Shown: positions 1-63,990, counted from the first letter of the whole stretch. The stretch is 63,990 nt of DNA, filler included, from Acidimicrobiia bacterium (GCA_046759765.1; 13 parts of 13 records of this genome joined end to end with filler, not necessarily neighbours in it); one strand, 5' to 3'. Program-made: numbers and translations. The notes: generated by a model from the letters alone, not told the origin.

Positions 1-382
1 GTCGTGTCTCCTCTTCCCTCAGATCCCGAACCGGACCGAGAACGTGAACCGTCGGCCCTACCTCGGCCACGTCGGCAGCCACCTCCCGTACCGCCTGCTC
101 CTGATCCGAGCGGCCCAGGAAAAGGAGCGGCAACGGACGCAGCAGCGGCTCAGTGAAGCCTTCCGGAGGCTGCTCGAAGAAGCTCCTGGATGCCATAGTG
201 AGGCGGCGGACGACCCCGCTCTCGTAGGCCTCCGTGAACATCGCCGCCGACCGGCCGGTGGTGTGATAACCGAGAGTCGCCTCCTCCTCGAGCAGCACGA
301 CTGTCCCATGAGACGCCAGCTCATAGGCAGCAGAGGCTCCTGCGATTCCACCGCCGATCACTGCGAAGTCGAAACGGTCCAT
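1..382 (-). CDS. FAD-dependent oxidoreductase (DAO / D-amino-acid dehydrogenase family), N-terminal part, runs off the window edge
   Basis: Manual translation MDRFDFAVIGGGIAGASAAYELASHGTVVLLEEEATLGYHTTGRSAA shows a GxGxxG Rossmann motif and the TGRSAA motif. Not in the ORF track. Confidence 0.85.
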   Translation of the reverse strand, partial: MDRFDFAVIGGGIAGASAAYELASHGTVVLLEEEATLGYHTTGRSAAMFTEAYESGVVRRLTMASRSFFEQPPEGFTEPLLRPLPLLFLGRSDQEQAVREVAADVAEVGPTVHVLGPVRDLREEETR

Positions 383-458
383 CCGTCGGGATGCTCGCAG
401 ATCATCCACCGGACCGAGGCCGAGCGGCTCTTAGTGAACCGTCGCAGAGGAGGTCCGT

Positions 459-1646
459 CTGCTTCCGGCACATGTTCTCGACTGGCTCGACTTGGGCCTC
501 CGCTGGCTGCATGTGATCGCCGGCGTCGTCTGGATCGGCACCTCCTTCTATTTCGTGTGGCTCAACAACCGGATGCGGCCCATCGAGCCCGAGGTGGAGT
601 GGATCGAAGGACAGCTCTGGGCCGTTCATGGGGGCGGCTTCCACCGGATTCTCAACTACGGCCAGACCCCTCCGAGCGTTCCTGAGACGCTCCACTGGTT
701 CAAGTGGGAGGCGTACACGACCTGGCTGAGCGGCTTCGCGCTCCTCGTTCTCATCTACTACGTGGACGCCGAGGTTTTCCTCATCGACCCGGGCACCGCC
801 GACCTGCACCCCTGGCAAGCGGTGGTCATCGGGCTCGGCTCACTGGCCTTCGGGTGGCTGGTCTACGACCGGATGTGCCGTTCTCCCCTCATCGAGAGGC
901 CGGGCCCGTTCGCGGCGGTGTCCTTTGTTCTGGTTGCTCTGGCGGCGCTTTTGCTCTCCCTGGTTTTCTCGGGCCGGGGTGCCTACATCCACGTAGGCGC
1001 GCTGCTGGGAACGCTGATGGCAGGAAACGTCTTCTTCGTGATCATTCCCGCCCAGAAGGGAATGGTGGCCGCTATGGAGTCTGGCGGGGAGCCCGATACC
1101 GAAGCGGGTCGACACGCCGCGGTCCGCTCGCTTCACAACAATTACCTGACACTCCCCGTTCTGTTCATCATGATCTCGAGCCACTTCCCCTTCACCTATG
1201 AGCACGCCTGGAACTGGGTGATCCTCGTGGCGCTCTCGGTGGTCGGGGCAGGGACCCGTCACTGGTTCAACCTGAGGGGTCAGGGCAGGCGGAACGTTTG
1301 GATACTGCCCGCGGCGGCCGCCGGCCTGGTGGCGCTGGCGCTGGTGACCGCACCGACCTTCGGTTCGTCACTCCCGCCGGTAGGCGACGTCACCTTTTCC
1401 GAGGGCATTGCCATCGTGCAGGCAAGCTGCCTTAGCTGTCACTCGGCCACGCCGACACAGCCCGGATTCACCTCACCTCCCAAGGGAGTCACCTTCGACA
1501 CTGACGCTCAGATCGTGGCGAATGCAACCCTGATTCGGAGGATGGCCGTCGACACGATTGCCATGCCTCCGGGCAATCTGACGCAAATGACCGACGAAGA
1601 ACGCGCCAAGCTTCGAGCCTGGCTCAACCAACACACGCAGGGATAG
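459..1646 (+). CDS. puuD: Urate hydroxylase PuuD (membrane urate-oxidase domain plus C-terminal cytochrome c)
   Basis: RWLHVIAGVVWIGTSFYF, WAVHGGGF, HWFKWEAYTTWLSG and RSLHNNYLTLPV motifs; C-terminal CLSCH haem motif. Probable CTG start at 459 after AGAGGAGG; the ORF track starts at 492. Confidence 0.88.
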   Translation: MLPAHVLDWLDLGLRWLHVIAGVVWIGTSFYFVWLNNRMRPIEPEVEWIEGQLWAVHGGGFHRILNYGQTPPSVPETLHWFKWEAYTTWLSGFALLVLIYYVDAEVFLIDPGTADLHPWQAVVIGLGSLAFGWLVYDRMCRSPLIERPGPFAAVSFVLVALAALLLSLVFSGRGAYIHVGALLGTLMAGNVFFVIIPAQKGMVAAMESGGEPDTEAGRHAAVRSLHNNYLTLPVLFIMISSHFPFTYEHAWNWVILVALSVVGAGTRHWFNLRGQGRRNVWILPAAAAGLVALALVTAPTFGSSLPPVGDVTFSEGIAIVQASCLSCHSATPTQPGFTSPPKGVTFDTDAQIVANATLIRRMAVDTIAMPPGNLTQMTDEERAKLRAWLNQHTQG

Positions 1647-1661
1647 TAGGAGGATCCGCCC

Positions 1662-2591
1662 TTAGACCGACTCGGCCAGCAAATCCGCCATCAGTCGGGC
1701 GCTGCGTACGCCGTAGTCCGCGTAGCAGTTGTTCATCAAGACGTGAACGGGTCCACCGTCCTCCTGGAGAGCGCGAATCCGAGGTACCCACTCGGAGAGC
1801 TCCTCTCGCGAGTAGTCGTATTGAAAGCGCTCCTCAGCAGTAATACCCCGGGCCTCCCACGTATCTGCGTTTCGCCCGTGGAAGCGAACTTCGGCCACGG
1901 ATCCAGTCGAAGCTGCAACGGCTGGCATCGAACTGCGGAAGCCCTGTGGCCCGTCAACGCTGACATAGTTCAGACCGAGCTCAGAGAGCAGCGCCAGCGA
2001 CCTCTCGCGGTGGTCCTCGTCCATCCAACGTTCTTGGCGAAACTCGACTGCCACGTCGTATTCAGGAACGCGCTGGGCGACCTCATCCAGATAACGCCGT
2101 GAAACAGGTGAGGGATAGAAGTACGGCGGAAACTGGAATAGGACGGTCCCGAGCTTGCCGGCCGAGTGGAGCGGCATCAGCGCCGAGTTGAACCGCTCGA
2201 AAGCTTCCCCCAGCGCGCCGGCCGGAAGGTCTCTCCCGTAGAGGTTCTTCTTGTCGGTCACCTCGTTGGGGAGGCCTTCGCGGAGGTCCTTCCAAAGGGA
2301 CCTGGGCGGCGTGGGATGTTGGGTCAGAAGCCGGAAAGCCTTGATATCAAAGGTGAAGTCTCGTGGCGTGCGTTCGACCCAGGCACCGGCCACCTTCTCT
2401 GAGGGAGGTGCGTAGTAAGTCGAGTCGACCTCGACGATCGGAAACTCCGCGGCATAGAACCGGAGCCGCTCCTCGGCCGACATCCTCTCGGCCGGGTAGA
2501 AGGTGCCTGCTTCGACCAGGGTGCGACCGGTCCATGAACACAGACCGATCAGAACCCCTTCCTTCCGCAGGGCCTCCACCGGTGATGTCAT
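1662..2591 (-). CDS. DUF72 family protein
   Basis: VEVDSTYYAPP, FDIKAFRLLTQHP, LFQFPP, RFHGRN and LMNNCY motifs. Confidence 0.9.
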   Translation of the reverse strand: MTSPVEALRKEGVLIGLCSWTGRTLVEAGTFYPAERMSAEERLRFYAAEFPIVEVDSTYYAPPSEKVAGAWVERTPRDFTFDIKAFRLLTQHPTPPRSLWKDLREGLPNEVTDKKNLYGRDLPAGALGEAFERFNSALMPLHSAGKLGTVLFQFPPYFYPSPVSRRYLDEVAQRVPEYDVAVEFRQERWMDEDHRERSLALLSELGLNYVSVDGPQGFRSSMPAVAASTGSVAEVRFHGRNADTWEARGITAEERFQYDYSREELSEWVPRIRALQEDGGPVHVLMNNCYADYGVRSARLMADLLAESV

Positions 2592-2664
2592 TTGTTTCTT
2601 CTAGCACGACCGAGTCGCGACACACGAGCGGAATCGCCTTGGCTTGCGTAGGATCGCCGACGCG

Positions 2665-3063
2665 ATGGCTCAGCAACAACCCATGGAGATCATCCTGCTC
2701 AGACAGTGGGCCGGCTACGTTGCCACTTCCGTTTACATCACGGACGATGAGGGGGCACTCGTCTATTACAACCAAGAGGCCGCGGACCGTATCGGGGTGC
2801 CATTTGAAGATGTGGGCGAGATACCGGCGGAGAAGCTGGCCGAGCTGTTCGCGACCACCGGCCCGAACGGAGAATCCATCCCCAACGACGAGCTACCGCT
2901 GATGATCGCCCTGACCAAGCGAATCCCGGCCCATAGGTCGATGCAGGTCAAGGTGCTCGACGGATCTTCGCTGCAGGTGGAAGTGACCGCCCTGCCGATC
3001 GTGGCTCAGTCGGGGCGGCTTCTCGGAGGTGTCGTGTTCTCATGGGAGGTAGACGACGAATGA
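2665..3063 (+). CDS. Stand-alone PAS domain protein
   Basis: YITDDEGALVYYNQEA PAS motif and C-terminal EVTALPIVAQSGRLLGGVVF PAC-like strand; ATGA overlap with the next gene. Confidence 0.75.
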   Translation: MAQQQPMEIILLRQWAGYVATSVYITDDEGALVYYNQEAADRIGVPFEDVGEIPAEKLAELFATTGPNGESIPNDELPLMIALTKRIPAHRSMQVKVLDGSSLQVEVTALPIVAQSGRLLGGVVFSWEVDDE

Positions 3064-3893
3064 AGGTCTCGCTTTGGGGGACCCGAGGATCGGTCGGGAG
3101 GGCCGGGCCCGAGACCGTTATCTACGGCGGTGATACGTCCGCGGTCGAAGTGCAGAGCCGGAACGGGGAAGTGCTGATCCTGGATGGCGGTTCGGGCATC
3201 GTCAGACTCGGCGCGGCCCTGAGCGGAACAATGCACAGGGTCGACATCCTGCTCACGCACCTCCACCTCGACCACATCCAGGGCCTGGGGTTCTTCGGGC
3301 CCATGTTCGACCCGAAGTGCGACGTCCACGTGTGGGGACCGGTCTCCTCCCGAATGCACCTTGCCCAACGGCTGACCAAGTACCTCTCGCCGCCGCTGTT
3401 TCCGGTGCGGCTCCGCGAGCTGCCCTCGATCTACCTGCACGATCTCGAGCCCGGCACCTGCTGGATAGGACCCTTCTCGATTAATGCAGATCTCGTCTGT
3501 CATCCCGGCCCGACCCTTGGGTTTCGTATCCAGGAAGGGTCGGACACGGTCGCGTATCTACCCGATCACGAGCCGGCGCTGGGTGTGGCATCGTTTCCGG
3601 AAGGGCCCGAGTGGACCTCGGGGTACGAGCTGGCGCAGGGCGTTGACTTGCTGCTCCACGACTTTCAATACACCGACGACGAGTACACGGACAGAATCGG
3701 ATGGGGCCACAGCAGCTTCCAGCAGGCGCTCGCTTTTGCCGAGCTGGCCGGCGTCGACACGATGGTTACCTACCATCACGATCCGGAGCACTCGGACGCC
3801 ATGCTGCAGGCAGTGCTCATCGAGGTGATGACCCAACGCGAGCTCCCGTTCCGACTCGTCCCGGGTACAGCAGGGACTACGTTCGAGCTCTGA
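3060..3893 (+). CDS. MBL-fold metallohydrolase (putative phosphodiesterase)
   Basis: WGTRGS, YGGDTS, THLHLDHIQG (HxHxDH), GWGHS and YHHDP motifs. Confidence 0.88.
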   Translation: MKVSLWGTRGSVGRAGPETVIYGGDTSAVEVQSRNGEVLILDGGSGIVRLGAALSGTMHRVDILLTHLHLDHIQGLGFFGPMFDPKCDVHVWGPVSSRMHLAQRLTKYLSPPLFPVRLRELPSIYLHDLEPGTCWIGPFSINADLVCHPGPTLGFRIQEGSDTVAYLPDHEPALGVASFPEGPEWTSGYELAQGVDLLLHDFQYTDDEYTDRIGWGHSSFQQALAFAELAGVDTMVTYHHDPEHSDAMLQAVLIEVMTQRELPFRLVPGTAGTTFEL

Positions 3894-5193
3894 CCTCTTC
3901 GATTGCCTCGGTGAGCTCCCGAGACGGATCCTCGACTAGTTGGTGTGCTCCCTCTCGCACGACGATCCGACCGGCAACCACGGTCGTGTGAAGATCGGCC
4001 GCAGCGGCTCCGTAGAGGACGCGACCCAGAACCTGGTCCGAAGCTCCCGCCGTGCGGGGTGAATCGAGTCGGAACGCAGCGAAGTCAGCCGGGGCCCCAG
4101 GGTCGAGACGTCCGGAGCTCCATCCCAGCGAGTCGGCTCCGCCCACCGTGGCGGCCCGGATGAGTTCCTCGAGGTTAAAGGTACCCCGATGGCCGGTGAG
4201 GAGCCGCTCGTGCAGCTCGAGCAATCGAGCTTCCTCGAGAAGGTCGATTCGAGCGTGGCTGTCCGTGCCCACGCACAGTTGGGCGCCGGCGGTGGCTAGG
4301 TCTGAAGACGGTCCGATGCCGTCGGCGAGATCTCGCTCCGTAGTAGGGCAGACGCACACGCGGGCCCGCGCTTGACCCAGCAATCCGATGTCGTCTTCGT
4401 TGGTGTGCGTTGCGTGCAAGGCCGTCGCGGTCGCCTCCCAGACCCCCGAAGCGGCGAGCAGGTGGGTTGGTGTCAGTCCCGTCGCGGCCAGGCATCGCTC
4501 GTTCTCAGCCGGCTGCTCGGAGACGTGGACGTGCAGGGGCTTGCCCGATGCCTTGGCCCAGTCGGCGACCTCAGAGATTGCCTGTTGGTCGACTGCGCGA
4601 ACCGAGTGGATCGCACCGCCGATACGAGCGTGGGGTTGGTCTTCGAAAAGGGCGACTCGCTCCGCCCAAGCAGCAGCAGAGCCGTCGGAAAAGCGTATTT
4701 GCGGTCCTTCCAGCGGCCGGTCGAAATCGCCTCTGAGGTAGCAGGTGTCGAGCAGCGTGATCCGGATGCCGGCGTCGGCGGCGGCTCGCAGAAGGGCCCT
4801 TCCCATCTCATTCGGGTCCGAGTAGGCGGCGCCGCCGGGTTCGCGATGTAGGTAGTGGAACTCGCCGACTGTGGTGATTCCGGCCAGCGCCATCTCCGCG
4901 TACGTAGCCCGGGCCAACGCGTGGTACCTCTCCGGGTCGAGTATGGCGGCCAACCGATACATCTCGTCGCGCCAGGCCCAGAAGTCACGGCCGGATGTGG
5001 CTCCTCGCAGGGCTCGATGGAAGGCATGAGAGTGCGCATTGACCAGGCCCGGGAGGGTGAACCCGTCCAGCAAGGTGGCGTTTGTCGGCCGCTCGGCTCC
5101 TTCTTGGACTCCGATGATGACCCCGCCCTCGGTCTCGATCAGCACGTCCGGGGCTGCGTGTCCCAGCCAGGCAAAGGGGGCAAACCACAACAC
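3877..5193 (-). CDS. hutF: Formimidoylglutamate deiminase
   Basis: NAHSHAFHRALRG, GEFHYLH, HSVRAV, HVSEQPAE, CPTTERDLADG and GTDSH motifs. Confidence 0.92.
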   Translation of the reverse strand: MLWFAPFAWLGHAAPDVLIETEGGVIIGVQEGAERPTNATLLDGFTLPGLVNAHSHAFHRALRGATSGRDFWAWRDEMYRLAAILDPERYHALARATYAEMALAGITTVGEFHYLHREPGGAAYSDPNEMGRALLRAAADAGIRITLLDTCYLRGDFDRPLEGPQIRFSDGSAAAWAERVALFEDQPHARIGGAIHSVRAVDQQAISEVADWAKASGKPLHVHVSEQPAENERCLAATGLTPTHLLAASGVWEATATALHATHTNEDDIGLLGQARARVCVCPTTERDLADGIGPSSDLATAGAQLCVGTDSHARIDLLEEARLLELHERLLTGHRGTFNLEELIRAATVGGADSLGWSSGRLDPGAPADFAAFRLDSPRTAGASDQVLGRVLYGAAAADLHTTVVAGRIVVREGAHQLVEDPSRELTEAIEEVRART

Positions 5194-5213
5194 GTGGTGA
5201 TGATCGCACCTTT

Positions 5214-5233
5214 CGTTCTTGTGTCGTTTGAAG
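5214..5233. repeat. Truncated copy of the 51-bp palindromic repeat at a contig end
   Basis: CGTTCTTGTGTCGTTTGAAG matches the reverse complement of 7767-7817 with 2 mismatches. Confidence 0.65.
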
Positions 5234-5333
5234 NNNNNNNNNNNNNNNNNNNNNNNNNNNNNNNNNNNNNNNNNNNNTTAATTAATTAANNNNNNNNNNN
5301 NNNNNNNNNNNNNNNNNNNNNNNNNNNNNNNNN
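5234..5333. other. Artificial 100-nt contig linker (N44-TTAATTAATTAA-N44); also at 10550, 15698, 20812, 25832, 30834, 35827, 40729, 45557, 50378, 55194 and 59995
   Basis: Identical structure at 12 positions, with stop codons in all six frames. Confidence 0.99.
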
Positions 5334-6363
5334 TTCTCCCCCGCTCGTGGTCGCCTACGCCATAGCGGGGACCGTCGATATCGACCTCACCAACGAGCCG
5401 CTGGGGAAGGACCCGGACGGCAACGAGGTCTTTCTGAGCGACCTATGGCCGACCCAGTCGGAGATCGCCGAGATAGTCGCCTCCTCGATCTCTCGGGAGC
5501 AGTTCATCTCCCAATACGCCACCGTCTTCGACGGAGCAGAGGAGTGGCAGTCAATCGAGACCGCGGGCGAGGCCCTTTATGACTGGGATTCGGACAGCAC
5601 GTACATACAGGAGCCGCCGTTCTTTGCCGACCTCTCCGGTGACCCGAGCCCACTTCAGCCCATTGTCGGTGCCCGGGTGCTCGTCAAGGTCGCCGACTCC
5701 GTCACCACCGACCACATCTCGCCGGCCGGGGCGATTGCGGAGGATTCACCCGCCGGCGAGTACCTGATCTCGCTAGGGGTCGAGCCAGGGATGTTCAATA
5801 GCTACGGGTCGCGGCGCGGCAACGATCGCGTCATGACTCGGGGAACATTCGCCAACATCCGGGTTCGTAATCAGCTGGCGCCCGGAACGGAAGGCGGCTG
5901 GACGACCGACTTCACGGACGACACTGTCAAGACCGTCTACGAAGCGAGCCTGTCCTACCAGGACCAGGGCATCCCTCTGGTCGTTCTGGCGGGCAAGGAC
6001 TACGGCATGGGGAGCAGCCGGGACTGGGCCGCCAAAGGACCCTTCCTTCTCGGTGTGAAGGCCGTGCTGGCCGACAGCCTGGAGCGCATCCACCGTTCCA
6101 ACCTCGTGATGATGGGCGTGCTGCCGCTCACGTTCCCGCCCGGCGAGAGCGCCGAGTCACTGGGCCTCGACGGCACCGAGACCTTCGACATCGAGATAGA
6201 CGACTCGTTGCAGCCCCGCCAGCCGGTACCCGTGACGGCTACGAAAGCCGACGGAACCGTCGTCAGCTTCGACGCCACCTGCCGATGCGACACACCGATC
6301 GAGGTCGAATATCTACGTCACGGCGGAATCCTGCACATGGTCCTGCGGGAGATGGCTGGGTAG
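5334..6363 (+). CDS. acnA: Aconitate hydratase A, C-terminal part (5' truncated)
   Basis: [54 protein letters not shown] and ERIHRSNL motifs. Confidence 0.96.
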
Positions 6364-6408
6364 GAGCTGTCGGCCGTCAGCCGTCAGCTGGCACCTACCC
6401 TGTTCCAA

Positions 6409-6960
6409 GTGAAGGATCCACTGGTTTGGATCGATCTCGAGATGACCGGACTCGATCCGGCCGAGAATGTGATTCTGGAGATCGCCGTCGTTGTCACCGA
6501 CGGCGACCTCGAAGAGGTCATCGAGGGTCCTGATCTAGTCCTGCATGCCACCGAAGACCAGCTGGCGGCCATGGTGCCTGTCGTGGCGGAGATGCACGCC
6601 GAATCGGGTTTGACGAGGGCGGCGGCTTCCTCCGAGCTCACGGCCGAGAGCGCCGAGCAGTCAGTGCTCGCCTTCTTGCGGGAGCATGTGGCCGAACCTG
6701 GGCTGGCCCCGCTGGCGGGCAACAGCGTGCACGTCGACCGGGCGTTCCTCCAAAGACACATGCCGGAGGTCGAGGATTACCTCCACTATCGAAATGTGGA
6801 CGTATCGACACTTAAAGAACTGGTCCGCCGCTGGGATCCCGACGCCCACGACCAGGTGCCTTCCAAGAGCGGCAACCACCGAGCTCTCGCCGACATCAGG
6901 GAGTCAATCGACGAGCTGCGGGCCTACAAGATGCTCTTTGTCCGACGAGATGTCGACTAA
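6409..6960 (+). CDS. orn: Oligoribonuclease
   Basis: WIDLEMTGLD, LAGNSVHVDRAFL, HYRNVDVSTLKEL and HRALADIRESI (DEDDh exonuclease). Confidence 0.96.
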   Translation: MKDPLVWIDLEMTGLDPAENVILEIAVVVTDGDLEEVIEGPDLVLHATEDQLAAMVPVVAEMHAESGLTRAAASSELTAESAEQSVLAFLREHVAEPGLAPLAGNSVHVDRAFLQRHMPEVEDYLHYRNVDVSTLKELVRRWDPDAHDQVPSKSGNHRALADIRESIDELRAYKMLFVRRDVD

Positions 6961-6988
6961 CTTCTTTCCGATCACACAACGGCCAAGG

Positions 6989-7570
6989 ATGAAAACAAGC
7001 CGAGTTTTGCTCTCCGTGGGTGCCGCGATGGCCATAGTCGTGGCGGTCCCGACCGCGGCCATGGCGGGAATTGATCCACCGGGCGCCTGCGATGGCGCCG
7101 CCACCATTGAAGGCGCCGTCTATACGCCGGCTAACGACACGACGGACAATCCCGTTGTAGTGCCGGCCGACAGGGACGGGATAATCATCCCCTATACCGG
7201 CATGGTCATATTCGAGAACAAGGGCCACTCCGGCAAGATCTACCTAGACACGCCCATTACTCAGGTGTTCGGGGAAACCACCGGTCGCATACCTGTGGCC
7301 AGCTGGTCTCATTCCAATGAGGGCGACGAACGGGCAACGACAGGGACCTACAGTCTCGATCAGTTCTGGGAGGACCTGGGGTTCCGGATCACAGGGCTGC
7401 TCAGGATGTCCGGAAAGCACAACGCCAGCGGTGGTAGCTGCTCGGGCTTTGTGTTTGTGAAGTTCACGGGCAACCCCCTCGGGACACCCATCGGCATCGT
7501 CGCTGTCGTCGGCGGCGTGATCACAGGCGCCATAGTCATCTGGGCCGGCGTTCCCAGGAGGGGTCGCTGA
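6989..7570 (+). CDS. Hypothetical exported protein with signal peptide and C-terminal TM anchor
   Basis: MKTSRVLLSVGAAMAIVVAVPTAAMA signal; two Cys; hydrophobic C-terminus followed by PRRGR. Confidence 0.7.
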   Translation: MKTSRVLLSVGAAMAIVVAVPTAAMAGIDPPGACDGAATIEGAVYTPANDTTDNPVVVPADRDGIIIPYTGMVIFENKGHSGKIYLDTPITQVFGETTGRIPVASWSHSNEGDERATTGTYSLDQFWEDLGFRITGLLRMSGKHNASGGSCSGFVFVKFTGNPLGTPIGIVAVVGGVITGAIVIWAGVPRRGR

Positions 7571-7758
7571 TGAGAGGCCACCCCATTGCCGGAGCCGTCG
7601 GGGGCTTCTTCTTTGGAGTATTCCTGGCCTTGATACTCCAACAGTTCGGCCTCCGGTCCCTCAACGACCCGCTCTCTTTTTTCGGACTGCCGATCCTCTT
7701 CCTGACCGTCGGCCTGCTACTGGCCTGGTGGGCCCCCTTCGGCCGCCGCTCCACTTAG
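7570..7758 (+). CDS. Small two-TM membrane protein
   Basis: 62 aa with two hydrophobic segments; TGATG overlap with the upstream gene. Confidence 0.65.
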   Translation: MRGHPIAGAVGGFFFGVFLALILQQFGLRSLNDPLSFFGLPILFLTVGLLLAWWAPFGRRST

Positions 7759-7766
7759 TCACCCCC

Positions 7767-7817
7767 CGTTCTTGTGTCGTTTCACGACCTATATGGTCTT
7801 CAGACGACACAAAAACG
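7767..7817. repeat. 51-bp imperfect palindrome (REP-like)
   Basis: CGTTCTTGTGTCG...ACCTATATGGT...CGACACAAAAACG; same length and core as 28313-28363. Confidence 0.8.
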
Positions 7818-7860
7818 AGGTAACCGAGGCGTTACCCTTCCGACTTCGTAAGGGAGGCCG

Positions 7861-8787
7861 GTGGAGTTTTCGTTGATGACCGAGCCGCAGCAGGGTGGCA
7901 CGTACGAGCAATTGCTGGCGGCCGCGCAGCTGGCGGAGGGGCTGGGGCTCGCTTCATTTGCCCGGTCGGACCATTACTACTCGTTGGACACGCCCGTTCC
8001 GGCCGCCACAGATGCTTTCGCCAGCCTGGGAGGGCTGGCCCGGGACACGAAGAACATCCCACTGTGCGTTCTCGTCACGCCGATAACTTTCCGGCACCCG
8101 GCGGTGATCGCCAAGAGCGCGGCCAGCATCGACGAGATGTCCGGCGGTCGGCTCGAGCTGGGCGTCGGTACGGGTTGGATGGACCGAGAGCATGAGGCTT
8201 ACGGCCTCCCCTTCCCGTCATTGGACGAGCGATTCGAGCGGCTCGAGGAGGCTATCCAGTACCTCATGGCCGCGTTCTCGCCGAAGAAGGCCAGCTTTGC
8301 GGGAAACCACTACACGTTCGACGCGGACGCGCTACCGAAGCCGACTTCGATGCCGTTGATAATCGGTGGCAGCGGCTCCTACCGGACGCCGCGCCTGGCA
8401 GGCACCTATGCCGACGAATACAACCACTTTGTCACACGGCCCGAGGATCTGACACCCAAGCTGGCCCGAGTTCGGAAGGCAGCAGCCGACGCCGGCCGCC
8501 ACCCGGAGACAATCAGGGTGAGCATGATGGGTCCGGTCGTTGTCGGCGCCGACCAGAAGTCCTATCGAGCGGAGCTGGCGCGCCAGGCCGCTAGCTACGG
8601 CATGGATCCGACCGCGTTCGAGCAGCGAATGCCGGATCGTGGCGTACCGTCCGGCACTCCGGACCGAGTTGCAGAGTCGTTGGCGGCTCTGGAAGAGGCG
8701 GGCGTCACTCGTTTTTACGTCCAGCACCTGGAGCTCTGGGACCTAGAGCCTTTGCGTGAAACCTTCGACGTATTGCTTTCGTTCTAG
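7861..8787 (+). CDS. LLM-class (probably F420-dependent) oxidoreductase
   Basis: EPQQGGTYEQLL, RSDHY, FRHPAVIAK, SGGRLELGVGTGW and IIGGSG motifs. Confidence 0.9.
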   Translation: MEFSLMTEPQQGGTYEQLLAAAQLAEGLGLASFARSDHYYSLDTPVPAATDAFASLGGLARDTKNIPLCVLVTPITFRHPAVIAKSAASIDEMSGGRLELGVGTGWMDREHEAYGLPFPSLDERFERLEEAIQYLMAAFSPKKASFAGNHYTFDADALPKPTSMPLIIGGSGSYRTPRLAGTYADEYNHFVTRPEDLTPKLARVRKAAADAGRHPETIRVSMMGPVVVGADQKSYRAELARQAASYGMDPTAFEQRMPDRGVPSGTPDRVAESLAALEEAGVTRFYVQHLELWDLEPLRETFDVLLSF

Positions 8788-9254
8788 GAAAGCTCGGCCC
8801 AAACCGCGCCCGACTTCTCGACCAGCACGTCGAGGTTGATTCCGAATACCGTCGTCGGAGTGCCGGCGGCCGCCCAGACCTTGTCGTTGCGCCGCAGAGC
8901 GTCGTCGGCCCAGACGGTAAGAGGAGTCGCGTAACCAAACGGAGGGGTACCGCCGGCGACGTAGCCGGTCGCGTCGCGTACAACATCGAGCGGAGCCTGC
9001 TCAGCCCTCGAGCCCCCGGCAACCTGTGCCAGCTTGGCAGGATCCAGCCTTCGGTCCCCGGGAACGAGGGCGACCTGAGGTACGTCGTCGACCGCAAACA
9101 CGAGCGATTTGACGATCGCCGACACGTCGCACCCGATGGCTGCCGCTGCGTCGGCTGCCGTCTTGGTTCCCTCTGGGAATTCAAGGACATCCAGCTCGAG
9201 TCCCATCGCCTCGGCGGCTTCAACAACTCTCTGAGACGCACTGGGAATCGGCAC
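8784..9254 (-). CDS. YbaK/EbsC family aminoacyl-tRNA deacylase
   Basis: TKTAADAA, IVKSLVF, TGYVAGGTPPFG and WAAAG motifs. Confidence 0.92.
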   Translation of the reverse strand: MPIPSASQRVVEAAEAMGLELDVLEFPEGTKTAADAAAAIGCDVSAIVKSLVFAVDDVPQVALVPGDRRLDPAKLAQVAGGSRAEQAPLDVVRDATGYVAGGTPPFGYATPLTVWADDALRRNDKVWAAAGTPTTVFGINLDVLVEKSGAVWAELS

Positions 9255-9303
9255 GAAACAGAACTCTAGGTGTAGCCGGTGAGTGCCGATACAGTCATCT
9301 CAG

Positions 9304-10383
9304 ATGCGTCGTTTCCTGCTACCGATCGCAATCCTGGTGCTGGCGGCTGCATGCGGGCCGACCCCGGCTCAACAGGAAGCCCAAGATCCAACACCAGCGC
9401 CCGAAGCCCGAGCAGCCCAGGCGCTACCCGCCGGCGGCCTCTTCGCATACTCCTATGAGCCCGGCGGCTCGTACACGTACTCCTTCCGGCTGATTGAAAC
9501 AATGGATATCACGTTCGACACTCAAGGGAACGCGGCCTTTCTGGACGGTGAAGAGCCACCGCCTGAGAGTGTCCAGGCGGATGTTCTCATCGGCGGAACC
9601 GTCACTTATGACGTAGCTGCCGGACCCGAGCCGGACACATACGAGATCACCGTTTCGGGGACGTTCGACGAGATGTCAGTCAACGGCACGGTGGACGGAC
9701 AGCCCATGCCGGACGGCATGGACCTGTCGGAAGCAGGCGCTCCGGAGCTGATTGAAGTTCCCAGTGCGACGATCGTGATCGACTCCCAAGGCAGGGTCAT
9801 CGAGGGCGCGGTTGGTGGAGAGCCTCTGCCCTCGCTGGATCTCTTCGCCGATCCCTTCTCATCTTTCGAGGGCATAACATCCGGCGGTCTCAACGGGCAC
9901 TTTGGGCCCGCGTTCCCCGAGGGCCCGTTGGAGATGGGAGAGATGTGGACCCACACGGTCACCGAACAGATCATGGATCAGACCTTCACCGCCGAGTCGA
10001 CTTACGTCGTCGACAAGGTCACGGAAGTCGACGGAGCCAAGCTGGCGGTTATCAATACGACTCGGAGTTTTTCCGGGTTGACACTCGACCTCGGTGAGAT
10101 GTTCGTCGCTCTGTTCCAGGGCTTCGCCGAGATGAGCGAGGATCCAGGCGCCGAAGCGCAGCTTGCCGATGGACTCGACTTCACCTTTCTGATCTCCCTC
10201 GCTCCCTCCACCGCGAGCGGTAACGTCTCGTTCGACCCGGCGCTCGGCTTGACCACGCAATGGACCCAAAACACCAACCTCGGGATGACGATGGACTTCG
10301 CCATGGACGACGGCAACCAGGCCGGCAGCATGAAGATGAACATGCTGTTCGATATCGCGATCGAGGCCCAGCTCGAAGCCTGA
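9304..10383 (+). CDS. Hypothetical lipoprotein
   Basis: MRRFLLPIAILVLAAAC lipobox followed by a beta-strand-rich body. Confidence 0.75.
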   Translation: MRRFLLPIAILVLAAACGPTPAQQEAQDPTPAPEARAAQALPAGGLFAYSYEPGGSYTYSFRLIETMDITFDTQGNAAFLDGEEPPPESVQADVLIGGTVTYDVAAGPEPDTYEITVSGTFDEMSVNGTVDGQPMPDGMDLSEAGAPELIEVPSATIVIDSQGRVIEGAVGGEPLPSLDLFADPFSSFEGITSGGLNGHFGPAFPEGPLEMGEMWTHTVTEQIMDQTFTAESTYVVDKVTEVDGAKLAVINTTRSFSGLTLDLGEMFVALFQGFAEMSEDPGAEAQLADGLDFTFLISLAPSTASGNVSFDPALGLTTQWTQNTNLGMTMDFAMDDGNQAGSMKMNMLFDIAIEAQLEA

Positions 10384-10427
10384 CCCCAACATTTCCCCTA
10401 TCTGGATAGGGCTAATAGGCTGAGTTT

Positions 10428-10549
10428 ATGGCCACCAAGCCGCTGCTCGAGATCGAGGACCTCCACGTTTCTGTTCAGTCACACCCCATCCTGCGGGGCG
10501 TCGATATCACCGTGAATCGAGGTGAGATCCATGCCCTGATGGGGCCTAA
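10428..10549 (+). CDS. sufC: Fe-S cluster assembly ABC ATPase SufC, N-terminus (truncated)
   Basis: [40 protein letters not shown], ending at the start of Walker A. Confidence 0.8.
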
Positions 10550-10649
10550 NNNNNNNNNNNNNNNNNNNNNNNNNNNNNNNNNNNNNNNNNNNNTTAATTA
10601 ATTAANNNNNNNNNNNNNNNNNNNNNNNNNNNNNNNNNNNNNNNNNNNN

Positions 10650-10993
10650 TCGAGTCGGGCGTGGTCCCGCCCGCCGACAGCGGCGGCCCGGAGGACTTCC
10701 AGATACCAGGACTGCGCCAGGATGAAGTTGACGAACCCGGGGCCGGCGATGTCGGCCGACTCGAGATGGGGCACTTCCGGCAGGTTTCCCAACAGGATCT
10801 CGGCCACCCGGCGGGGTGTCCGGTCCGCCCGCCCGGCGAGAGCGAGGGCGACGCTGGTGGCCCAATCGCCGTGATCTCGGTCCCGGGGACGCTTCACCTC
10901 GATGGGAACGTCGTCGACGGCAGGCAGTTCGCCCGCCTCAGCGGCACGCTCCAGGGCCCGGCGAATCGCCGCCACCAGGTCTTCGGGGAACAC
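10650..10993 (-). CDS. argS: Arginine--tRNA ligase, N-terminal domain (truncated)
   Basis: EVKRPRDRDHGDWATSVALALA and IAGPGFVNF motifs; GGAG RBS before the GTG; divergent from tRNA-Arg. Confidence 0.9.
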
Positions 10994-11102
10994 GATGTCT
11001 CCTGCAACGTTGGGCTGGGACGGGCCATGGTAACGACACACGCCAACTGGCCTGAGATGGGCGGCGGGCGGCCTCCTGCGCCCAATTGGCACCTCCCCGC
11101 CT

Positions 11103-11111
11103 TGATACAAT
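11103..11111 (+). promoter_or_regulatory. Extended -10 promoter for tRNA-Arg
   Basis: TGaTACAAT ending 9 nt before the tRNA. Confidence 0.5.
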
Positions 11112-11120
11112 CCGACGCAG

Positions 11121-11193
11121 GCCCTCGTAGCTCAGGGGATCAGAGCACCGGCCTCCGGAGCCGGGTGCGCAGGTTCGAATCCTGCCGGGGGCG
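11121..11193 (+). tRNA. tRNA-Arg(CCG)
   Basis: Cloverleaf: acceptor GCCCTCG/CGGGGGC, D arm TAGCTCAGGGGATCAGAGC, anticodon arm CCGGC-CTCCGGA-GCCGG, T arm GCAGG-TTCGAAT-CCTGC. Confidence 0.95.
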
Positions 11194-11211
11194 CCTTCCC
11201 AACGCCACCAG

Positions 11212-11294
11212 GCCGTCGTAGCTCAGGGGATCAGAGCACCGGGCGGTGCCTGTCCAGGGAGCCGGGTGCGCAGGTTCGAATCCTGCCGGGGGCG
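11212..11294 (+). repeat. Full-length tRNA-Arg-derived copy with the anticodon loop replaced (copy B)
   Basis: Matches the tRNA except for one acceptor-stem change and CCTCCG replaced by GCGGTGCCTGTCCAGG. Confidence 0.9.
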
Positions 11295-11312
11295 CTCCAG
11301 GTCGGCATATCC

Positions 11313-11376
11313 CCGGAGCATGTGAGGCTCAGCCATATGCCTTGGGACCCGAAGCGCTAGTGCATATCGTCGGTTC
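11313..11376. repeat. About 64-bp block repeated at 14528-14592, containing a dif-like arm
   Basis: GAGGCTCAGyCATATGCCTTGGGACCCGAAGCGCTAGyGCATA is shared by both copies. Confidence 0.85.
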
Positions 11377-11565
11377 CCGGACGCTTTCTAGCGACTAGGC
11401 CACGGGCCAGTCGTCGTTCTGCACACCGGTCACCGCGTCGAACCGTAGTCCGGGTCGTGGCGATGCAAAGCCGAGGCGGGATCCGTGTGGGTCCACTGCG
11501 GGGATCGCCGTTGGCGGGTGTCGTCCCACCTTGGGGCTAAGGAAGCGAGCGCGCGTGTCGGACCG

Positions 11566-12552
11566 TTAGTGGTCGACGCGGACGACGAGTTTGCCGGTGG
11601 CGTGGTTGTTTTCCATGTCGGTGTGGGCTTGTTGGATCTGGTCGAGGGTGTACGCGCGGTGGATGGGGACGTTGAGATGGCCGTCTGCGATTGCGCCGAG
11701 GTAGTGCTGGAGGACGGGCTGGGGGAGGTCGGCGCTGTCACCACTGTAGGCGGTGAGTCGTACTCCTGAGGGGATGTAAGCGATGGGGTAGAACTTGTCG
11801 ACGATCCATTGGTTGGACAGCATCCCGGTGAAGCAGACGACGCCATGGACGCGGGTGGCTTGCAGTGTGTCGGGGAGGGTGGGTGTGCCGACGAGTTCGA
11901 GGGCGAGGTCGACGCCGTCGGGGACGATCTTTCGGACTTCGCTGACGATGTCTCCTGAATCCACGATGACGTGATCCACCCCGGCGTTGGTGAGGGCCTG
12001 GGTACGTTCCGGCCTTCGGGTGGTGGAGATGACGATGAGGCCCATGTCCTTGGCGAGACTGGCGGTAGCCATTCCGATTGATGAGGTTCCTCCCCGAATG
12101 AGGAGGGTCTGGCCGGGTTGGGCGTCGAGGCCCTTGGTGAGCGAGCCGTAGGACGTTTGCAGCATCTCGGGCAGCGCTCCAACTATTTCCCAGTCAAGGT
12201 CAGTGTCAATCGGAATGATCTGGGAGGCAGGCACGAGCGTGTATTGGGCGTAGCCGCCGTCGAAGATACGGCCCATGCCGCCCATCATCGCAACAACCTT
12301 CTGACCTGGCGTGAGGTCGGTGCCTGGGGCGGTGTCGACAGTGCCGGCACATTCGATGCCGAGGACGCGGGGGAAGGTGACGCCCTCGGCGAGTCCAAGG
12401 CGGGTGTGGAACTCGGAACGATTGAGTCCGAAGGCTTCGACGCGGATGCGGACCCAACCGTGCCGTTCGGCGGGAACCGGAAGGTCGCGAATGTGGAGGG
12501 CTTCGGGAGGTCCGGGCCCGTCGAGGACAACGGCTTTCATGGTGTCTGTCAC
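11566..12552 (-). CDS. Zinc-binding alcohol dehydrogenase family / quinone oxidoreductase (MDR)
   Basis: AFGLNRSE, PRVLGIEC, DGGYAQYT, IRGGTSSIG and AHTDMENNHATGKLVV motifs. Confidence 0.92.
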   Translation of the reverse strand: MTDTMKAVVLDGPGPPEALHIRDLPVPAERHGWVRIRVEAFGLNRSEFHTRLGLAEGVTFPRVLGIECAGTVDTAPGTDLTPGQKVVAMMGGMGRIFDGGYAQYTLVPASQIIPIDTDLDWEIVGALPEMLQTSYGSLTKGLDAQPGQTLLIRGGTSSIGMATASLAKDMGLIVISTTRRPERTQALTNAGVDHVIVDSGDIVSEVRKIVPDGVDLALELVGTPTLPDTLQATRVHGVVCFTGMLSNQWIVDKFYPIAYIPSGVRLTAYSGDSADLPQPVLQHYLGAIADGHLNVPIHRAYTLDQIQQAHTDMENNHATGKLVVRVDH

Positions 12553-13055
12553 GGTGTGCCTTTCTGTTGGGTCGCGGTGAGGCCGAGTGGGTCGGGGCCG
12601 AGGTCTTCAACGACGGGGCAGTTCATCAAGGTGGAGCTTCTCTTCGAGACCGGCAGGCACTGAAATCAGGCTCCATCGCCCACTCACGAACGCCCACCGA
12701 AGTGACCGTAGTGAACTGGACCTGATTTGGTGGACACCCGATTCCGGCTGATGCCGGAGAAGGGAGGCCCCAAGAGGGTCGTCCATCAAAGCACCCGCCG
12801 GAGTTCCGCTCAGAGGCGGTCGAGTTGGAGCGAACCGCGGAACTTCCTACCGTCCCACTTTCATCGAGAAGAGCCGGCAATCATGCGGGATATGTCGAAG
12901 CGGCCGGCCGCCAAGACCATAACGGCTGCGAGGCGGCGACGCACAGAACGGCTGATCTGGACTGATATAGCCCGAACCGCCCACCCGCACCGAGCGGCAC
13001 CTCTCGAGCGCTGGCAGGGGCAGTGCATTGCTTGAGGTCGGTACCCTTGCGCCGG

Positions 13056-13517
13056 ATGCAGAGTCTGCAGGATCATTACGCTCCCAATAACCGCTGCTTC
13101 GGTTGTGGGCCTGCTAACGACAAGGGTCTTCGGATCAAGAGCTTCCCCGACGGCGACAGTCTGGTGGCACACTTCCGACCCGAGCCGCATCATGTCGCCT
13201 TCGGGCAGGTCCTCAACGGGGGCATCTGCGGAGCCCTGCTCGACTGTAACTCCAACTGGGCCGCCGCCTACCACATGATGCAGCGCGACGGCACCGACCA
13301 GCTACCGAGCACGGTCACTTCCGACTTCCACGTTGTCCTCAAGCGCCCGACGCCAATCGGATCGATAGTCGTTGTGCAGTCTCGGGTCGTTTCGTCGGAT
13401 GGACCGCGGGCGGTCGTTGAGGCGTATCTTGAGGCCGACGGCGAAGTCACCGCGACCTGCAGGGGCACTTTCGTTGTCGTCGAGGAAGGTCACCCCGCCT
13501 ATCACCGGTGGGATTGA
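13056..13517 (+). CDS. PaaI family thioesterase (hotdog fold)
   Basis: CFGCGPANDKGL, LNGGICGALLDC and EGHPAYHRW motifs. Confidence 0.88.
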   Translation: MQSLQDHYAPNNRCFGCGPANDKGLRIKSFPDGDSLVAHFRPEPHHVAFGQVLNGGICGALLDCNSNWAAAYHMMQRDGTDQLPSTVTSDFHVVLKRPTPIGSIVVVQSRVVSSDGPRAVVEAYLEADGEVTATCRGTFVVVEEGHPAYHRWD

Positions 13518-13716
13518 CGCGCATCACACCGTCGCGCCGCAGCGGCGGACCAACCCGTGGGCCAGGGGAGCGCATAGCCGAGCACCTCGGGGACGGCTGC
13601 AGGCTTCGATCCGCGCTACCAAAAGTGGCCCGGCGGCACCGCAGATCGACGGGCGGAGTCAGCTTGTGCTACGAGGTCGCGCCTCGAGCCCCGGTCTCCG
13701 GGCATGCTCGTGTGAC

Positions 13717-13797
13717 GGGATCAGGGCACTGGGCCGTTCGTGTCCAGGGAGCCGGGTGCGCAAGTTCGAATCCTGCCGGGGGCGCCTTCCCAAAGCC
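13717..13797 (+). repeat. tRNA-Arg-derived copy C (5'-truncated, modified loop, followed by the same spacer as the real tRNA)
   Basis: GGGATCAGGGCACTGG-GCCGTTCGTGTCCAGG-GAGCCGGGTGCGCAAGTTCGAATCCTGCCGGGGGCG-CCTTCCCAAAGCC. Confidence 0.85.
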
Positions 13798-13811
13798 GTG
13801 CCAGGTATGAC

Positions 13812-14099
13812 TCAGGCTGCTGGCGAGACGAACTCTATCTGCGCCTCCTCGATGAGCCGAGCAGGATCCGGTGACAGCCGATTCCGCTCCGGCGACTCGT
13901 AGTACCTGCGATCTGCCTCCTCGAAATCCCCCTCGTACGCCACGATCCATACGAAACGATTCGTCTCGGGGTTCGACCAGGCACCGACGATGTCGAAACC
14001 GAACTGTGTCCTTAGGGGCACCACCCCTGCTTTCCACCCGGTAACGAACTCGGTCATCGCTCCCGGGGTAATCCTGTAGTCGCGGAGCTGGTAACGCAC
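13812..14099 (-). CDS. NIPSNAP family protein
   Basis: YQLRDYRITPGAMTEF...FGFDIVGAW...FVWIVAY; AGGAGG RBS before the GTG. Confidence 0.82.
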   Translation of the reverse strand: MRYQLRDYRITPGAMTEFVTGWKAGVVPLRTQFGFDIVGAWSNPETNRFVWIVAYEGDFEEADRRYYESPERNRLSPDPARLIEEAQIEFVSPAA

Positions 14100-14377
14100 T
14101 TTCCGCCTCCTTTCCTGGAGTGGCAGCAGCACACGGGGTGTCGCGTTCCGCTTTCGACCCCGAATTGAAGTCGAGCAGATCTTTTGGTTATGAGCCCACA
14201 ACGCCCTTTTCACGCACCGTCCGAGATCGGAGCCTATCGAGCGGCAGCGCGAAGCCACTGCTGATGGAGGTTTCTCATCCGTCCGGCCACCGATGGGCCC
14301 GACGAAAGCCCGGCGGGCACTGGCGCCGGGTGAGCGGAGCGAAGCTGCGTCCTGCCCCCCAGCGGACCCACCCATGT

Positions 14378-14487
14378 CTGTCCAGGGAGCCGGGTGCGCA
14401 GGTTCGAATCCTGCCGGGGGCGCCTCCCCAACGCCACAAGGCCCTCGTAGGCTCAGGGGATCAGAGCGCCGGGCCGTGCCTGCCCAG
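14378..14487 (+). repeat. tRNA-derived copy D (3' half), 18-nt spacer, and copy E (5' half)
   Basis: CTGTCCAGG-GAGCCGG...GGGGGCG / CCTCCCCAACGCCACAAG / GCCCTCGTAGGCTCAGGGGATCAGAGCGCCGG-GCCGTGCCTGCCCAG. Confidence 0.88.
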
Positions 14488-14527
14488 TTGGTTCCGCGTT
14501 GACAGGGGCCATGACAAGCCCATTTCA

Positions 14528-14592
14528 CCGGAGCGTCTGAGGCTCAGTCATATGCCTTGGGACCCGAAGCGCTAGCGCATAACTGCCGGTTC
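14528..14592. repeat. Second copy of the about 64-bp block; reverse strand reads CGGCAG-TTATGCGCTAG
   Basis: Direct repeat of 11313-11376. Confidence 0.85.
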
Positions 14593-14774
14593 GCGCGCAC
14601 CTTGATCGGGCTCGCGAGGGATTCGGTCGGCGTGATTATGAGCGCGTCACTCGAGCCTGACTGAACGACCTACCTTGGGGGCCAGCGAATCATCAGCATG
14701 GCGGGCTCGCGCTCGGCCGGGTAGAACGTTGGGGATCTGGCCGTCGGCCGCCGGACCCGAAGAAAAACGCGCCA

Positions 14775-15697
14775 TCATGAGGACCAGGTTGGCCAGCTGT
14801 CGGCTGCGGGGTGGTTGCTGAAGTTGACGAGTCCCGAAGCGTCCACGTCGATGAGGTAGATCTCGTGGTTCTGACCGGGGGGCAGGTTCTCGAAAGCGAT
14901 CGTGTCTCCGTCGGGCGACCATGCCGGGATGAAGCCGAAATGGCCGTTGGCGTCTGCCAACCGCATCCGGTCGGAGCCGTCGGCGTCCATTATGAACAGG
15001 CCGTACTCCCGAGTGTCGAACGACCCGGCGAAGAAGGCGATGTGGGTGCCGTCAGGGGACCACGCCGGCCCAGCCTCATCTAAGGGATCGTCGGTGAGAC
15101 GGGTGATGTTTCCGCCGTCGGTGTCCATCACGTAGATGTCGAAGCCGGTTCCCAAGCGGTTTGAAGCGAACGCAAGGTGTTGACCGTCTGGGGACCAGGT
15201 GGCGGCGCCGTCGAAGGCAGGATGGTTGGTCAGGTTGGTCGGTCCGGTGCCGTCAGCATTCATCACGAAAAGGTCAAAGTTTCCGTCTCGATCCGAGATG
15301 AACGAGATGCGTGAGCCATCCAGTGACCATTGGGGGCGGCCCTCGACTGCTGGGGTATTAGTGAGCCGAGTTTGGTCGGTCCCGTCGTCGTTCATCACGT
15401 AGACCTCGGTGTTGCCGTCCCGGGTGGAGATGAAGGCGATGCGTGAGCCGTCCGGAGAGAAGGCCGGCTGACCGTTCCCGTTTGTTTCGGTCAGCTGTTC
15501 GATTTCAGAGCCGTCTGGGTTCATGAGGAAGATTGCCGGGTGGGCCTGGCCCCCTCGCCCTGAGGCGAAAGCGATCCTCCCTTCAGCACCGGAGGTCGTT
15601 ACCGGCCTCGTGGTTTCGGCTTCGGCCGCGGCGGATTGATCAGTGGCGGTTGTGGTTGTGGCGGTTGACCCCGTGGCCGGCGCCCCATTCCCTTGAC
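14775..15697 (-). CDS. TolB-like PD40/WD40 beta-propeller protein (5' truncated)
   Basis: Repeated PAWSPDG..IAF.S.RDGN.EIYVM motifs; the frame stays open to the contig end through a Thr/Ala-rich linker. Confidence 0.88.
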
Positions 15698-15797
15698 NNN
15701 NNNNNNNNNNNNNNNNNNNNNNNNNNNNNNNNNNNNNNNNNTTAATTAATTAANNNNNNNNNNNNNNNNNNNNNNNNNNNNNNNNNNNNNNNNNNNN

Positions 15798-16083
<286 letters not shown>

Positions 16084-16102
16084 TGGAAAAGGAGGCGTAC
16101 GA

Positions 16103-20254
<4,152 letters not shown>

Positions 20255-20266
20255 AGGTGGGAATAG

Positions 20267-20295
20267 TTGACAAATACGCATCGCACGCGTATAAA
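20267..20295 (+). promoter_or_regulatory. Sigma70-type promoter of the str operon
   Basis: TTGACA-17 nt-TATAAA upstream of rpsL. Confidence 0.8.
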
Positions 20296-20332
20296 GTAGT
20301 GGTTTTGCCTCGAGCGAGGATGACGGAGGATT

Positions 20333-20722
20333 ATGCCGACCATTAATCAGCTCGTGCGCCACGGGCGCGAGGCCGTGTTGAAGAAGTCGAAGACGCCGGC
20401 GATGGCGGGCAGTCCGCAGAAGCGTGGGGTTTGCATCCGCGTCTACACGACGACGCCGAAGAAGCCAAACTCTGCGCTCCGAAAAGTCGCGCGCGTCCGG
20501 CTCACCAATGGCCTGGAAGTGACGTCGTACATCCCGGGGGTCGGCCATAACCTACAGGAGCACTCCATCGTCTTGATTCGTGGTGGGCGCGTGAAGGATC
20601 TTCCTGGGGTTCGCTATCACATCATCCGCGGCATCTTGGACACTGCCGGGGTGACGAATAGAAAACAGAGTCGCTCCAAGTACGGCGCCAAGGCCCCGAA
20701 GGCGGGCACGGGGTCCGTCTGA
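20333..20722 (+). CDS. rpsL: 30S ribosomal protein S12
   Basis: [28 protein letters not shown] and [12 protein letters not shown]. Confidence 0.99.
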
Positions 20723-20740
20723 TGGACGTGCGTCGTTCGG

Positions 20741-20806
20741 GCGCGGGCTCGGCCCGCGCAACCCGACTGGGGGAGGTTCGGAAGGGGGACAGCGTCCCCC
20801 TCCGAA
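20741..20806. repeat. Two GC-rich hairpins (REP-like) after rpsL
   Basis: GCGCGGGC-TCG-GCCCGCGC and TTCGGA(A)GGGGGAC-AGC-GTCCCCCTCCGAA; the contig ends 5 nt later. Confidence 0.55.
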
Positions 20807-20911
20807 GTAAGNNNNNNNNNNNNNNNNNNNNNNNNNNNNNNNNNNNNNNNNNNNNTTAATTAATTAANNNNNNNNNNNNNNNNNNNNNNNNNNNNNNNNN
20901 NNNNNNNNNNN

Positions 20912-22983
20912 CGCAGCTTCTTGGGCGTGACACGCTCCACCCTGGTCGCCGTATACGGATCGCCTGTCTCGGCCTCGATCTGGGCGTCGGTCTCGGCCTC
21001 GGTCTCCGCCTGGGTCTCGGCCTCGGTCGTCTCCAGTTTCGCCGTGAGCAACCGCTCCCAAAAGGAATCGGGCGCTCGAGTCTCCTCGCGTACCGGCGCC
21101 AAAGAGGCAAAGATGTCGTGAACTTCTTCCATCTTTTCCTTGAGGTTGGTCCCGCTGCGCCCTTTTCCTGCCTTGGGGGCCTCTTCTTCAGCAACTTCCT
21201 CCACGACCGGTGGTTCCGGAGCAGCCGGTTCCGGCACTTCCAGGTCGGTCTCGGGGGGCACTTCCGGAAGATGGAGATCCAGGTCCGAATCCTCCTCCAA
21301 CTCGGTCAGAGAGGAATACAGGGAAGGCGGAGTGGCTACGTCCGGCTCCAGCGTGGCGGCCGGTTGGGCCTCCTCGACCGCCTCCTCGACGGCAATGTCG
21401 GGTTCCGCGGCCGGCTCTATCGGTGCGAAGAGATCCGGCTCGGCCGGTTGGGCCTCCTCGACCGCCTCCTCGACGGCAATGTCGAGTCCCGCAGCCGGCT
21501 CCATAGGGGCGAAGGGATCGTAATCCGCAAACTCGTAATCCGCGGACTCGTCCAACTCCTCAAAAGGGCCCTCGGGTTCGGTCGGGGCCGCCACCCGGTC
21601 GACTTCGAGGACGGCCTCCTGGGTATCTGCCAGCCAAGGCAGGGCGTCGCTGTCGACCTGATCGGGGGCGGCCGGAGCCTCGACGGCAGTCCAGAGCGTC
21701 TCTGCCGAGGGCTGGCTATTCCAGATCAGAGCGGGGTCGGTGTCCGCCGCGCCATCCTCCTCGGGTTCCGCTTCGATCTCGGGAGCCCGGGGCTCCAGGG
21801 TCTCGACGGCATCGGGCGAGGTCGTCCAGCTCTGTTCCTCGTCTAGCTCAAAGGGGGTCTCGGCCTCGGCCGGTCCCTCGGCTGCTTCGACGACCTCTTC
21901 CGGTACTTCCAGGTCGGTCTCGGGGGGCACTTCCGGAAGATGGAGATCCAGGTCCGAATCCTCCTCCAACTCGGTCAGAGAGGAATACAGGGAAGGCGGA
22001 GTGGCTACGTCCGGCTCCAGCGTGGCGGCCGGTTGGGCCTCCTCGACCGCCTCCTCGACGGCAATGTCGGGTTCCGCGGCCGGCTCTATCGGTGCGAAGA
22101 GATCCGGCTCGGCCGGTTGGGCCTCCTCGACCGCCTCCTCGACGGCAATGTCGAGTCCCGCAGCCGGCTCCATAGGGGCGAAGGGATCGTAATCCGCAAA
22201 CTCGTAATCCGCGGACTCGTCCAACTCCTCAAAAGGGCCCTCGGGTTCGGTCGGGGCCGCCACCCGGTCGACTTCGAGGACGGCCTCCTGGGTATCTGCC
22301 AGCCAAGGCAGGGCGTCGCTGTCGACCTGATCGGGGGCGGCCGGAGCCTCGACGGCAGTCCAGAGCGTCTCTGCCGAGGGCTGGCTATTCCAGATCAGAG
22401 CGGGGTCGGTGTCCGCCGCGCCATCCTCCTCGGGTTCCGCTTCGATCTCGGGAGCCCGGGGCTCCAGGGTCTCGACGGCATCGGGCGAGGTCGTCCAGCT
22501 CTGTTCCTCGTCTAGCTCAAAGGGGGTCTCGGCCTCGGCCGGTCCCTCGGCTGCTTCGACGACCTCTTCCGGCACTTCCAGGTCGGTCTCGGGGGGCACT
22601 TCCGGACTTTCGGAATGATCAGTTCGGCTCATCACTTCGGCGATCTTGCGATCGGTCAGCGGCGTGTTGACCAGATCAGCGAGCCCAGCGCGGATGGCGG
22701 CCGTCAGCATGCGGTTGGTGGAGAGGTTGGCAACTAGGACCACCAACGCCGAGGGGTCGGCGGCCACGAGCGTCCCGGCCTCGACCACCGCTTCCTCATA
22801 GCCGAAGGAGGGGCCGAGCAACACGATATCGACGTCTCCGCCGGCCATCAGGTCGCGGGCCTGGGCAATGGAGTCAGCCCGCACAACCTCGTGGTCCCCG
22901 AGCAGACGCGTGGCTTCTTCTAGGAACCCGTCATCCCGCGCGACCAGCAGAACCTGCTTGCCCGCACGCAGCGCGTCGGTCAT
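20912..22983 (-). CDS. Protein with an N-terminal receiver-like domain and a long acidic Glu/Ala/Pro repeat region (3' truncated)
   Basis: VLLVARDD...DVDIVLLGP...AAIRAGLADLVNTP is REC-like, followed by a 223-aa repeat present twice. Confidence 0.7.
21229..22606. repeat. 669-bp in-frame tandem duplication (about 2.06 units), each unit with an internal 84-bp-period repeat
   Basis: CCGGyACTTCCAGGTCGGTCTCGGGGGGCACTTCCGGA recurs at 21231, 21900 and 22569; the translated units are identical. Confidence 0.95.
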
Positions 22984-22992
22984 GACTAGTGC

Positions 22993-23018
22993 GTCGGCAT
23001 TGGGCAGTACGGACTTGA
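22993..23018 (-). promoter_or_regulatory. Possible sigma28/WhiG-type promoter
   Basis: TCAAG-15 nt-GCCGAC just upstream of the receiver-domain gene. Confidence 0.3.
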
Positions 23019-23140
23019 GGAGGAGGTTCTCCGTGTCCGCACGGAGTGGTTACCCGCTATTCGGTATCCGTTATCCGAATTTCGAACTTGCCACGGAGGA
23101 CGGATTGCGGGCTACGGAAAACGGCCCGTCGAAGGCGGGC

Positions 23141-24502
23141 CTACTTCCTGCCGATCCCCTTTTCTTTCAGCTCCTGGAGGATCGCTTCGAGAGACTCGTC
23201 CGCAGCGAACGAGGGCTCCCCCTTGGCCTCTTCCTCGCGCTCGAACTCGCGTTCCTGCCGCTTCTTGCCCCCGGGGCGGTCATCGGCGTAGGTGAGGCGC
23301 TTCTCCCACTCGGGGGAGGCCTGTTTGATGGAGAGGCTGATGCGGCGACGATCGCCGTCGACCTCGGTGATCTTTACCTGGACTTTCTGGCCGAGCGACA
23401 GCTCCAGCTCCGGGCTCTCCACGTGATGTACGGCGATCTCGGAGACGTGGACGAGGCCTTCCACCCCCTCGGTCACCGAGACAAACGCCCCAAAGGGCAC
23501 CGTCTTGGTCACCGTGCCCTCGACCACGTCCCCTACCTCGTGGCTTTCCGAGAACGACTCCCAGGGGTCGTCCTTGGTCTGCCGGATCGACAAGGAGATG
23601 CGTTCCCGGTCCCGGTCGACTTCCAGCACTTTGACCGTTACCTCATCCCCCACCGAGACGATCTCTGACGGATGGCTGACGTGCTGCCACGAAAGCTCCG
23701 AGACGTGGACCAGCCCGTCCATGCCGCCTAGGTCGACGAACGCTCCGAAGTTGACGACCGACGACACCACGCCGGTGCGGATCCCGCCCGGCTCCAGCTC
23801 ATCGAGGAAGGCCTGTCGCTGCTCGGCCTGTTCCTCCTCCAGGAATGCCCGCCGTGACAGCACCACGTTGTTTCGGTTCTTGTCCAACTCGATGACCTTC
23901 GCCTGGAGCTTCTCGCCGACGTACGGGTGGAGGTCGCGGACCCGACGCAGCTCGACCAGCGAAGCGGGGAGGAAGCCCCGCAGTCCGATGTCCACGATCA
24001 GGCCGCCCTTGACCACCTCGATCACCGGGCCCTCGACGGTACCTCCCTCCTCCATGATGTTTTCGATACGGCCCCAGGCCCGCTCATACTGAGCCCGCTT
24101 CTTGGAGAGGATCAGCCGCCCGTCCTGGTCTTCCATCTGCAGCACCAGCGCCTCGATCTCGTCTCCAACGGAGGCTTCCGCAGCGGGATTGACGGTGTTT
24201 CGGATCGATAGCTCGCTGGCAGGGATGACACCTTCGGACTTGTAGCCGATGTCCACCAGGACCTCGTCGGGGTCGACCCGAACGACGGTTCCGGTGACCA
24301 GGCTCCCCTCGCTGAACTCGAGCACCGTCTTTTCAACAGCGGCGGCAAAGTCATCTGCGGAGAGGTCGGTGGGAAGATCTCCCAAGTCGACGATCGGTTT
24401 GACGGGCGTTGCCTCCGGTCGCTGGGCCTCGGCAGCCTCGGCGGAGCCCTCGGCTTGCGCCGCCGGGTCTTCGAGCGGCGCGTCCGCCTCCTTATCGGTC
24501 AT
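23141..24502 (-). CDS. rpsA: 30S ribosomal protein S1 (four S1 domains)
   Basis: DIGYKSEGVIP, GLRGFLPASLV, DGLVHVSELSW and EGLVHVSEIA; downstream of polA as in Actinobacteria. Confidence 0.97.
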   Translation of the reverse strand: MTDKEADAPLEDPAAQAEGSAEAAEAQRPEATPVKPIVDLGDLPTDLSADDFAAAVEKTVLEFSEGSLVTGTVVRVDPDEVLVDIGYKSEGVIPASELSIRNTVNPAAEASVGDEIEALVLQMEDQDGRLILSKKRAQYERAWGRIENIMEEGGTVEGPVIEVVKGGLIVDIGLRGFLPASLVELRRVRDLHPYVGEKLQAKVIELDKNRNNVVLSRRAFLEEEQAEQRQAFLDELEPGGIRTGVVSSVVNFGAFVDLGGMDGLVHVSELSWQHVSHPSEIVSVGDEVTVKVLEVDRDRERISLSIRQTKDDPWESFSESHEVGDVVEGTVTKTVPFGAFVSVTEGVEGLVHVSEIAVHHVESPELELSLGQKVQVKITEVDGDRRRISLSIKQASPEWEKRLTYADDRPGGKKRQEREFEREEEAKGEPSFAADESLEAILQELKEKGIGRK

Positions 24503-24608
24503 GAATGGTTACATCTCCTCATGGTGGACCTCTCCGCTGCGGTGCCAGCCGGGCGGAGGCGGGATCAGGCTAACACACTGCGACGCGCCGAGTCATCGCC
24601 AAATGCGC

Positions 24609-25831
24609 TCAGCCCTTGGCTTCGGCCAGGTTGGGAGCGATGGCGACGTCGACCCGCAGCGGCACCCTCAGCTCTACGATGCCCTCCATCACGCTCTTGG
24701 TGAGGGCCTCTGCCTGCTCCAGTTCCGCCGGTGGAGCTTCCAGCACCAGTTCGTCGTGAACCTGAACCAGCATGGTCGTCGCGAGGCGCCGTTTTTCCAG
24801 TTCAGTGTCGAGGACGACCATTGCCTTCTTGATGATGTCGGCGGCGGAGCCCTGGATGGGCGCGTTGAGGGCCATCCGCTCCCCGGTCTGGCGGATGCGA
24901 TAGTTGATGGCGGCCAGCTCGGGCAGGTAGCGGCGGCGGCCCAGGATGGTCGTGGTGTAGCCGGTCTCACGGGCTCGCGCCACGATGCCATTCATGAAGT
25001 CCCGAACCTTGGGGAATTGGGAAAAGTAAGCCTCCATCTGCTCTCGGGCCTCATCCGTCGAGATCTCCAACCGCTGCGACAGACCGTACGCCTCCATGCC
25101 GTACAGCAGGCCGAAGTTGATCGCCTTGGCCCGGCGCCGCATCTCCTGGCTGACCTCCTCGGGAGGAATGCCGAATACCCTGGCCGCCGTCGTCCGGTGA
25201 ATGTCGTCTCCGGAGGCGAACGCCTCCGTGAGGCCCGGGTCTTCGCTGAGGTGGGCGAGGATTCGCAGCTCGATCTGGGAGTAGTCCGCGACGATGAACG
25301 ACCAGCCCGAGCGTGGAACGAAGGCGCGCCGGATGGTGCGGCCCTCCTCGGAACGCACTGGGATGTTCTGAATGTTGGGCCGCTCCGACGAGATGCGCCC
25401 GGTAGCCGCAGCAGTCTGGTTGAAGCTGGCGCGGATCCGTCCGTCCGCCTCGATCAGCGGCAGCAGCCCGTCCACGTAGGTGGATCGCAGTTTCTCCAGC
25501 TCCCGGTAGTGGAGCAACAGCTCCACGACCGGGTGTTCATCAGCCAGCTTTGCCAACACCGCAGCATCGGTGGAGGGGCTCCCCTTGGGCGTCTTCTTCA
25601 GCACCGGCAGCTCGAGGCGCTCGAACAGGACTTCGCGTAGCTGAAGGGTCGAGTTGACGTTGAACGGCTCGCCCGCCGCCTCGTGGATCTTGTGCTCCAG
25701 AGTGGTGAGTCGATCCCGGAGGCTCTCCCCCAGTTCGGTCAGATACGCCCGGTCGACGCCGATGCCAGCCTCTTCCATCTTGGCCAGGACCCGCACCAGC
25801 GGCAGCTCCACTTCCTCGAAGAGGGCTCGCG
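24609..25831 (-). CDS. polA: DNA polymerase I, polymerase domain (5' truncated)
   Basis: ATGRISSERPNIQNIP, DYSQIELR (motif A), RRRAKAINFGLLYG (motif B), QVHDEL (motif C). Confidence 0.98.
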
Positions 25832-25931
25832 NNNNNNNNNNNNNNNNNNNNNNNNNNNNNNNNNNNNNNNNNNNNTTAATTAATTAANNNNNNNNNNNNN
25901 NNNNNNNNNNNNNNNNNNNNNNNNNNNNNNN

Positions 25932-26171
25932 GTCGGTATACACTTCGCCTGCACCCTCGAGCACGACGAAGAACTCATCCGCCTGATCGTGCGCGTGCTT
26001 CTCGTGTCTCGCCCCGGGCGGCATGATCGTCCGGCCGAGGAGAAACCCCGATGATCCCGCGGTTGCCTCATCGATGAGGAACTGCACCCTCATGTCCACC
26101 CATCCCTCGTCCTCGCGCAGACCGGGGACATGGGGAACCGACGCCAGGTTGGTCCGGAAAGGCTCTGTCAC
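25932..26171 (-). CDS. Cupin domain protein (3' truncated)
   Basis: PPGARHEKHAHDQADEFFVVLEG cupin motif 1; GTGA overlap with the upstream gene. Confidence 0.8.
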
Positions 26172-27049
26172 GACACGCCTCCGAGCAGGCGATAAACGTC
26201 GAACACGGTGACGAAGTCCCGATCGTCGATGCCGAGCCCACGGCACGCGTTGAGCAACTCGTTGGCCACCGCCCCGAGCGGGGAAGACGTCCCTTGGCGT
26301 CGCGCAAGATCCAGCGCTAACAGCATGTCTTTCTGTTGCAGAGTGACGTCGGCCAGCGGCTTGTCGGGCATGTTGCCTTCCAGGATGAAAGGCCCGCGGT
26401 AACCCATTACCGGCGAAGCGACGACGCTGTTGAGCATCGCGTCCACCGTCACTTCCCTGGAAATTCCCCCTTTCTCGGCCAGCGCCACCCCTTCGCAGAA
26501 GGCGACCATCTCGACGATCAGCACCAGATTGATGGCCAGCTTCATCTGCATGGCTTGGCCGCTGCTTCCGATGTAGCGGACTGTCGGCCCGATGTCGGTC
26601 AGTACTGGCTCTACTTTCCCGAAGGCGCTTCTATCACCGGCGACCATCAGAGACGCCTTCCCGTCCCGGACTGTGACCGGACTCCCCGACAGCGGCGCAT
26701 CCAGCATGACCCGGCCGGCGGCGGCGAACTCACCGGCAATGGCCCGGCTCGCATCCGGATCCACGGTGCTCATATCCAGGTATACGCCGTCCGGGTGGAG
26801 CCCGGCGAGGATTCCGTCGGGTCCAAGCGCCACCGCACGCACGGCGTCGGCGTCCGTCACGATCGAGAATACGGCCTTGGAATCCGCCGCTACCTCTCTC
26901 GGCGATTCACCCCAGCTCATGCCCGCCGAGAGCAGCGGATCGGCCTTGGCGGCGGTCCGGTTCCACCCGGTTACGTCATGGCCGGCCTCCAGCAGCCTCG
27001 GGACGATCACCTCGCCCATGTCGCCCAGTCCGATGAAACCGACCCTCAT
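26168..27049 (-). CDS. NAD(P)-dependent beta-hydroxyacid dehydrogenase (3-hydroxyisobutyrate dehydrogenase family)
   Basis: VGFIGLGDMG, DMSTV, LDAPLSG, MKLAIN and QKDM motifs. Confidence 0.92.
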   Translation of the reverse strand: MRVGFIGLGDMGEVIVPRLLEAGHDVTGWNRTAAKADPLLSAGMSWGESPREVAADSKAVFSIVTDADAVRAVALGPDGILAGLHPDGVYLDMSTVDPDASRAIAGEFAAAGRVMLDAPLSGSPVTVRDGKASLMVAGDRSAFGKVEPVLTDIGPTVRYIGSSGQAMQMKLAINLVLIVEMVAFCEGVALAEKGGISREVTVDAMLNSVVASPVMGYRGPFILEGNMPDKPLADVTLQQKDMLLALDLARRQGTSSPLGAVANELLNACRGLGIDDRDFVTVFDVYRLLGGVS

Positions 27050-27170
27050 GACACCTCCTCCGATCGATCAACATAAGCACCGTTCAGACGACGGAGTCGG
27101 CCGGACCGGGTTCAGGTGTGCACGGCAGACCTCATAAGGTCACCACCGCCAGTTTTCGGGCTAGGTCGCC

Positions 27171-28178
27171 TCAGGCGTCGATCCTCGATCGTTCGACGAC
27201 CTCCCAGGCATGAGAGCGGGTGAACACGTCGGCGGCCGCCAGCTTCCCGTCCCACCGGGGCAGCACGTCCTCGACCACCTTGTCGGTCACCGCGTTGATG
27301 TAGGTATCGAACACCAACCAGGCGTTCTCGAAACCTCCCACCTCCTCCGCCACACCCATGAACTGCACCTCGGCGTCGAAAGCGTTTCGAGACGGAATCG
27401 TGTCGTCAAGGTGCTGCATCGCCGACTGGACCAGGTCATCGAAATACGCCTTCTGGATCTCGACGTCCTCCCTTGTTCCAAGCCGGGTCAGGTGACCGGG
27501 CACGAAGGTGTCGAAGTCGTAGCTGAGAACGACGTCGTGCCCCCGGAGGAACCCGCGGAGGTCCGAGGCCATCGCCAGGCTGCTGAACGGCGCCCATCCC
27601 GGGAAGATCACGTCGACGTTCATGAGGATCTTCTGGTTGGGCGCGTAGATGAAGATGTTCCCCGGAGCGTGAATGTTGCCGTGGTAGTCAAGTTGCAGGG
27701 TCTGACCACCCACATTCAGCGAGTGGCTGTCCTTGAACGTCTCCGTCGGCACTGGCCGCTGCGGATCGTTGGCCGTCTCCACGTAGTTGGCGCACTCCTC
27801 CTGGGCGATGATCGTCACTCCCTCTGGGTAGACGTTGGCCGAGCCGATGTGATCGATGTGGTGATGGCTGTAGATCACATGGCTGATCGGCTTGTCGGTG
27901 ACCTCTGCGATGGCGTTAAGGATGTTGTCGCCGGCAAAGGTCGGCCCGATCGAGGGAGGCGCATCCACGATGATCACTCCGTCGTCGTGAACTACCGCCA
28001 GCATGAAGTACCAGCCCTCTGTGATGTAAAAGATCCCATCTGAGATCTCGTGCGTGAAGAAGCCCTTCGACTGAATTGCTTCCATGACTGCCGGCGTCCG
28101 CTCGTCGTAGCAGGTCGCCGGAATCGGCGAATACATCTCCGACGTCTTGTAGAAATTCAATCCCGGAAGCTCAGCCAT
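27171..28178 (-). CDS. MBL-fold metallohydrolase
   Basis: VDAPP, YSHHHIDHIG, HAPGN, DVIFPGW and PGHLT motifs. Confidence 0.88.
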   Translation of the reverse strand: MAELPGLNFYKTSEMYSPIPATCYDERTPAVMEAIQSKGFFTHEISDGIFYITEGWYFMLAVVHDDGVIIVDAPPSIGPTFAGDNILNAIAEVTDKPISHVIYSHHHIDHIGSANVYPEGVTIIAQEECANYVETANDPQRPVPTETFKDSHSLNVGGQTLQLDYHGNIHAPGNIFIYAPNQKILMNVDVIFPGWAPFSSLAMASDLRGFLRGHDVVLSYDFDTFVPGHLTRLGTREDVEIQKAYFDDLVQSAMQHLDDTIPSRNAFDAEVQFMGVAEEVGGFENAWLVFDTYINAVTDKVVEDVLPRWDGKLAAADVFTRSHAWEVVERSRIDA

Positions 28179-28252
28179 GACCCACTCCTTCTCCTTCGCG
28201 GCCGGACTTGAACCTTAGCGATGGTTGATCTCCGACTCGCGGGCCGAAAACC

Positions 28253-28363
28253 GGTTTTGGTGACGGCAACTCACCTATATGGTGGAAAGACGTCACCAAA
28301 ACGGCAGCACTTCGTTTTGGTGACGGCAACTCACCTATATGGTGGAAACGCGTCACCAAAACG
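28253..28363. repeat. Two tandem 51-bp palindromes at a 60-bp period
   Basis: GTTTTGGTGACG-GCAACTC-ACCTATATGGT-GGAAA..-CGTCACCAAAACG twice. Confidence 0.9.
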
Positions 28364-28397
28364 GGAGGGCGCGACCAGTTGGACGGGGCGGCAGACG

Positions 28398-28898
28398 TCA
28401 GCCGCGGTGGGCCTTTGGCTTACGGACCCACACCATCTCGGCTTTCACACCGGCGTCGGCGATCAGGTTGTAGACCGGGCAACGCGCCTCCGTCTCCTCC
28501 ACCACCTCGCGCAGGCGTTCTTCGGACTCGTCGGTGGTCACGGTGGCCTGAACGCGTACCGTCTGAAAGTGCTGGCGCACTCCCCGAACGCCCATCCGGC
28601 CGCGGATATCGATCGTGTATTCACCCTCGAATTCGATGCCGTCGTAGGAGAAGTCGAATTCCTTGGCGGTGCGATGGAACGTCACCGACTCGCACCCGCA
28701 CAGGGCTCCGAGCACGGTCTGCAGCGGGGAGGGACCCTCACCCGTTCCGCCATGGGCAATCGGCTCGTCGGTCACGATTGTTCCGTGCTCGCCGGCGTCG
28801 ATCATCGCCATCATGCTGCCGTCGTTGCTGACCGTTATTCGCTTCTTGCGGATGATTGGCTCATCCAGGTCTTCGGCCGAGACAACCTCGGTAGCCAT
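28398..28898 (-). CDS. OsmC family protein
   Basis: DEPIAHGGTGEGPSP..LGALCGC and ARCPV (two conserved Cys sites). Confidence 0.9.
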   Translation of the reverse strand: MATEVVSAEDLDEPIIRKKRITVSNDGSMMAMIDAGEHGTIVTDEPIAHGGTGEGPSPLQTVLGALCGCESVTFHRTAKEFDFSYDGIEFEGEYTIDIRGRMGVRGVRQHFQTVRVQATVTTDESEERLREVVEETEARCPVYNLIADAGVKAEMVWVRKPKAHRG

Positions 28899-28996
28899 CT
28901 GCCTTTCCTTTCACTCGGCAACGGGGCGGACAAACGATTGCAGGTCCTCGAGTAGGCTAGTGCCGCCCTCAGCCGGATATGGGGGTGGAGGAGCCC

Positions 28997-29371
28997 ATGT
29001 TGCGTGTTGTTTGGTCCGATGACCTCCCCCGCCTCACGTCCACCAGGGACGGCAGGGATCGAATCGACCTGGTCACGTCGGACCTCTTCGAGACACCGAA
29101 TCTGAAGGCGGATCGGATCACCTACCACCCCGGGGATACGGCCGCGGCCCACTACCACCGGGACTGCGAGCACTACTTCTTCATCCTCGAAGGAAACGGT
29201 GTCCTCCACGTCAACGAAGAGGTCCAGCACCTCGGTTCGGGGGACGTTGCACTTGTCGAGAAGGACGAGGTGCACTGGTTCGAGAATCACGGTCCAGAGA
29301 ACTTCGTCTTCATCGAGCTCTGGGTTCCGACACCGAGCGACACGGTGTGGGTCGACCCGGACGACATATGA
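28997..29371 (+). CDS. Cupin domain protein
   Basis: AHYHRDCEHYFFILEG and GDVALVEKDEVHWFEN; GGAGGAG RBS. Confidence 0.88.
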   Translation: MLRVVWSDDLPRLTSTRDGRDRIDLVTSDLFETPNLKADRITYHPGDTAAAHYHRDCEHYFFILEGNGVLHVNEEVQHLGSGDVALVEKDEVHWFENHGPENFVFIELWVPTPSDTVWVDPDDI

Positions 29372-29468
29372 ACCTGGGCCGAAGAGCCGTGAGTTCACGG
29401 CCGCCCGAAGACCGCCCCGGCGCGCACGCAGGTTGACAGTCGTCTGCGATACCTACGACTAGACCAAC

Positions 29469-30218
29469 GTGGATCTGGCTGAGCTAGCACTTGTCCTGGC
29501 GGCGATCGCCGCCGGGGCCTTCGTCAAGGGTGTGACGGGCATGGGGTTACCTCTGCTGGGGGTGCCGCTGTTGGCGGGATCGCTGGGCGTGGAACACGCC
29601 GTCGTGATCATCATCATTCCTTCCCTCGTCACCAACACGATGCTGATCCGCACCTACAGAACCAGCATTCCGCACACCCGTGACCTGGCTCCCCTCTTGA
29701 TCGGCGGAGCCCTCGGTGCCATCGCCGGCACCTGGCTGCTGGTAGAGCTGGACGACCAGGTGCTCTCCCTCGTCCTGGCGGCGGTGATCTTCGGGTACGT
29801 GATCGTTTTCCTCTTGAATCCATCGATCGAGTTCCGACCTCAACTCACGAGATATCTCTCCCCGCCGGTCGGCCTGGGTTCTGGAGTCCTGCAGGGGGCA
29901 ACCGGGATTTCGGCGCCGGTGATCGCTACGTATCTCCACGGCTTCCGATTGGAGAAGACGGCCTACGTGTTCAGCATCACCAGCTTCTTCCTCGCGGTGG
30001 GCCTGCTCCAGGCAGCCTCGATGGTGGGCCTCGGACTGTTCACCCCAACCCGGCTTGTTCAGGGGCTCATCGCCCTGGTAACCGCGGTGCTTGTCCTCCC
30101 GCTTGGGATCAGGACCACCCGACGCCTTTCAGGCCGCACATTCGAGCTCGTGGTCCTCGGCGTTCTCGTGCTCGTGGCGATTCGACTCGTCTTTAATGCG
30201 TTGGAAGGCTCGACGTGA
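29469..30218 (+). CDS. TauE/SafE (sulfite exporter) family membrane protein
   Basis: GAFVKGVTGMG and SGVLQGATGISAP repeats; about 8 TM segments. Confidence 0.88.
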   Translation: MDLAELALVLAAIAAGAFVKGVTGMGLPLLGVPLLAGSLGVEHAVVIIIIPSLVTNTMLIRTYRTSIPHTRDLAPLLIGGALGAIAGTWLLVELDDQVLSLVLAAVIFGYVIVFLLNPSIEFRPQLTRYLSPPVGLGSGVLQGATGISAPVIATYLHGFRLEKTAYVFSITSFFLAVGLLQAASMVGLGLFTPTRLVQGLIALVTAVLVLPLGIRTTRRLSGRTFELVVLGVLVLVAIRLVFNALEGST

Positions 30219-30833
30219 CCCTCGAACCAGCAAAACATCTCGGGCGATCTCAGCGCCGGCTGGAGGACCGCCGCTTCGTGACCGGGGAAGGACGCTTCGT
30301 CTCGGACTTCGCCACCCCGGACACCCTCCACGCCACCTTCGTTCGGAGTGTCGTGCCCCACGGCAGGATCGTGAGCATTGATCTGGGAGACGCAGGTGGA
30401 ATGCCGCGGGTCGTGGCGGTTATGACGGCGGATGACCTGGAGCTGAACGACATCACACCGTTGCGCGGTGTCTCCGAGGTGGGTGCAGCTATGAGGCGCC
30501 CGCCACTCGCCCGAGAGCGAGTCCGGTATGTCGGGGAACCGATTGCGATCGTTGTGGCAGAGACGCGAGTCGCGGGGCTGGACGCGGCCGAGCAGGTGTG
30601 GCCGGACCTCGAGGAACTTCCGCCCGTCGTCGAACCGCGAACTGCTGCAGAGGGGGAGCCGCTGTTCCCGGTGGGAAACGTCGCCTACCACGCGGTGTTC
30701 CCATCCGTGACTCAGGCCACGGAGGAGTTTCCTGTGACAGCAGCCGTCGAGGTGGAGAACCAGCGCTTGGCGCCGTCCCCAATAGAAGGACTTGCGATCC
30801 TTTGCGAGCCGGAGGACGGCGCCCTCAAGATCA
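30215..30833 (+). CDS. Xanthine dehydrogenase/CoxL family molybdopterin subunit, N-terminus (truncated)
   Basis: RLEDRRFVTGEGRFVSD, FVRSVVPHGRI and RVRYVGEPIAIVVAE. Confidence 0.9.
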
Positions 30834-30952
30834 NNNNNNNNNNNNNNNNNNNNNNNNNNNNNNNNNNNNNNNNNNNNTTAATTAATTAANNNNNNNNNNN
30901 NNNNNNNNNNNNNNNNNNNNNNNNNNNNNNNNNATCGCAACTGGTCCGGCCG

Positions 30953-31363
30953 ATGACATCGCCGCATACCATCCTCAACCCTGACGTTCTTGCCCCGCCG
31001 AGAGGCTTCTCTCACGTTGTGATTCCGAAAGAGGGTCGGCTGGTATTTCTGGCCGGTCAGGCCGCACAGCTCCCGGATGGCTCCATTTCCGGCTCTGACA
31101 TGGCGGAGCAGTTCGACGTTGCCGCCGTCAATGTGGTCGCAGCCCTGGCGGCCGCCGACGCGCATCCTGAGCACCTCGTCTCGCTGCAGATATTCGTTAC
31201 CAGCGTGGACTCTTATCGAGCGTCACTGGGCGTGATAGGCGAGGCCTACCGGCGTCACATCGGTGATCACTACCCGGCGGTCTCGCTGTTCGAGGTTTCT
31301 GGTTTGTTCGATCCTGAAGCGCTGGTGGAGTTGGTGGCGACCGCCGTCGTACCGGCGGACTGA
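30953..31363 (+). CDS. RidA/YjgF family protein
   Basis: PPRGFSH, VFLAGQ and YPAVSLFEVSGL..PEALVEL motifs. Confidence 0.9.
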   Translation: MTSPHTILNPDVLAPPRGFSHVVIPKEGRLVFLAGQAAQLPDGSISGSDMAEQFDVAAVNVVAALAAADAHPEHLVSLQIFVTSVDSYRASLGVIGEAYRRHIGDHYPAVSLFEVSGLFDPEALVELVATAVVPAD

Positions 31364-31365
31364 CC

Positions 31366-32565
31366 TCAGAGGACCCGCTCCAGATCCTCGATCAGGTCGG
31401 CCGGGTCCTCGAGTCCGACCGAGGTGCGGAACACGCCATCACCAGCGAGGGCACGGTACGAGGCAAGCTGCTCCCCGGTGAGCTTGAACGAGGTGGCCAT
31501 CATGGCGGAGGTCGACATCCAGTAGATGAGCGATCGGTGGTGTCCGAGCGAGACGGCGAAGTGAAAGACCTCTAGCTCTTTTCGCATCCTTTCTGCCATC
31601 GACTCCCCATCGGGCACTTGAAAGGTGAGCATTCCCCCGAAGTTCTCCATCTGCCGGTGGGCAAGGTCGTGTTGGGGGTGGGACTCGAGTCCGGGGTAGG
31701 TCACCGCCTTAACCGACGGGCTTGTCTCCAGGTAGCGCGCCACCTCCAAAGCGTTGGACTGGTGGGCTTCCATGCGGAGCGGCAGCGTGGCCATTCCCCT
31801 CATGATCAGCCAAGCGTTGAATGGGCTCAAAGACCCGCCGAAGTGGATTGTCGCCTCGACGTTGAGATGGCTCAACGCTTCCTTGCTTCCGAGCACCGCG
31901 CCGCCGAGCGCGTCGCCGTGACCTCCTATGTATTTGGTCAGGGAGTGGAGGACGTAGTCAGCGCCCAGCTCGAGCGGCCGTGTGGCCACCGGGGTGGCAA
32001 AGGTCGAGTCGACTACGAGCTCGGCACCGGCCTGGTGGGCGATCTCGGCCGCCCCGGCGATATCTGTCAGGCGAAGGATGGGGTTGGCCGGCGTCTCGAT
32101 CCAGACCAGTCGCGTTTGGGATCGTGTTGCATCTGCCAGCTGGTCGAGGTTCGAGGTGTCGACGAAAGACGATTCGATGTCAAAGCGCGACAGAGTGTGC
32201 CGGCCCAGCTCGGCCGTGCCGGCGTACATGGTGTCGGACATAACAACGTGGTCGCCGGCGCCGAGGACACCGAAGAGAATCGCCGAAGTCGCGGCCATCC
32301 CCGAGGCGTAGACCTCGGCCGCCTCGGCTCCTTCGAGCGCGGCGAGCTTCGTGGCCAGCTGTCGCAGGGTCGGGTTGTCCCAACGCGTGTAGAAGAAGGG
32401 GGGGTCTTCCCCCATATCCAAGGCCGAGAATGCAACGGGCTCGTCGACAACAAACGAGGTCGACATGACCAAGTTGGGAACGGCGGCGCCGGTCACGGGG
32501 TCGGGGTCCTCACCGGCGTGCACGGCCAGCGTTTTCATTCGATGGCGTTCTTTGGGTGGTGCCAC
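31366..32565 (-). CDS. PLP-dependent Cys/Met metabolism enzyme (cystathionine gamma-synthase / methionine gamma-lyase family)
   Basis: YTRWDNPT, SGMAA, ETPANP, DSTFATP, HSLTKYIGGHGD (PLP lysine) and SVGLED motifs. Confidence 0.92.
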   Translation of the reverse strand: MAPPKERHRMKTLAVHAGEDPDPVTGAAVPNLVMSTSFVVDEPVAFSALDMGEDPPFFYTRWDNPTLRQLATKLAALEGAEAAEVYASGMAATSAILFGVLGAGDHVVMSDTMYAGTAELGRHTLSRFDIESSFVDTSNLDQLADATRSQTRLVWIETPANPILRLTDIAGAAEIAHQAGAELVVDSTFATPVATRPLELGADYVLHSLTKYIGGHGDALGGAVLGSKEALSHLNVEATIHFGGSLSPFNAWLIMRGMATLPLRMEAHQSNALEVARYLETSPSVKAVTYPGLESHPQHDLAHRQMENFGGMLTFQVPDGESMAERMRKELEVFHFAVSLGHHRSLIYWMSTSAMMATSFKLTGEQLASYRALAGDGVFRTSVGLEDPADLIEDLERVL

Positions 32566-32603
32566 CGCGCGGAGTCTACGGTTTGCCCACGCCGGCCACT
32601 CTG

Positions 32604-32631
32604 CTAGAATTCTAGTTAGCTAGGAATCTAG
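32604..32631. promoter_or_regulatory. Putative operator: four CTAG boxes at exact 8-bp spacing
   Basis: CTAG at 32604, 32612, 32620 and 32628, directly upstream of the RHH gene RBS. Confidence 0.65.
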
Positions 32632-32642
32632 AGGAGAAGGGA

Positions 32643-32798
32643 GTGTCTGAGCAAGAGAGACGCCAGTTCAACGTGTATTTGCCTGCCGAACTCGTCAAGC
32701 AGGTGAAGCACGCCGCCCTCGACAGTGAGAAGTCACTGTCTAAGTTCGTCGAGGACGCCCTCCGGGCTGCCCTTGGTCAACAGGAGCAAAGCCGATGA
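32643..32798 (+). CDS. CopG/ribbon-helix-helix transcriptional regulator (51 aa, not in the ORF track)
   Basis: [58 protein letters not shown] overlap with the VOC gene. Confidence 0.85.
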
Positions 32799-33154
32799 AA
32801 CTCATGCCGATCGTCTACGTCACGGACATGGGCCGTTCGACCGCCTTCTACCAGGGGCTCGTGCCCAATGGCACGCTCGTGAGCCAGTCTCCGTACTGGA
32901 CCGAGTTCAACGTCGGAGGCTCCGCGCTGGCGCTGCATTACACGGACTCTCTTCCTTCCGAGGGACTGTGGGTAGAGCTCGCACTCGTGGCTTTCGAGCC
33001 TCTCGAGGAGGTCGTCGAGCATCTCCGGCTGGCCGGGATCGAGCCCGATCGGGGGATCCAGGACGAAGCGTTCGGAAGGTCGCTGGTCGTTCGAGATCCG
33101 GACGGGCTGCCCATCCAGATCAATCAGCACGAGGATGAGGTCTACCCGGGCTGA
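32795..33154 (+). CDS. VOC/glyoxalase family protein
   Basis: [14 protein letters not shown] and [12 protein letters not shown] motifs. Confidence 0.9.
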
Positions 33155-34263
33155 GCATGCCGGCGAAGCTCCCGGGCGATGACGTTCCGCTGGATCTCGG
33201 ACGTACCCTCGTAGATGCGGGGTGTTCTGACCTCGCGGTAGAGCTTCGCCAGTAGGTGCCCCTCCTCGAGACCAGACGCGCCGTGAATCTGGAGGGCGGA
33301 GTCGACGACTTCTTGGGCGACCTCGGTCGCGAACAGCTTGGCCATCGCCGACCGCATGGTGACTTCTTCCGCCGGTCCTTCGTCATAGACGCGGGCGGCC
33401 TCGTAGGTAAGAAGCCGGGCGGCTTCGGTGCGGGTGGCCATGTCAGCCAGCATGTGAGAGACCGCCTGGAAGTCCGCAATCGGCTGCCCGAATGCCTCCC
33501 GCCCGGCGGCGTAGGAGGAGGCCGACTCGAGCGCAGCCTGGGCCATGCCGACTGCGAACGCACCGACGCTGGGCCGGAATAGGTCGAGTGTGCGCATGGC
33601 CACTCGGAAGCCTCGATCGACTTCCCCGATGACGTGAGAGGCCGGCACGAAGGTGTCCTCGAGCCGCAGGGTGCCGACGGTGTGGGGTGCGAGGAGAGTG
33701 AGAGGCTCACCACTAACGCCGGTCGTGTCTCCCGGAACGATGAAGGCGGTTACTCCCCTCGCTCCGGCATCAGTGGTGCGAGCGAAGACCGTATATAGGT
33801 CGGCTTCCGGCGCATTGGAGATCCACTTCTTCTCCCCGTTCAGTCGCCAGCCGTCGCCGTCGGCTTCGGCCTTGAGTTCGAGTTGGGCTGCGTCCGACCC
33901 TCCCTTGGCTTCGGTCAGGGCGAACGCCGCGATGGCCTTTCCCTGTGCGACGTCGGGAACCCAGCGGGCCGCTTGCTGTTCGCTCCCGGCCAGAACGATC
34001 GGATAGGCACCCAAACCTTGCAGGGCCAACGCCGTCTCCGCTTCGGTGTTTTCGATAGCCAACGCCTCGCGGATTGTGCAGAGATCGGTGGCGGAGACAC
34101 CGCCGGTATTCGAGCCCCCCGTATGGCTCGGGAAGATGCGCGGGAGCAGGCCCTCGGTAGCCAGCGCCCGAACGAGCTGTCGGTCGACCCGTCCTTCGCT
34201 TTCCTCGGTGGTTAGGCGTTCCCGGGCGATCTTTCGGATGGTTGCGACATCGAGCTCGGACAT
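33142..34263 (-). CDS. Acyl-CoA dehydrogenase family protein
   Basis: FALTEAKGGSD, LNGEKKWISNAP, REAFGQPI and RIYEGTSEIQR motifs. Confidence 0.94.
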   Translation of the reverse strand: MSELDVATIRKIARERLTTEESEGRVDRQLVRALATEGLLPRIFPSHTGGSNTGGVSATDLCTIREALAIENTEAETALALQGLGAYPIVLAGSEQQAARWVPDVAQGKAIAAFALTEAKGGSDAAQLELKAEADGDGWRLNGEKKWISNAPEADLYTVFARTTDAGARGVTAFIVPGDTTGVSGEPLTLLAPHTVGTLRLEDTFVPASHVIGEVDRGFRVAMRTLDLFRPSVGAFAVGMAQAALESASSYAAGREAFGQPIADFQAVSHMLADMATRTEAARLLTYEAARVYDEGPAEEVTMRSAMAKLFATEVAQEVVDSALQIHGASGLEEGHLLAKLYREVRTPRIYEGTSEIQRNVIARELRRHAQPG

Positions 34264-34344
34264 CTCAGGAAGAAGCTAGTGGCCGGCCCGGTAGGATCGA
34301 CCGGCCGGCATGTCTGCCGGTCGCGAGGTGTTGGGAGAGGGGAT

Positions 34345-35808
34345 ATGACGCGCACCACCACGGTTGCCGACGTTGAGGTACCCGTCGATCACTGGATCGG
34401 CGGAGAGCGCCGTTCGTCGCCGTCCACGTTTGAGGATGTGTCCCCGATCGACGAGTCGGTCATTGCCGAGATTGCTCGTGGCGGCCCTGATGAAGCGGTA
34501 GGGGCCGTTTCCGCAGCGGCCGAGGCCTTCGAGGACTGGGGTCAAACGACGCCGGAGGAGAGGGCCAAGCATCTGCACAAGATCGCGGACGGGATCGAGG
34601 AGCGCGTCGAAGAGTTGGCCATTGTCGAGACCACTGACAACGGTGCGCTGCTGCGGTCGCACCGGCGCAGCGTCATGCCGAGGGTGGCGCACAACTTCCG
34701 GTTCTTTGCTGACTGGCTGCTCTCGCTGGGCCACGACGACTTCGACACCCGCGGGCATCGCAATCACGTCACCTGGGATCCGTCGGGCGTGGCGGTCCTG
34801 ATCACACCGTGGAATGCGCCCCTGATGCTGGCGACCTGGAAGGTGGCCCCGGCCCTGGCGGCCGGATCAACGGTAATTCTCAAGCCGGCCGAGGGGGCGC
34901 CGCTCACTGCCTCGCTGCTGGCGGACATCGCCCGCGAAGCGGGCGTGCCTGATGGTGTCTTCAACGTCGTCCAGGGCATCGGCGAGGAGGTGGGTCCGAC
35001 GCTCACCGGACATCCGGATGTGGCTCGGATCAGCTTTACGGGATCGGTCGAGACCGGACGGCTCATCTCCGCCTCTGCGGCTGCGAACCTGACCCCGGTC
35101 AGCCTGGAGCTCGGAGGAAAGTCTCCACTGGTCGTCTTTGCCGACGCCGACCTGGAGGCCGCCGTCGACCAGGCGATTGAGCAGTTCGACAACGCCGGAC
35201 AGGTCTGCCTGGCCGGCACCCGTCTGCTGGTGGAGGAGGCGATTCACGACGAGTTTCTGGATCGATTCGTCACCAAGGCCGAGAAGCTGGTTCAGGGTGA
35301 CCCTCGAGACGAGGCAACGGACATCGGTCCGCAGATCACCAGGGAGCACTTCGAGCGCATCGAGGGGTTCGTCTCGCGCGCCAAGGCCGATGGGGCGCGG
35401 GCCGTGATCGGGGGTGGACCCAACGAGGACCTCGGGGGGCTTTACTACCGGCCGACCTTGTTCGTCGAGGCTCCCAAGGGCTCGGAGATCCTTTCCAGTG
35501 AGGTGTTCGGTCCCGTGCTCACCCTTCAGACCTTCCGCGACGAAGAAGAGGCCATCGAGATCGCCAACAGCACCACCTACGGCCTGGCTGCCATTCTCTA
35601 CACCGGAGACCACGAGCGGTCCGAGCGGGTCTCCGCCCAGTTGGCGGCCGGCACCGTGTGGGTCAACTGCTTCTACGTGCGCGATCTGCGCGCTCCCTTT
35701 GGTGGCTCCCGCAACAGCGGCGTCGGGCGGGAAGGCGGCAACTGGAGCTTCGACTTCTACGCCGACGTGAAGAACACTGTCAGCTCGCCCGAACACTGGT
35801 CGGACTGA
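34345..35808 (+). CDS. Aldehyde dehydrogenase (similar to hydroxymuconate-semialdehyde dehydrogenases)
   Basis: ITPWNAPL, FTGSVETG, LELGGKSP, NAGQVCLAG and EVFGP motifs. Confidence 0.93.
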   Translation: MTRTTTVADVEVPVDHWIGGERRSSPSTFEDVSPIDESVIAEIARGGPDEAVGAVSAAAEAFEDWGQTTPEERAKHLHKIADGIEERVEELAIVETTDNGALLRSHRRSVMPRVAHNFRFFADWLLSLGHDDFDTRGHRNHVTWDPSGVAVLITPWNAPLMLATWKVAPALAAGSTVILKPAEGAPLTASLLADIAREAGVPDGVFNVVQGIGEEVGPTLTGHPDVARISFTGSVETGRLISASAAANLTPVSLELGGKSPLVVFADADLEAAVDQAIEQFDNAGQVCLAGTRLLVEEAIHDEFLDRFVTKAEKLVQGDPRDEATDIGPQITREHFERIEGFVSRAKADGARAVIGGGPNEDLGGLYYRPTLFVEAPKGSEILSSEVFGPVLTLQTFRDEEEAIEIANSTTYGLAAILYTGDHERSERVSAQLAAGTVWVNCFYVRDLRAPFGGSRNSGVGREGGNWSFDFYADVKNTVSSPEHWSD

Positions 35809-35926
35809 AGTCTGAGGTTTCTGTCANNNNNNNNNNNNNNNNNNNNNNNNNNNNNNNNNNNNNNNNNNNNTTAATTAATTAANNNNNNNNNNNNNNNNNN
35901 NNNNNNNNNNNNNNNNNNNNNNNNNN

Positions 35927-36069
35927 TACCGAGCAAAGCCCAACCGCTCCTTGAAGAGCTCGCCGGAGCTGGTCTGTCCCCATGCGTGGCCTGGCGCGAG
36001 CATGCCGAAGAGGAGGGTGATGGTGACAGTGGATAACCGTCTGGGGAGAAAGGCGTTGAGGTTTGACAT
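35927..36069 (-). CDS. Hypothetical exported protein, N-terminus (truncated)
   Basis: AAGGAGG RBS; MSNLNAFLPRRLSTVTITLLFGMLAPGHAWG resembles a signal peptide. Confidence 0.5.
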
Positions 36070-36297
36070 GTGCGACCTCCTTTCGTCGTTTGCCTCTCCC
36101 CGCATCATCGCCCAGTTTGGTCAAGCAGCTCTCAAGGGCGGACGGGGCGGGCAGCGAGCAGCAGGTCCCACACGGGCCTCTGACGTGGCCCAGATTACAG
36201 TTGTGGCTCGGGCAGCGGGGAACGCACGGCGGTCGAGTTCATGAAGCCGGGATCTCGGCCGAGACCCGGTGCAACAAACGACCTGGCTAAATGCGCC

Positions 36298-39200
36298 CTA
36301 GTCGCCTGACACGTAGGCGGGCTCCACCTCCAGCCTCGTCTTCTTGCGCCGCAGCAGCAACCTGAGATCACTGATCGCGTAGAGGGCCGACGGCAAGAGG
36401 AGTAGCGTCAGCAAGGTGCCGAAGATCAGACCGAACGCCACCGACACCGCCATCGGGACCAGGAATTGGCCCTGCTCGCTCCGGAGCAGGATGATGGGCG
36501 CCAGGCCGCCGGCGGTGGTGATCGTTGTTAGCACAATGGGACGGAACCTGGACCGGGCAGCCTCGCACAGCGCCTCGCCGACGTCCATCCCCTTCCTGAT
36601 CAGGTTGTTGTAGCGGTCCACCAGCACTACGGAGTCGTTGATTATGATCCCTGCCAGCGCGACGATGCCCAAGAACGAGAGGATCGAGACGGAGATCCCC
36701 ATGATGTAGTGGCCGATCACGGCGCCGATAACGCCCAGCGGAATGAGGCTCATGACCAACAGCGTCTGGAGGTAAGACTTCAAGAGGAAGAGCAGGATGG
36801 TGAACATCACCACGAAGGCGAGGCTCATGGTGAACCTCATGGAGCCGACCATCTTTTGCACTTCCGCCTGTTGGCCGGTGCCGGTGGACCGGGTGACGCC
36901 CTCCACCTGGGCCAGCACGGTCGGTACCGCCTCCTCGTTGATCTCCCGCAGGACCACCTGGAGGTCATTCTTGGAGTAATCCATGCCGGCGCGTACGGTG
37001 ACGGCGCGGTTTCCGTCCTCGTGGCGGATCCGCCTGAGGCCGCGCTCGATCCGGTATTCGGCCACCTCCTTGAAGGAGACGTAATAGCCCGTCGGTGTCC
37101 TGACCTTTAGGTTCTCGATCTGGGCGATGGAGACCCGGTCTTCCTTGGGGAAGCGGACCCACACCTTCATCTCGTCACGGCCACGCTGGAGCCGCATCAC
37201 TTCCTCGCCGTAGAAGCCCTGGCGGAGCTGCGCGGTGAGATCGCGGACGGTAAAGCCCAGCGCTTGACCCTTGGGTTTGAGAGTCACGATGAACTCGTTG
37301 TTGCCCAGCGGCGTATCGTCGCGGATATCCTTCACGCCGTCGATCCCGGCCAGCTCCTTTTTCAGAAGTTCCTTCGCCCTGAAGAGCTGCTGGTAGTCCT
37401 TGCTCTGGAAGCGCACTGAGATGGGCGTACCGCCGAAGGCGAAACCGCCGACGATCACGTTCTCCGCCTCGGGCACGGTCCCGATGTATTCGGCGAGGGC
37501 GTCGGAGAACTCCTTGACGGAATAGTCCCGATCGGCGGAGGACGGCAGCACGAAGAAGATGTTGAGGGTGGTACCGCCGCTCATCCACGACGTGTAGTTC
37601 TGTATTGGGCTTAGCTCACCCTTCTTCGGGTGGTCCCACTCGTCGCCGAAGGCCACCGACTTGTCGATCAGCTTGTAGCGGATGTCATTCGCCACCTCGG
37701 CGGACATGCCCGCCGGGACCTCCACCTGGATCCTGGCGTAGGGCGGCTCGATCTCGGGGAAGAACTGGGCCCGCACGTGCTGCCCCTGGAACGCCCCCGC
37801 CATGATGAGGATCACCGCGATCATGGCGGCGCCCACCGGCCAGCGGTTATCCAGGCAGAACCGGAGCACCGGGCTGTAGACGCGCTCTAGGACGAACTTG
37901 AAGGCGCCGTCGAGCCGATCCCGCACCTTCGAGAGGAAGCTATGAGCCTCCGGGTGCTCCTGAAGCGCCCGGGAGTGGGCGAGGTGCGCCGGCAGGATGA
38001 TCGTCGCCTCGAAGATCGAGAAGAGGAGCGAGATGATCACCACGGCGGCGATCTGCCAGACGTACTTTCCAAGGACGCCGTAGAAGTAGAAGTATGGCAC
38101 GAAGGCGACGATAGTGGTGGCGATGGAGGTCGACACCGGCTTGATCACGTCCATCGTCCCGTCGATGGCCGCCTGCACCGGCGATTTGCCGTACTTCTCC
38201 CACTGGGAGTAGATGCTCTCCCCGATGATGATGCCGTCGTCCACCAGGATCCCGATCACCATGATGATGCCGAAGAGGCTCATCTCGTTGATCGTGATGT
38301 CGAGGAGCCAAAGGACGAAGAACATCCCCAACAGCGAGAAGGGGATGCTCAGCGCCACCCACAACGACATCCGCAGGTTGAAGAAGATCGCCAGCAGCAC
38401 GAGGACGAGCGTGAGCCCGAGGATGCCGTTCTTGCCCATCAGGTTGAGGCGCTCCTCAAGCTCCTGGGTGTCGCTGATAAACGTATTGAAGTGGACCAGA
38501 CCGGCGTACCTCTCCTCGTACTCCTCGACTTTACTATCGACGATCTCGGTGATCTCGAGGACGTCCTCGTTGACGCTGTACATCACATTGAAGCCCACGG
38601 AGCGACGGCCGTTGTACTCCGAGAAAAACCGGTTCTCCGGCCACTGCTCCTGGACTGTGGCGAAGTCGATCAGGCGGATGCGCTGCCCGTCGATGGAGGA
38701 GACGACCTCGATGTCCTCGAACTCCTTCGCCTCATACCTGGTGTTGTACGAGCGGATGAGGATCTCCTCCTGACCGGTGAGCACCGAGCCGGAGGAGATG
38801 TTCAGGTTCGAGTTCCGGATGGCTTCGGCGATGTCGGCAATCGTGAGCTTGTAGCGGATCAGGGCCTGGGGCGAGACCTCGACGGAGATCTCGCGCACCG
38901 GCAGGCCCCACCACCGTATGTTGGAGATCTTCCCCGTGGCGAGGAGATCATCCCGGAACTCCTCGACGATCTTCTTCAGGGTGAAGTGATCCTCGGGGCC
39001 GTAGATGGAGAGCATCACGGCTCGGTTCCACTGCGCCGACTGGTAGACGGTCGGCTTCTCGGCCCCGGTGGGATAAGAGTTGATGGAGTTGACGGCGTTC
39101 TTAATGTCCTGGACCGCCCGGTTCATGTCCCAGTCGGGCGGATATTCCACGTTGACGTAGCCCCAGCCGTCCGACGACCAGGAGGCGACCCGCTGGATCC

Positions 39201-39438
39201 CCTCGATCCCGCGAAGCGCCTCCTCGATCTTAACCACGATCCCCTCCTCCACCTCGATTGCTGAGGCGCCGGGATAGGGGACTTGGATCTCCACCTCCTC
39301 GAGCTCGAACTTCGGGGCGAGCCGCCGGTCAAGCATGAAGAGGGCGAAAACGCCGGCGAGGCAGACGACGAGCACCAACCAGTTGGTGACGATCGAGTGC
39401 TGTATGAAGTGGTGGATGACCTTTCTCACCGTCCGCAC
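36298..39438 (-). CDS. RND efflux permease (AcrB/AcrD/AcrF family)
   Basis: 1046 aa; YPGASAIEVEEG, GILVDDGIIIGE, GIIINDSVV and RFRPIVLTTITT motifs. Confidence 0.95.
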   Translation of the reverse strand: MRTVRKVIHHFIQHSIVTNWLVLVVCLAGVFALFMLDRRLAPKFELEEVEIQVPYPGASAIEVEEGIVVKIEEALRGIEGIQRVASWSSDGWGYVNVEYPPDWDMNRAVQDIKNAVNSINSYPTGAEKPTVYQSAQWNRAVMLSIYGPEDHFTLKKIVEEFRDDLLATGKISNIRWWGLPVREISVEVSPQALIRYKLTIADIAEAIRNSNLNISSGSVLTGQEEILIRSYNTRYEAKEFEDIEVVSSIDGQRIRLIDFATVQEQWPENRFFSEYNGRRSVGFNVMYSVNEDVLEITEIVDSKVEEYEERYAGLVHFNTFISDTQELEERLNLMGKNGILGLTLVLVLLAIFFNLRMSLWVALSIPFSLLGMFFVLWLLDITINEMSLFGIIMVIGILVDDGIIIGESIYSQWEKYGKSPVQAAIDGTMDVIKPVSTSIATTIVAFVPYFYFYGVLGKYVWQIAAVVIISLLFSIFEATIILPAHLAHSRALQEHPEAHSFLSKVRDRLDGAFKFVLERVYSPVLRFCLDNRWPVGAAMIAVILIMAGAFQGQHVRAQFFPEIEPPYARIQVEVPAGMSAEVANDIRYKLIDKSVAFGDEWDHPKKGELSPIQNYTSWMSGGTTLNIFFVLPSSADRDYSVKEFSDALAEYIGTVPEAENVIVGGFAFGGTPISVRFQSKDYQQLFRAKELLKKELAGIDGVKDIRDDTPLGNNEFIVTLKPKGQALGFTVRDLTAQLRQGFYGEEVMRLQRGRDEMKVWVRFPKEDRVSIAQIENLKVRTPTGYYVSFKEVAEYRIERGLRRIRHEDGNRAVTVRAGMDYSKNDLQVVLREINEEAVPTVLAQVEGVTRSTGTGQQAEVQKMVGSMRFTMSLAFVVMFTILLFLLKSYLQTLLVMSLIPLGVIGAVIGHYIMGISVSILSFLGIVALAGIIINDSVVLVDRYNNLIRKGMDVGEALCEAARSRFRPIVLTTITTAGGLAPIILLRSEQGQFLVPMAVSVAFGLIFGTLLTLLLLPSALYAISDLRLLLRRKKTRLEVEPAYVSGD

Positions 39439-39493
39439 CTATTGGTTACGTGTGGACCGACGATTCGGACCGAGGTCGTCTGCCGCCGGCCGG

Positions 39494-40728
39494 TTAACGC
39501 TCAGCTGACCTGCTAGCCGTAGCCGTCTCGGCGCCGTTTTCCTCCCCGGCGAGGTCCAGCTGCACCGGTTCCTCGGTGGTGGCGTTTGCGTCGCGGATGG
39601 CCATCCCGATGAGCGGCTTCTGCAGGAGGGTGGTGACGATCACAGTCTCGTCGGGCACGGTGTTCCTGACGATGGCCAGGTCGCCCTGAAGCGCGACGAC
39701 TTCCACTCGCTGCCGCCCCAGCTTCCCGACCTCCATGGTGAAGACGTAGCCCTCGTTGTCCACCAGGTGGCGGCGGATCGCGGCCACGTCCTTGAGGGTG
39801 CGGCCTTCGATGTTCACGTGCACGTAGTTACCGGGCAGGAAGTGTGGGTGTAGCTTCGCGTTCGTGAACTTGACGTAGACGCTGAGCGTCTGCGAGTTCC
39901 GGTCGAGGTTGGTGTCCCGGCGCCTGATGCGGCCGGTGATCGACTCGCCGCCCCGCTCATCCTCATAGATCGTCACGCGGGGCGAGGTCGAGAAGTCGAG
40001 CTGCTGGCTCTCCTCCACGATAAGCGGCACCGGTACGACGAGGTTCACGGCGTCGCTCAGGGTGAAGAGGTGCTGCCCCACCGAAACGAAGGTGTTCTCG
40101 ATCACGCCGGTGGAAGTGATGTAGCCCGAGAACGGCGCCCGGATCGTATGCTTCGAGAGCAGGAGCTCCTGATTCTTCACCGCGTAGTATTTCCCGAAGA
40201 TGTCCTTGGCGCTGACCTTGATCTTCTCCTGCGCCCTGGTGATCTCGGGGAGCTCACGCACCGGCTGGTTGATGTCGAGGCTGTTGAAGTAGTCGAACCA
40301 CTTCTTGTAGACGCGGGGATCGTCGATCTGAAGCTCCGGTAGGAGCGCCGCCACCGCGTTCAGGAACTCGGAGCGCAAAGCGAAGAGATCATTCTCCACA
40401 TCCCGGGAGTCCACCTTCACCACCACCTCGCCAGCGGGGACGAAGGTCCCGTCCTTCAGGTTGTTCCTCGCGAGGGTAACCCGGCCATTGGCTTCCGAGA
40501 TGATCTCGAGCTCCCGTTCGGACTCGATCACGCCATCCCCTTCGACCGCCAGCGTCAGATCGCCGAAGACGAGCTTCTGGATCTCCACCGCCCTGGGTTC
40601 GGGGGTGAACGCTCGCTTCTTGCTCTGCTTCCGGGTCGAGCCGAGGGCCTGCATGACCACGAACCCGACCAACAGGATCGCGGGCACGGCTCCGAGGCCC
40701 GAAACGCCAGGCGGGACACTAGACAGCA
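39494..40728 (-). CDS. RND periplasmic adaptor (membrane fusion protein), 5' end uncertain or truncated
   Basis: N-terminal TM, GRV..DGTFV..GEV lipoyl half-motif, IRAPFSG, PGNYVHV. Confidence 0.88.
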
Positions 40729-40829
40729 NNNNNNNNNNNNNNNNNNNNNNNNNNNNNNNNNNNNNNNNNNNNTTAATTAATTAANNNNNNNNNNNNNNNN
40801 NNNNNNNNNNNNNNNNNNNNNNNNNNNNG

Positions 40830-41021
40830 GGTGAGCTGGGACGGCGACGAGTATCGGGAGTGCTTCAGCCGACGGATGACGGCCGCCTCCCGCGTTACTC
40901 GGGGCTGTTCCGCCGCTCCGACGGGCTGGCATTCTGGGTCGAGCTGTGGGATTTCCGGGAAGCAGAGGGGTTCGCGGGAGCCCCCGAAGGGCCGGTACTC
41001 ACTTACGTGGTGCTCTGGTAA
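40830..41021 (+). CDS. C-terminus of a hypothetical protein (5' truncated)
   Basis: Open frame from the contig start ending ...GLAFWVELWDFREAEGFAGAPEGPVLTYVVLW*. Confidence 0.35.
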   Translation, partial: GELGRRRVSGVLQPTDDGRLPRYSGLFRRSDGLAFWVELWDFREAEGFAGAPEGPVLTYVVLW

Positions 41022-41030
41022 TCCCCGGTA

Positions 41031-41534
41031 CTACTCGAGCTGCAGCTCGCCTTCTCTCTCCGGGCGTGGCCTGAGCTTGCGGAGCTTGATCGAGCGGGCG
41101 CATGTGTTCCACCGCAGGATGGCGTCGTCGTTTCCGGCCGGACGAATTGCAGCCGCCTCCTCATAGAACTCCATCGCCTGCCGGAAGTGCTGGTACGCGA
41201 ACTGCTGCGAAGGACCGCGGCTGAGAAACGCACGTGCTCTCCGCTCCGAGATAATGCCGGCGTAGTAGCTGCGCTGGTAGGGATCGGAGAGCCTGTCTAC
41301 GTGCTTGCGGGCCGCGGTTGCCCTCGGGTCGGAGCCGCCCGTCTCGAATTGGTCCGTTATGGCGAGGATGAGAACCACCAGGGCCCGCTGGTTGTCCGGT
41401 TCGACTTCGAGGATGTCGAGGCAGATGCTCTCCGCCAACTCAGGCTGGTTGAGAAGCCGGTAGTGCTCGGCTCGCTCCAACGCCGCCGGAAGACCTTCCT
41501 CAGTGAGCCTTTTCAGCTCGAAGGATTCGACCAT
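41031..41534 (-). CDS. Hypothetical helical (TPR-like) protein
   Basis: AEHYRLLNQPELAESICLDILEVEPDNQ and NDDAILRWNTC; 9 nt downstream of frdD on the same strand. Confidence 0.75.
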   Translation of the reverse strand: MVESFELKRLTEEGLPAALERAEHYRLLNQPELAESICLDILEVEPDNQRALVVLILAITDQFETGGSDPRATAARKHVDRLSDPYQRSYYAGIISERRARAFLSRGPSQQFAYQHFRQAMEFYEEAAAIRPAGNDDAILRWNTCARSIKLRKLRPRPEREGELQLE

Positions 41535-41543
41535 CCTCAGACT

Positions 41544-41885
41544 CTACAAACGGAGCAGAAAGTACCCCGCGAGCAGGGTTCCCAGCGCGGCGGTTCCATA
41601 GAACAGCACCTTCTGCCGTCCCAGCGTCCCAAAGCCGAGATCCACGAGCGCGTACCGAAAGCGGTGAGCCCAGTGGAAGAGAGGAAGGGAGATGAGTACA
41701 AGAAGATAGAGGCGAACGAGCGGGTTCTTTATGAGAGCAAGCAACGACTCCTCGCTGAGGAGCCCGGCCGGGATCGCCAGGCCGGTCAGGACGATCGTGA
41801 CCGGAAACAGGAAGGCAGAAACCACTCCTCCGGCAGAGAAGAGCAGCCAGGCCAGCGGATCGGTCGTTCGGTAGGGGGACCTCAT
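41544..41885 (-). CDS. frdD: Fumarate reductase subunit D
   Basis: WLLFSAGGVVSA and LPLFHWAHRFR; three TM segments. Confidence 0.88.
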   Translation of the reverse strand: MRSPYRTTDPLAWLLFSAGGVVSAFLFPVTIVLTGLAIPAGLLSEESLLALIKNPLVRLYLLVLISLPLFHWAHRFRYALVDLGFGTLGRQKVLFYGTAALGTLLAGYFLLRL

Positions 41886-42262
41886 CTCAGCGCCAGAAAG
41901 GCCACGACGAGCGAGACGCCGATCCAGGCGGCGAACCCACCGGCGGCGATGAACAGTTCCGGTACTCGTTCCTCGCCCAGCCGGATGGCCAGGGACTTCG
42001 GCATCAGGTTGATCCAGGTGACCGCATGAAGCAGCACGGGGAGAAGAACAATCAGATGGAGGACCACGCTGACAGGGCTTCGAAGAGCCTCGTAGAGCTC
42101 GGAGAAGGACTCGGCGTCTGCAGCCGAGGCGACGAGCACCAGCAGAAAGACGGCGTAGGCGGCGACCGCCAAGCTCGTCAGCTCGCGGACCATGAAGATG
42201 AAGTAGCTGACTTTACGGAACCACCAATCGGGCGGCAGGGCCCCGACGTACTCGCGGTTCAT
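41882..42262 (-). CDS. frdC: Fumarate reductase subunit C
   Basis: WWFRK..Y..FMVRELTS and LHAVTWINLMPK. Confidence 0.88.
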   Translation of the reverse strand: MNREYVGALPPDWWFRKVSYFIFMVRELTSLAVAAYAVFLLVLVASAADAESFSELYEALRSPVSVVLHLIVLLPVLLHAVTWINLMPKSLAIRLGEERVPELFIAAGGFAAWIGVSLVVAFLALR

Positions 42263-43026
42263 CGGCTTCGCCTTCGGGGCAGCAGTGACAGCGCCCAGTC
42301 GGTGGAGTACTGGAGCTTCGACATCTGGATGGCCCCAGCCGGGTCAACGTCCTTCGGACATACCCGGGTGCAGTCCCCGACGTAGGTGCACTCCCAGATA
42401 CCCTCGTGACCCATCATCGCCGCAGCCCGATCCCTCTGCCCACCGTCGCGCGAGTCCAGGTTGTAGCGGTGCCCGAGAGCGAGTGCCGCCGGACCGACGA
42501 ACGTCGAATCCAATCCGTAGACAGGGCAGGCCGAGTAGCACAGCATGCAGTTGATGCACATCGAGAACCGTTTGTAGTTGTCCAGCTCAGCGGGTGTCTG
42601 TAGGTATTCGCCTTCTTCCGTTCCCTTGGGCTCCTTTGGTATCAGCCACGCCTCGACGGCCGGCAGCTTCTCCATGAAGTCGTCCATGTTGATCACGAGA
42701 TCCTTGATCACGGGAAAGTGGCTCAGGGGCTCGACACGAATCGGATCGGGGTAGTACTCGGAGAGAAAACCCTCGCAGGTGAGCTTCGGCTCGCTATTGA
42801 CCATCATCCCGCAACTTCCACACACTCCCATCCGACAGGACCAGCGGAAGCTGAGGGTGGGGTCGATCCAGCTCCTGATGTGGTTGAGAGCGTCTAGGAC
42901 CACCCAGTCCGGGTTGTAAGGCACCTCATAGGTCTGAAATCGTGGCTCCCACTCGTCATCGGGCAGGTAGCGGAACACCTCCAGGACCATGCTCCCGTTG
43001 GCGTCCCCGGTCTCAGCTGCTGCCAT
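42259..43026 (-). CDS. frdB: Fumarate reductase iron-sulfur subunit
   Basis: [23 protein letters not shown] and [13 protein letters not shown]. Confidence 0.93.
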
Positions 43027-44767
43027 ATGCCCGTTCTCCCGGTGGCCAGCGGGTGATCACTACATCTAGGTAGGAGATCTCCGGCTCGCCCTCCGTGCGA
43101 TGTGACAGGGAGTGCTTCAAGAAGTGCTCGTCGTCCCGGTCCGGATAGTCGGTGCGTTGGTGGGAGCCCCGCGACTCCGTTCGCGCCAGCGCACTGTGCG
43201 CCACAGTTTCTCCCACTTCGAGCATTGCTTCCAACTCCAGCGCCGAAATGAGTTCCATATTGAAGGGGCGGCTCCGGTCGGTGACTCCCACCTTGGCGAA
43301 TCTTTCTTTGAGCTCCGCAATGACGGCGGATGTCTCGCGCAGCGCCGATTCCTCCCGGAAGATGCCGGCTCCTTGCTCGAGGGCTTCGTTCAGCTCTTGG
43401 TGGATCTTGGCCGTCGACTCGCCGGCGGGAGCTTCCAGCAGGTCTCGTATGCGCTCCGCTTCCGAAGACTCCATCGCCAGCAAAGCCCGCTCGTCGAACG
43501 ATGGGTGCTCATGAGCGTGCTGGACTGCCGCCCGGGCGGCTCGCTTGCCGAATACGAGCAGCTCGGGGAGTGAGTTGGACCCCAGCCGGTTGGCTCCGTT
43601 GATGCTCACGCAGGCGCATTCTCCGGCGGCGAACAGACCGGGCAGCGGAGTGGCCCCTTCGATGTCGGTGTGAATCCCGCCCATCATGTAGTGGACGACG
43701 GTCCGAACGGGGATCGGCTCGAGGACCGGATCAATCCCGACATACCGAACGGCCAGTTCGCGGACCATGGGGATCTTCTTGTCGATCAGCTCCTCACCGA
43801 GATGACGCAGATCGAGATGGACGTATTCGCCATAAGGGCCGTCAAACGTCCGACCTTTGTCGCGCTCGTGCATGAAGGCCTGTGACAGGCGATCTCGCGG
43901 GCCGAGCTCCATCGTTGCCTTCTGGGGGTGGTTGGGATCGTCGACCTCGAGTGGCTGTCCCAGGTCGTAGTCGGCCAGATAGCGGTATCCGTCTTTGTTG
44001 ACCATGATCCCGCCCTCTCCCCGGGCGGCCTCGGTGATGAGAATGCCGGTGCCGGGGAGCCCGGTCGGGTGGTACTGGACGAACTCCATGTCCTTGAGCG
44101 GGACTCCGGCTCGGTAGGCCAGAGCCATCCCGTCACCGGTCTTGATGGCCCCGTTGGTCGTGAAGGGAAAAATCCGACCCGCGCCTCCGGTGCACATGAT
44201 CACGGCTTTTGCGGCAATGGCATGGACCGTCCCTCGGCGGAGGTCTATGGCCGTGACGCCTTGGCAGCGTCCATTGTCCACAACGAGCGACGTGACGAAC
44301 CACTCGTCGTACCGGGTGATCGTAGGGAACTGGAGACTGGTCTGGAAGAGGCTATGGAGCATATGGAAGCCGGTCTTGTCGGCCGCAAACCAGGTTCTTT
44401 CGATCTTCATCCCTCCGAAAGCCCGGACTGCAATCTCTCCGGTGGGCTCACGGCTCCACGGGCAACCCCAGTGCTCCAACTGGATCATCTCGGCGGGCGC
44501 CTCACGTACGAAGGCTTCGACTGCGTCCTGGTCGGCCAGCCAGTCCGAACCGGAGATAGTGTCGTCGGCGTGATCGTCGAGCGAGTCGTTGTCCTTGATG
44601 ACCGCGGCCGCGCCACCTTCGGCCGAGACGGTGTGAGATCGCATGGGGTACACCTTGGATACGACTGCTACGGATAGTTCCGGTGACTCCTCCGCGATGG
44701 CGATCGCCGCTCGGAGTCCGGCTCCGCCTCCTCCAACGATCAAGACATCGTGGGCGGGTAGATTCAT
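43013..44767 (-). CDS. frdA: Fumarate reductase flavoprotein subunit
   Basis: [16 protein letters not shown] (covalent-FAD His), [21 protein letters not shown] and [10 protein letters not shown]. Confidence 0.95.
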
Positions 44768-44856
44768 GGCCTTCTCAGACGGCGCGGCGATACTAGGGCT
44801 CTCCTCTGCCGGTACCCGGCTCGGCGATCCTCACTTGGCGCTGCTTTCCTAGCGCG

Positions 44857-45556
44857 ATGACCTACAGCCGGGAAGCAGCCGACGCCATCCACAACTCGAC
44901 CAAGCACGGGAGTGAGCCGCAGCATCCCGACCGCCTGGTTCCCTACCGGCGATTGGATCCAGCCAATGCACCGGCGCGCTTCAAGGAATACCGCGGTCTT
45001 TCGGTCACCCCACTACCTCGCCGGTTGGTCACATCCAGCCTGCCCGCAACCTCAGTGCTGAGCGGAGAGAAGGGGGAGCCTCCCCCGCAGGGCCTGGACG
45101 CGTCGCTGGTCGCCACGCTCCTGTACTTGTCGGGCGGCGTCACCCGCACCGTTGGGCCATCCGCGAATCCGACTTTCTTTCGATCCGCCATGTCGGCCGG
45201 CAATCTCCATCCCGTGGAGCTGTACGTCGTCACAGGTCCTGACGTCGACGGCATTCCCGCCGGCGTCTATCACTTCGCTCCGCTCCAATTCGGGCTGACG
45301 CAGCTGCGCTCTGGTGACTTTCGCAACGCGCTCTCAGTTGAGACTTCGTTGGCCGTTGTCCTGACCGGACTCGTCTGGCGGACCACCTGGAAATACGGTG
45401 AGCGCGGTTGGCGGCACCTCTACTGGGACGCAGGCACGCTGCTGGCCAACCTGCTGGCCGCGGCTGCCGCTCACGGCCTGAGCCCAAAGATCCTCGTGGG
45501 CTTTGAGGACGAGTCGGTCGCCCGGCTCGTAGGCGTCGACGGGCTCGAGGAAGTGC
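44857..45556 (+). CDS. SagB/ThcOx-like nitroreductase family dehydrogenase (3' truncated)
   Basis: RSAMSAGNLHPVELYV, GVYHF and WKYGERGWRHLYWDAG motifs. Confidence 0.88.
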
Positions 45557-45656
45557 NNNNNNNNNNNNNNNNNNNNNNNNNNNNNNNNNNNNNNNNNNNN
45601 TTAATTAATTAANNNNNNNNNNNNNNNNNNNNNNNNNNNNNNNNNNNNNNNNNNNN

Positions 45657-45806
45657 AGGGGCGAAGATCGACTCGGCCTGCCAGGGCTCCTCGGCTTCCG
45701 CGAAGGCGCGGCCATCGGGCAGCATGATCTGCTCCCGCCTGAACGCTTGGCGGTCCTTCAGGTAGCGCCAAACTTGGGCAGTATCCGTTTTCATCGCCAG
45801 AGCCAC
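45657..45806 (-). CDS. N-terminus of a truncated ORF, weakly resembling a terminase large-subunit start
   Basis: ..FRREQIMLPDGRAF....EPWQAESIF resembles the G.pf.LepWQ adenine-binding motif; only about 50 aa visible. Confidence 0.3.
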
Positions 45807-46288
45807 TCGTCTTCATCCATCCGTTCTGACCACGGCCATCTGCACCGCCATGCCCGCGGGCGTCGAGCCGTCCAGCAAACCATGTTCCGACTTCAGCGAA
45901 GAGCAAAAGACGACCTGCACCAGCCATTCTACACAATACGAACTGGTTCTTAGACTAGAGAAAGTTAAAGTTAGGTGGCGTGGAAGGAGATCTGAGGTGG
46001 GTGTTTCAACCCAGGGCGGAAGACTAGAGGCTAGGCGAGGGGCTCCTGAATTTCCGGTTGGGCACTTCCGGCAAGTACATACTCACTATGCCCAGGTCAC
46101 CTCTTCCCGCAATAACGACTCACCAAGCGTCGCCTTCGAGGCTGCCCGGCGTATGGGAGTTGCGACCGAAGAGCTGTTGAGGAATGCAGGAACGCCGGTC
46201 CGAGATGTTGGAGCTAAGCGGAACCCACTAGCCTTCGCTCCAGCGAGTGGTCGTGGCTACCTCTTCCTGAAAACTGCCTCACACCACA

Positions 46289-46990
46289 TCAGAGCCGGCT
46301 CAGCGCCAGCTCAGCGAGCTCGTCGAGGCCTTCTGGAGTCACCATGGGAGGATGGCCTTCTGATATCGCGGTGTGGAACGAGAGCAGCTTGTCGCCCTTA
46401 ACAAGCACCAGCATGCTCCCGATTCCCTGGGAGTTCATCTCCACTCGGTAGGCCGTGCCGCCGAACGACTCCTCCGGGTCGGGAGGCGCCTTGCTGGAAG
46501 ACCTCATCTTCTCGAAATGGGCGCTCGCCGAAGCGCTTGAATCGAAATCGATGAGAGTAAAGGTCAAACCGTCCGCGCTACTGGGGGACTCGAGCGTCCA
46601 ACCGAACCAGCTTTCAATGCGGGCGACCTGGGCCGGGTCTACGCTCTCGGCCATCTCCCTGAAGTTCCTGTATGAGGTTGCGAGCTGGACTTCGGCTGCA
46701 AGCAGCGGCTCAACGTCCGACAAGGTCAGCAGATACCGGAAGGCCTCCTCAGAGACCGTCAACTCCTCGCTGGACTTGACTGAAGTCACCACAACCGGCT
46801 CCGGTGCGGTCCCGCTGCTGCTCGTGATTGTGACGGAGGCGATGACAAACCACATGGCGAGTCCGGCAGCCACGCTCGCCGCGCTTAAGGCTCGAGCGGC
46901 GACGGCTGTGCTGCCGCGATATGCGACGACACCGCCGACTATAAGCGCTGCGCCGAGTATGACCAGCAAGACTGAAATTACGAAATCCAT
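46289..46990 (-). CDS. Hypothetical membrane-anchored protein
   Basis: Two N-terminal TM segments followed by a soluble domain; GGGAG RBS. Confidence 0.7.
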   Translation of the reverse strand: MDFVISVLLVILGAALIVGGVVAYRGSTAVAARALSAASVAAGLAMWFVIASVTITSSSGTAPEPVVVTSVKSSEELTVSEEAFRYLLTLSDVEPLLAAEVQLATSYRNFREMAESVDPAQVARIESWFGWTLESPSSADGLTFTLIDFDSSASASAHFEKMRSSSKAPPDPEESFGGTAYRVEMNSQGIGSMLVLVKGDKLLSFHTAISEGHPPMVTPEGLDELAELALSRL

Positions 46991-47031
46991 GTCGGCTGCG
47001 AACTCCCTCTAGTGCACTGTCGTGTGCTGGC

Positions 47032-47238
47032 CTATCTACGTCCGAAGGTGTATCCGATGATACCGAGAGCCAACGCAGAGGCGGCCAGGCATGCGGCGGC
47101 GCCGGTGTATTCGTCGCTGAGCGCCGCGTTGAGCGCCAAGACTATCCCAAGGATTGCCACGATCGTTGACCCCCACAACGCGATCCGTCTTGCCGCCGCA
47201 GTCCAGAACTCGCTCGCCTCTGAAGTTTCCGTTCGCAT
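47032..47238 (-). CDS. Small two-TM membrane protein
   Basis: AAAGGA RBS; 68 aa, hydrophobic. Confidence 0.6.
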   Translation of the reverse strand: MRTETSEASEFWTAAARRIALWGSTIVAILGIVLALNAALSDEYTGAAACLAASALALGIIGYTFGRR

Positions 47239-47312
47239 GTGTCATCCTTTCTCCGCGAGCCGATTAGCCGTGACACTCGATCAGGCCTGCGCTATGGCCA
47301 TGCCGAGGTCGC

Positions 47313-47516
47313 TCACCGCTTGGCGTAGTCGATAGCCGCCGAGGCGGCGAATGCCGCCGACCACCAGAGAAGCGGCATTCCGACGATCGCCCCGATGAAC
47401 GGGCCGCTATTGAATCCGCCTCCCTGCAGGCTGAAGTTGTCGACGATCAACTTGGCGATCAGGAAGCTAAGGGCCTCCCAGAGTCCGAATCCAATCCAGA
47501 ACTTCCTGGTAAACAT
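47313..47516 (-). CDS. Small two-TM membrane protein
   Basis: GGGAGG RBS; MFTRKFWIGFGLWEALSFLIAKL... Confidence 0.6.
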   Translation of the reverse strand: MFTRKFWIGFGLWEALSFLIAKLIVDNFSLQGGGFNSGPFIGAIVGMPLLWWSAAFAASAAIDYAKR

Positions 47517-47524
47517 GCCTCCCC

Positions 47525-48139
47525 CTAGCCCTGCGTCCGCTCCGCGGTTATGAAAGGAGGAGTAGTCGACGGAGGCGTTGCGGTAGAGTCCTGTCGTGTT
47601 GAACCTGGGAGCTGCCGAAGCGGGTATATGGCAACGGACCAACCTTCGAAGGGACAGCTGAGCCCGTCGATGACGCCTGAGAAGCATGCACTCATGTCGG
47701 CCAGGTAGCTTTCCCCCTCAGTGAGCACCGGCTCAGGGATGTGGCGTGGCGCCTCTCCAGCTCTGACCCCGGTTGCGACGGCATCGGCCACGTCCCCAAG
47801 AGGAGCTACGTTGTAGACCCTGACCAGGACTTCGTCGCCAACGCCTAGCTGTGGGAAGTCCGCGATTGGAGAGCGGATGTAGTCCCTGAGATCCCGTATC
47901 CTCAAGGTCGCCGTATCATCTTCGACGGACAGGACCGTGACTTCAGCCAAGGCGGTATCGAGGGGCCCGTCCGGTGACGAGGCTGGGCCGACGCGACTAG
48001 CCTCTGCGTCGGATGGCCCCGCGACCGGCTCCTGGGACACTGACCCGGACACTTGCGCTACGGCGCCGCCGCAAGCCGCGCCGATCACCATCATCGCTGC
48101 CAGGCCAAACCCTGCTGCCGGAACCCTCACGCTGTTCAT
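47525..48139 (-). CDS. Hypothetical lipoprotein
   Basis: MNSVRVPAAGFGLAAMMVIGAAC lipobox. Confidence 0.7.
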   Translation of the reverse strand: MNSVRVPAAGFGLAAMMVIGAACGGAVAQVSGSVSQEPVAGPSDAEASRVGPASSPDGPLDTALAEVTVLSVEDDTATLRIRDLRDYIRSPIADFPQLGVGDEVLVRVYNVAPLGDVADAVATGVRAGEAPRHIPEPVLTEGESYLADMSACFSGVIDGLSCPFEGWSVAIYPLRQLPGSTRQDSTATPPSTTPPFITAERTQG

Positions 48140-48162
48140 TTCGCCTCGCTGGTACTGAGGTT

Positions 48163-49101
48163 CTACCCGCCGGCTTCCTGTCTAACCGCCTCGACGAACT
48201 CCGCGCCTGTGAGCTCGGTCCAAAACCCGATCCCATCCGCGAAGGTTACTCTATCGCCATCGACGTCAAGCAGCCCCTCAGGCCCGGACCCGTACGTGCC
48301 GTCAGGGTTCTGCCCCAGCGCGAGCATGTAGTAGCTGTCCGGTGCCGGCAGCTGAACGTGAACCGACGTGACGACGTCGGTCTGCTGAGTCAGGTGACCG
48401 GACATGCGCAGCACGAGGGTGCCGCCGTCTTCGAGTGCCCCGTCACTCTTCAAGACGCCATCGATGCGGACCTCGTAGTCCGTATGCGGCAGGTCACCTA
48501 CCAGCGTCTCTTCCAGTACGAAACTAATGGTGCCCAGCACGATCACGTCGGATTGCGCCACGAGATCCTCTATGCTTTCGGGCCGCGGCACCATCATCCC
48601 CGAGGAGACCACTGAAGAGGGTTTGGGGGGCTCGCTGGAATCCCCCCAACGCGCCCACCTGTCCTTGGTAGTGATCGTTCGGCCGTCCTCGTTGAGGAAA
48701 CTGTTGCCTGGTTCGAACGTATAGACGTGTTCTGTGTCGCCCTTTAACACGTAGACGTTCAGGCTCCCACCCGGAGCCACCCTGTTCGACTCGGTGGTGG
48801 AACCTGCGAGCTCAAAGTCGTCGTCGCCGAATTGCGCCGCCTCAAGGGATTTGTCGTGGTGGTAGATCACCCCCTCGTAGGAGAAGTAAGGCACTGGCGC
48901 GCGGGGCGCGCCACCACCAGTGACCGGGGGACTGACCTCCACGGGCTCGCTCGACGGCGAAGGGCGCTCTTGGGCCTGCGGCGGTTCGGACGCCGGCCCC
49001 GCTTCTGCCGGCTCTTGCGTCACGTCGGCGCCACACGCCAAGCCAGCCACGATCAGCGTCAAGAGTCCGACGCCCAGTACAAGTCCCCTTATCCTGTTCA
49101 T
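48163..49101 (-). CDS. Hypothetical lipoprotein
   Basis: MNRIRGLVLGVGLLTLIVAGLAC lipobox; SIEDLVAQSDVIVLGTI domain. Confidence 0.75.
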   Translation of the reverse strand: MNRIRGLVLGVGLLTLIVAGLACGADVTQEPAEAGPASEPPQAQERPSPSSEPVEVSPPVTGGGAPRAPVPYFSYEGVIYHHDKSLEAAQFGDDDFELAGSTTESNRVAPGGSLNVYVLKGDTEHVYTFEPGNSFLNEDGRTITTKDRWARWGDSSEPPKPSSVVSSGMMVPRPESIEDLVAQSDVIVLGTISFVLEETLVGDLPHTDYEVRIDGVLKSDGALEDGGTLVLRMSGHLTQQTDVVTSVHVQLPAPDSYYMLALGQNPDGTYGSGPEGLLDVDGDRVTFADGIGFWTELTGAEFVEAVRQEAGG

Positions 49102-49134
49102 TTCTTCTCCTTGGCCTCGATCCGGGGTTATCGG

Positions 49135-49719
49135 TTATGGCACGGCTAACCGCTGGTCTGTGCCTACCCACTCTCCGGATATCTGCTGGTACTCGACGGT
49201 GAAGTAGCCACCGCTCATGTAACCCTCGGCTATCTGGGAGTCCTTGCCTGTCGCCAAGGTATTCGCCAACACCACTTCGATGACGGATTCGTCGACACCC
49301 CAGCCGGTACCGACCCAGACCTGTCTCGGCCCTATCCGATCGAAGCTGAGGAACATGAAGTCGCCCTGGTCATCGGCTTGCCGTCGAATCTCTTCGGGAC
49401 CAAGGAGGATCAGGTGCCTCTTGGGGACGTCAGGAACCAGAGAGGCGCTGATATTCTCGGTCGAGAGGACGAAGCTCTCGCCATCCGACGCCGACACTCC
49501 TGCCATGGCCATCTCGCCGTCGATTAGGGCCCGCTCCAAGGTCTGTCGGATCAGCTCCGTTCGATCTTGGTCGGTCAGGGACCGGGAAGACGGCTCATTG
49601 CCGATAGGGGCAGATGGATTTGCGGCCGGCGCCTCGTCGGTGGCACTACCGCACGCTAGACCGACGACGATCAACGTCGCGAGTCCGACGCTCAGTGCTA
49701 GTCCTCTTATCCTGTTCAT
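49135..49719 (-). CDS. Hypothetical lipoprotein
   Basis: MNRIRGLALSVGLATLIVVGLAC lipobox; GGAGAAGGGA RBS. Confidence 0.72.
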   Translation of the reverse strand: MNRIRGLALSVGLATLIVVGLACGSATDEAPAANPSAPIGNEPSSRSLTDQDRTELIRQTLERALIDGEMAMAGVSASDGESFVLSTENISASLVPDVPKRHLILLGPEEIRRQADDQGDFMFLSFDRIGPRQVWVGTGWGVDESVIEVVLANTLATGKDSQIAEGYMSGGYFTVEYQQISGEWVGTDQRLAVP

Positions 49720-49775
49720 TCCCTTCTCCCCTGTGTTGGCATCGGAAAGTGGAATGTGTAACCCACTCGTATACA

Positions 49776-49803
49776 TTGACGAACGACGGCGCCGGAAAGT
49801 TCC
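49776..49803 (-). promoter_or_regulatory. ECF sigma-type promoter upstream of the lipoprotein operon
   Basis: GGAAC-17 nt-CGTCAA on the minus strand. Confidence 0.6.
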
Positions 49804-50304
49804 TTGCCTTCAGGCCTCTTCTCTTAGCAGGACGCTCGTAGCATGGAGGAGCCGGTGTTGGCCCACGGCTTCCCATCGTCCTTCCACCAACCCCCTTCAC
49901 TTTCCTTCGTCTGGTGCACTGCTGTCATGGGCAGGACTGCTGAATCTCGCCTCGGCCGATCACTCGAGCGCATCCTCCCCCTCTCGGATGATCCAGGTGC
50001 GTGCGCCGCACAGCAGAGGACGCCGGAACCAGGTCAGTAACGCGGGTAGCTGGACTTGCTCAAAGGCCAGGTCTGGCAAATTGAGGCCTAGGTGTGATAA
50101 TCGAGCCCCAGGCGCTAGCCACCGCCGAGGGAGATCTCGAAGAAGGATTCCACACTTTGGTGTGGGAAAGTTACGACTGGTGGGCCTGACCGTACAGAAC
50201 ACAGAACCTTTAGCTTCAGCTTTGCGATCACATAGTCTTAGCGTCCTGCATCAACGAGGGCGGCCATAGGCTGGCTCCCGGGGCACTGACTAACTTCCGT
50301 GTTA

Positions 50305-50321
50305 TGGTGGAGACGGGGGAG
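50305..50321 (-). mobile_element. Isolated tmRNA/tRNA 3'-end fragment (att-site duplication)
   Basis: CTCCCCCGTCTCCACCA on the minus strand, with no T-loop or rest of the RNA upstream. Confidence 0.5.
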
Positions 50322-50477
50322 GGAGCCTGTCTCAGAAGTCGGGCGGCGCAGTCCCATCGTGAGGAAGGGGCTAGAATNNNNNNNNNNNNNNNNNNNNNNN
50401 NNNNNNNNNNNNNNNNNNNNNTTAATTAATTAANNNNNNNNNNNNNNNNNNNNNNNNNNNNNNNNNNNNNNNNNNNN

Positions 50478-50810
50478 GATGGCTATTGGCCCGGGCGCAG
50501 TATCAGGATCGAAGCCGAGAGTGGCGGTGTTACCGGCAGTCGAGATGATCACCCACTCTGTAGCGGCGGTGGTCCAGAACCAGCATTGGATCCCGGACTG
50601 GTCGTAGCCCACGTTGGGCCAGAAGTCGACCGCACTGCCGCGCTCGAGCACGAACTCGGCGCGGGAGCCTTCGACGACGCAGACGGTGACTGATTCTTCC
50701 CGTCCAAAGTCATCCACTCGAGTCTCGTTCCAGCAGAGCATCGTCTCGGCCGCATACGCCGTGCTGGAAAGCCAAATGACAAGGACGAACGGAAGTGCCG
50801 CCTTTGTCAC
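50478..50810 (-). CDS. Hypothetical secreted protein (3' truncated)
   Basis: MTKAALPFVLVIWLSSTAYA signal; GTGA overlap with the upstream gene. Confidence 0.6.
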
Positions 50811-51406
50811 GGCGTTGACTCCCGGAGTCTCTTATCACAATCGGGTTCCCACAGGTCCGACGGAGCACTCCATATGGCGGCGGTGCGCAACCCATGGTCG
50901 GGGTCAGGCCAGAGAACCTCGACACTGGTGACAGTCCCGGTCGTTGCAAGGAACGCCGTGGCATCCGCGACATAGTGAACAACGACGCAGTTCTCACGGT
51001 CCATCAGGATCTGAAGCACATCAACCGACAGACCCTGCGAAGTCGGACGCTCGTCAAAGCTCAGGGATTGCATTGCTTCGACACCAGAGTCGTGCAGTGA
51101 CTGAGTAGCGACCGCGTCCCACAGCCTCTCGCTATCTCCGTCGTAGATTGCCTCAAACCACGTCATCAGGTTTCCATGCACAATCGCCGCCACCTCCTCC
51201 TCCCTGTGCTCCAGCGTCGTAGTTGAAGGGGCCGAGCGCTCGGCTGTCGTTGGGGTGGTAGTCGGCGCAGCTGTCGACGGCGCCGCCTGTGCAGTCGTCG
51301 AAACGGGAACTTCTGGCTCGGCTTCCTCGGATGAGAGGACGAGCATCAGCGCGATCGTCAGTGCCAGGACGAGGCCGAACCCGAGGACGAGTCGTGAACT
51401 GGTCAC
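50807..51406 (-). CDS. Hypothetical membrane-anchored protein with a Thr-rich linker
   Basis: N-terminal TM, PSTAAPTTTPTT linker and a C-terminal domain with two Cys. Confidence 0.68.
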   Translation of the reverse strand: MTSSRLVLGFGLVLALTIALMLVLSSEEAEPEVPVSTTAQAAPSTAAPTTTPTTAERSAPSTTTLEHREEEVAAIVHGNLMTWFEAIYDGDSERLWDAVATQSLHDSGVEAMQSLSFDERPTSQGLSVDVLQILMDRENCVVVHYVADATAFLATTGTVTSVEVLWPDPDHGLRTAAIWSAPSDLWEPDCDKRLRESTP

Positions 51407-51587
51407 GGCGTCCCCGGAGCGCCCCAGTAGTGGGGGGGCACGAGTTCCCTGGTTCCCATGCGGTAACCCCGCTGCAAACGTACCACCTGCTCGAGCCGCG
51501 TGGGAGGGCTCTGCATGATCCGATTGCGCGACCCGAGCCGACGGCGGCGACTTTCCCTAGCCTGGTTCGAGGTCGAGAGGAGAGAAG

Positions 51588-51995
51588 ATGGAAGTGGAGA
51601 TCAACTGGCCGGCGGTCCTCGTAGCAGGGATTGCCCTGGTGGCAATCGGTTTCATCTGGTACCTGCCGGCTGTCTTCGGCAAAACCTGGATGACGGAGGT
51701 CGGCCTTACTGAGGAGAAGGCGGCCGAGGGACGGACGCCCGGCGTAATCATCTGGACGATCCTGGCCGCGCTGGCCACTGCCCTGGTCCTGGCGATCGTC
51801 ATCGGGTGGTCGGGTGCCACGAATGCGCTCGAGGGACTGCTGGTCGGGCTGCTCGTCGGAATCGGATTCTTTCTGACCAATAAGAGCGTCGCCGATATGT
51901 ACGAGCAGCGCTCCACTCGCCTCTCGCTGATCACTTCCGGGGGGGATATCGTGAGCATGGCGGTTGCCGGCCTGATCCTCGGCGCGTGGCTGTGA
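51588..51995 (+). CDS. DUF1761 family membrane protein
   Basis: INWPAVLVA..IGFIWY.PAVFGKTWM; four TM segments. Confidence 0.85.
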   Translation: MEVEINWPAVLVAGIALVAIGFIWYLPAVFGKTWMTEVGLTEEKAAEGRTPGVIIWTILAALATALVLAIVIGWSGATNALEGLLVGLLVGIGFFLTNKSVADMYEQRSTRLSLITSGGDIVSMAVAGLILGAWL

Positions 51996-52037
51996 GCTGA
52001 GTCCTTTTAGGGTGGGCTAACCGCTTAGGGCGGCAAA

Positions 52038-53474
52038 GTGGCAGAAGTTGATCCACATCTTTTCGTGATCTTTGGCGCTACCGGCGACCTGGCGCGCAGG
52101 AAGCTCCTTCCGGCCTACTACGAGCTCGTGACCACGCACGGATTCGGGACCAGTGCCCAGCTAATGGGCGTGGGCAGACGGAACATGACCGACGACGAGT
52201 TTCGCGACCTCATCTCACAGTCGCTCGTCGACGTCGGGGTTCCCAGTGACCAGGCCAATGTCTGGTGTGCCGAGTGTGTCCAGTATTGCGGAAGCCAGGA
52301 CGGGTTCCAGTCCGTGTCGGCCCGTATCTCGGAGTTGGAGCAGGCCAAGGATATGCCGGGCAACCGGGTCTTCTACCTCGCCTTGCCGCCGACTGCGTTT
52401 GGCCCAGCCATTGAAAGCCTCGGGAAGGCCGGGCTGGGTACAGGACCGGGTTACACGCGCCTGGTGGTGGAGAAGCCCTTCGGACGGGATCTGGCCTCGG
52501 CTCGGGACCTCAACCGGCTGGTACACCGCTACTTCGAAGAGCCTCAGGTGTATCGCATCGATCACTACCTCGGGAAGGAGACGGTTCAGAATCTGCTCGT
52601 GTTCCGCTTCGCCAATTCCCTCTTTGAGTCTTCTTGGAATCGCGACCGGGTGGACCACGTGGACATCACCGTCGCTGAGACCATCGGGGTCGAGGCGCGG
52701 TCGGCCTACTACGACGGCGTCGGGGCGCTGCGGGACATGATCCAGAACCATCTCACTCAGATCATGACTCTGGTAGCGATGGAGCCGCCGGCGACGTGGC
52801 ATCCGGACGCGATCCGGAACGAGAAGGTGAAGGTCCTGCGCTCTATCGAGGAGGTCCTACCGGGGGAGGTCGCCTTCGGACAGTACGAGGCGGGCAAGGT
52901 TGACGGCGAGATGGTGACGGCGTACCGAGAGGAGCATGGAGTCCCCCCGGACTCGTCCACCGAGACGGCGGTGATAGCTCGTATCAACGTCGACAATTGG
53001 CGCTGGCAAGGGGTGCCCTTCTTTCTCCGGACGGGCAAGCGCTTCCCGAAGACGCTCACACGGATCGTCGTCACCTTCCGTCAGCCGCCGGTGTTCCTGT
53101 TCGAGCGTGGCGGAGTAGCCAGGATGCACTCCAACCGGCTGGTGATCACCCTCCAGCCCAACGAGGGTTTCGAGCTGCTCTTCGACGTGAAAGCACCTGA
53201 GGCGCCCCTCCATCTGGAGACCCTGCCCTTGTCGTTCTCCTATGGCGACGCGTTCGGACATCTCCCAGATGCCTACGAGACTCTGCTGCTCGATGTTCTG
53301 AATGGAGACCAGACACTGTTCGTCCGATCTGACGAGGTCGAGGAGTCGTGGCGGCTGTATGACCCGCTGCTCGCCGGCGGCCCCAAGCTCTTTCCGTACG
53401 AGGCCGGAACGTGGGGGCCGGTCGAGGCCTACGACCTCGTGGGAAAGCCGCAGCCACACTGGCTGGTCGACTGA
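52038..53474 (+). CDS. zwf: Glucose-6-phosphate 1-dehydrogenase
   Basis: GATGDLA, EKPFG, RIDHYLGKE, RDMIQNH and WRWQGVPFFLRTGK. Confidence 0.98.
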   Translation: MAEVDPHLFVIFGATGDLARRKLLPAYYELVTTHGFGTSAQLMGVGRRNMTDDEFRDLISQSLVDVGVPSDQANVWCAECVQYCGSQDGFQSVSARISELEQAKDMPGNRVFYLALPPTAFGPAIESLGKAGLGTGPGYTRLVVEKPFGRDLASARDLNRLVHRYFEEPQVYRIDHYLGKETVQNLLVFRFANSLFESSWNRDRVDHVDITVAETIGVEARSAYYDGVGALRDMIQNHLTQIMTLVAMEPPATWHPDAIRNEKVKVLRSIEEVLPGEVAFGQYEAGKVDGEMVTAYREEHGVPPDSSTETAVIARINVDNWRWQGVPFFLRTGKRFPKTLTRIVVTFRQPPVFLFERGGVARMHSNRLVITLQPNEGFELLFDVKAPEAPLHLETLPLSFSYGDAFGHLPDAYETLLLDVLNGDQTLFVRSDEVEESWRLYDPLLAGGPKLFPYEAGTWGPVEAYDLVGKPQPHWLVD

Positions 53475-53477
53475 CCT

Positions 53478-53514
53478 AAATACCTTGACGCATCGTTTGG
53501 CGTCTGGGTACTGT
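53478..53514 (+). promoter_or_regulatory. whiB7-type promoter: A-rich box, -35 and -10
   Basis: AAATA-cc-TTGACG-18 nt-TACTGT. Confidence 0.6.
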
Positions 53515-53525
53515 GTCGCTCTCTG

Positions 53526-53630
53526 ATGAAGGACTGTGTGATGCGCATGTGCCCGACGACAGTCGCCGTACAGTCGGGGTTTAGCGCCCCGGCAAATGGC
53601 GGTGTGCCCGCGCGGTCCTCCTTAGGCTGA
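53526..53630 (+). CDS. Leader peptide (uORF) of the whiB7/wblC attenuator
   Basis: MKDCVMRMCPTTVAVQSGFSAPANGGVPARSSLG*; contains GGTGTGCC, complementary to the terminator. Confidence 0.6.
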   Translation: MKDCVMRMCPTTVAVQSGFSAPANGGVPARSSLG

Positions 53631-53660
53631 CTCTCCAACTCACACAGCACCTCTAAGACG

Positions 53661-53686
53661 GCCGCCGGCACACCCGGCGGCTTTCT
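53661..53686 (+). terminator. Intrinsic terminator / attenuator in the whiB7 leader
   Basis: GCCGCCGG-CACAC-CCGGCGGC-TTTCT. Confidence 0.75.
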
Positions 53687-53731
53687 GAGTTCCGCCGTAA
53701 CCGCACTCATCGGATCGGAAAGAGGTGTCAC

Positions 53732-54034
53732 GTGAACGAGATATATGAACAGGGGAGCTGTGTGGGGTCGGGTAAGAACGAGCTGTTCTTCTCGGACCGG
53801 CCGCAGGACCTAGCCGAGGCCCAGGCCATTTGCAGCGGGTGCCCGGTGCAGCTGCCCTGCCTGGAGCAAGCGCTCAGCAACGAAGAGGGATGGGGCGTCT
53901 GGGGAGGAGTGATCTTCTGGGAAGGTCAGCCTTACTATCGGCGGCGGAGTCGCGGGCGACCGAAGCAGGCAGAGCGATCCCTTCCACTAGAGGCGAATCC
54001 GGCGGAGCTGTGGCAGCTCGTTCGGTCGGCTTGA
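53732..54034 (+). CDS. whiB7: WhiB family regulator, WhiB7/WblC type
   Basis: Four Cys (C..C-SG-C-PVQLP-C), GVWGG turn and C-terminal AT-hook RRRSRGRPK. Confidence 0.8.
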   Translation: MNEIYEQGSCVGSGKNELFFSDRPQDLAEAQAICSGCPVQLPCLEQALSNEEGWGVWGGVIFWEGQPYYRRRSRGRPKQAERSLPLEANPAELWQLVRSA

Positions 54035-54069
54035 GACCGTGACGGTGCCGACGAGACCGCCCTGAGGCT

Positions 54070-55050
54070 TTAACCGGCCACCATGTTGCGGATGCTGCCC
54101 GGACTGGAGGGATGCCGCAGCTTGGCCAGCGCCTTCGCCTCGATTTGACGAATGCGCTCGCGAGTCAGGTTGAAGTGGCGTCCTACCTCGTCGAGGGTGC
54201 GAGGGATACCGGTGTCGAGCCCGTACCGCATGACGATGACGGTTCGCTCGCGGGGCTTGAGCTTGGCGAGCACTCGCTCGAGGTCCTCACGCCGCATGCC
54301 CATCGCCACGGCCTCGAAGGGAGCTCGGGCGTCCGCGTCCTCGATGAAATCGCCTAAGACCGCGTCGTCCTCACCGATCGGCTCGTAGATCGAGACCGGA
54401 TCCGGGGCCACCTTCTGGGCGTCGCGGACTTTCTGGGGCGTGAGACCGGCCTCCTCGGCGATCTCCTCGGGAGTCGGAGCCCGATTGAGCTTCTTGAAGA
54501 GGTCGTTCTCGGCCTGACGCACCTGAGTGATGGTGTCCATCATGTGTACCGGGACTCGAATCGTCCGGCTCTTATCGGCTATGGCTCGCGTTATCGCCTG
54601 CCTGATCCACCAGGTGGCATAGGTTGAGAACTTGAAGCCCTTCCGATACTCGAACTTCTCGACGGCCCGAATCAGACCGAGGTTGCCCTCTTGGATGAGG
54701 TCGAGCAGCGGCAGACCGGAGCTCTGGTAGCGCTTGGCGATACTGACAACCAGGCGAAGGTTGGTTTGGATGAACCGATGCCTGGCTTCGGAGCCGTCCT
54801 CGGCGAGGGCCTCCAGCTTGCGCCGGTCGGCCGCCTTGATCTTCGCCTCAGTGGCGAGCTTGGCCTCGGCTTTGCGGCCGCGCTCGATCCGCTTCGCCAG
54901 TTCGACTTCCTCTTCCGCTGTGAGCAGGGGGTAGGCCCCAATTTCGTCGAGGTAGCGTCGAATCGTGTCTTCGCGCGCTTCGGCTTCGGGGATCTTTCGT
55001 CGTGTGACCATTCTGTCCGGGGAAGAGCGGAGGTGCCGATCGTACTTCAC
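54070..55050 (-). CDS. Sigma-70 family principal-like sigma factor lacking region 1.1 (SigB-like)
   Basis: [40 protein letters not shown] and TRERIRQIE. Confidence 0.93.
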
Positions 55051-55144
55051 GCTCCGCGCGATTTTGGGTATTACTACTCCAGATTTTTCGACAATCCGCG
55101 CGAGGTTCTTGAGTGCCCGGCGCTGGTAGCGTGATTCTCCGCTT

Positions 55145-55193
55145 GGGCGCTTAGCTCAGTCAGGGAGAGCGCTTCCCTTACAAGGAAGAGGTC
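55145..55193 (+). tRNA. tRNA-Val(TAC), 5' part (cut by the contig end)
   Basis: GGGCGCT-TAGCTCAG..GAGAGC; anticodon arm CTTCC-CTTACAA-GGAAG. Confidence 0.88.
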
Positions 55194-55293
55194 NNNNNNN
55201 NNNNNNNNNNNNNNNNNNNNNNNNNNNNNNNNNNNNNTTAATTAATTAANNNNNNNNNNNNNNNNNNNNNNNNNNNNNNNNNNNNNNNNNNNN

Positions 55294-55446
55294 TGGTGGA
55301 CAGGACTGGGATGGGCCACACCTTCTGGTGGGCAGGCTCTTATTAGGTCACACCGCCCGCGGAACGAGTTGGGTGGGGTCGACAGGTCATTATTAAGACA
55401 GTCCCTCTGGGGGACGTCAGCCGGATTATTGGGTCAGACCCCACCC
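55294..55446 (-). ncRNA. Bridge-RNA-like structured non-coding end, probably of a second IS110 element
   Basis: Stem GGGTGGGGTC/GACCCCACCC enclosing internal loops and a hairpin; second arm GGTGGAC...ACACCGCCCG is shared with 56536-56592. Strand is inferred. Confidence 0.5.
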
Positions 55447-55451
55447 TGTTC

Positions 55452-56489
55452 TTAGGTCACTGCTGGTAGGTGTTTGAAGATCTGCCGGGCTCCGTATCGT
55501 TTGAGGCAGCGGATGATCTCTCCGGTGGATCGTCCTTCGGCTCTGCGTCTGGCCACATAGCGGCGGGTTTCGGGGTGGTTGCTCATCCGGGTTAGCACCA
55601 TCCGATACAGAGCGGCGTTGGCGTGTCGGTCGCCTCCCCGGTTCAACCGGTAGCGAACCACCTTCCCTGATGAGGCCGAGATGGGTGCCACCCCGCACAG
55701 ATTCGCCCACGCTCCCTCAGAGCGGATCCGCTGGGGCTTGTCGCCCGCAGTGACCAGCAGACTGGCGGCGTTGTCAGGTCCGATCCCGTGCAACTCCAAC
55801 AGCGAAGGAGCAACCTGGCCTACTAGTTCGGTGAGCATCTGGTCGATCTGTTCTATCTCCTGGTTGAGTGATCGGACACGACGGGCCGGATTCCGGATCA
55901 CCAGATAGGTCGTATACAGGACCGGATCTGCCTATGACCTGGGCCGCAGCGCAGCGGCCTCTTTGACCAGGCCTTTCTTTCAGCGGTCTTTGAACCGGCT
56001 GCGGATCGGTTCCGGAGCTGTGAAGACCAGATGGCGGAGCTGTGTGAGGGACTGGATCCGCTGCTCCCGAGCCGAACGGCGAGCCACCAGCAGCACCCGC
56101 ATCTGCTCCACCGGCCCGTTACGGGCCTTCGGGGTCACTGCCGCTGATCCCGACAAGGCCGCTCGAGCTGCCGCTACCGCATCGGTGGGATCCGACTTGC
56201 CCTGCTTCCGCCGCAACTGACGGCTAGGCCTGTCCACCTCCACCGTCTCCACCTCAGCCTCCAACAGAAACCTGGCTAGACCGACTCCATAGGACCCAGT
56301 TCCCTCCACCCCGACCCGTTCCACCGGTCCAAACGAAGCCAACCATCCCAACAGCTCCTCAAACCCGGTCCCTTCAGCAGTGAACGACTCGACTCCCAAC
56401 AGACCACCGTTCTGATCCACCGCTGCTGCCACCTGAACGTCGGCGTGGGTGTCCACCCCGCCCGTCACACTTACGATTGCCACAGCCAT
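55452..56489 (-). pseudogene. IS110 family transposase with two in-frame stops (TGA 55980-55982, TAG 55932-55934)
   Basis: GVDTHAD, GVEGTGSYG and KSDPTDA (DEDD domain); APISASSG and RLNRGGDRHAN (Tnp domain); both ORF pieces are in the same frame. Confidence 0.9.
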
Positions 56490-56660
56490 CCCTTTCTCTC
56501 GTTTGATGCAAAGGGGTGGCATGCACCACCGGGACGGCGGACGTGACCCAACCCAGCCGCTGGTTTCAGCTCAACCGCTGCTACACCGCCCGACCGGAGC
56601 GTGCCACACCAGCCGTAATCATCGCTCCCAGCCGGATATGGGCCGTCTAGTGATTGTGGA
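56490..56660 (-). ncRNA. IS110 upstream non-coding end (candidate bridge RNA)
   Basis: Lies directly upstream of the transposase, has hairpins, and shares scaffold motifs with 55295-55359; boundary approximate. Confidence 0.5.
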
Positions 56661-56839
56661 TTGACCGTCGGAAGGCTGGGCCTGGTGGCAGATTGACCAA
56701 TCGGGCCACGATCAGGATGCGGGTGCGGGGATGTGGCTGGAGGCGACGCGAGACTATCGGGGCCTTACCGGCTGGGCTGCGAGGTCAAGGTAGTGGGCGA
56801 CTAAGCGATCGCTGGGTTTCCCGTACGCTACGTCCGGAG

Positions 56840-56925
56840 ATGCCCTTGGCTATCCCTCCGTCGGGAACGGTCACGTTGCTATTTACTGATATTGAGGGCA
56901 GTCCGCGCCTGTGGGAAGGCCAACG
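56840..56925 (+). pseudogene. Fragment of a class III adenylate/guanylate cyclase
   Basis: PSGTVTLLFTDIEGS.RLWE motif, after which similarity is lost. Confidence 0.65.
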
Positions 56926-57955
56926 AGGGTTACGGCGTGCAACAACCCATCAGCATGCGCAAGCCGGCAACTCTCTGGGTTCCGATGCGAGCCACCCCAC
57001 AAGATCCTGGCCCTGGGGGCATCGGCCGGGGGGCGAGTACTGCCGTGTCATGAACGTGTAGGTACTGAAGATCAGGTGGTAGGCGACGTCGATCAGCGTG
57101 AGGAAGCTGCGGCCGGTCGTAGGGTTCCTTGGAATATGACGCCTAGGCGGATGAAAACCCCTTAGCAACCCTCAGGTTGAGGGCTTATTGGTTACTTGTG
57201 GCATCCTCGTCGTCTTAACGCGGGTGCTGCCGAGGGGAGCGTCCGCCTGAACTCAGGTGGCGCTCCCCGTCGGCGTTACGAACGGCTGACTATCGTCGGT
57301 TTGGTGCCGGTCCGCCCTTGCGTCGGGGGTCGTCGTCGGTCATGAGGGAGGTCCTCCACGCTGGCGCCCCACATCGAAGTGTTACTTCCCGACCAGAGCT
57401 CGCCGCTCGTCGTTGAGAGCGTCCAGAATGGCATCGTAGGGCTGTGGGTCACCGACGCGGGCATCGACCACGTTGACGCTGGCTTCCTCCGGCCGGGGCC
57501 GAGAGGCAGTCGCCTTCTTGGAAACCACGGCATAAGCCTCGCCCTCGGTCCACCCCACCACCACATGTGGGATCACTTCCGTGCCGGCTGGATCGATACC
57601 TCGATGCCGTGCACCGCATAGCCGTCTCCCATGTCACTCTTTCGGCCGGGATTCAGGGCGTTCACGCTCAACCCCACCGGCTCCAGCTTTGGCCAGCCGC
57701 CCTTCGGGGAGTAAGCCACCCCGCGTCAACCCGACCAAACTTCCCCGCCCGGCCTCAAAGAACGCCAAGAGTTCGAGTACTGCCGCCATGGCACGGCGTG
57801 TTTGTTCGCCGCATTGGACGTCCACTCCGGGGGACACGTCCGCCTTCCCGGCTGAGCACAGGGCCCCGTCGGCCCCGATGTCGAGTCTCCCTGCAATTCG
57901 CAAGGCGATCGGTCTAGCCTGAACACCAGGAATAGACGACTGAGGGAGGAGAGCG

Positions 57956-58477
57956 ATGTTGTCGGTTGCCGTCATATTCTTCACATTCGCCACGGGAGCG
58001 TTCGTGATCGGGGTCTACCTGCTCGGCATAGGCGCCGACGAGCCCGAGGATGGGGGAAAGGGGCCTCTCTATACGATCGGCTGGATCGAGCTCGTCGTCG
58101 GGTTGTTCCTCGTGACCCAGATGATCATCCTGGTGGAGGTCGCCGGCCTCCCGACCCTTGCCGGGGTCGTCGGGCTTTTTGCACTCTTCTTCATCTCACT
58201 AGGGATCGCGCTGATCAAGGGAGCGGACCTGCGACCCGTCGGTGCGATCGCATTCACCATCGGCCTCTTCGCCTGGCCGTTTGCCTTCTTCGACGGGTTC
58301 AACGGCGTTTTCGTCTTCCAGTCGAACGCGATCCTGTGGAGCGTCGCGTTCTTCGGCATCGCCGCCTTCACCTACGGCAAGCTCGGCGCGAGGCCCCTGG
58401 GCGGGATCCTTATGTTGGTCGCGATCTGGGGATGGCTCCCCGCGGTGTACCTGTCGGTGGACGCCACGATCTTTTAG
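57956..58477 (+). CDS. Six-TM membrane protein, AmiS/UreI-like channel
   Basis: 173 aa with about six hydrophobic helices and a G.DL..vG loop; GGGAGGAG RBS; family assignment is inferred. Confidence 0.6.
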   Translation: MLSVAVIFFTFATGAFVIGVYLLGIGADEPEDGGKGPLYTIGWIELVVGLFLVTQMIILVEVAGLPTLAGVVGLFALFFISLGIALIKGADLRPVGAIAFTIGLFAWPFAFFDGFNGVFVFQSNAILWSVAFFGIAAFTYGKLGARPLGGILMLVAIWGWLPAVYLSVDATIF

Positions 58478-58581
58478 TAGAGAGGACGACGCCTGCCGAC
58501 CTGAGGCGCCGGTTCGAGACGCCGACCGCAGCGGGTGCTCGACGCCATGGAGACCCAATCCGTGCGAAGAGAACCTCACAT

Positions 58582-58615
58582 GCCGCCGATATCGGCACAT
58601 ATGCGCTATCTGAGG
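58582..58615 (+). repeat. dif-like site, left flank of the Flp module
   Basis: GCCGCCGATAT-CGGCAC-ATATGCGCTAT-CTGAGG; 21/22 identity with 59312-59333. Confidence 0.6.
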
Positions 58616-59002
58616 TAGAAGGCTGGGAGCCGCCGGTCTACGTAATCGGCTACCAGGCACTTCACTGAGCATCGACCTCCATGCATACAGGTCCGTACAG
58701 ATGAAGACTTACCCGTAGCTTCCTTGCAATCCACACCCCCCGTCCCGGAACGAGGAAAGTCGTTGCCCTGCTCAAAGAGCCGCTCTAACCCAAACCTCCC
58801 TCCGAACACCCTCATAGGCAAAGTCCAGGGCCGAAGAGCCTCCTGACAGTCAAGGGGGCAGCCGATCCAGAACCGCCCTCGCGCTGACCGCGCGAATCGC
58901 CAACGCCGTGGGTGAATGGGTCTCCCGACCTATATGTCCCAGGCGGTCCCCCGATACGTTGGATGGTTGGCAGCAACCCCATGTTGCGAGGAAGGGGACC
59001 GA

Positions 59003-59188
59003 ATGCTGACACTGCTATCCAAGGTGCAGACCTGGGGTGGGCTCCGCGAAGAGACGGGCGCCACCATGGTCGAGTACGCACTTCTGGTTGTCCTGATCGC
59101 CATCGTGGCGCTTGTCGCTGTTTCGTTCGCTGGCGAGCAGGTATCGAACACTTTCTCAGAGATTGGAGACGAACTGGCTAACCCGTAA
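59003..59188 (+). CDS. flp: Flp family type IVb pilin
   Basis: REETG^ATMVEYALLVVLIAIVAL Flp motif; GAGGAAGG RBS. Confidence 0.93.
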   Translation: MLTLLSKVQTWGGLREETGATMVEYALLVVLIAIVALVAVSFAGEQVSNTFSEIGDELANP

Positions 59189-59220
59189 CCGACCAACCCC
59201 CCAATACTGGGAACAAGAGC

Positions 59221-59254
59221 CGACGACCCCCGCCAAATGTGTTGGGGGTCGTCG
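59221..59254. terminator. Hairpin downstream of flp
   Basis: CGACGACCCCC...GGGGGTCGTCG, without a clear U-tract. Confidence 0.55.
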
Positions 59255-59311
59255 CATGTCAAGCATCGAGAGGGTCACCCCAGTAACGCGCACCACCCAC
59301 ATCATCAATCA

Positions 59312-59333
59312 GGCACATATGCGCTAGCTGAGG
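59312..59333 (+). repeat. dif-like site, right flank of the Flp module
   Basis: GGCACATATGCGCTAGCTGAGG. Confidence 0.6.
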
Positions 59334-59372
59334 AAGGACCTGGCCCGGTCTGCTCGAGTGGGTGGGTCAGTG

Positions 59373-59909
59373 TCAGGTGCCTGCAATGGAGGCTTGAACG
59401 GACGCTGCTCGGTCATCAGCTGAGCCTCGGGGAACTTCAACCAGGCTGTACCCGGTTCGCTCATATGCGGATTCGAGCAGTCGGAGGAACTCGACCACGG
59501 CGGCAAACGGCATCTTGCGTTCGTCATCAGTCCGGTAGATCTCCTCCCAAGGCCGGGTGACCAGCACCTCGGGCTGGTACCGGTAAGTGGCTGCCGCCTC
59601 GATGCTTGGAGTCGGATCAATGCCGCCCCACTCTGCGTAGGTAATGCAATCGGGAACTCCACGATCAAAGATGACCGGACCCTCCAACCGCTGGGCTGTC
59701 TCGTAGTTCTCGATCGACTGTTGAAGCAGCAGCTCAACGAACCGCGACGGATTCCGGTCCCACGTACCGTCGCCGTCAATTGATCGCTGTTGGGCAAGTA
59801 TCTCTCGGGCTGGCTCAGGCACCCAGCGGACACCCGAAGTCAGGCTCTCCAGGAGTGCTGTCTTTCCAGTGCCGGGAGCACCGGTGAGGATATGGAAGCT
59901 CGCTCCCAT
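59373..59909 (-). CDS. AAA_28-like P-loop ATPase/kinase
   Basis: ILTGAPGTGKT, EPAREI, FDRGVPD and PWEEIYRTDDER motifs. Confidence 0.85.
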   Translation of the reverse strand: MGASFHILTGAPGTGKTALLESLTSGVRWVPEPAREILAQQRSIDGDGTWDRNPSRFVELLLQQSIENYETAQRLEGPVIFDRGVPDCITYAEWGGIDPTPSIEAAATYRYQPEVLVTRPWEEIYRTDDERKMPFAAVVEFLRLLESAYERTGYSLVEVPRGSADDRAASVQASIAGT

Positions 59910-60130
59910 GCGTATCTGTTGGTCGGAGCCGCTCATTCTGGCTGCCAAAGCCAAGTCCTCCAATCAGCCGGGCACTATCGAAGAGAACCATTCGNNNNNN
60001 NNNNNNNNNNNNNNNNNNNNNNNNNNNNNNNNNNNNNNTTAATTAATTAANNNNNNNNNNNNNNNNNNNNNNNNNNNNNNNNNNNNNNNNNNNNCTGGAT
60101 GCCTAGAGGCGCCCGCGTCCGAGAACCGCG

Positions 60131-60709
60131 ATGACGACGCCGAACCACAAGAAGAGTTGGCCGAGGCCGTTGGTTGGCCTCTCTGTTTTGGTGATGCTGG
60201 CCGCGGCCTGCAGTCAGCTGGCAGGACCCGGGGCCTCGAGTACAGACCTCGCTAGACTCGCCGATATCGAGGCGGTGGACGAGCTGCGCGCTGCCTTTGT
60301 GCAGGACTCCGGCCGGCCCCGATTGCTGCTTCTCCTCTCTCCCACCTGATCGGTCTGCCGTCAGGGCGCCCGGTGGGTGCAACAGGAGATCCTTGACGCC
60401 AACCCAGAGGCCGACCTGGCCGTGTACGCGATCTGGATGCCGATGCTGTTCAGCGACGCTCGGTTCCGTTGGGATCCGGGCCTGCTGCCTGACAGCCGGG
60501 TAGTGCACTTCTGGGACGAGCGAAGGGTCACGGGGCAGTGGTTCGCGCAAGAGGTGCTCGGATATCGGGGGATCGCTTGGGACATCTTCTTCCTCTACGG
60601 TCCGGAGGCAGCGTGGGAGGCTACGCCGGAGCCTCTGGTAAGCCGCGGTTCGACCGTTATCGGCCGCCGGGATCAACTGCAGACCTCGATCCTTCCCCTG
60701 CTGGGATAG
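60131..60709 (+). CDS. Thioredoxin-like selenolipoprotein (SPT-U-SV-C), read through TGA 60347-60349
   Basis: ORFs 60131-60349 and 60377-60709 share a frame; LAAAC lipobox; LLLLLSPT-TGA-SVC forms UxxC after a beta strand; hairpin downstream. Confidence 0.8.
60366..60380 (+). promoter_or_regulatory. Candidate bacterial SECIS hairpin
   Basis: GCGCCC-GGT-GGGTGC with the loop 23 nt after the UGA. Confidence 0.55.
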
Positions 60710-60720
60710 TTCGTGAAGCA

Positions 60721-61416
60721 GTGGGGCAAACGGCAGTCGACGCAGGGACTACAGGTAGCGCCGCAGACCTCGCAGCCGAGATCAGGGAGCGGATCAGCAG
60801 TCTTCCGCATCGCGACACGCCCTCCCTGCGCAGCGTGCGCCGCGAGTTCTCGAAGCGGCTCAAAGGTTCAGGGCCCCAGATGGTCCTGAGGCTGGCACGT
60901 CGCCTGCTCGACGGAGCGGACCACGACCGTCGCTTCATCGCATACGAACTGATCCAGTTTCACAAGGCCGCTCTCGAGAGCCTCCGGGAAGAGGAACTCG
61001 AGGAACTGGGCCGAGGGATCGATTCCTGGGGTGCGGTCGACACCTTTTCCGTCTATCTGGCGGGTCCGGCGTGGCGGGAGCATCAGCTGTCGGATGACGT
61101 CATCCTACGCTGGGCGGAGTCCTCCGATCGATGGTGGCGGAGAACTGCTCTCGTGAGCACAGTCGCCTTGAACTCCAAGGCCCGCGGTGGAGACGGCGAC
61201 GCGAGGCGAACGCTCCTGATCTGTCGACGCCTTGTCTCTGACCGCGACGACATGGTGGTCAAGGCAATGTCGTGGGCGTTGCGCGAGCTGGCGAAGCGCG
61301 ACCCCGGCGCGGTCGTGGACTTCCTCGCGGAACACGAAACCTCCCTGGCCGCTCGGGTGAATCGCGAGGTCAGGAACAAACTCGAGACTGGCCTCAAAAA
61401 CCCGAAGAAACGCTAG
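60721..61416 (+). CDS. DNA alkylation repair protein (AlkD-like, HEAT repeats)
   Basis: IDSWGAVD, WAESSDRWWRR and DDMVVKAMSWALREL; start codon uncertain. Confidence 0.88.
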   Translation: MGQTAVDAGTTGSAADLAAEIRERISSLPHRDTPSLRSVRREFSKRLKGSGPQMVLRLARRLLDGADHDRRFIAYELIQFHKAALESLREEELEELGRGIDSWGAVDTFSVYLAGPAWREHQLSDDVILRWAESSDRWWRRTALVSTVALNSKARGGDGDARRTLLICRRLVSDRDDMVVKAMSWALRELAKRDPGAVVDFLAEHETSLAARVNREVRNKLETGLKNPKKR

Positions 61417-61562
61417 CGGCCCGATCCCGACGCGATTCGTGAGCCTGGCGCAGCCCGTCTTCCGGCGGGAGCGCCGCGGGGCCATGTCTGTTATCTTGAG
61501 GGGCGATCAATCCCCACACGCAACGCGACGAGCGATCGGCTCGGAGTGAGAAGAAAGCTTCC

Positions 61563-61712
61563 ATGTACAAGAGGTCCCTAGGGAACTTCCTGACCAACCT
61601 TGACCAGCCGATGCCGCTGGGTGAGAAGCTCTTCAAGCTCTCGCGCAATCTCGCCTTGCGGGTGGTCCTAAGACAGGGCTGCTGCGGCAACCACGGCGAG
61701 CCTGGGTGTTGA
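61563..61712 (+). CDS. Small Cys-rich protein ending CCGNHGEPGC-TGA (49 aa; possible Sec read-through to 61775)
   Basis: MYKRSLGNFLTNLDQPMPLGEKLFKLSRNLALRVVLRQGCCGNHGEPGC; not in the ORF track. Confidence 0.65.
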   Translation: MYKRSLGNFLTNLDQPMPLGEKLFKLSRNLALRVVLRQGCCGNHGEPGC

Positions 61713-61830
61713 CGGCTTGATTCACCGCCCGGGTCGGGTGGCCATCGTCATGAAGGCGAGTACCACAGCCACTGACGAATCGACTTGTTGAGTCCGCCCC
61801 GCCCGAGTCGCGAGGTTGAAGGGAGACAGG

Positions 61831-62169
61831 ATGGGGGAAGAGCTACTAGGCAAGAAGTACGAGCTTGACAGCATAGACAAAGAGTTGGGGGACGACTTCT
61901 GGTCGCCCAAGGACGTGGCCCACTTCAACGACTGGGTGCTCCGGGCCAGCGCGGTCAAGGGCGAGTACCAGTGGCATAAGCACGAAGCCGACGAGTTCTT
62001 TCTCATCTACAGGGGGGAAATCGTCATCGACACTGAAGATGGAAGCATTCCGCTTCGCGAGGGCGAGGGGACGGTTATCCCCAAAGGCGTCCGCCATCGG
62101 CCCCGAGCAGACGAGCGAGCCCTCGTCCTAGTCCTTGAACCGGCCAGCGTGAATCCTCTCGGCGACTGA
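61831..62169 (+). CDS. Cupin domain protein
   Basis: WSPKDVA..ND, KGEYQWHKHEADEFF and IPKGVRHRP. Confidence 0.9.
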   Translation: MGEELLGKKYELDSIDKELGDDFWSPKDVAHFNDWVLRASAVKGEYQWHKHEADEFFLIYRGEIVIDTEDGSIPLREGEGTVIPKGVRHRPRADERALVLVLEPASVNPLGD

Positions 62170-62269
62170 GGCCCGATCGAATCAATCACCTTCTGACGTT
62201 GGCCGGCTGTCCGGGGTGCCAAACGCCGCCCGTCGTTCGGATGTCAGTGGACGGCTTCTTGGAGATTCG

Positions 62270-63064
62270 ATGAACGTCGCTCCCGGCGAGCTGCGGGCGG
62301 TAGCCGTCGAGGCCATCCGCGAGGCCGGGGCGATCCTGCGCGCGGCCTTCGCCGTGCCGCAGGTCGTCTCCCACAAAGGGCCCGAAGGCCTCGTCACCGC
62401 GGCCGATCTCGACTCCGAACACAAATTAGTGCACATCATCCGGGACACCTTCCCCGACCACGGGATTCGCTCCGAGGAGGCGGGCGAGGTCGCTCAAGGT
62501 GCCGATTACACCTGGTTCCTAGATCCTCTCGATGGTACGGACAACTTCGTGCGCGGCATCCCCTACTTCGGCGTTGCGGTGTCGCTCGTCCACGATGGTC
62601 GGGTCACCCTGAGCGCTGTCTATCAGCCCGTCCGAGACGAGCTCTACCAGGCTGAGCGAAACGGCGGCGTGGTTGTCAACGAGACGCCGATCCGAAGCGC
62701 CGGTGAAGAGAAGTTGGAGGACGCCGTCATCGCGTTCGATCATGGTTATCGGCTCGGGAAAGCGGCACCCGCAGCGGCAGAGCTGCGGGCATCGCTATCT
62801 GAGCAAGCTCGGCGAGGCCTTTGGAACTGGGCGCCCACCCTGGACTGGGGGCTACTGGCCCGGGGGGCGATCGACGGCATGGTAGCCGTCGGCTCGGTGC
62901 CCGAGGAGCGGCATGCCGGCGCCTTGCTCGCTGCCGAAGCAGGCGCCATTGTCACCAACTTCCGGGGCGAGCCCTTCGGACTGGAGGACGAGAACCTCCT
63001 CGCCGCAGCCTCCCTGAGCCTTCACGAGGCGCTCCTGGAGCTCGCGGCGAAGGCCGGACTCTAG
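62270..63064 (+). CDS. Inositol monophosphatase family protein
   Basis: LVTAADLDSE, SEE, WFLDPLDGTDNF and AEAGAIVT. Confidence 0.9.
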   Translation: MNVAPGELRAVAVEAIREAGAILRAAFAVPQVVSHKGPEGLVTAADLDSEHKLVHIIRDTFPDHGIRSEEAGEVAQGADYTWFLDPLDGTDNFVRGIPYFGVAVSLVHDGRVTLSAVYQPVRDELYQAERNGGVVVNETPIRSAGEEKLEDAVIAFDHGYRLGKAAPAAAELRASLSEQARRGLWNWAPTLDWGLLARGAIDGMVAVGSVPEERHAGALLAAEAGAIVTNFRGEPFGLEDENLLAAASLSLHEALLELAAKAGL

Positions 63065-63069
63065 CTCCC

Positions 63070-63873
63070 GTGGCCGACCTGGAGAGGTTCCTGGGAGTCG
63101 CATCGGAGGCGGCCCGAGCGGGCGGCAAGGTTCTCCGCCGAGACTTTGGTGGGGAGGTTTCGGCTCGGGGCAAGGGCGCGCGCGATGTCGTCACTGAGAC
63201 CGACCTGGCCTCTGAGCGCGCTGTCCTGGAGCGGCTAGAAGAGATGCTCCCTGACCACGGGATCCGCGCGGAGGAGTCTGGATCGCGGCCGGCGCAGGGA
63301 CCCTACACTTGGATCGTGGATCCTCTCGATGGGACCTACAACTTCGTGATGGGAATCCCCCACTTCTCGGTGGTGCTCACATTGCTACGCGAAGAGCAGC
63401 CGGTGGTCTGCGTGCTGTTCAACCCGATCACCGATCAGCTTTTTGCGGCCTCGAAGGGAGGCGGCACGGCGCGCAACGGCCGACCGATCGCGGTGAGCGG
63501 TCAGGGAGAATTGAGCCAGGCCGTGATCGCTTTGGACCAGGGCCACGTCTTCGGCACGGTGGACCCGAGGTACCGTGCCCTGCTCCTGGAGCTGGAGGGA
63601 CGCAGTCTTCGAGTCACGAGGAACTGGGCCAACGCCATGGATCTGGCGCTCGTAGCGTCGGGTGGGATCGACGGCTACATCGGGTTCAACATCTCCGACG
63701 ACGAGCGGCTGGGCGGACGGCTACTGATCGAGGAGGCGGGAGGTCTGGCCGCAGAGTGGCCGGGGGACGCCGATCATCCGCAGGCCGGTCACCTCGTGGC
63801 TTCCAATGGAACCGCGCTTCACTCTGTACTTCTCAACATCGTGCAAGAACAGAACCCCACCTTGCTGAGCTAG
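63070..63873 (+). CDS. Inositol monophosphatase family protein (second tandem paralogue)
   Basis: VVTETDLASE, AEE, WIVDPLDGTYNF and IEEAGG. Confidence 0.9.
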   Translation: MADLERFLGVASEAARAGGKVLRRDFGGEVSARGKGARDVVTETDLASERAVLERLEEMLPDHGIRAEESGSRPAQGPYTWIVDPLDGTYNFVMGIPHFSVVLTLLREEQPVVCVLFNPITDQLFAASKGGGTARNGRPIAVSGQGELSQAVIALDQGHVFGTVDPRYRALLLELEGRSLRVTRNWANAMDLALVASGGIDGYIGFNISDDERLGGRLLIEEAGGLAAEWPGDADHPQAGHLVASNGTALHSVLLNIVQEQNPTLLS

Positions 63874-63990
63874 CAGCCAAATTCACAAGACCGACCAAGT
63901 GCTTGACTGTGCGACGGCAACACTGGAAGATGGGTTACGTGGTCGAAAATAGGGAGGCCAAGAGAATGAGCCCAGAACCCAAAGACAGCG

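Follow-up and report, generated by a model that had tools for sequence, protein, structure and literature searches.

What process leaves an intact tRNA gene followed by several damaged or partial copies of itself, with protein-coding genes lying between the copies? This question is raised by one part of the window, a stretch of 63,990 nt that consists of a chain of ~5-kb contigs joined by 12 artificial linkers (N44-TTAATTAATTAA-N44). The repeat array sits on a contig of 5,048 bp (10650-15697). The host is bacterial (rpoB and rpoC are separate), and it belongs to a poorly sampled lineage of Actinomycetota. The explanation that we consider best, with a probability of roughly 0.45, is that integrated elements accumulated in tandem at a tRNA-Arg/pseudo-tRNA hotspot and then decayed. 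A decayed att-like tandem array is an already known kind of structure.

An intact tRNA-Arg(CCG) and its derived units

The features of the contig are listed in Table 1. Unit A is the sole canonical tRNA within the window; its identity as an intact tRNA-Arg(CCG), proposed in the initial annotation, was confirmed by ARAGORN and the Rfam model, and the extents proposed there for units B, D and E agree with ours. For unit C, the end of the tRNA-like part (13784) was correctly placed, but its start had been set at 13717, while the 5' similarity reaches back to ~13702: the score of the left part of C against the 5' half of B was reached in 0/2000 shuffles, and that against the 5' half of A in 1/5000.

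Table 1. Coordinates of the features on the array contig and of the linkers that bound it.
Feature	Position	Strand	Evidence or remark
Artificial linker (N44-TTAATTAATTAA-N44)	10550..10649	.	Left end of the 5,048-bp contig
argS, 5' part	10650..10993	-	Pfam PF03485 (ArgS N-terminal domain), E 1.9e-17; cut by contig end
Unit A, intact tRNA-Arg(CCG)	11121..11193	+	ARAGORN; Rfam tRNA 64.7 bits
18-nt spacer, copy 1 (CCTTCCCAACGCCACCAG)	11194..11211	+	Follows A
Unit B, full-length pseudo-tRNA, variant (V) type	11212..11294	+	Rfam tRNA 42.2 bits
Conserved 61-nt block, copy 1	11306..11366	+	90% identity to copy 2
MDR zinc-type dehydrogenase/quinone oxidoreductase	11566..12552	-	Pfam ADH_N, ADH_zinc_N, ADH_zinc_N_2; between B and C
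Hotdog-fold (4HBT/PaaI-like) thioesterase	13023..13517	+	4HBT_2 PF13279, E 1.2e-4; weak match, its 23 bits falling short of the 25.5-bit cut-off
Unit C, full-length V unit and first 13 nt of spacer	13702..13797	+	Repeat search, 30-mer match, shuffles
NIPSNAP-family gene	13812..14102	-	PF07978, E 2.4e-8; sole gene between C and D
Unit D, core (CTGTCCAG) and 3' part identical to A and B; attR-like	14378..14422	+	Sequence alignment; shuffles
18-nt spacer, copy 2 (CCTCCCCAACGCCACAAG)	14423..14440	+	Follows D; 2 mismatches to copy 1
Unit E, V-type 5' part that stops exactly at core (CTGCCCAG, 14480-14487); attL-like	14441..14487	+	Alignment; 32-mer match
Conserved 61-nt block, copy 2	14521..14581	+	90% identity to copy 1
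TolB-like PD40 beta-propeller gene	14775..15697	-	Pfam PD40, 4 matched stretches
Artificial linker	15698..15797	.	Right end of the 5,048-bp contig

Unit B scores above the Rfam tRNA threshold of 29 bits, but it lacks the 7-nt anticodon loop and the fully paired acceptor stem of a canonical tRNA. Its anticodon loop has 19 nt where the Rfam model has 9, and one acceptor pair is non-canonical or broken in the Rfam alignment. This 10-nt enlargement, absent from A, is common to the derived units B-E, and in unit B it encloses an 8-nt core (CTGTCCAG, 11250-11257). Unit C has a decayed 5' part with 2 indels in the D arm, a core of its own (GTGTCCAG, 13740-13747), and a 3' part with one mismatch, located in the T stem. 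Units C, D, and E were not detected as tRNAs by the Rfam model even at E values up to 10, and the fold energies of the V units are unremarkable (z-scores of -1.12 for unit B, +0.65, and +1.41).

The 18-nt spacer of the initial annotation does join A to B and D to E; after C, only its first 13 nt recur. Likewise, the second conserved block described there as 64 bp is present, with a length of 61 nt at 90% identity. This block matched nothing in Rfam or in the phage and plasmid collections, and its fold z-score is 0.02. Together, A-spacer-B-block and D-spacer-E-block constitute one direct duplication of ~230 nt. A chance origin of the repeats is excluded: a 30-mer from the 3' part of the units had 4 matches in the window (3 mismatches in A, 0 in B, 1 in C, and 0 in D) against 0 in 100 shuffles, while a 32-mer from the 5' half (in B and E) and a 37-mer from the block each had 2 against 0 in shuffles. 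None of these three oligomers had a match on the other contigs of the window.

The MDR, thioesterase, NIPSNAP, and TolB-like calls made earlier are backed by Pfam, weakly so for the thioesterase. These four genes run -, +, -, -, separated by non-coding gaps of ~190-470 nt, and the inter-repeat segments measure ~2.4 kb (B-C) and ~0.6 kb (C-D); the island-length filter given in the accessible text on Islander is 2 kb (PMC4383910). In GC3 (0.73-0.77) and codon usage, the cargo stays within the limits set by 25 other window genes, whose GC3 is 0.786 (sd 0.055). The argS gene probably starts with GTG at 10993, after GGAG, judging from the sequence. The N-terminus of the TolB-like protein is cut by the contig end, its frame being open to the linker. 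The best relatives of the MDR gene (93, 90, 88, and 87% identity) are much closer than those of either flanking gene, namely 69% for the TolB-like gene (relatives of 341-343 aa) and only 63% for the ArgS fragment, whose search was run in the 'longer' mode, in which a blank is weak evidence.

Uneven conservation and a shared core

The units are not evenly conserved. A, B, and D agree at every position of the 38-nt 3' part, and C departs from them at one. With the core included, B and D have an exact repeat of 46 nt; the one that they share with A is 38 nt long. Outside the 3' part, 13 of the 125 positions of the duplicated module differ (~10%): 6 lie in the block, 4 in the 5' part (3 mismatches and 1 indel), 2 in the spacer, and 1 in the core. 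At that rate, the probability of 0 differences in 38 nt is ~0.015, by simple arithmetic from the counts.

The breakpoints of the two half units coincide. An 8-nt core at the anticodon-loop position, CTGYCCAG, forms both the start of unit D and the end of unit E and is all that the two share; together with the 3' part it makes 46 nt. Beyond the core, the similarity stops. The left flank of D is unrelated to the tRNA 5' half (its score was reached in 1334/2000 shuffles against B and in 4665/5000 against A), as are the 33 nt after the core of E to the tRNA 3' half (1342/2000 against the 3' part of B). Only 2 of the 5 repeat/non-repeat junctions lie at the core, which counts against reading the units as integration scars. 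At the sequence level, the geometry of D and E corresponds to that of putative attR-like and attL-like sites of tRNA-targeting integrases. Because of the shared core at these breakpoints and the identity kept in the 38-nt 3' part, the units appear to have arisen by recombination at a defined site, not by random decay. To this extent the earlier proposal of a repeated recombination unit stands; its other half, a dedicated cassette capture, is not supported.

No integrase domain was found by Pfam among the genes of the contig, which covers only 5,048 bp. None of its 38 intergenic stop-to-stop ORFs matched Pfam at E < 0.05, and so no recombinase remnant was seen there; 0 of 30 ORFs matched PHROGs at E ≤ 0.01, which leaves no integrase or excisionase remnant in that comparison either. 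Elsewhere in the window, 46 large ORFs included no tyrosine integrase. Two scans of genome collections returned 0 further loci of the same kind, and the phage and plasmid collections held no V-type match. The initial annotation was thus correct that the contig has no integrase, but this carries no weight because the contig is only 5 kb long.

Comparison with elements that target tRNA genes

Downstream of E. coli tyrT, short fragments of the tRNA 3' end recur in repeats of <200 bp that lie head to tail, without intervening genes; the copies of the array, by contrast, extend over 3.4 kb and have four genes among them. Integron cassette arrays resemble the array in that recombination sites alternate with genes. 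However, the array has neither intI nor attI, its sites are tRNA-like instead of attC hairpins, and its mixed gene orientation and long non-coding gaps differ from the compact, co-oriented cassettes of integrons.

Closer parallels come from integrative elements. The available part of the Islander report counts 2083 of 3919 islands as anticodon-centred and describes 125 tandem arrays (PMC4383910), and PYG1 has 44-bp repeats of the anticodon-centred att type, as far as the excerpt of PMC9897764 describes it. In Streptomyces avermitilis, a 44-bp att site lies between two AICEs, AICESav3728 and AICESav3708, placed in tandem in one Arg-tRNA gene. Like the array, these elements have an Arg-tRNA target, direct repeats that begin at the anticodon-loop position and run through the 3' end (44 bp against 46 nt in the array), and an att copy between successive segments (PMC2440964, consulted as a partial text). 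A 20.9-kb AICE-like Streptomyces record bears a tRNA-Arg(CCG) segment at each end, from the anticodon loop to ~30 nt beyond the 3' end, and encodes FtsK/SpoIIIE, a replication initiator, and a site-specific integrase. In addition, the annotated attP sites of phages RP3 and VWB match the tRNA 3' part of the array. The differences are nevertheless clear. Tandem actinomycete AICEs and prophages are 10-25 kb long, with genes for integrase, excisionase, replication, and transfer, whereas the segments of the array measure 0.6-2.4 kb and have none of these; the core of the array also differs from the anticodon loop of the functional tRNA, and three of its units keep a tRNA-like 5' part, neither of which holds for AICE and prophage tandems.

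The ssrA islands of Dehalococcoides, as presented in the accessible text of PMC3146451, resemble the array: the 3' end recurs as a series of direct repeats past the gene, cargo lies between them, and a conserved motif just upstream of each repeat recalls the V-specific core. This repeat-adjacent motif does not align with ssrA, and 15 of the islands are without an integration module. Their repeats are of 20 bp, are the product of a serine recombinase, and were shown to vary among strains, whereas the array is known from one contig only, and the islands are many kb long compared with the 0.6-2.4 kb of the array segments. Judged by the features that Islander uses, unit A provides the intact tRNA at one end, and B, C, and D provide displaced downstream 3' fragments in the same orientation (all +, with 0-1 mismatches), but the 5,048-bp contig has no integrase within each island. 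With cis-mobilizable elements, the array shares att-type direct repeats flanking segments that lack integration and transfer genes; the contig bears no neighbouring element whose recombinase might excise or mobilise them.

Weighing the explanations

If the array is a decayed integration hotspot, the intact tRNA (unit A) would have been followed by a tandem, now defective copy of tRNA-Arg, the V type seen in unit B. A recombinase, presumably a tyrosine integrase encoded off the contig, would act at the 8-bp core CTGYCCAG, which the V unit has at its anticodon-loop position. Each event would leave an identity segment made of the core, the 38-nt tRNA 3' part, and up to 13-18 nt downstream, with E (5' part and core) as the attL-like product and D and the right part of C as attR-like products. 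The inter-site segments may then be remnants of integrated elements whose genes for integration and transfer were deleted, and would in this resemble integrase-less cis-mobilizable islands. We infer here that a recombinase made the junctions, that the segments arrived horizontally, and in what order these events took place. This reading is suggested by the identity of the 38-nt 3' part against ~10% difference in the rest of the module, by the D and E breakpoints at one core, by the end segments of the Streptomyces record together with the RP3 and VWB attP matches, and by MDR relatives at 93-87% against 63% and 69% for the flanks. It also draws on the match of the 46-nt repeat, in length and position, to known anticodon-centred att segments and on the integrase-less segments documented between t(m)RNA repeats, both within what the partial sources describe (PMC3146451 for the latter). 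Against it stand the lack of any integrase, excisionase, or remnant on the 5-kb contig and the very small segments with ordinary metabolic genes of unremarkable GC3 and codon usage. Classical tRNA integration leaves 5' halves uncopied. The 5' halves of B, C, and E therefore require either an ancestral tandem V array or an attP with long tRNA-like arms. The retention of both halves, pointed out early as unusual, does set these three units apart from classical att scars, but it is only partly unusual.

The 61-nt block beside B and E would fit a plain segmental duplication equally well, and a purely local origin, in which a tandem duplicate of tRNA-Arg turned pseudogene and decayed with no mobile element, is unlikely but deserves consideration. 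Unequal crossing-over would have copied the ~230-nt module (3' part, spacer, V unit, and block), gene conversion from the functional tRNA would have kept the 3' parts identical, and the intervening genes would be long-standing residents. Consistent with this, the two copies align as one module, the block shows no sign of a mobile element (no Rfam, phage, or plasmid match), the cargo has no composition or codon anomaly, recombinase remnants were not found with Pfam or PHROGs, and real tandem tRNA-Arg genes exist in Actinomycetota, such as Arg(GCG)-Arg(CCG) in a Miltoncostaea replicon. However, conversion by A should also homogenise the 5' halves and erase the V core, and yet all four derived units retain that core, and the 5' parts are what has decayed. 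The 8-mer shared by the D and E breakpoints and MDR relatives far closer than those of either flank also speak against a local origin. An assembly artefact, in which exact repeats led to the joining of variants of one tRNA-Arg locus from different strains or species, seems improbable. The window is a fragmented draft of ~5-kb contigs, exact repeats of 46 nt (B/D) and 38 nt (with A) are available, the module copies are ~10% apart, as orthologues of related strains might be, and the MDR gene has 93% relatives while its flanks do not. Yet a single short read would span, or nearly span, A-spacer-B (174 nt) as well as D-spacer-E (110 nt), so real molecules do have half units beside full units; D, not being a functional tRNA, cannot be the A of another strain, and the units are diverged, not collapsed.

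A dedicated cassette-capture array of tRNA-derived recombination sites, integron-like on a pseudo-tRNA, is very improbable, even if repeated modules (3' part, spacer, and 5' part) bounded by one core stand between genes and the identity segment is maintained. The genes lie in both orientations with their own spacing and gaps of ~190-470 nt, the inter-unit segments number only three, no recombinase or remnant was found on the contig and no recombinase among the 46 ORFs of the other contigs of the window, and neither the genome scans (0 loci) nor the phage and plasmid collections (no V-type match) gave a second such locus. The same geometry is also known already, in actinomycete Arg-tRNA AICEs (PMC2440964) and ssrA islands (PMC3146451). 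Equally doubtful is a more speculative variant in which the pseudo-tRNA-Arg units would be a multi-site docking platform where short, integrase-less gene segments are inserted, exchanged, and excised at CTGYCCAG. If true, it would be a tRNA-derived functional analogue of an integron attC array, and the core, being in the enlarged anticodon loop, would let recombination spare the functional tRNA next door.

That the V units are functional tRNA-like RNAs, either a regulatory or processing element or, for D-spacer-E, a permuted tRNA gene, is scarcely credible. Permuted tRNA genes of a red alga have the order 3' half, linker, 5' half. D-spacer-E (14378-14487) does have this order, and unit B is above the Rfam tRNA threshold, but this order is a trivial consequence of placing any two such units in tandem, and rejoining the D and E halves gives a V type with an enlarged loop instead of a canonical tRNA. 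Moreover, the organism is bacterial, D is without a 5' half and E without a 3' half, and each copy is damaged differently (an acceptor pair and the 19-nt loop region in B; D-arm indels and a T-stem mismatch in C). The Rfam search for C, D, and E (undetected up to E 10) and the unremarkable fold z-scores (-1.12, +0.65, +1.41) also speak against function.

If the integration-hotspot reading is true, the locus would be a further example of tRNA genes collecting and losing foreign DNA. Its notable details would be a recombination core located outside the working tRNA, in a defective tandem copy, and very small integrase-less segments bounded by complete att-like sites. Were such arrays variable among strains, they would offer a cheap way to swap single genes at a tRNA-derived site. 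The locus also calls for caution with tRNA finders, which call such debris tRNA: unit B is wrongly labelled tRNA-Ala(TGC) by ARAGORN. A partial tRNA copy with adjacent sequence was likewise scored as a tRNA by prediction software, according to the available text of PMC9897764; such mis-called fragments consist of a 3' fragment beside foreign sequence, whereas unit B is a full-length copy with an enlarged loop.

The tRNA-Arg gene, its derived units, and the duplicated module

Only two tRNA-like genes were recognized by ARAGORN in the whole window, the tRNA-Arg(CCG) of unit A and a "tRNA-Ala(TGC)" corresponding to unit B, with Rfam tRNA scores of 64.7 and 42.2 bits, respectively. Unit B is a defective tRNA copy, as its anticodon loop comprises 19 nt, versus 9 in the tRNA model, and its acceptor stem contains one non-canonical pair. 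Of note, this unit is an example of tRNA-like debris that is annotated as a tRNA gene by ARAGORN and that passes Rfam. Units C, D, and E were not recognized as tRNAs by Rfam, even at E-values up to 10, yet their repeat nature is clear. One repeat family has four 69-nt copies (70, 100, 91, and 81% identity), and the family of the 5′ parts takes in E at 92%. Three pattern probes gave 4, 2, and 2 matches in the window versus 0 expected from shuffles, which excludes chance as the source of the repeats; no further copies were found on the other contigs of the window.

Features of the tRNA-Arg locus and of two other contigs (window positions)
Feature	Position	Strand	Remark
Contig bearing the tRNA-Arg locus	10650-15697		5,048 bp
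Unit A, intact tRNA-Arg(CCG)	11121-11193		11121-11195 in ARAGORN
Unit B	11212-11294		11212-11295 in ARAGORN
61-nt block, copy 1	11306-11366		
MDR dehydrogenase gene	11566-12552	-	
Unit C	13702-13797		
Unit D	14378-14422		
Unit E	14441-14487		
61-nt block, copy 2	14521-14581		
Contig to the right	15798-20254		End of rpoB, complete rpoC
IS110-family transposase ORF	55980-56522	-	Another contig

All four derived units differ from A by an anticodon loop enlarged by 10 nt (the V type). Within this loop lies an 8-nt core, which reads CTGTCCAG in B and D, GTGTCCAG in C, and CTGCCCAG in E. The 38-nt 3′ part, which starts at GGAGCC and ends one base past the discriminator, is identical in A, B, and D and has one mismatch in C. 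B and C are full length, the 5′ part of C being decayed yet clearly related (its score was reached by 0/2000 and 1/5000 shuffles). C is followed by no more than the initial 13 nt of the 18-nt spacer, and a candidate 5′ remnant beyond them was not significant (1325/2000 shuffles). The start of D and the end of E fall in the same core. A decayed 5′ half of D (score reached by 1334/2000 and 4665/5000 shuffles) and a decayed 3′ half of E (1342/2000) were both rejected; with neither half recognizable, D begins and E ends at the shared core.

The 61-nt block is present in two copies with 90% identity. A-spacer-B-block can be aligned with D-spacer-E-block as a single direct duplication of ~230 nt, broken only at the expected place of the 3′ part of E. 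Outside the 38-nt part, the two module copies differ at 13/125 positions by our count, and by our arithmetic the probability of zero differences over 38 nt at this rate is ~0.015. Together with the retention of the same 38 nt in B and C, this argues that the 3′ part, together with the V core next to it, has been maintained while the 5′ parts, the spacer, and the block drifted. The block was also considered as a structured RNA. This candidate was rejected, as the fold z-scores were 0.02 and -0.35 and the hairpin of copy 1 was absent from the fold of copy 2.

Comparison with known integration sites and elements

Neither a V-specific 30-mer nor a gapped pattern fitting both A and B matched any locus in a pattern scan of the genome contig collection. 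The V core and the 61-nt block were likewise absent from all matches in the phage and plasmid collections, which consisted only of ordinary tRNA-Arg genes, matches to attP at the tRNA 3′ end, and distant MDR or PD40 homologs. One match, in an 816-kb "plasmid" of Miltoncostaea oceani (NZ_CP064357.1), was considered as a tandem pair and rejected, since its tandem Arg(GCG) and Arg(CCG) genes are both normal and belong to a genuine array of tRNA genes. This dense array (extract positions 2307-8250) holds 12 tRNA genes in 6 kb, among them six tRNA-Arg genes with five different anticodons.

The "plasmid" NZ_CP109278.1 of Streptomyces sp. NBC_01635 (1-20952, 20.9 kb) encodes an FtsK/SpoIIIE protein, a replication initiator, and a site-specific integrase, and looks like an AICE. 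Both of its ends carry a tRNA-Arg(CCG) segment that runs from the anticodon loop to ~30 nt beyond the 3′ end. A tRNA-like 5′ part in the att arm was rejected (1177/5000 shuffles reach its score). An IS1380 transposase and an AIPR-family gene are also present on this replicon. In phages RP3 and VWB, the annotated attP sites correspond to the 3′ part of tRNA-Arg. Real elements in the collections searched make use of this same part of the tRNA.

Published cases provide a further comparison. In S. avermitilis, two AICEs arranged in tandem in one Arg-tRNA gene are separated by a 44-bp att site (PMC2440964), and the repeats of PYG1 are also 44 bp (PMC9897764). Islander places anticodon-centered sites in 2083 of 3919 islands and lists 125 tandem arrays (PMC4383910). 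The 46-nt segment found here, which starts at the anticodon-loop position, agrees with all three. At the ssrA locus of Dehalococcoides, 15 downstream segments lie between repeats without an integration gene and are discussed as possible cis-mobilizable elements; a conserved motif that cannot be aligned to ssrA itself lies beside each repeat (PMC3146451).

Origin of the locus

The most likely explanation of this locus, to which we assign a probability of about 45%, is that it holds what remains of serial site-specific integration into a tRNA-Arg/pseudo-tRNA hotspot. Successive integrations would have left these remnants behind, and the 3′ part with the V core would be the att identity segment, kept while the 5′ parts, the spacer, and the block drifted, which is the pattern expected of such segments. 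The breakpoints of D and E, meeting in one short core, would correspond to an attR-like and attL-like geometry. Read in this way, the locus is an instance of an already known kind of structure, and it is of interest mainly because the core is located in a tandem tRNA copy that is defective and because the att-bounded segments are very small. Sublocations are reportedly the subject of Williams 2002, and accretion that of Pavlovic 2004.

Several observations stand against integration remnants. The segments are tiny, B, C, and E retain 5′ halves that classical integration does not duplicate, and only two of the five junctions between repeat and non-repeat sequence fall at the core. Moreover, no integrase, excisionase, or fragment of either was found, as none of 38 intergenic stop-to-stop ORFs matched Pfam at E < 0.05 (two weak matches had E-values of 0.083 and 0.53). 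None of 30 intergenic ORFs matched phage proteins in PHROGs at E ≤ 0.01, and no tyrosine integrase was found among 46 large ORFs on the other contigs of the window. One of these ORFs encodes an IS110-type transposase (DEDD_Tnp_IS110), with no visible link to the tRNA locus. These points make two other explanations possible: plain duplication followed by decay, and a chimeric assembly formed through the exact repeats of 38-46 nt. Against a chimera, half and full units are adjacent within stretches of 110-174 nt, roughly the length of a read or less, so the units themselves are real whatever their long-range order.

The initial annotation had described a tRNA-Arg gene with derived units B-E, a second conserved block, and intervening genes, all of which were confirmed by ARAGORN, Rfam, repeat searches, shuffles, and Pfam. 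Its proposal that these units form a cassette-capture system is unlikely though possible, and found no specific support. The genes are in mixed orientation with non-coding gaps of ~190-470 nt, no recombinase was found, and neither the units nor the blocks stand out in fold energy. A scan for promoters and terminators detected a single promoter-like site, which lies within the MDR gene, and gave no terminator, hence no promoter/terminator pattern, and no second example was found in the genome, phage, and plasmid collections searched.

Gene content and contig context

Five of the nine ORFs submitted to Pfam were assigned to a family: the ArgS N-terminal domain, an MDR dehydrogenase, a weakly matching hotdog thioesterase, NIPSNAP, and PD40 repeats. 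Database searches gave relatives of the MDR gene with identities of 93, 90, 88, and 87%; the closest is labeled as from an Acidobacteria MAG, and other close ones as Acidimicrobiia, Kibdelosporangium, and Chloroflexi. In contrast, the best identity of the ArgS fragment is 63%, with Actinomycetota names among its matches (obtained in the "longer" search mode, in which a blank is weak evidence). These names suggest that the MDR gene is widely exchanged, or that the MAGs are mis-binned. The best relative of the TolB-like gene is only 69% identical; the MDR gene is thus not co-inherited with its flanks among sequenced genomes, a pattern that fits horizontal arrival. Against such an arrival, a foreign composition of the cargo was rejected, as there is no step in GC content, and both GC3 (0.73-0.77) and the codon usage index (0.59-0.67) of the four genes are within the spread of 25 other window genes (0.786, sd 0.055, and 0.676, sd 0.054, respectively).

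The window consists of ~5-kb contigs, slowly shrinking in size, that are chained together by artificial linkers. These were first exposed by the repeat search as two 100-nt palindromes, N runs around TTAATTAATTAA, and a motif count in the window found N44-TTAATTAATTAA-N44 at 12 sites (5278, 10594, 15742, 20856 ... 60039), versus 0 expected. Therefore, the window neighbors of the contig studied here are not its genomic neighbors, and any reading across a linker is invalid. The contig ends truncate two genes, argS on the left and the TolB-like gene on the right. The contig to the right carries the last codons of rpoB followed by a complete rpoC of 1383 aa, as identified by Pfam and by reading.
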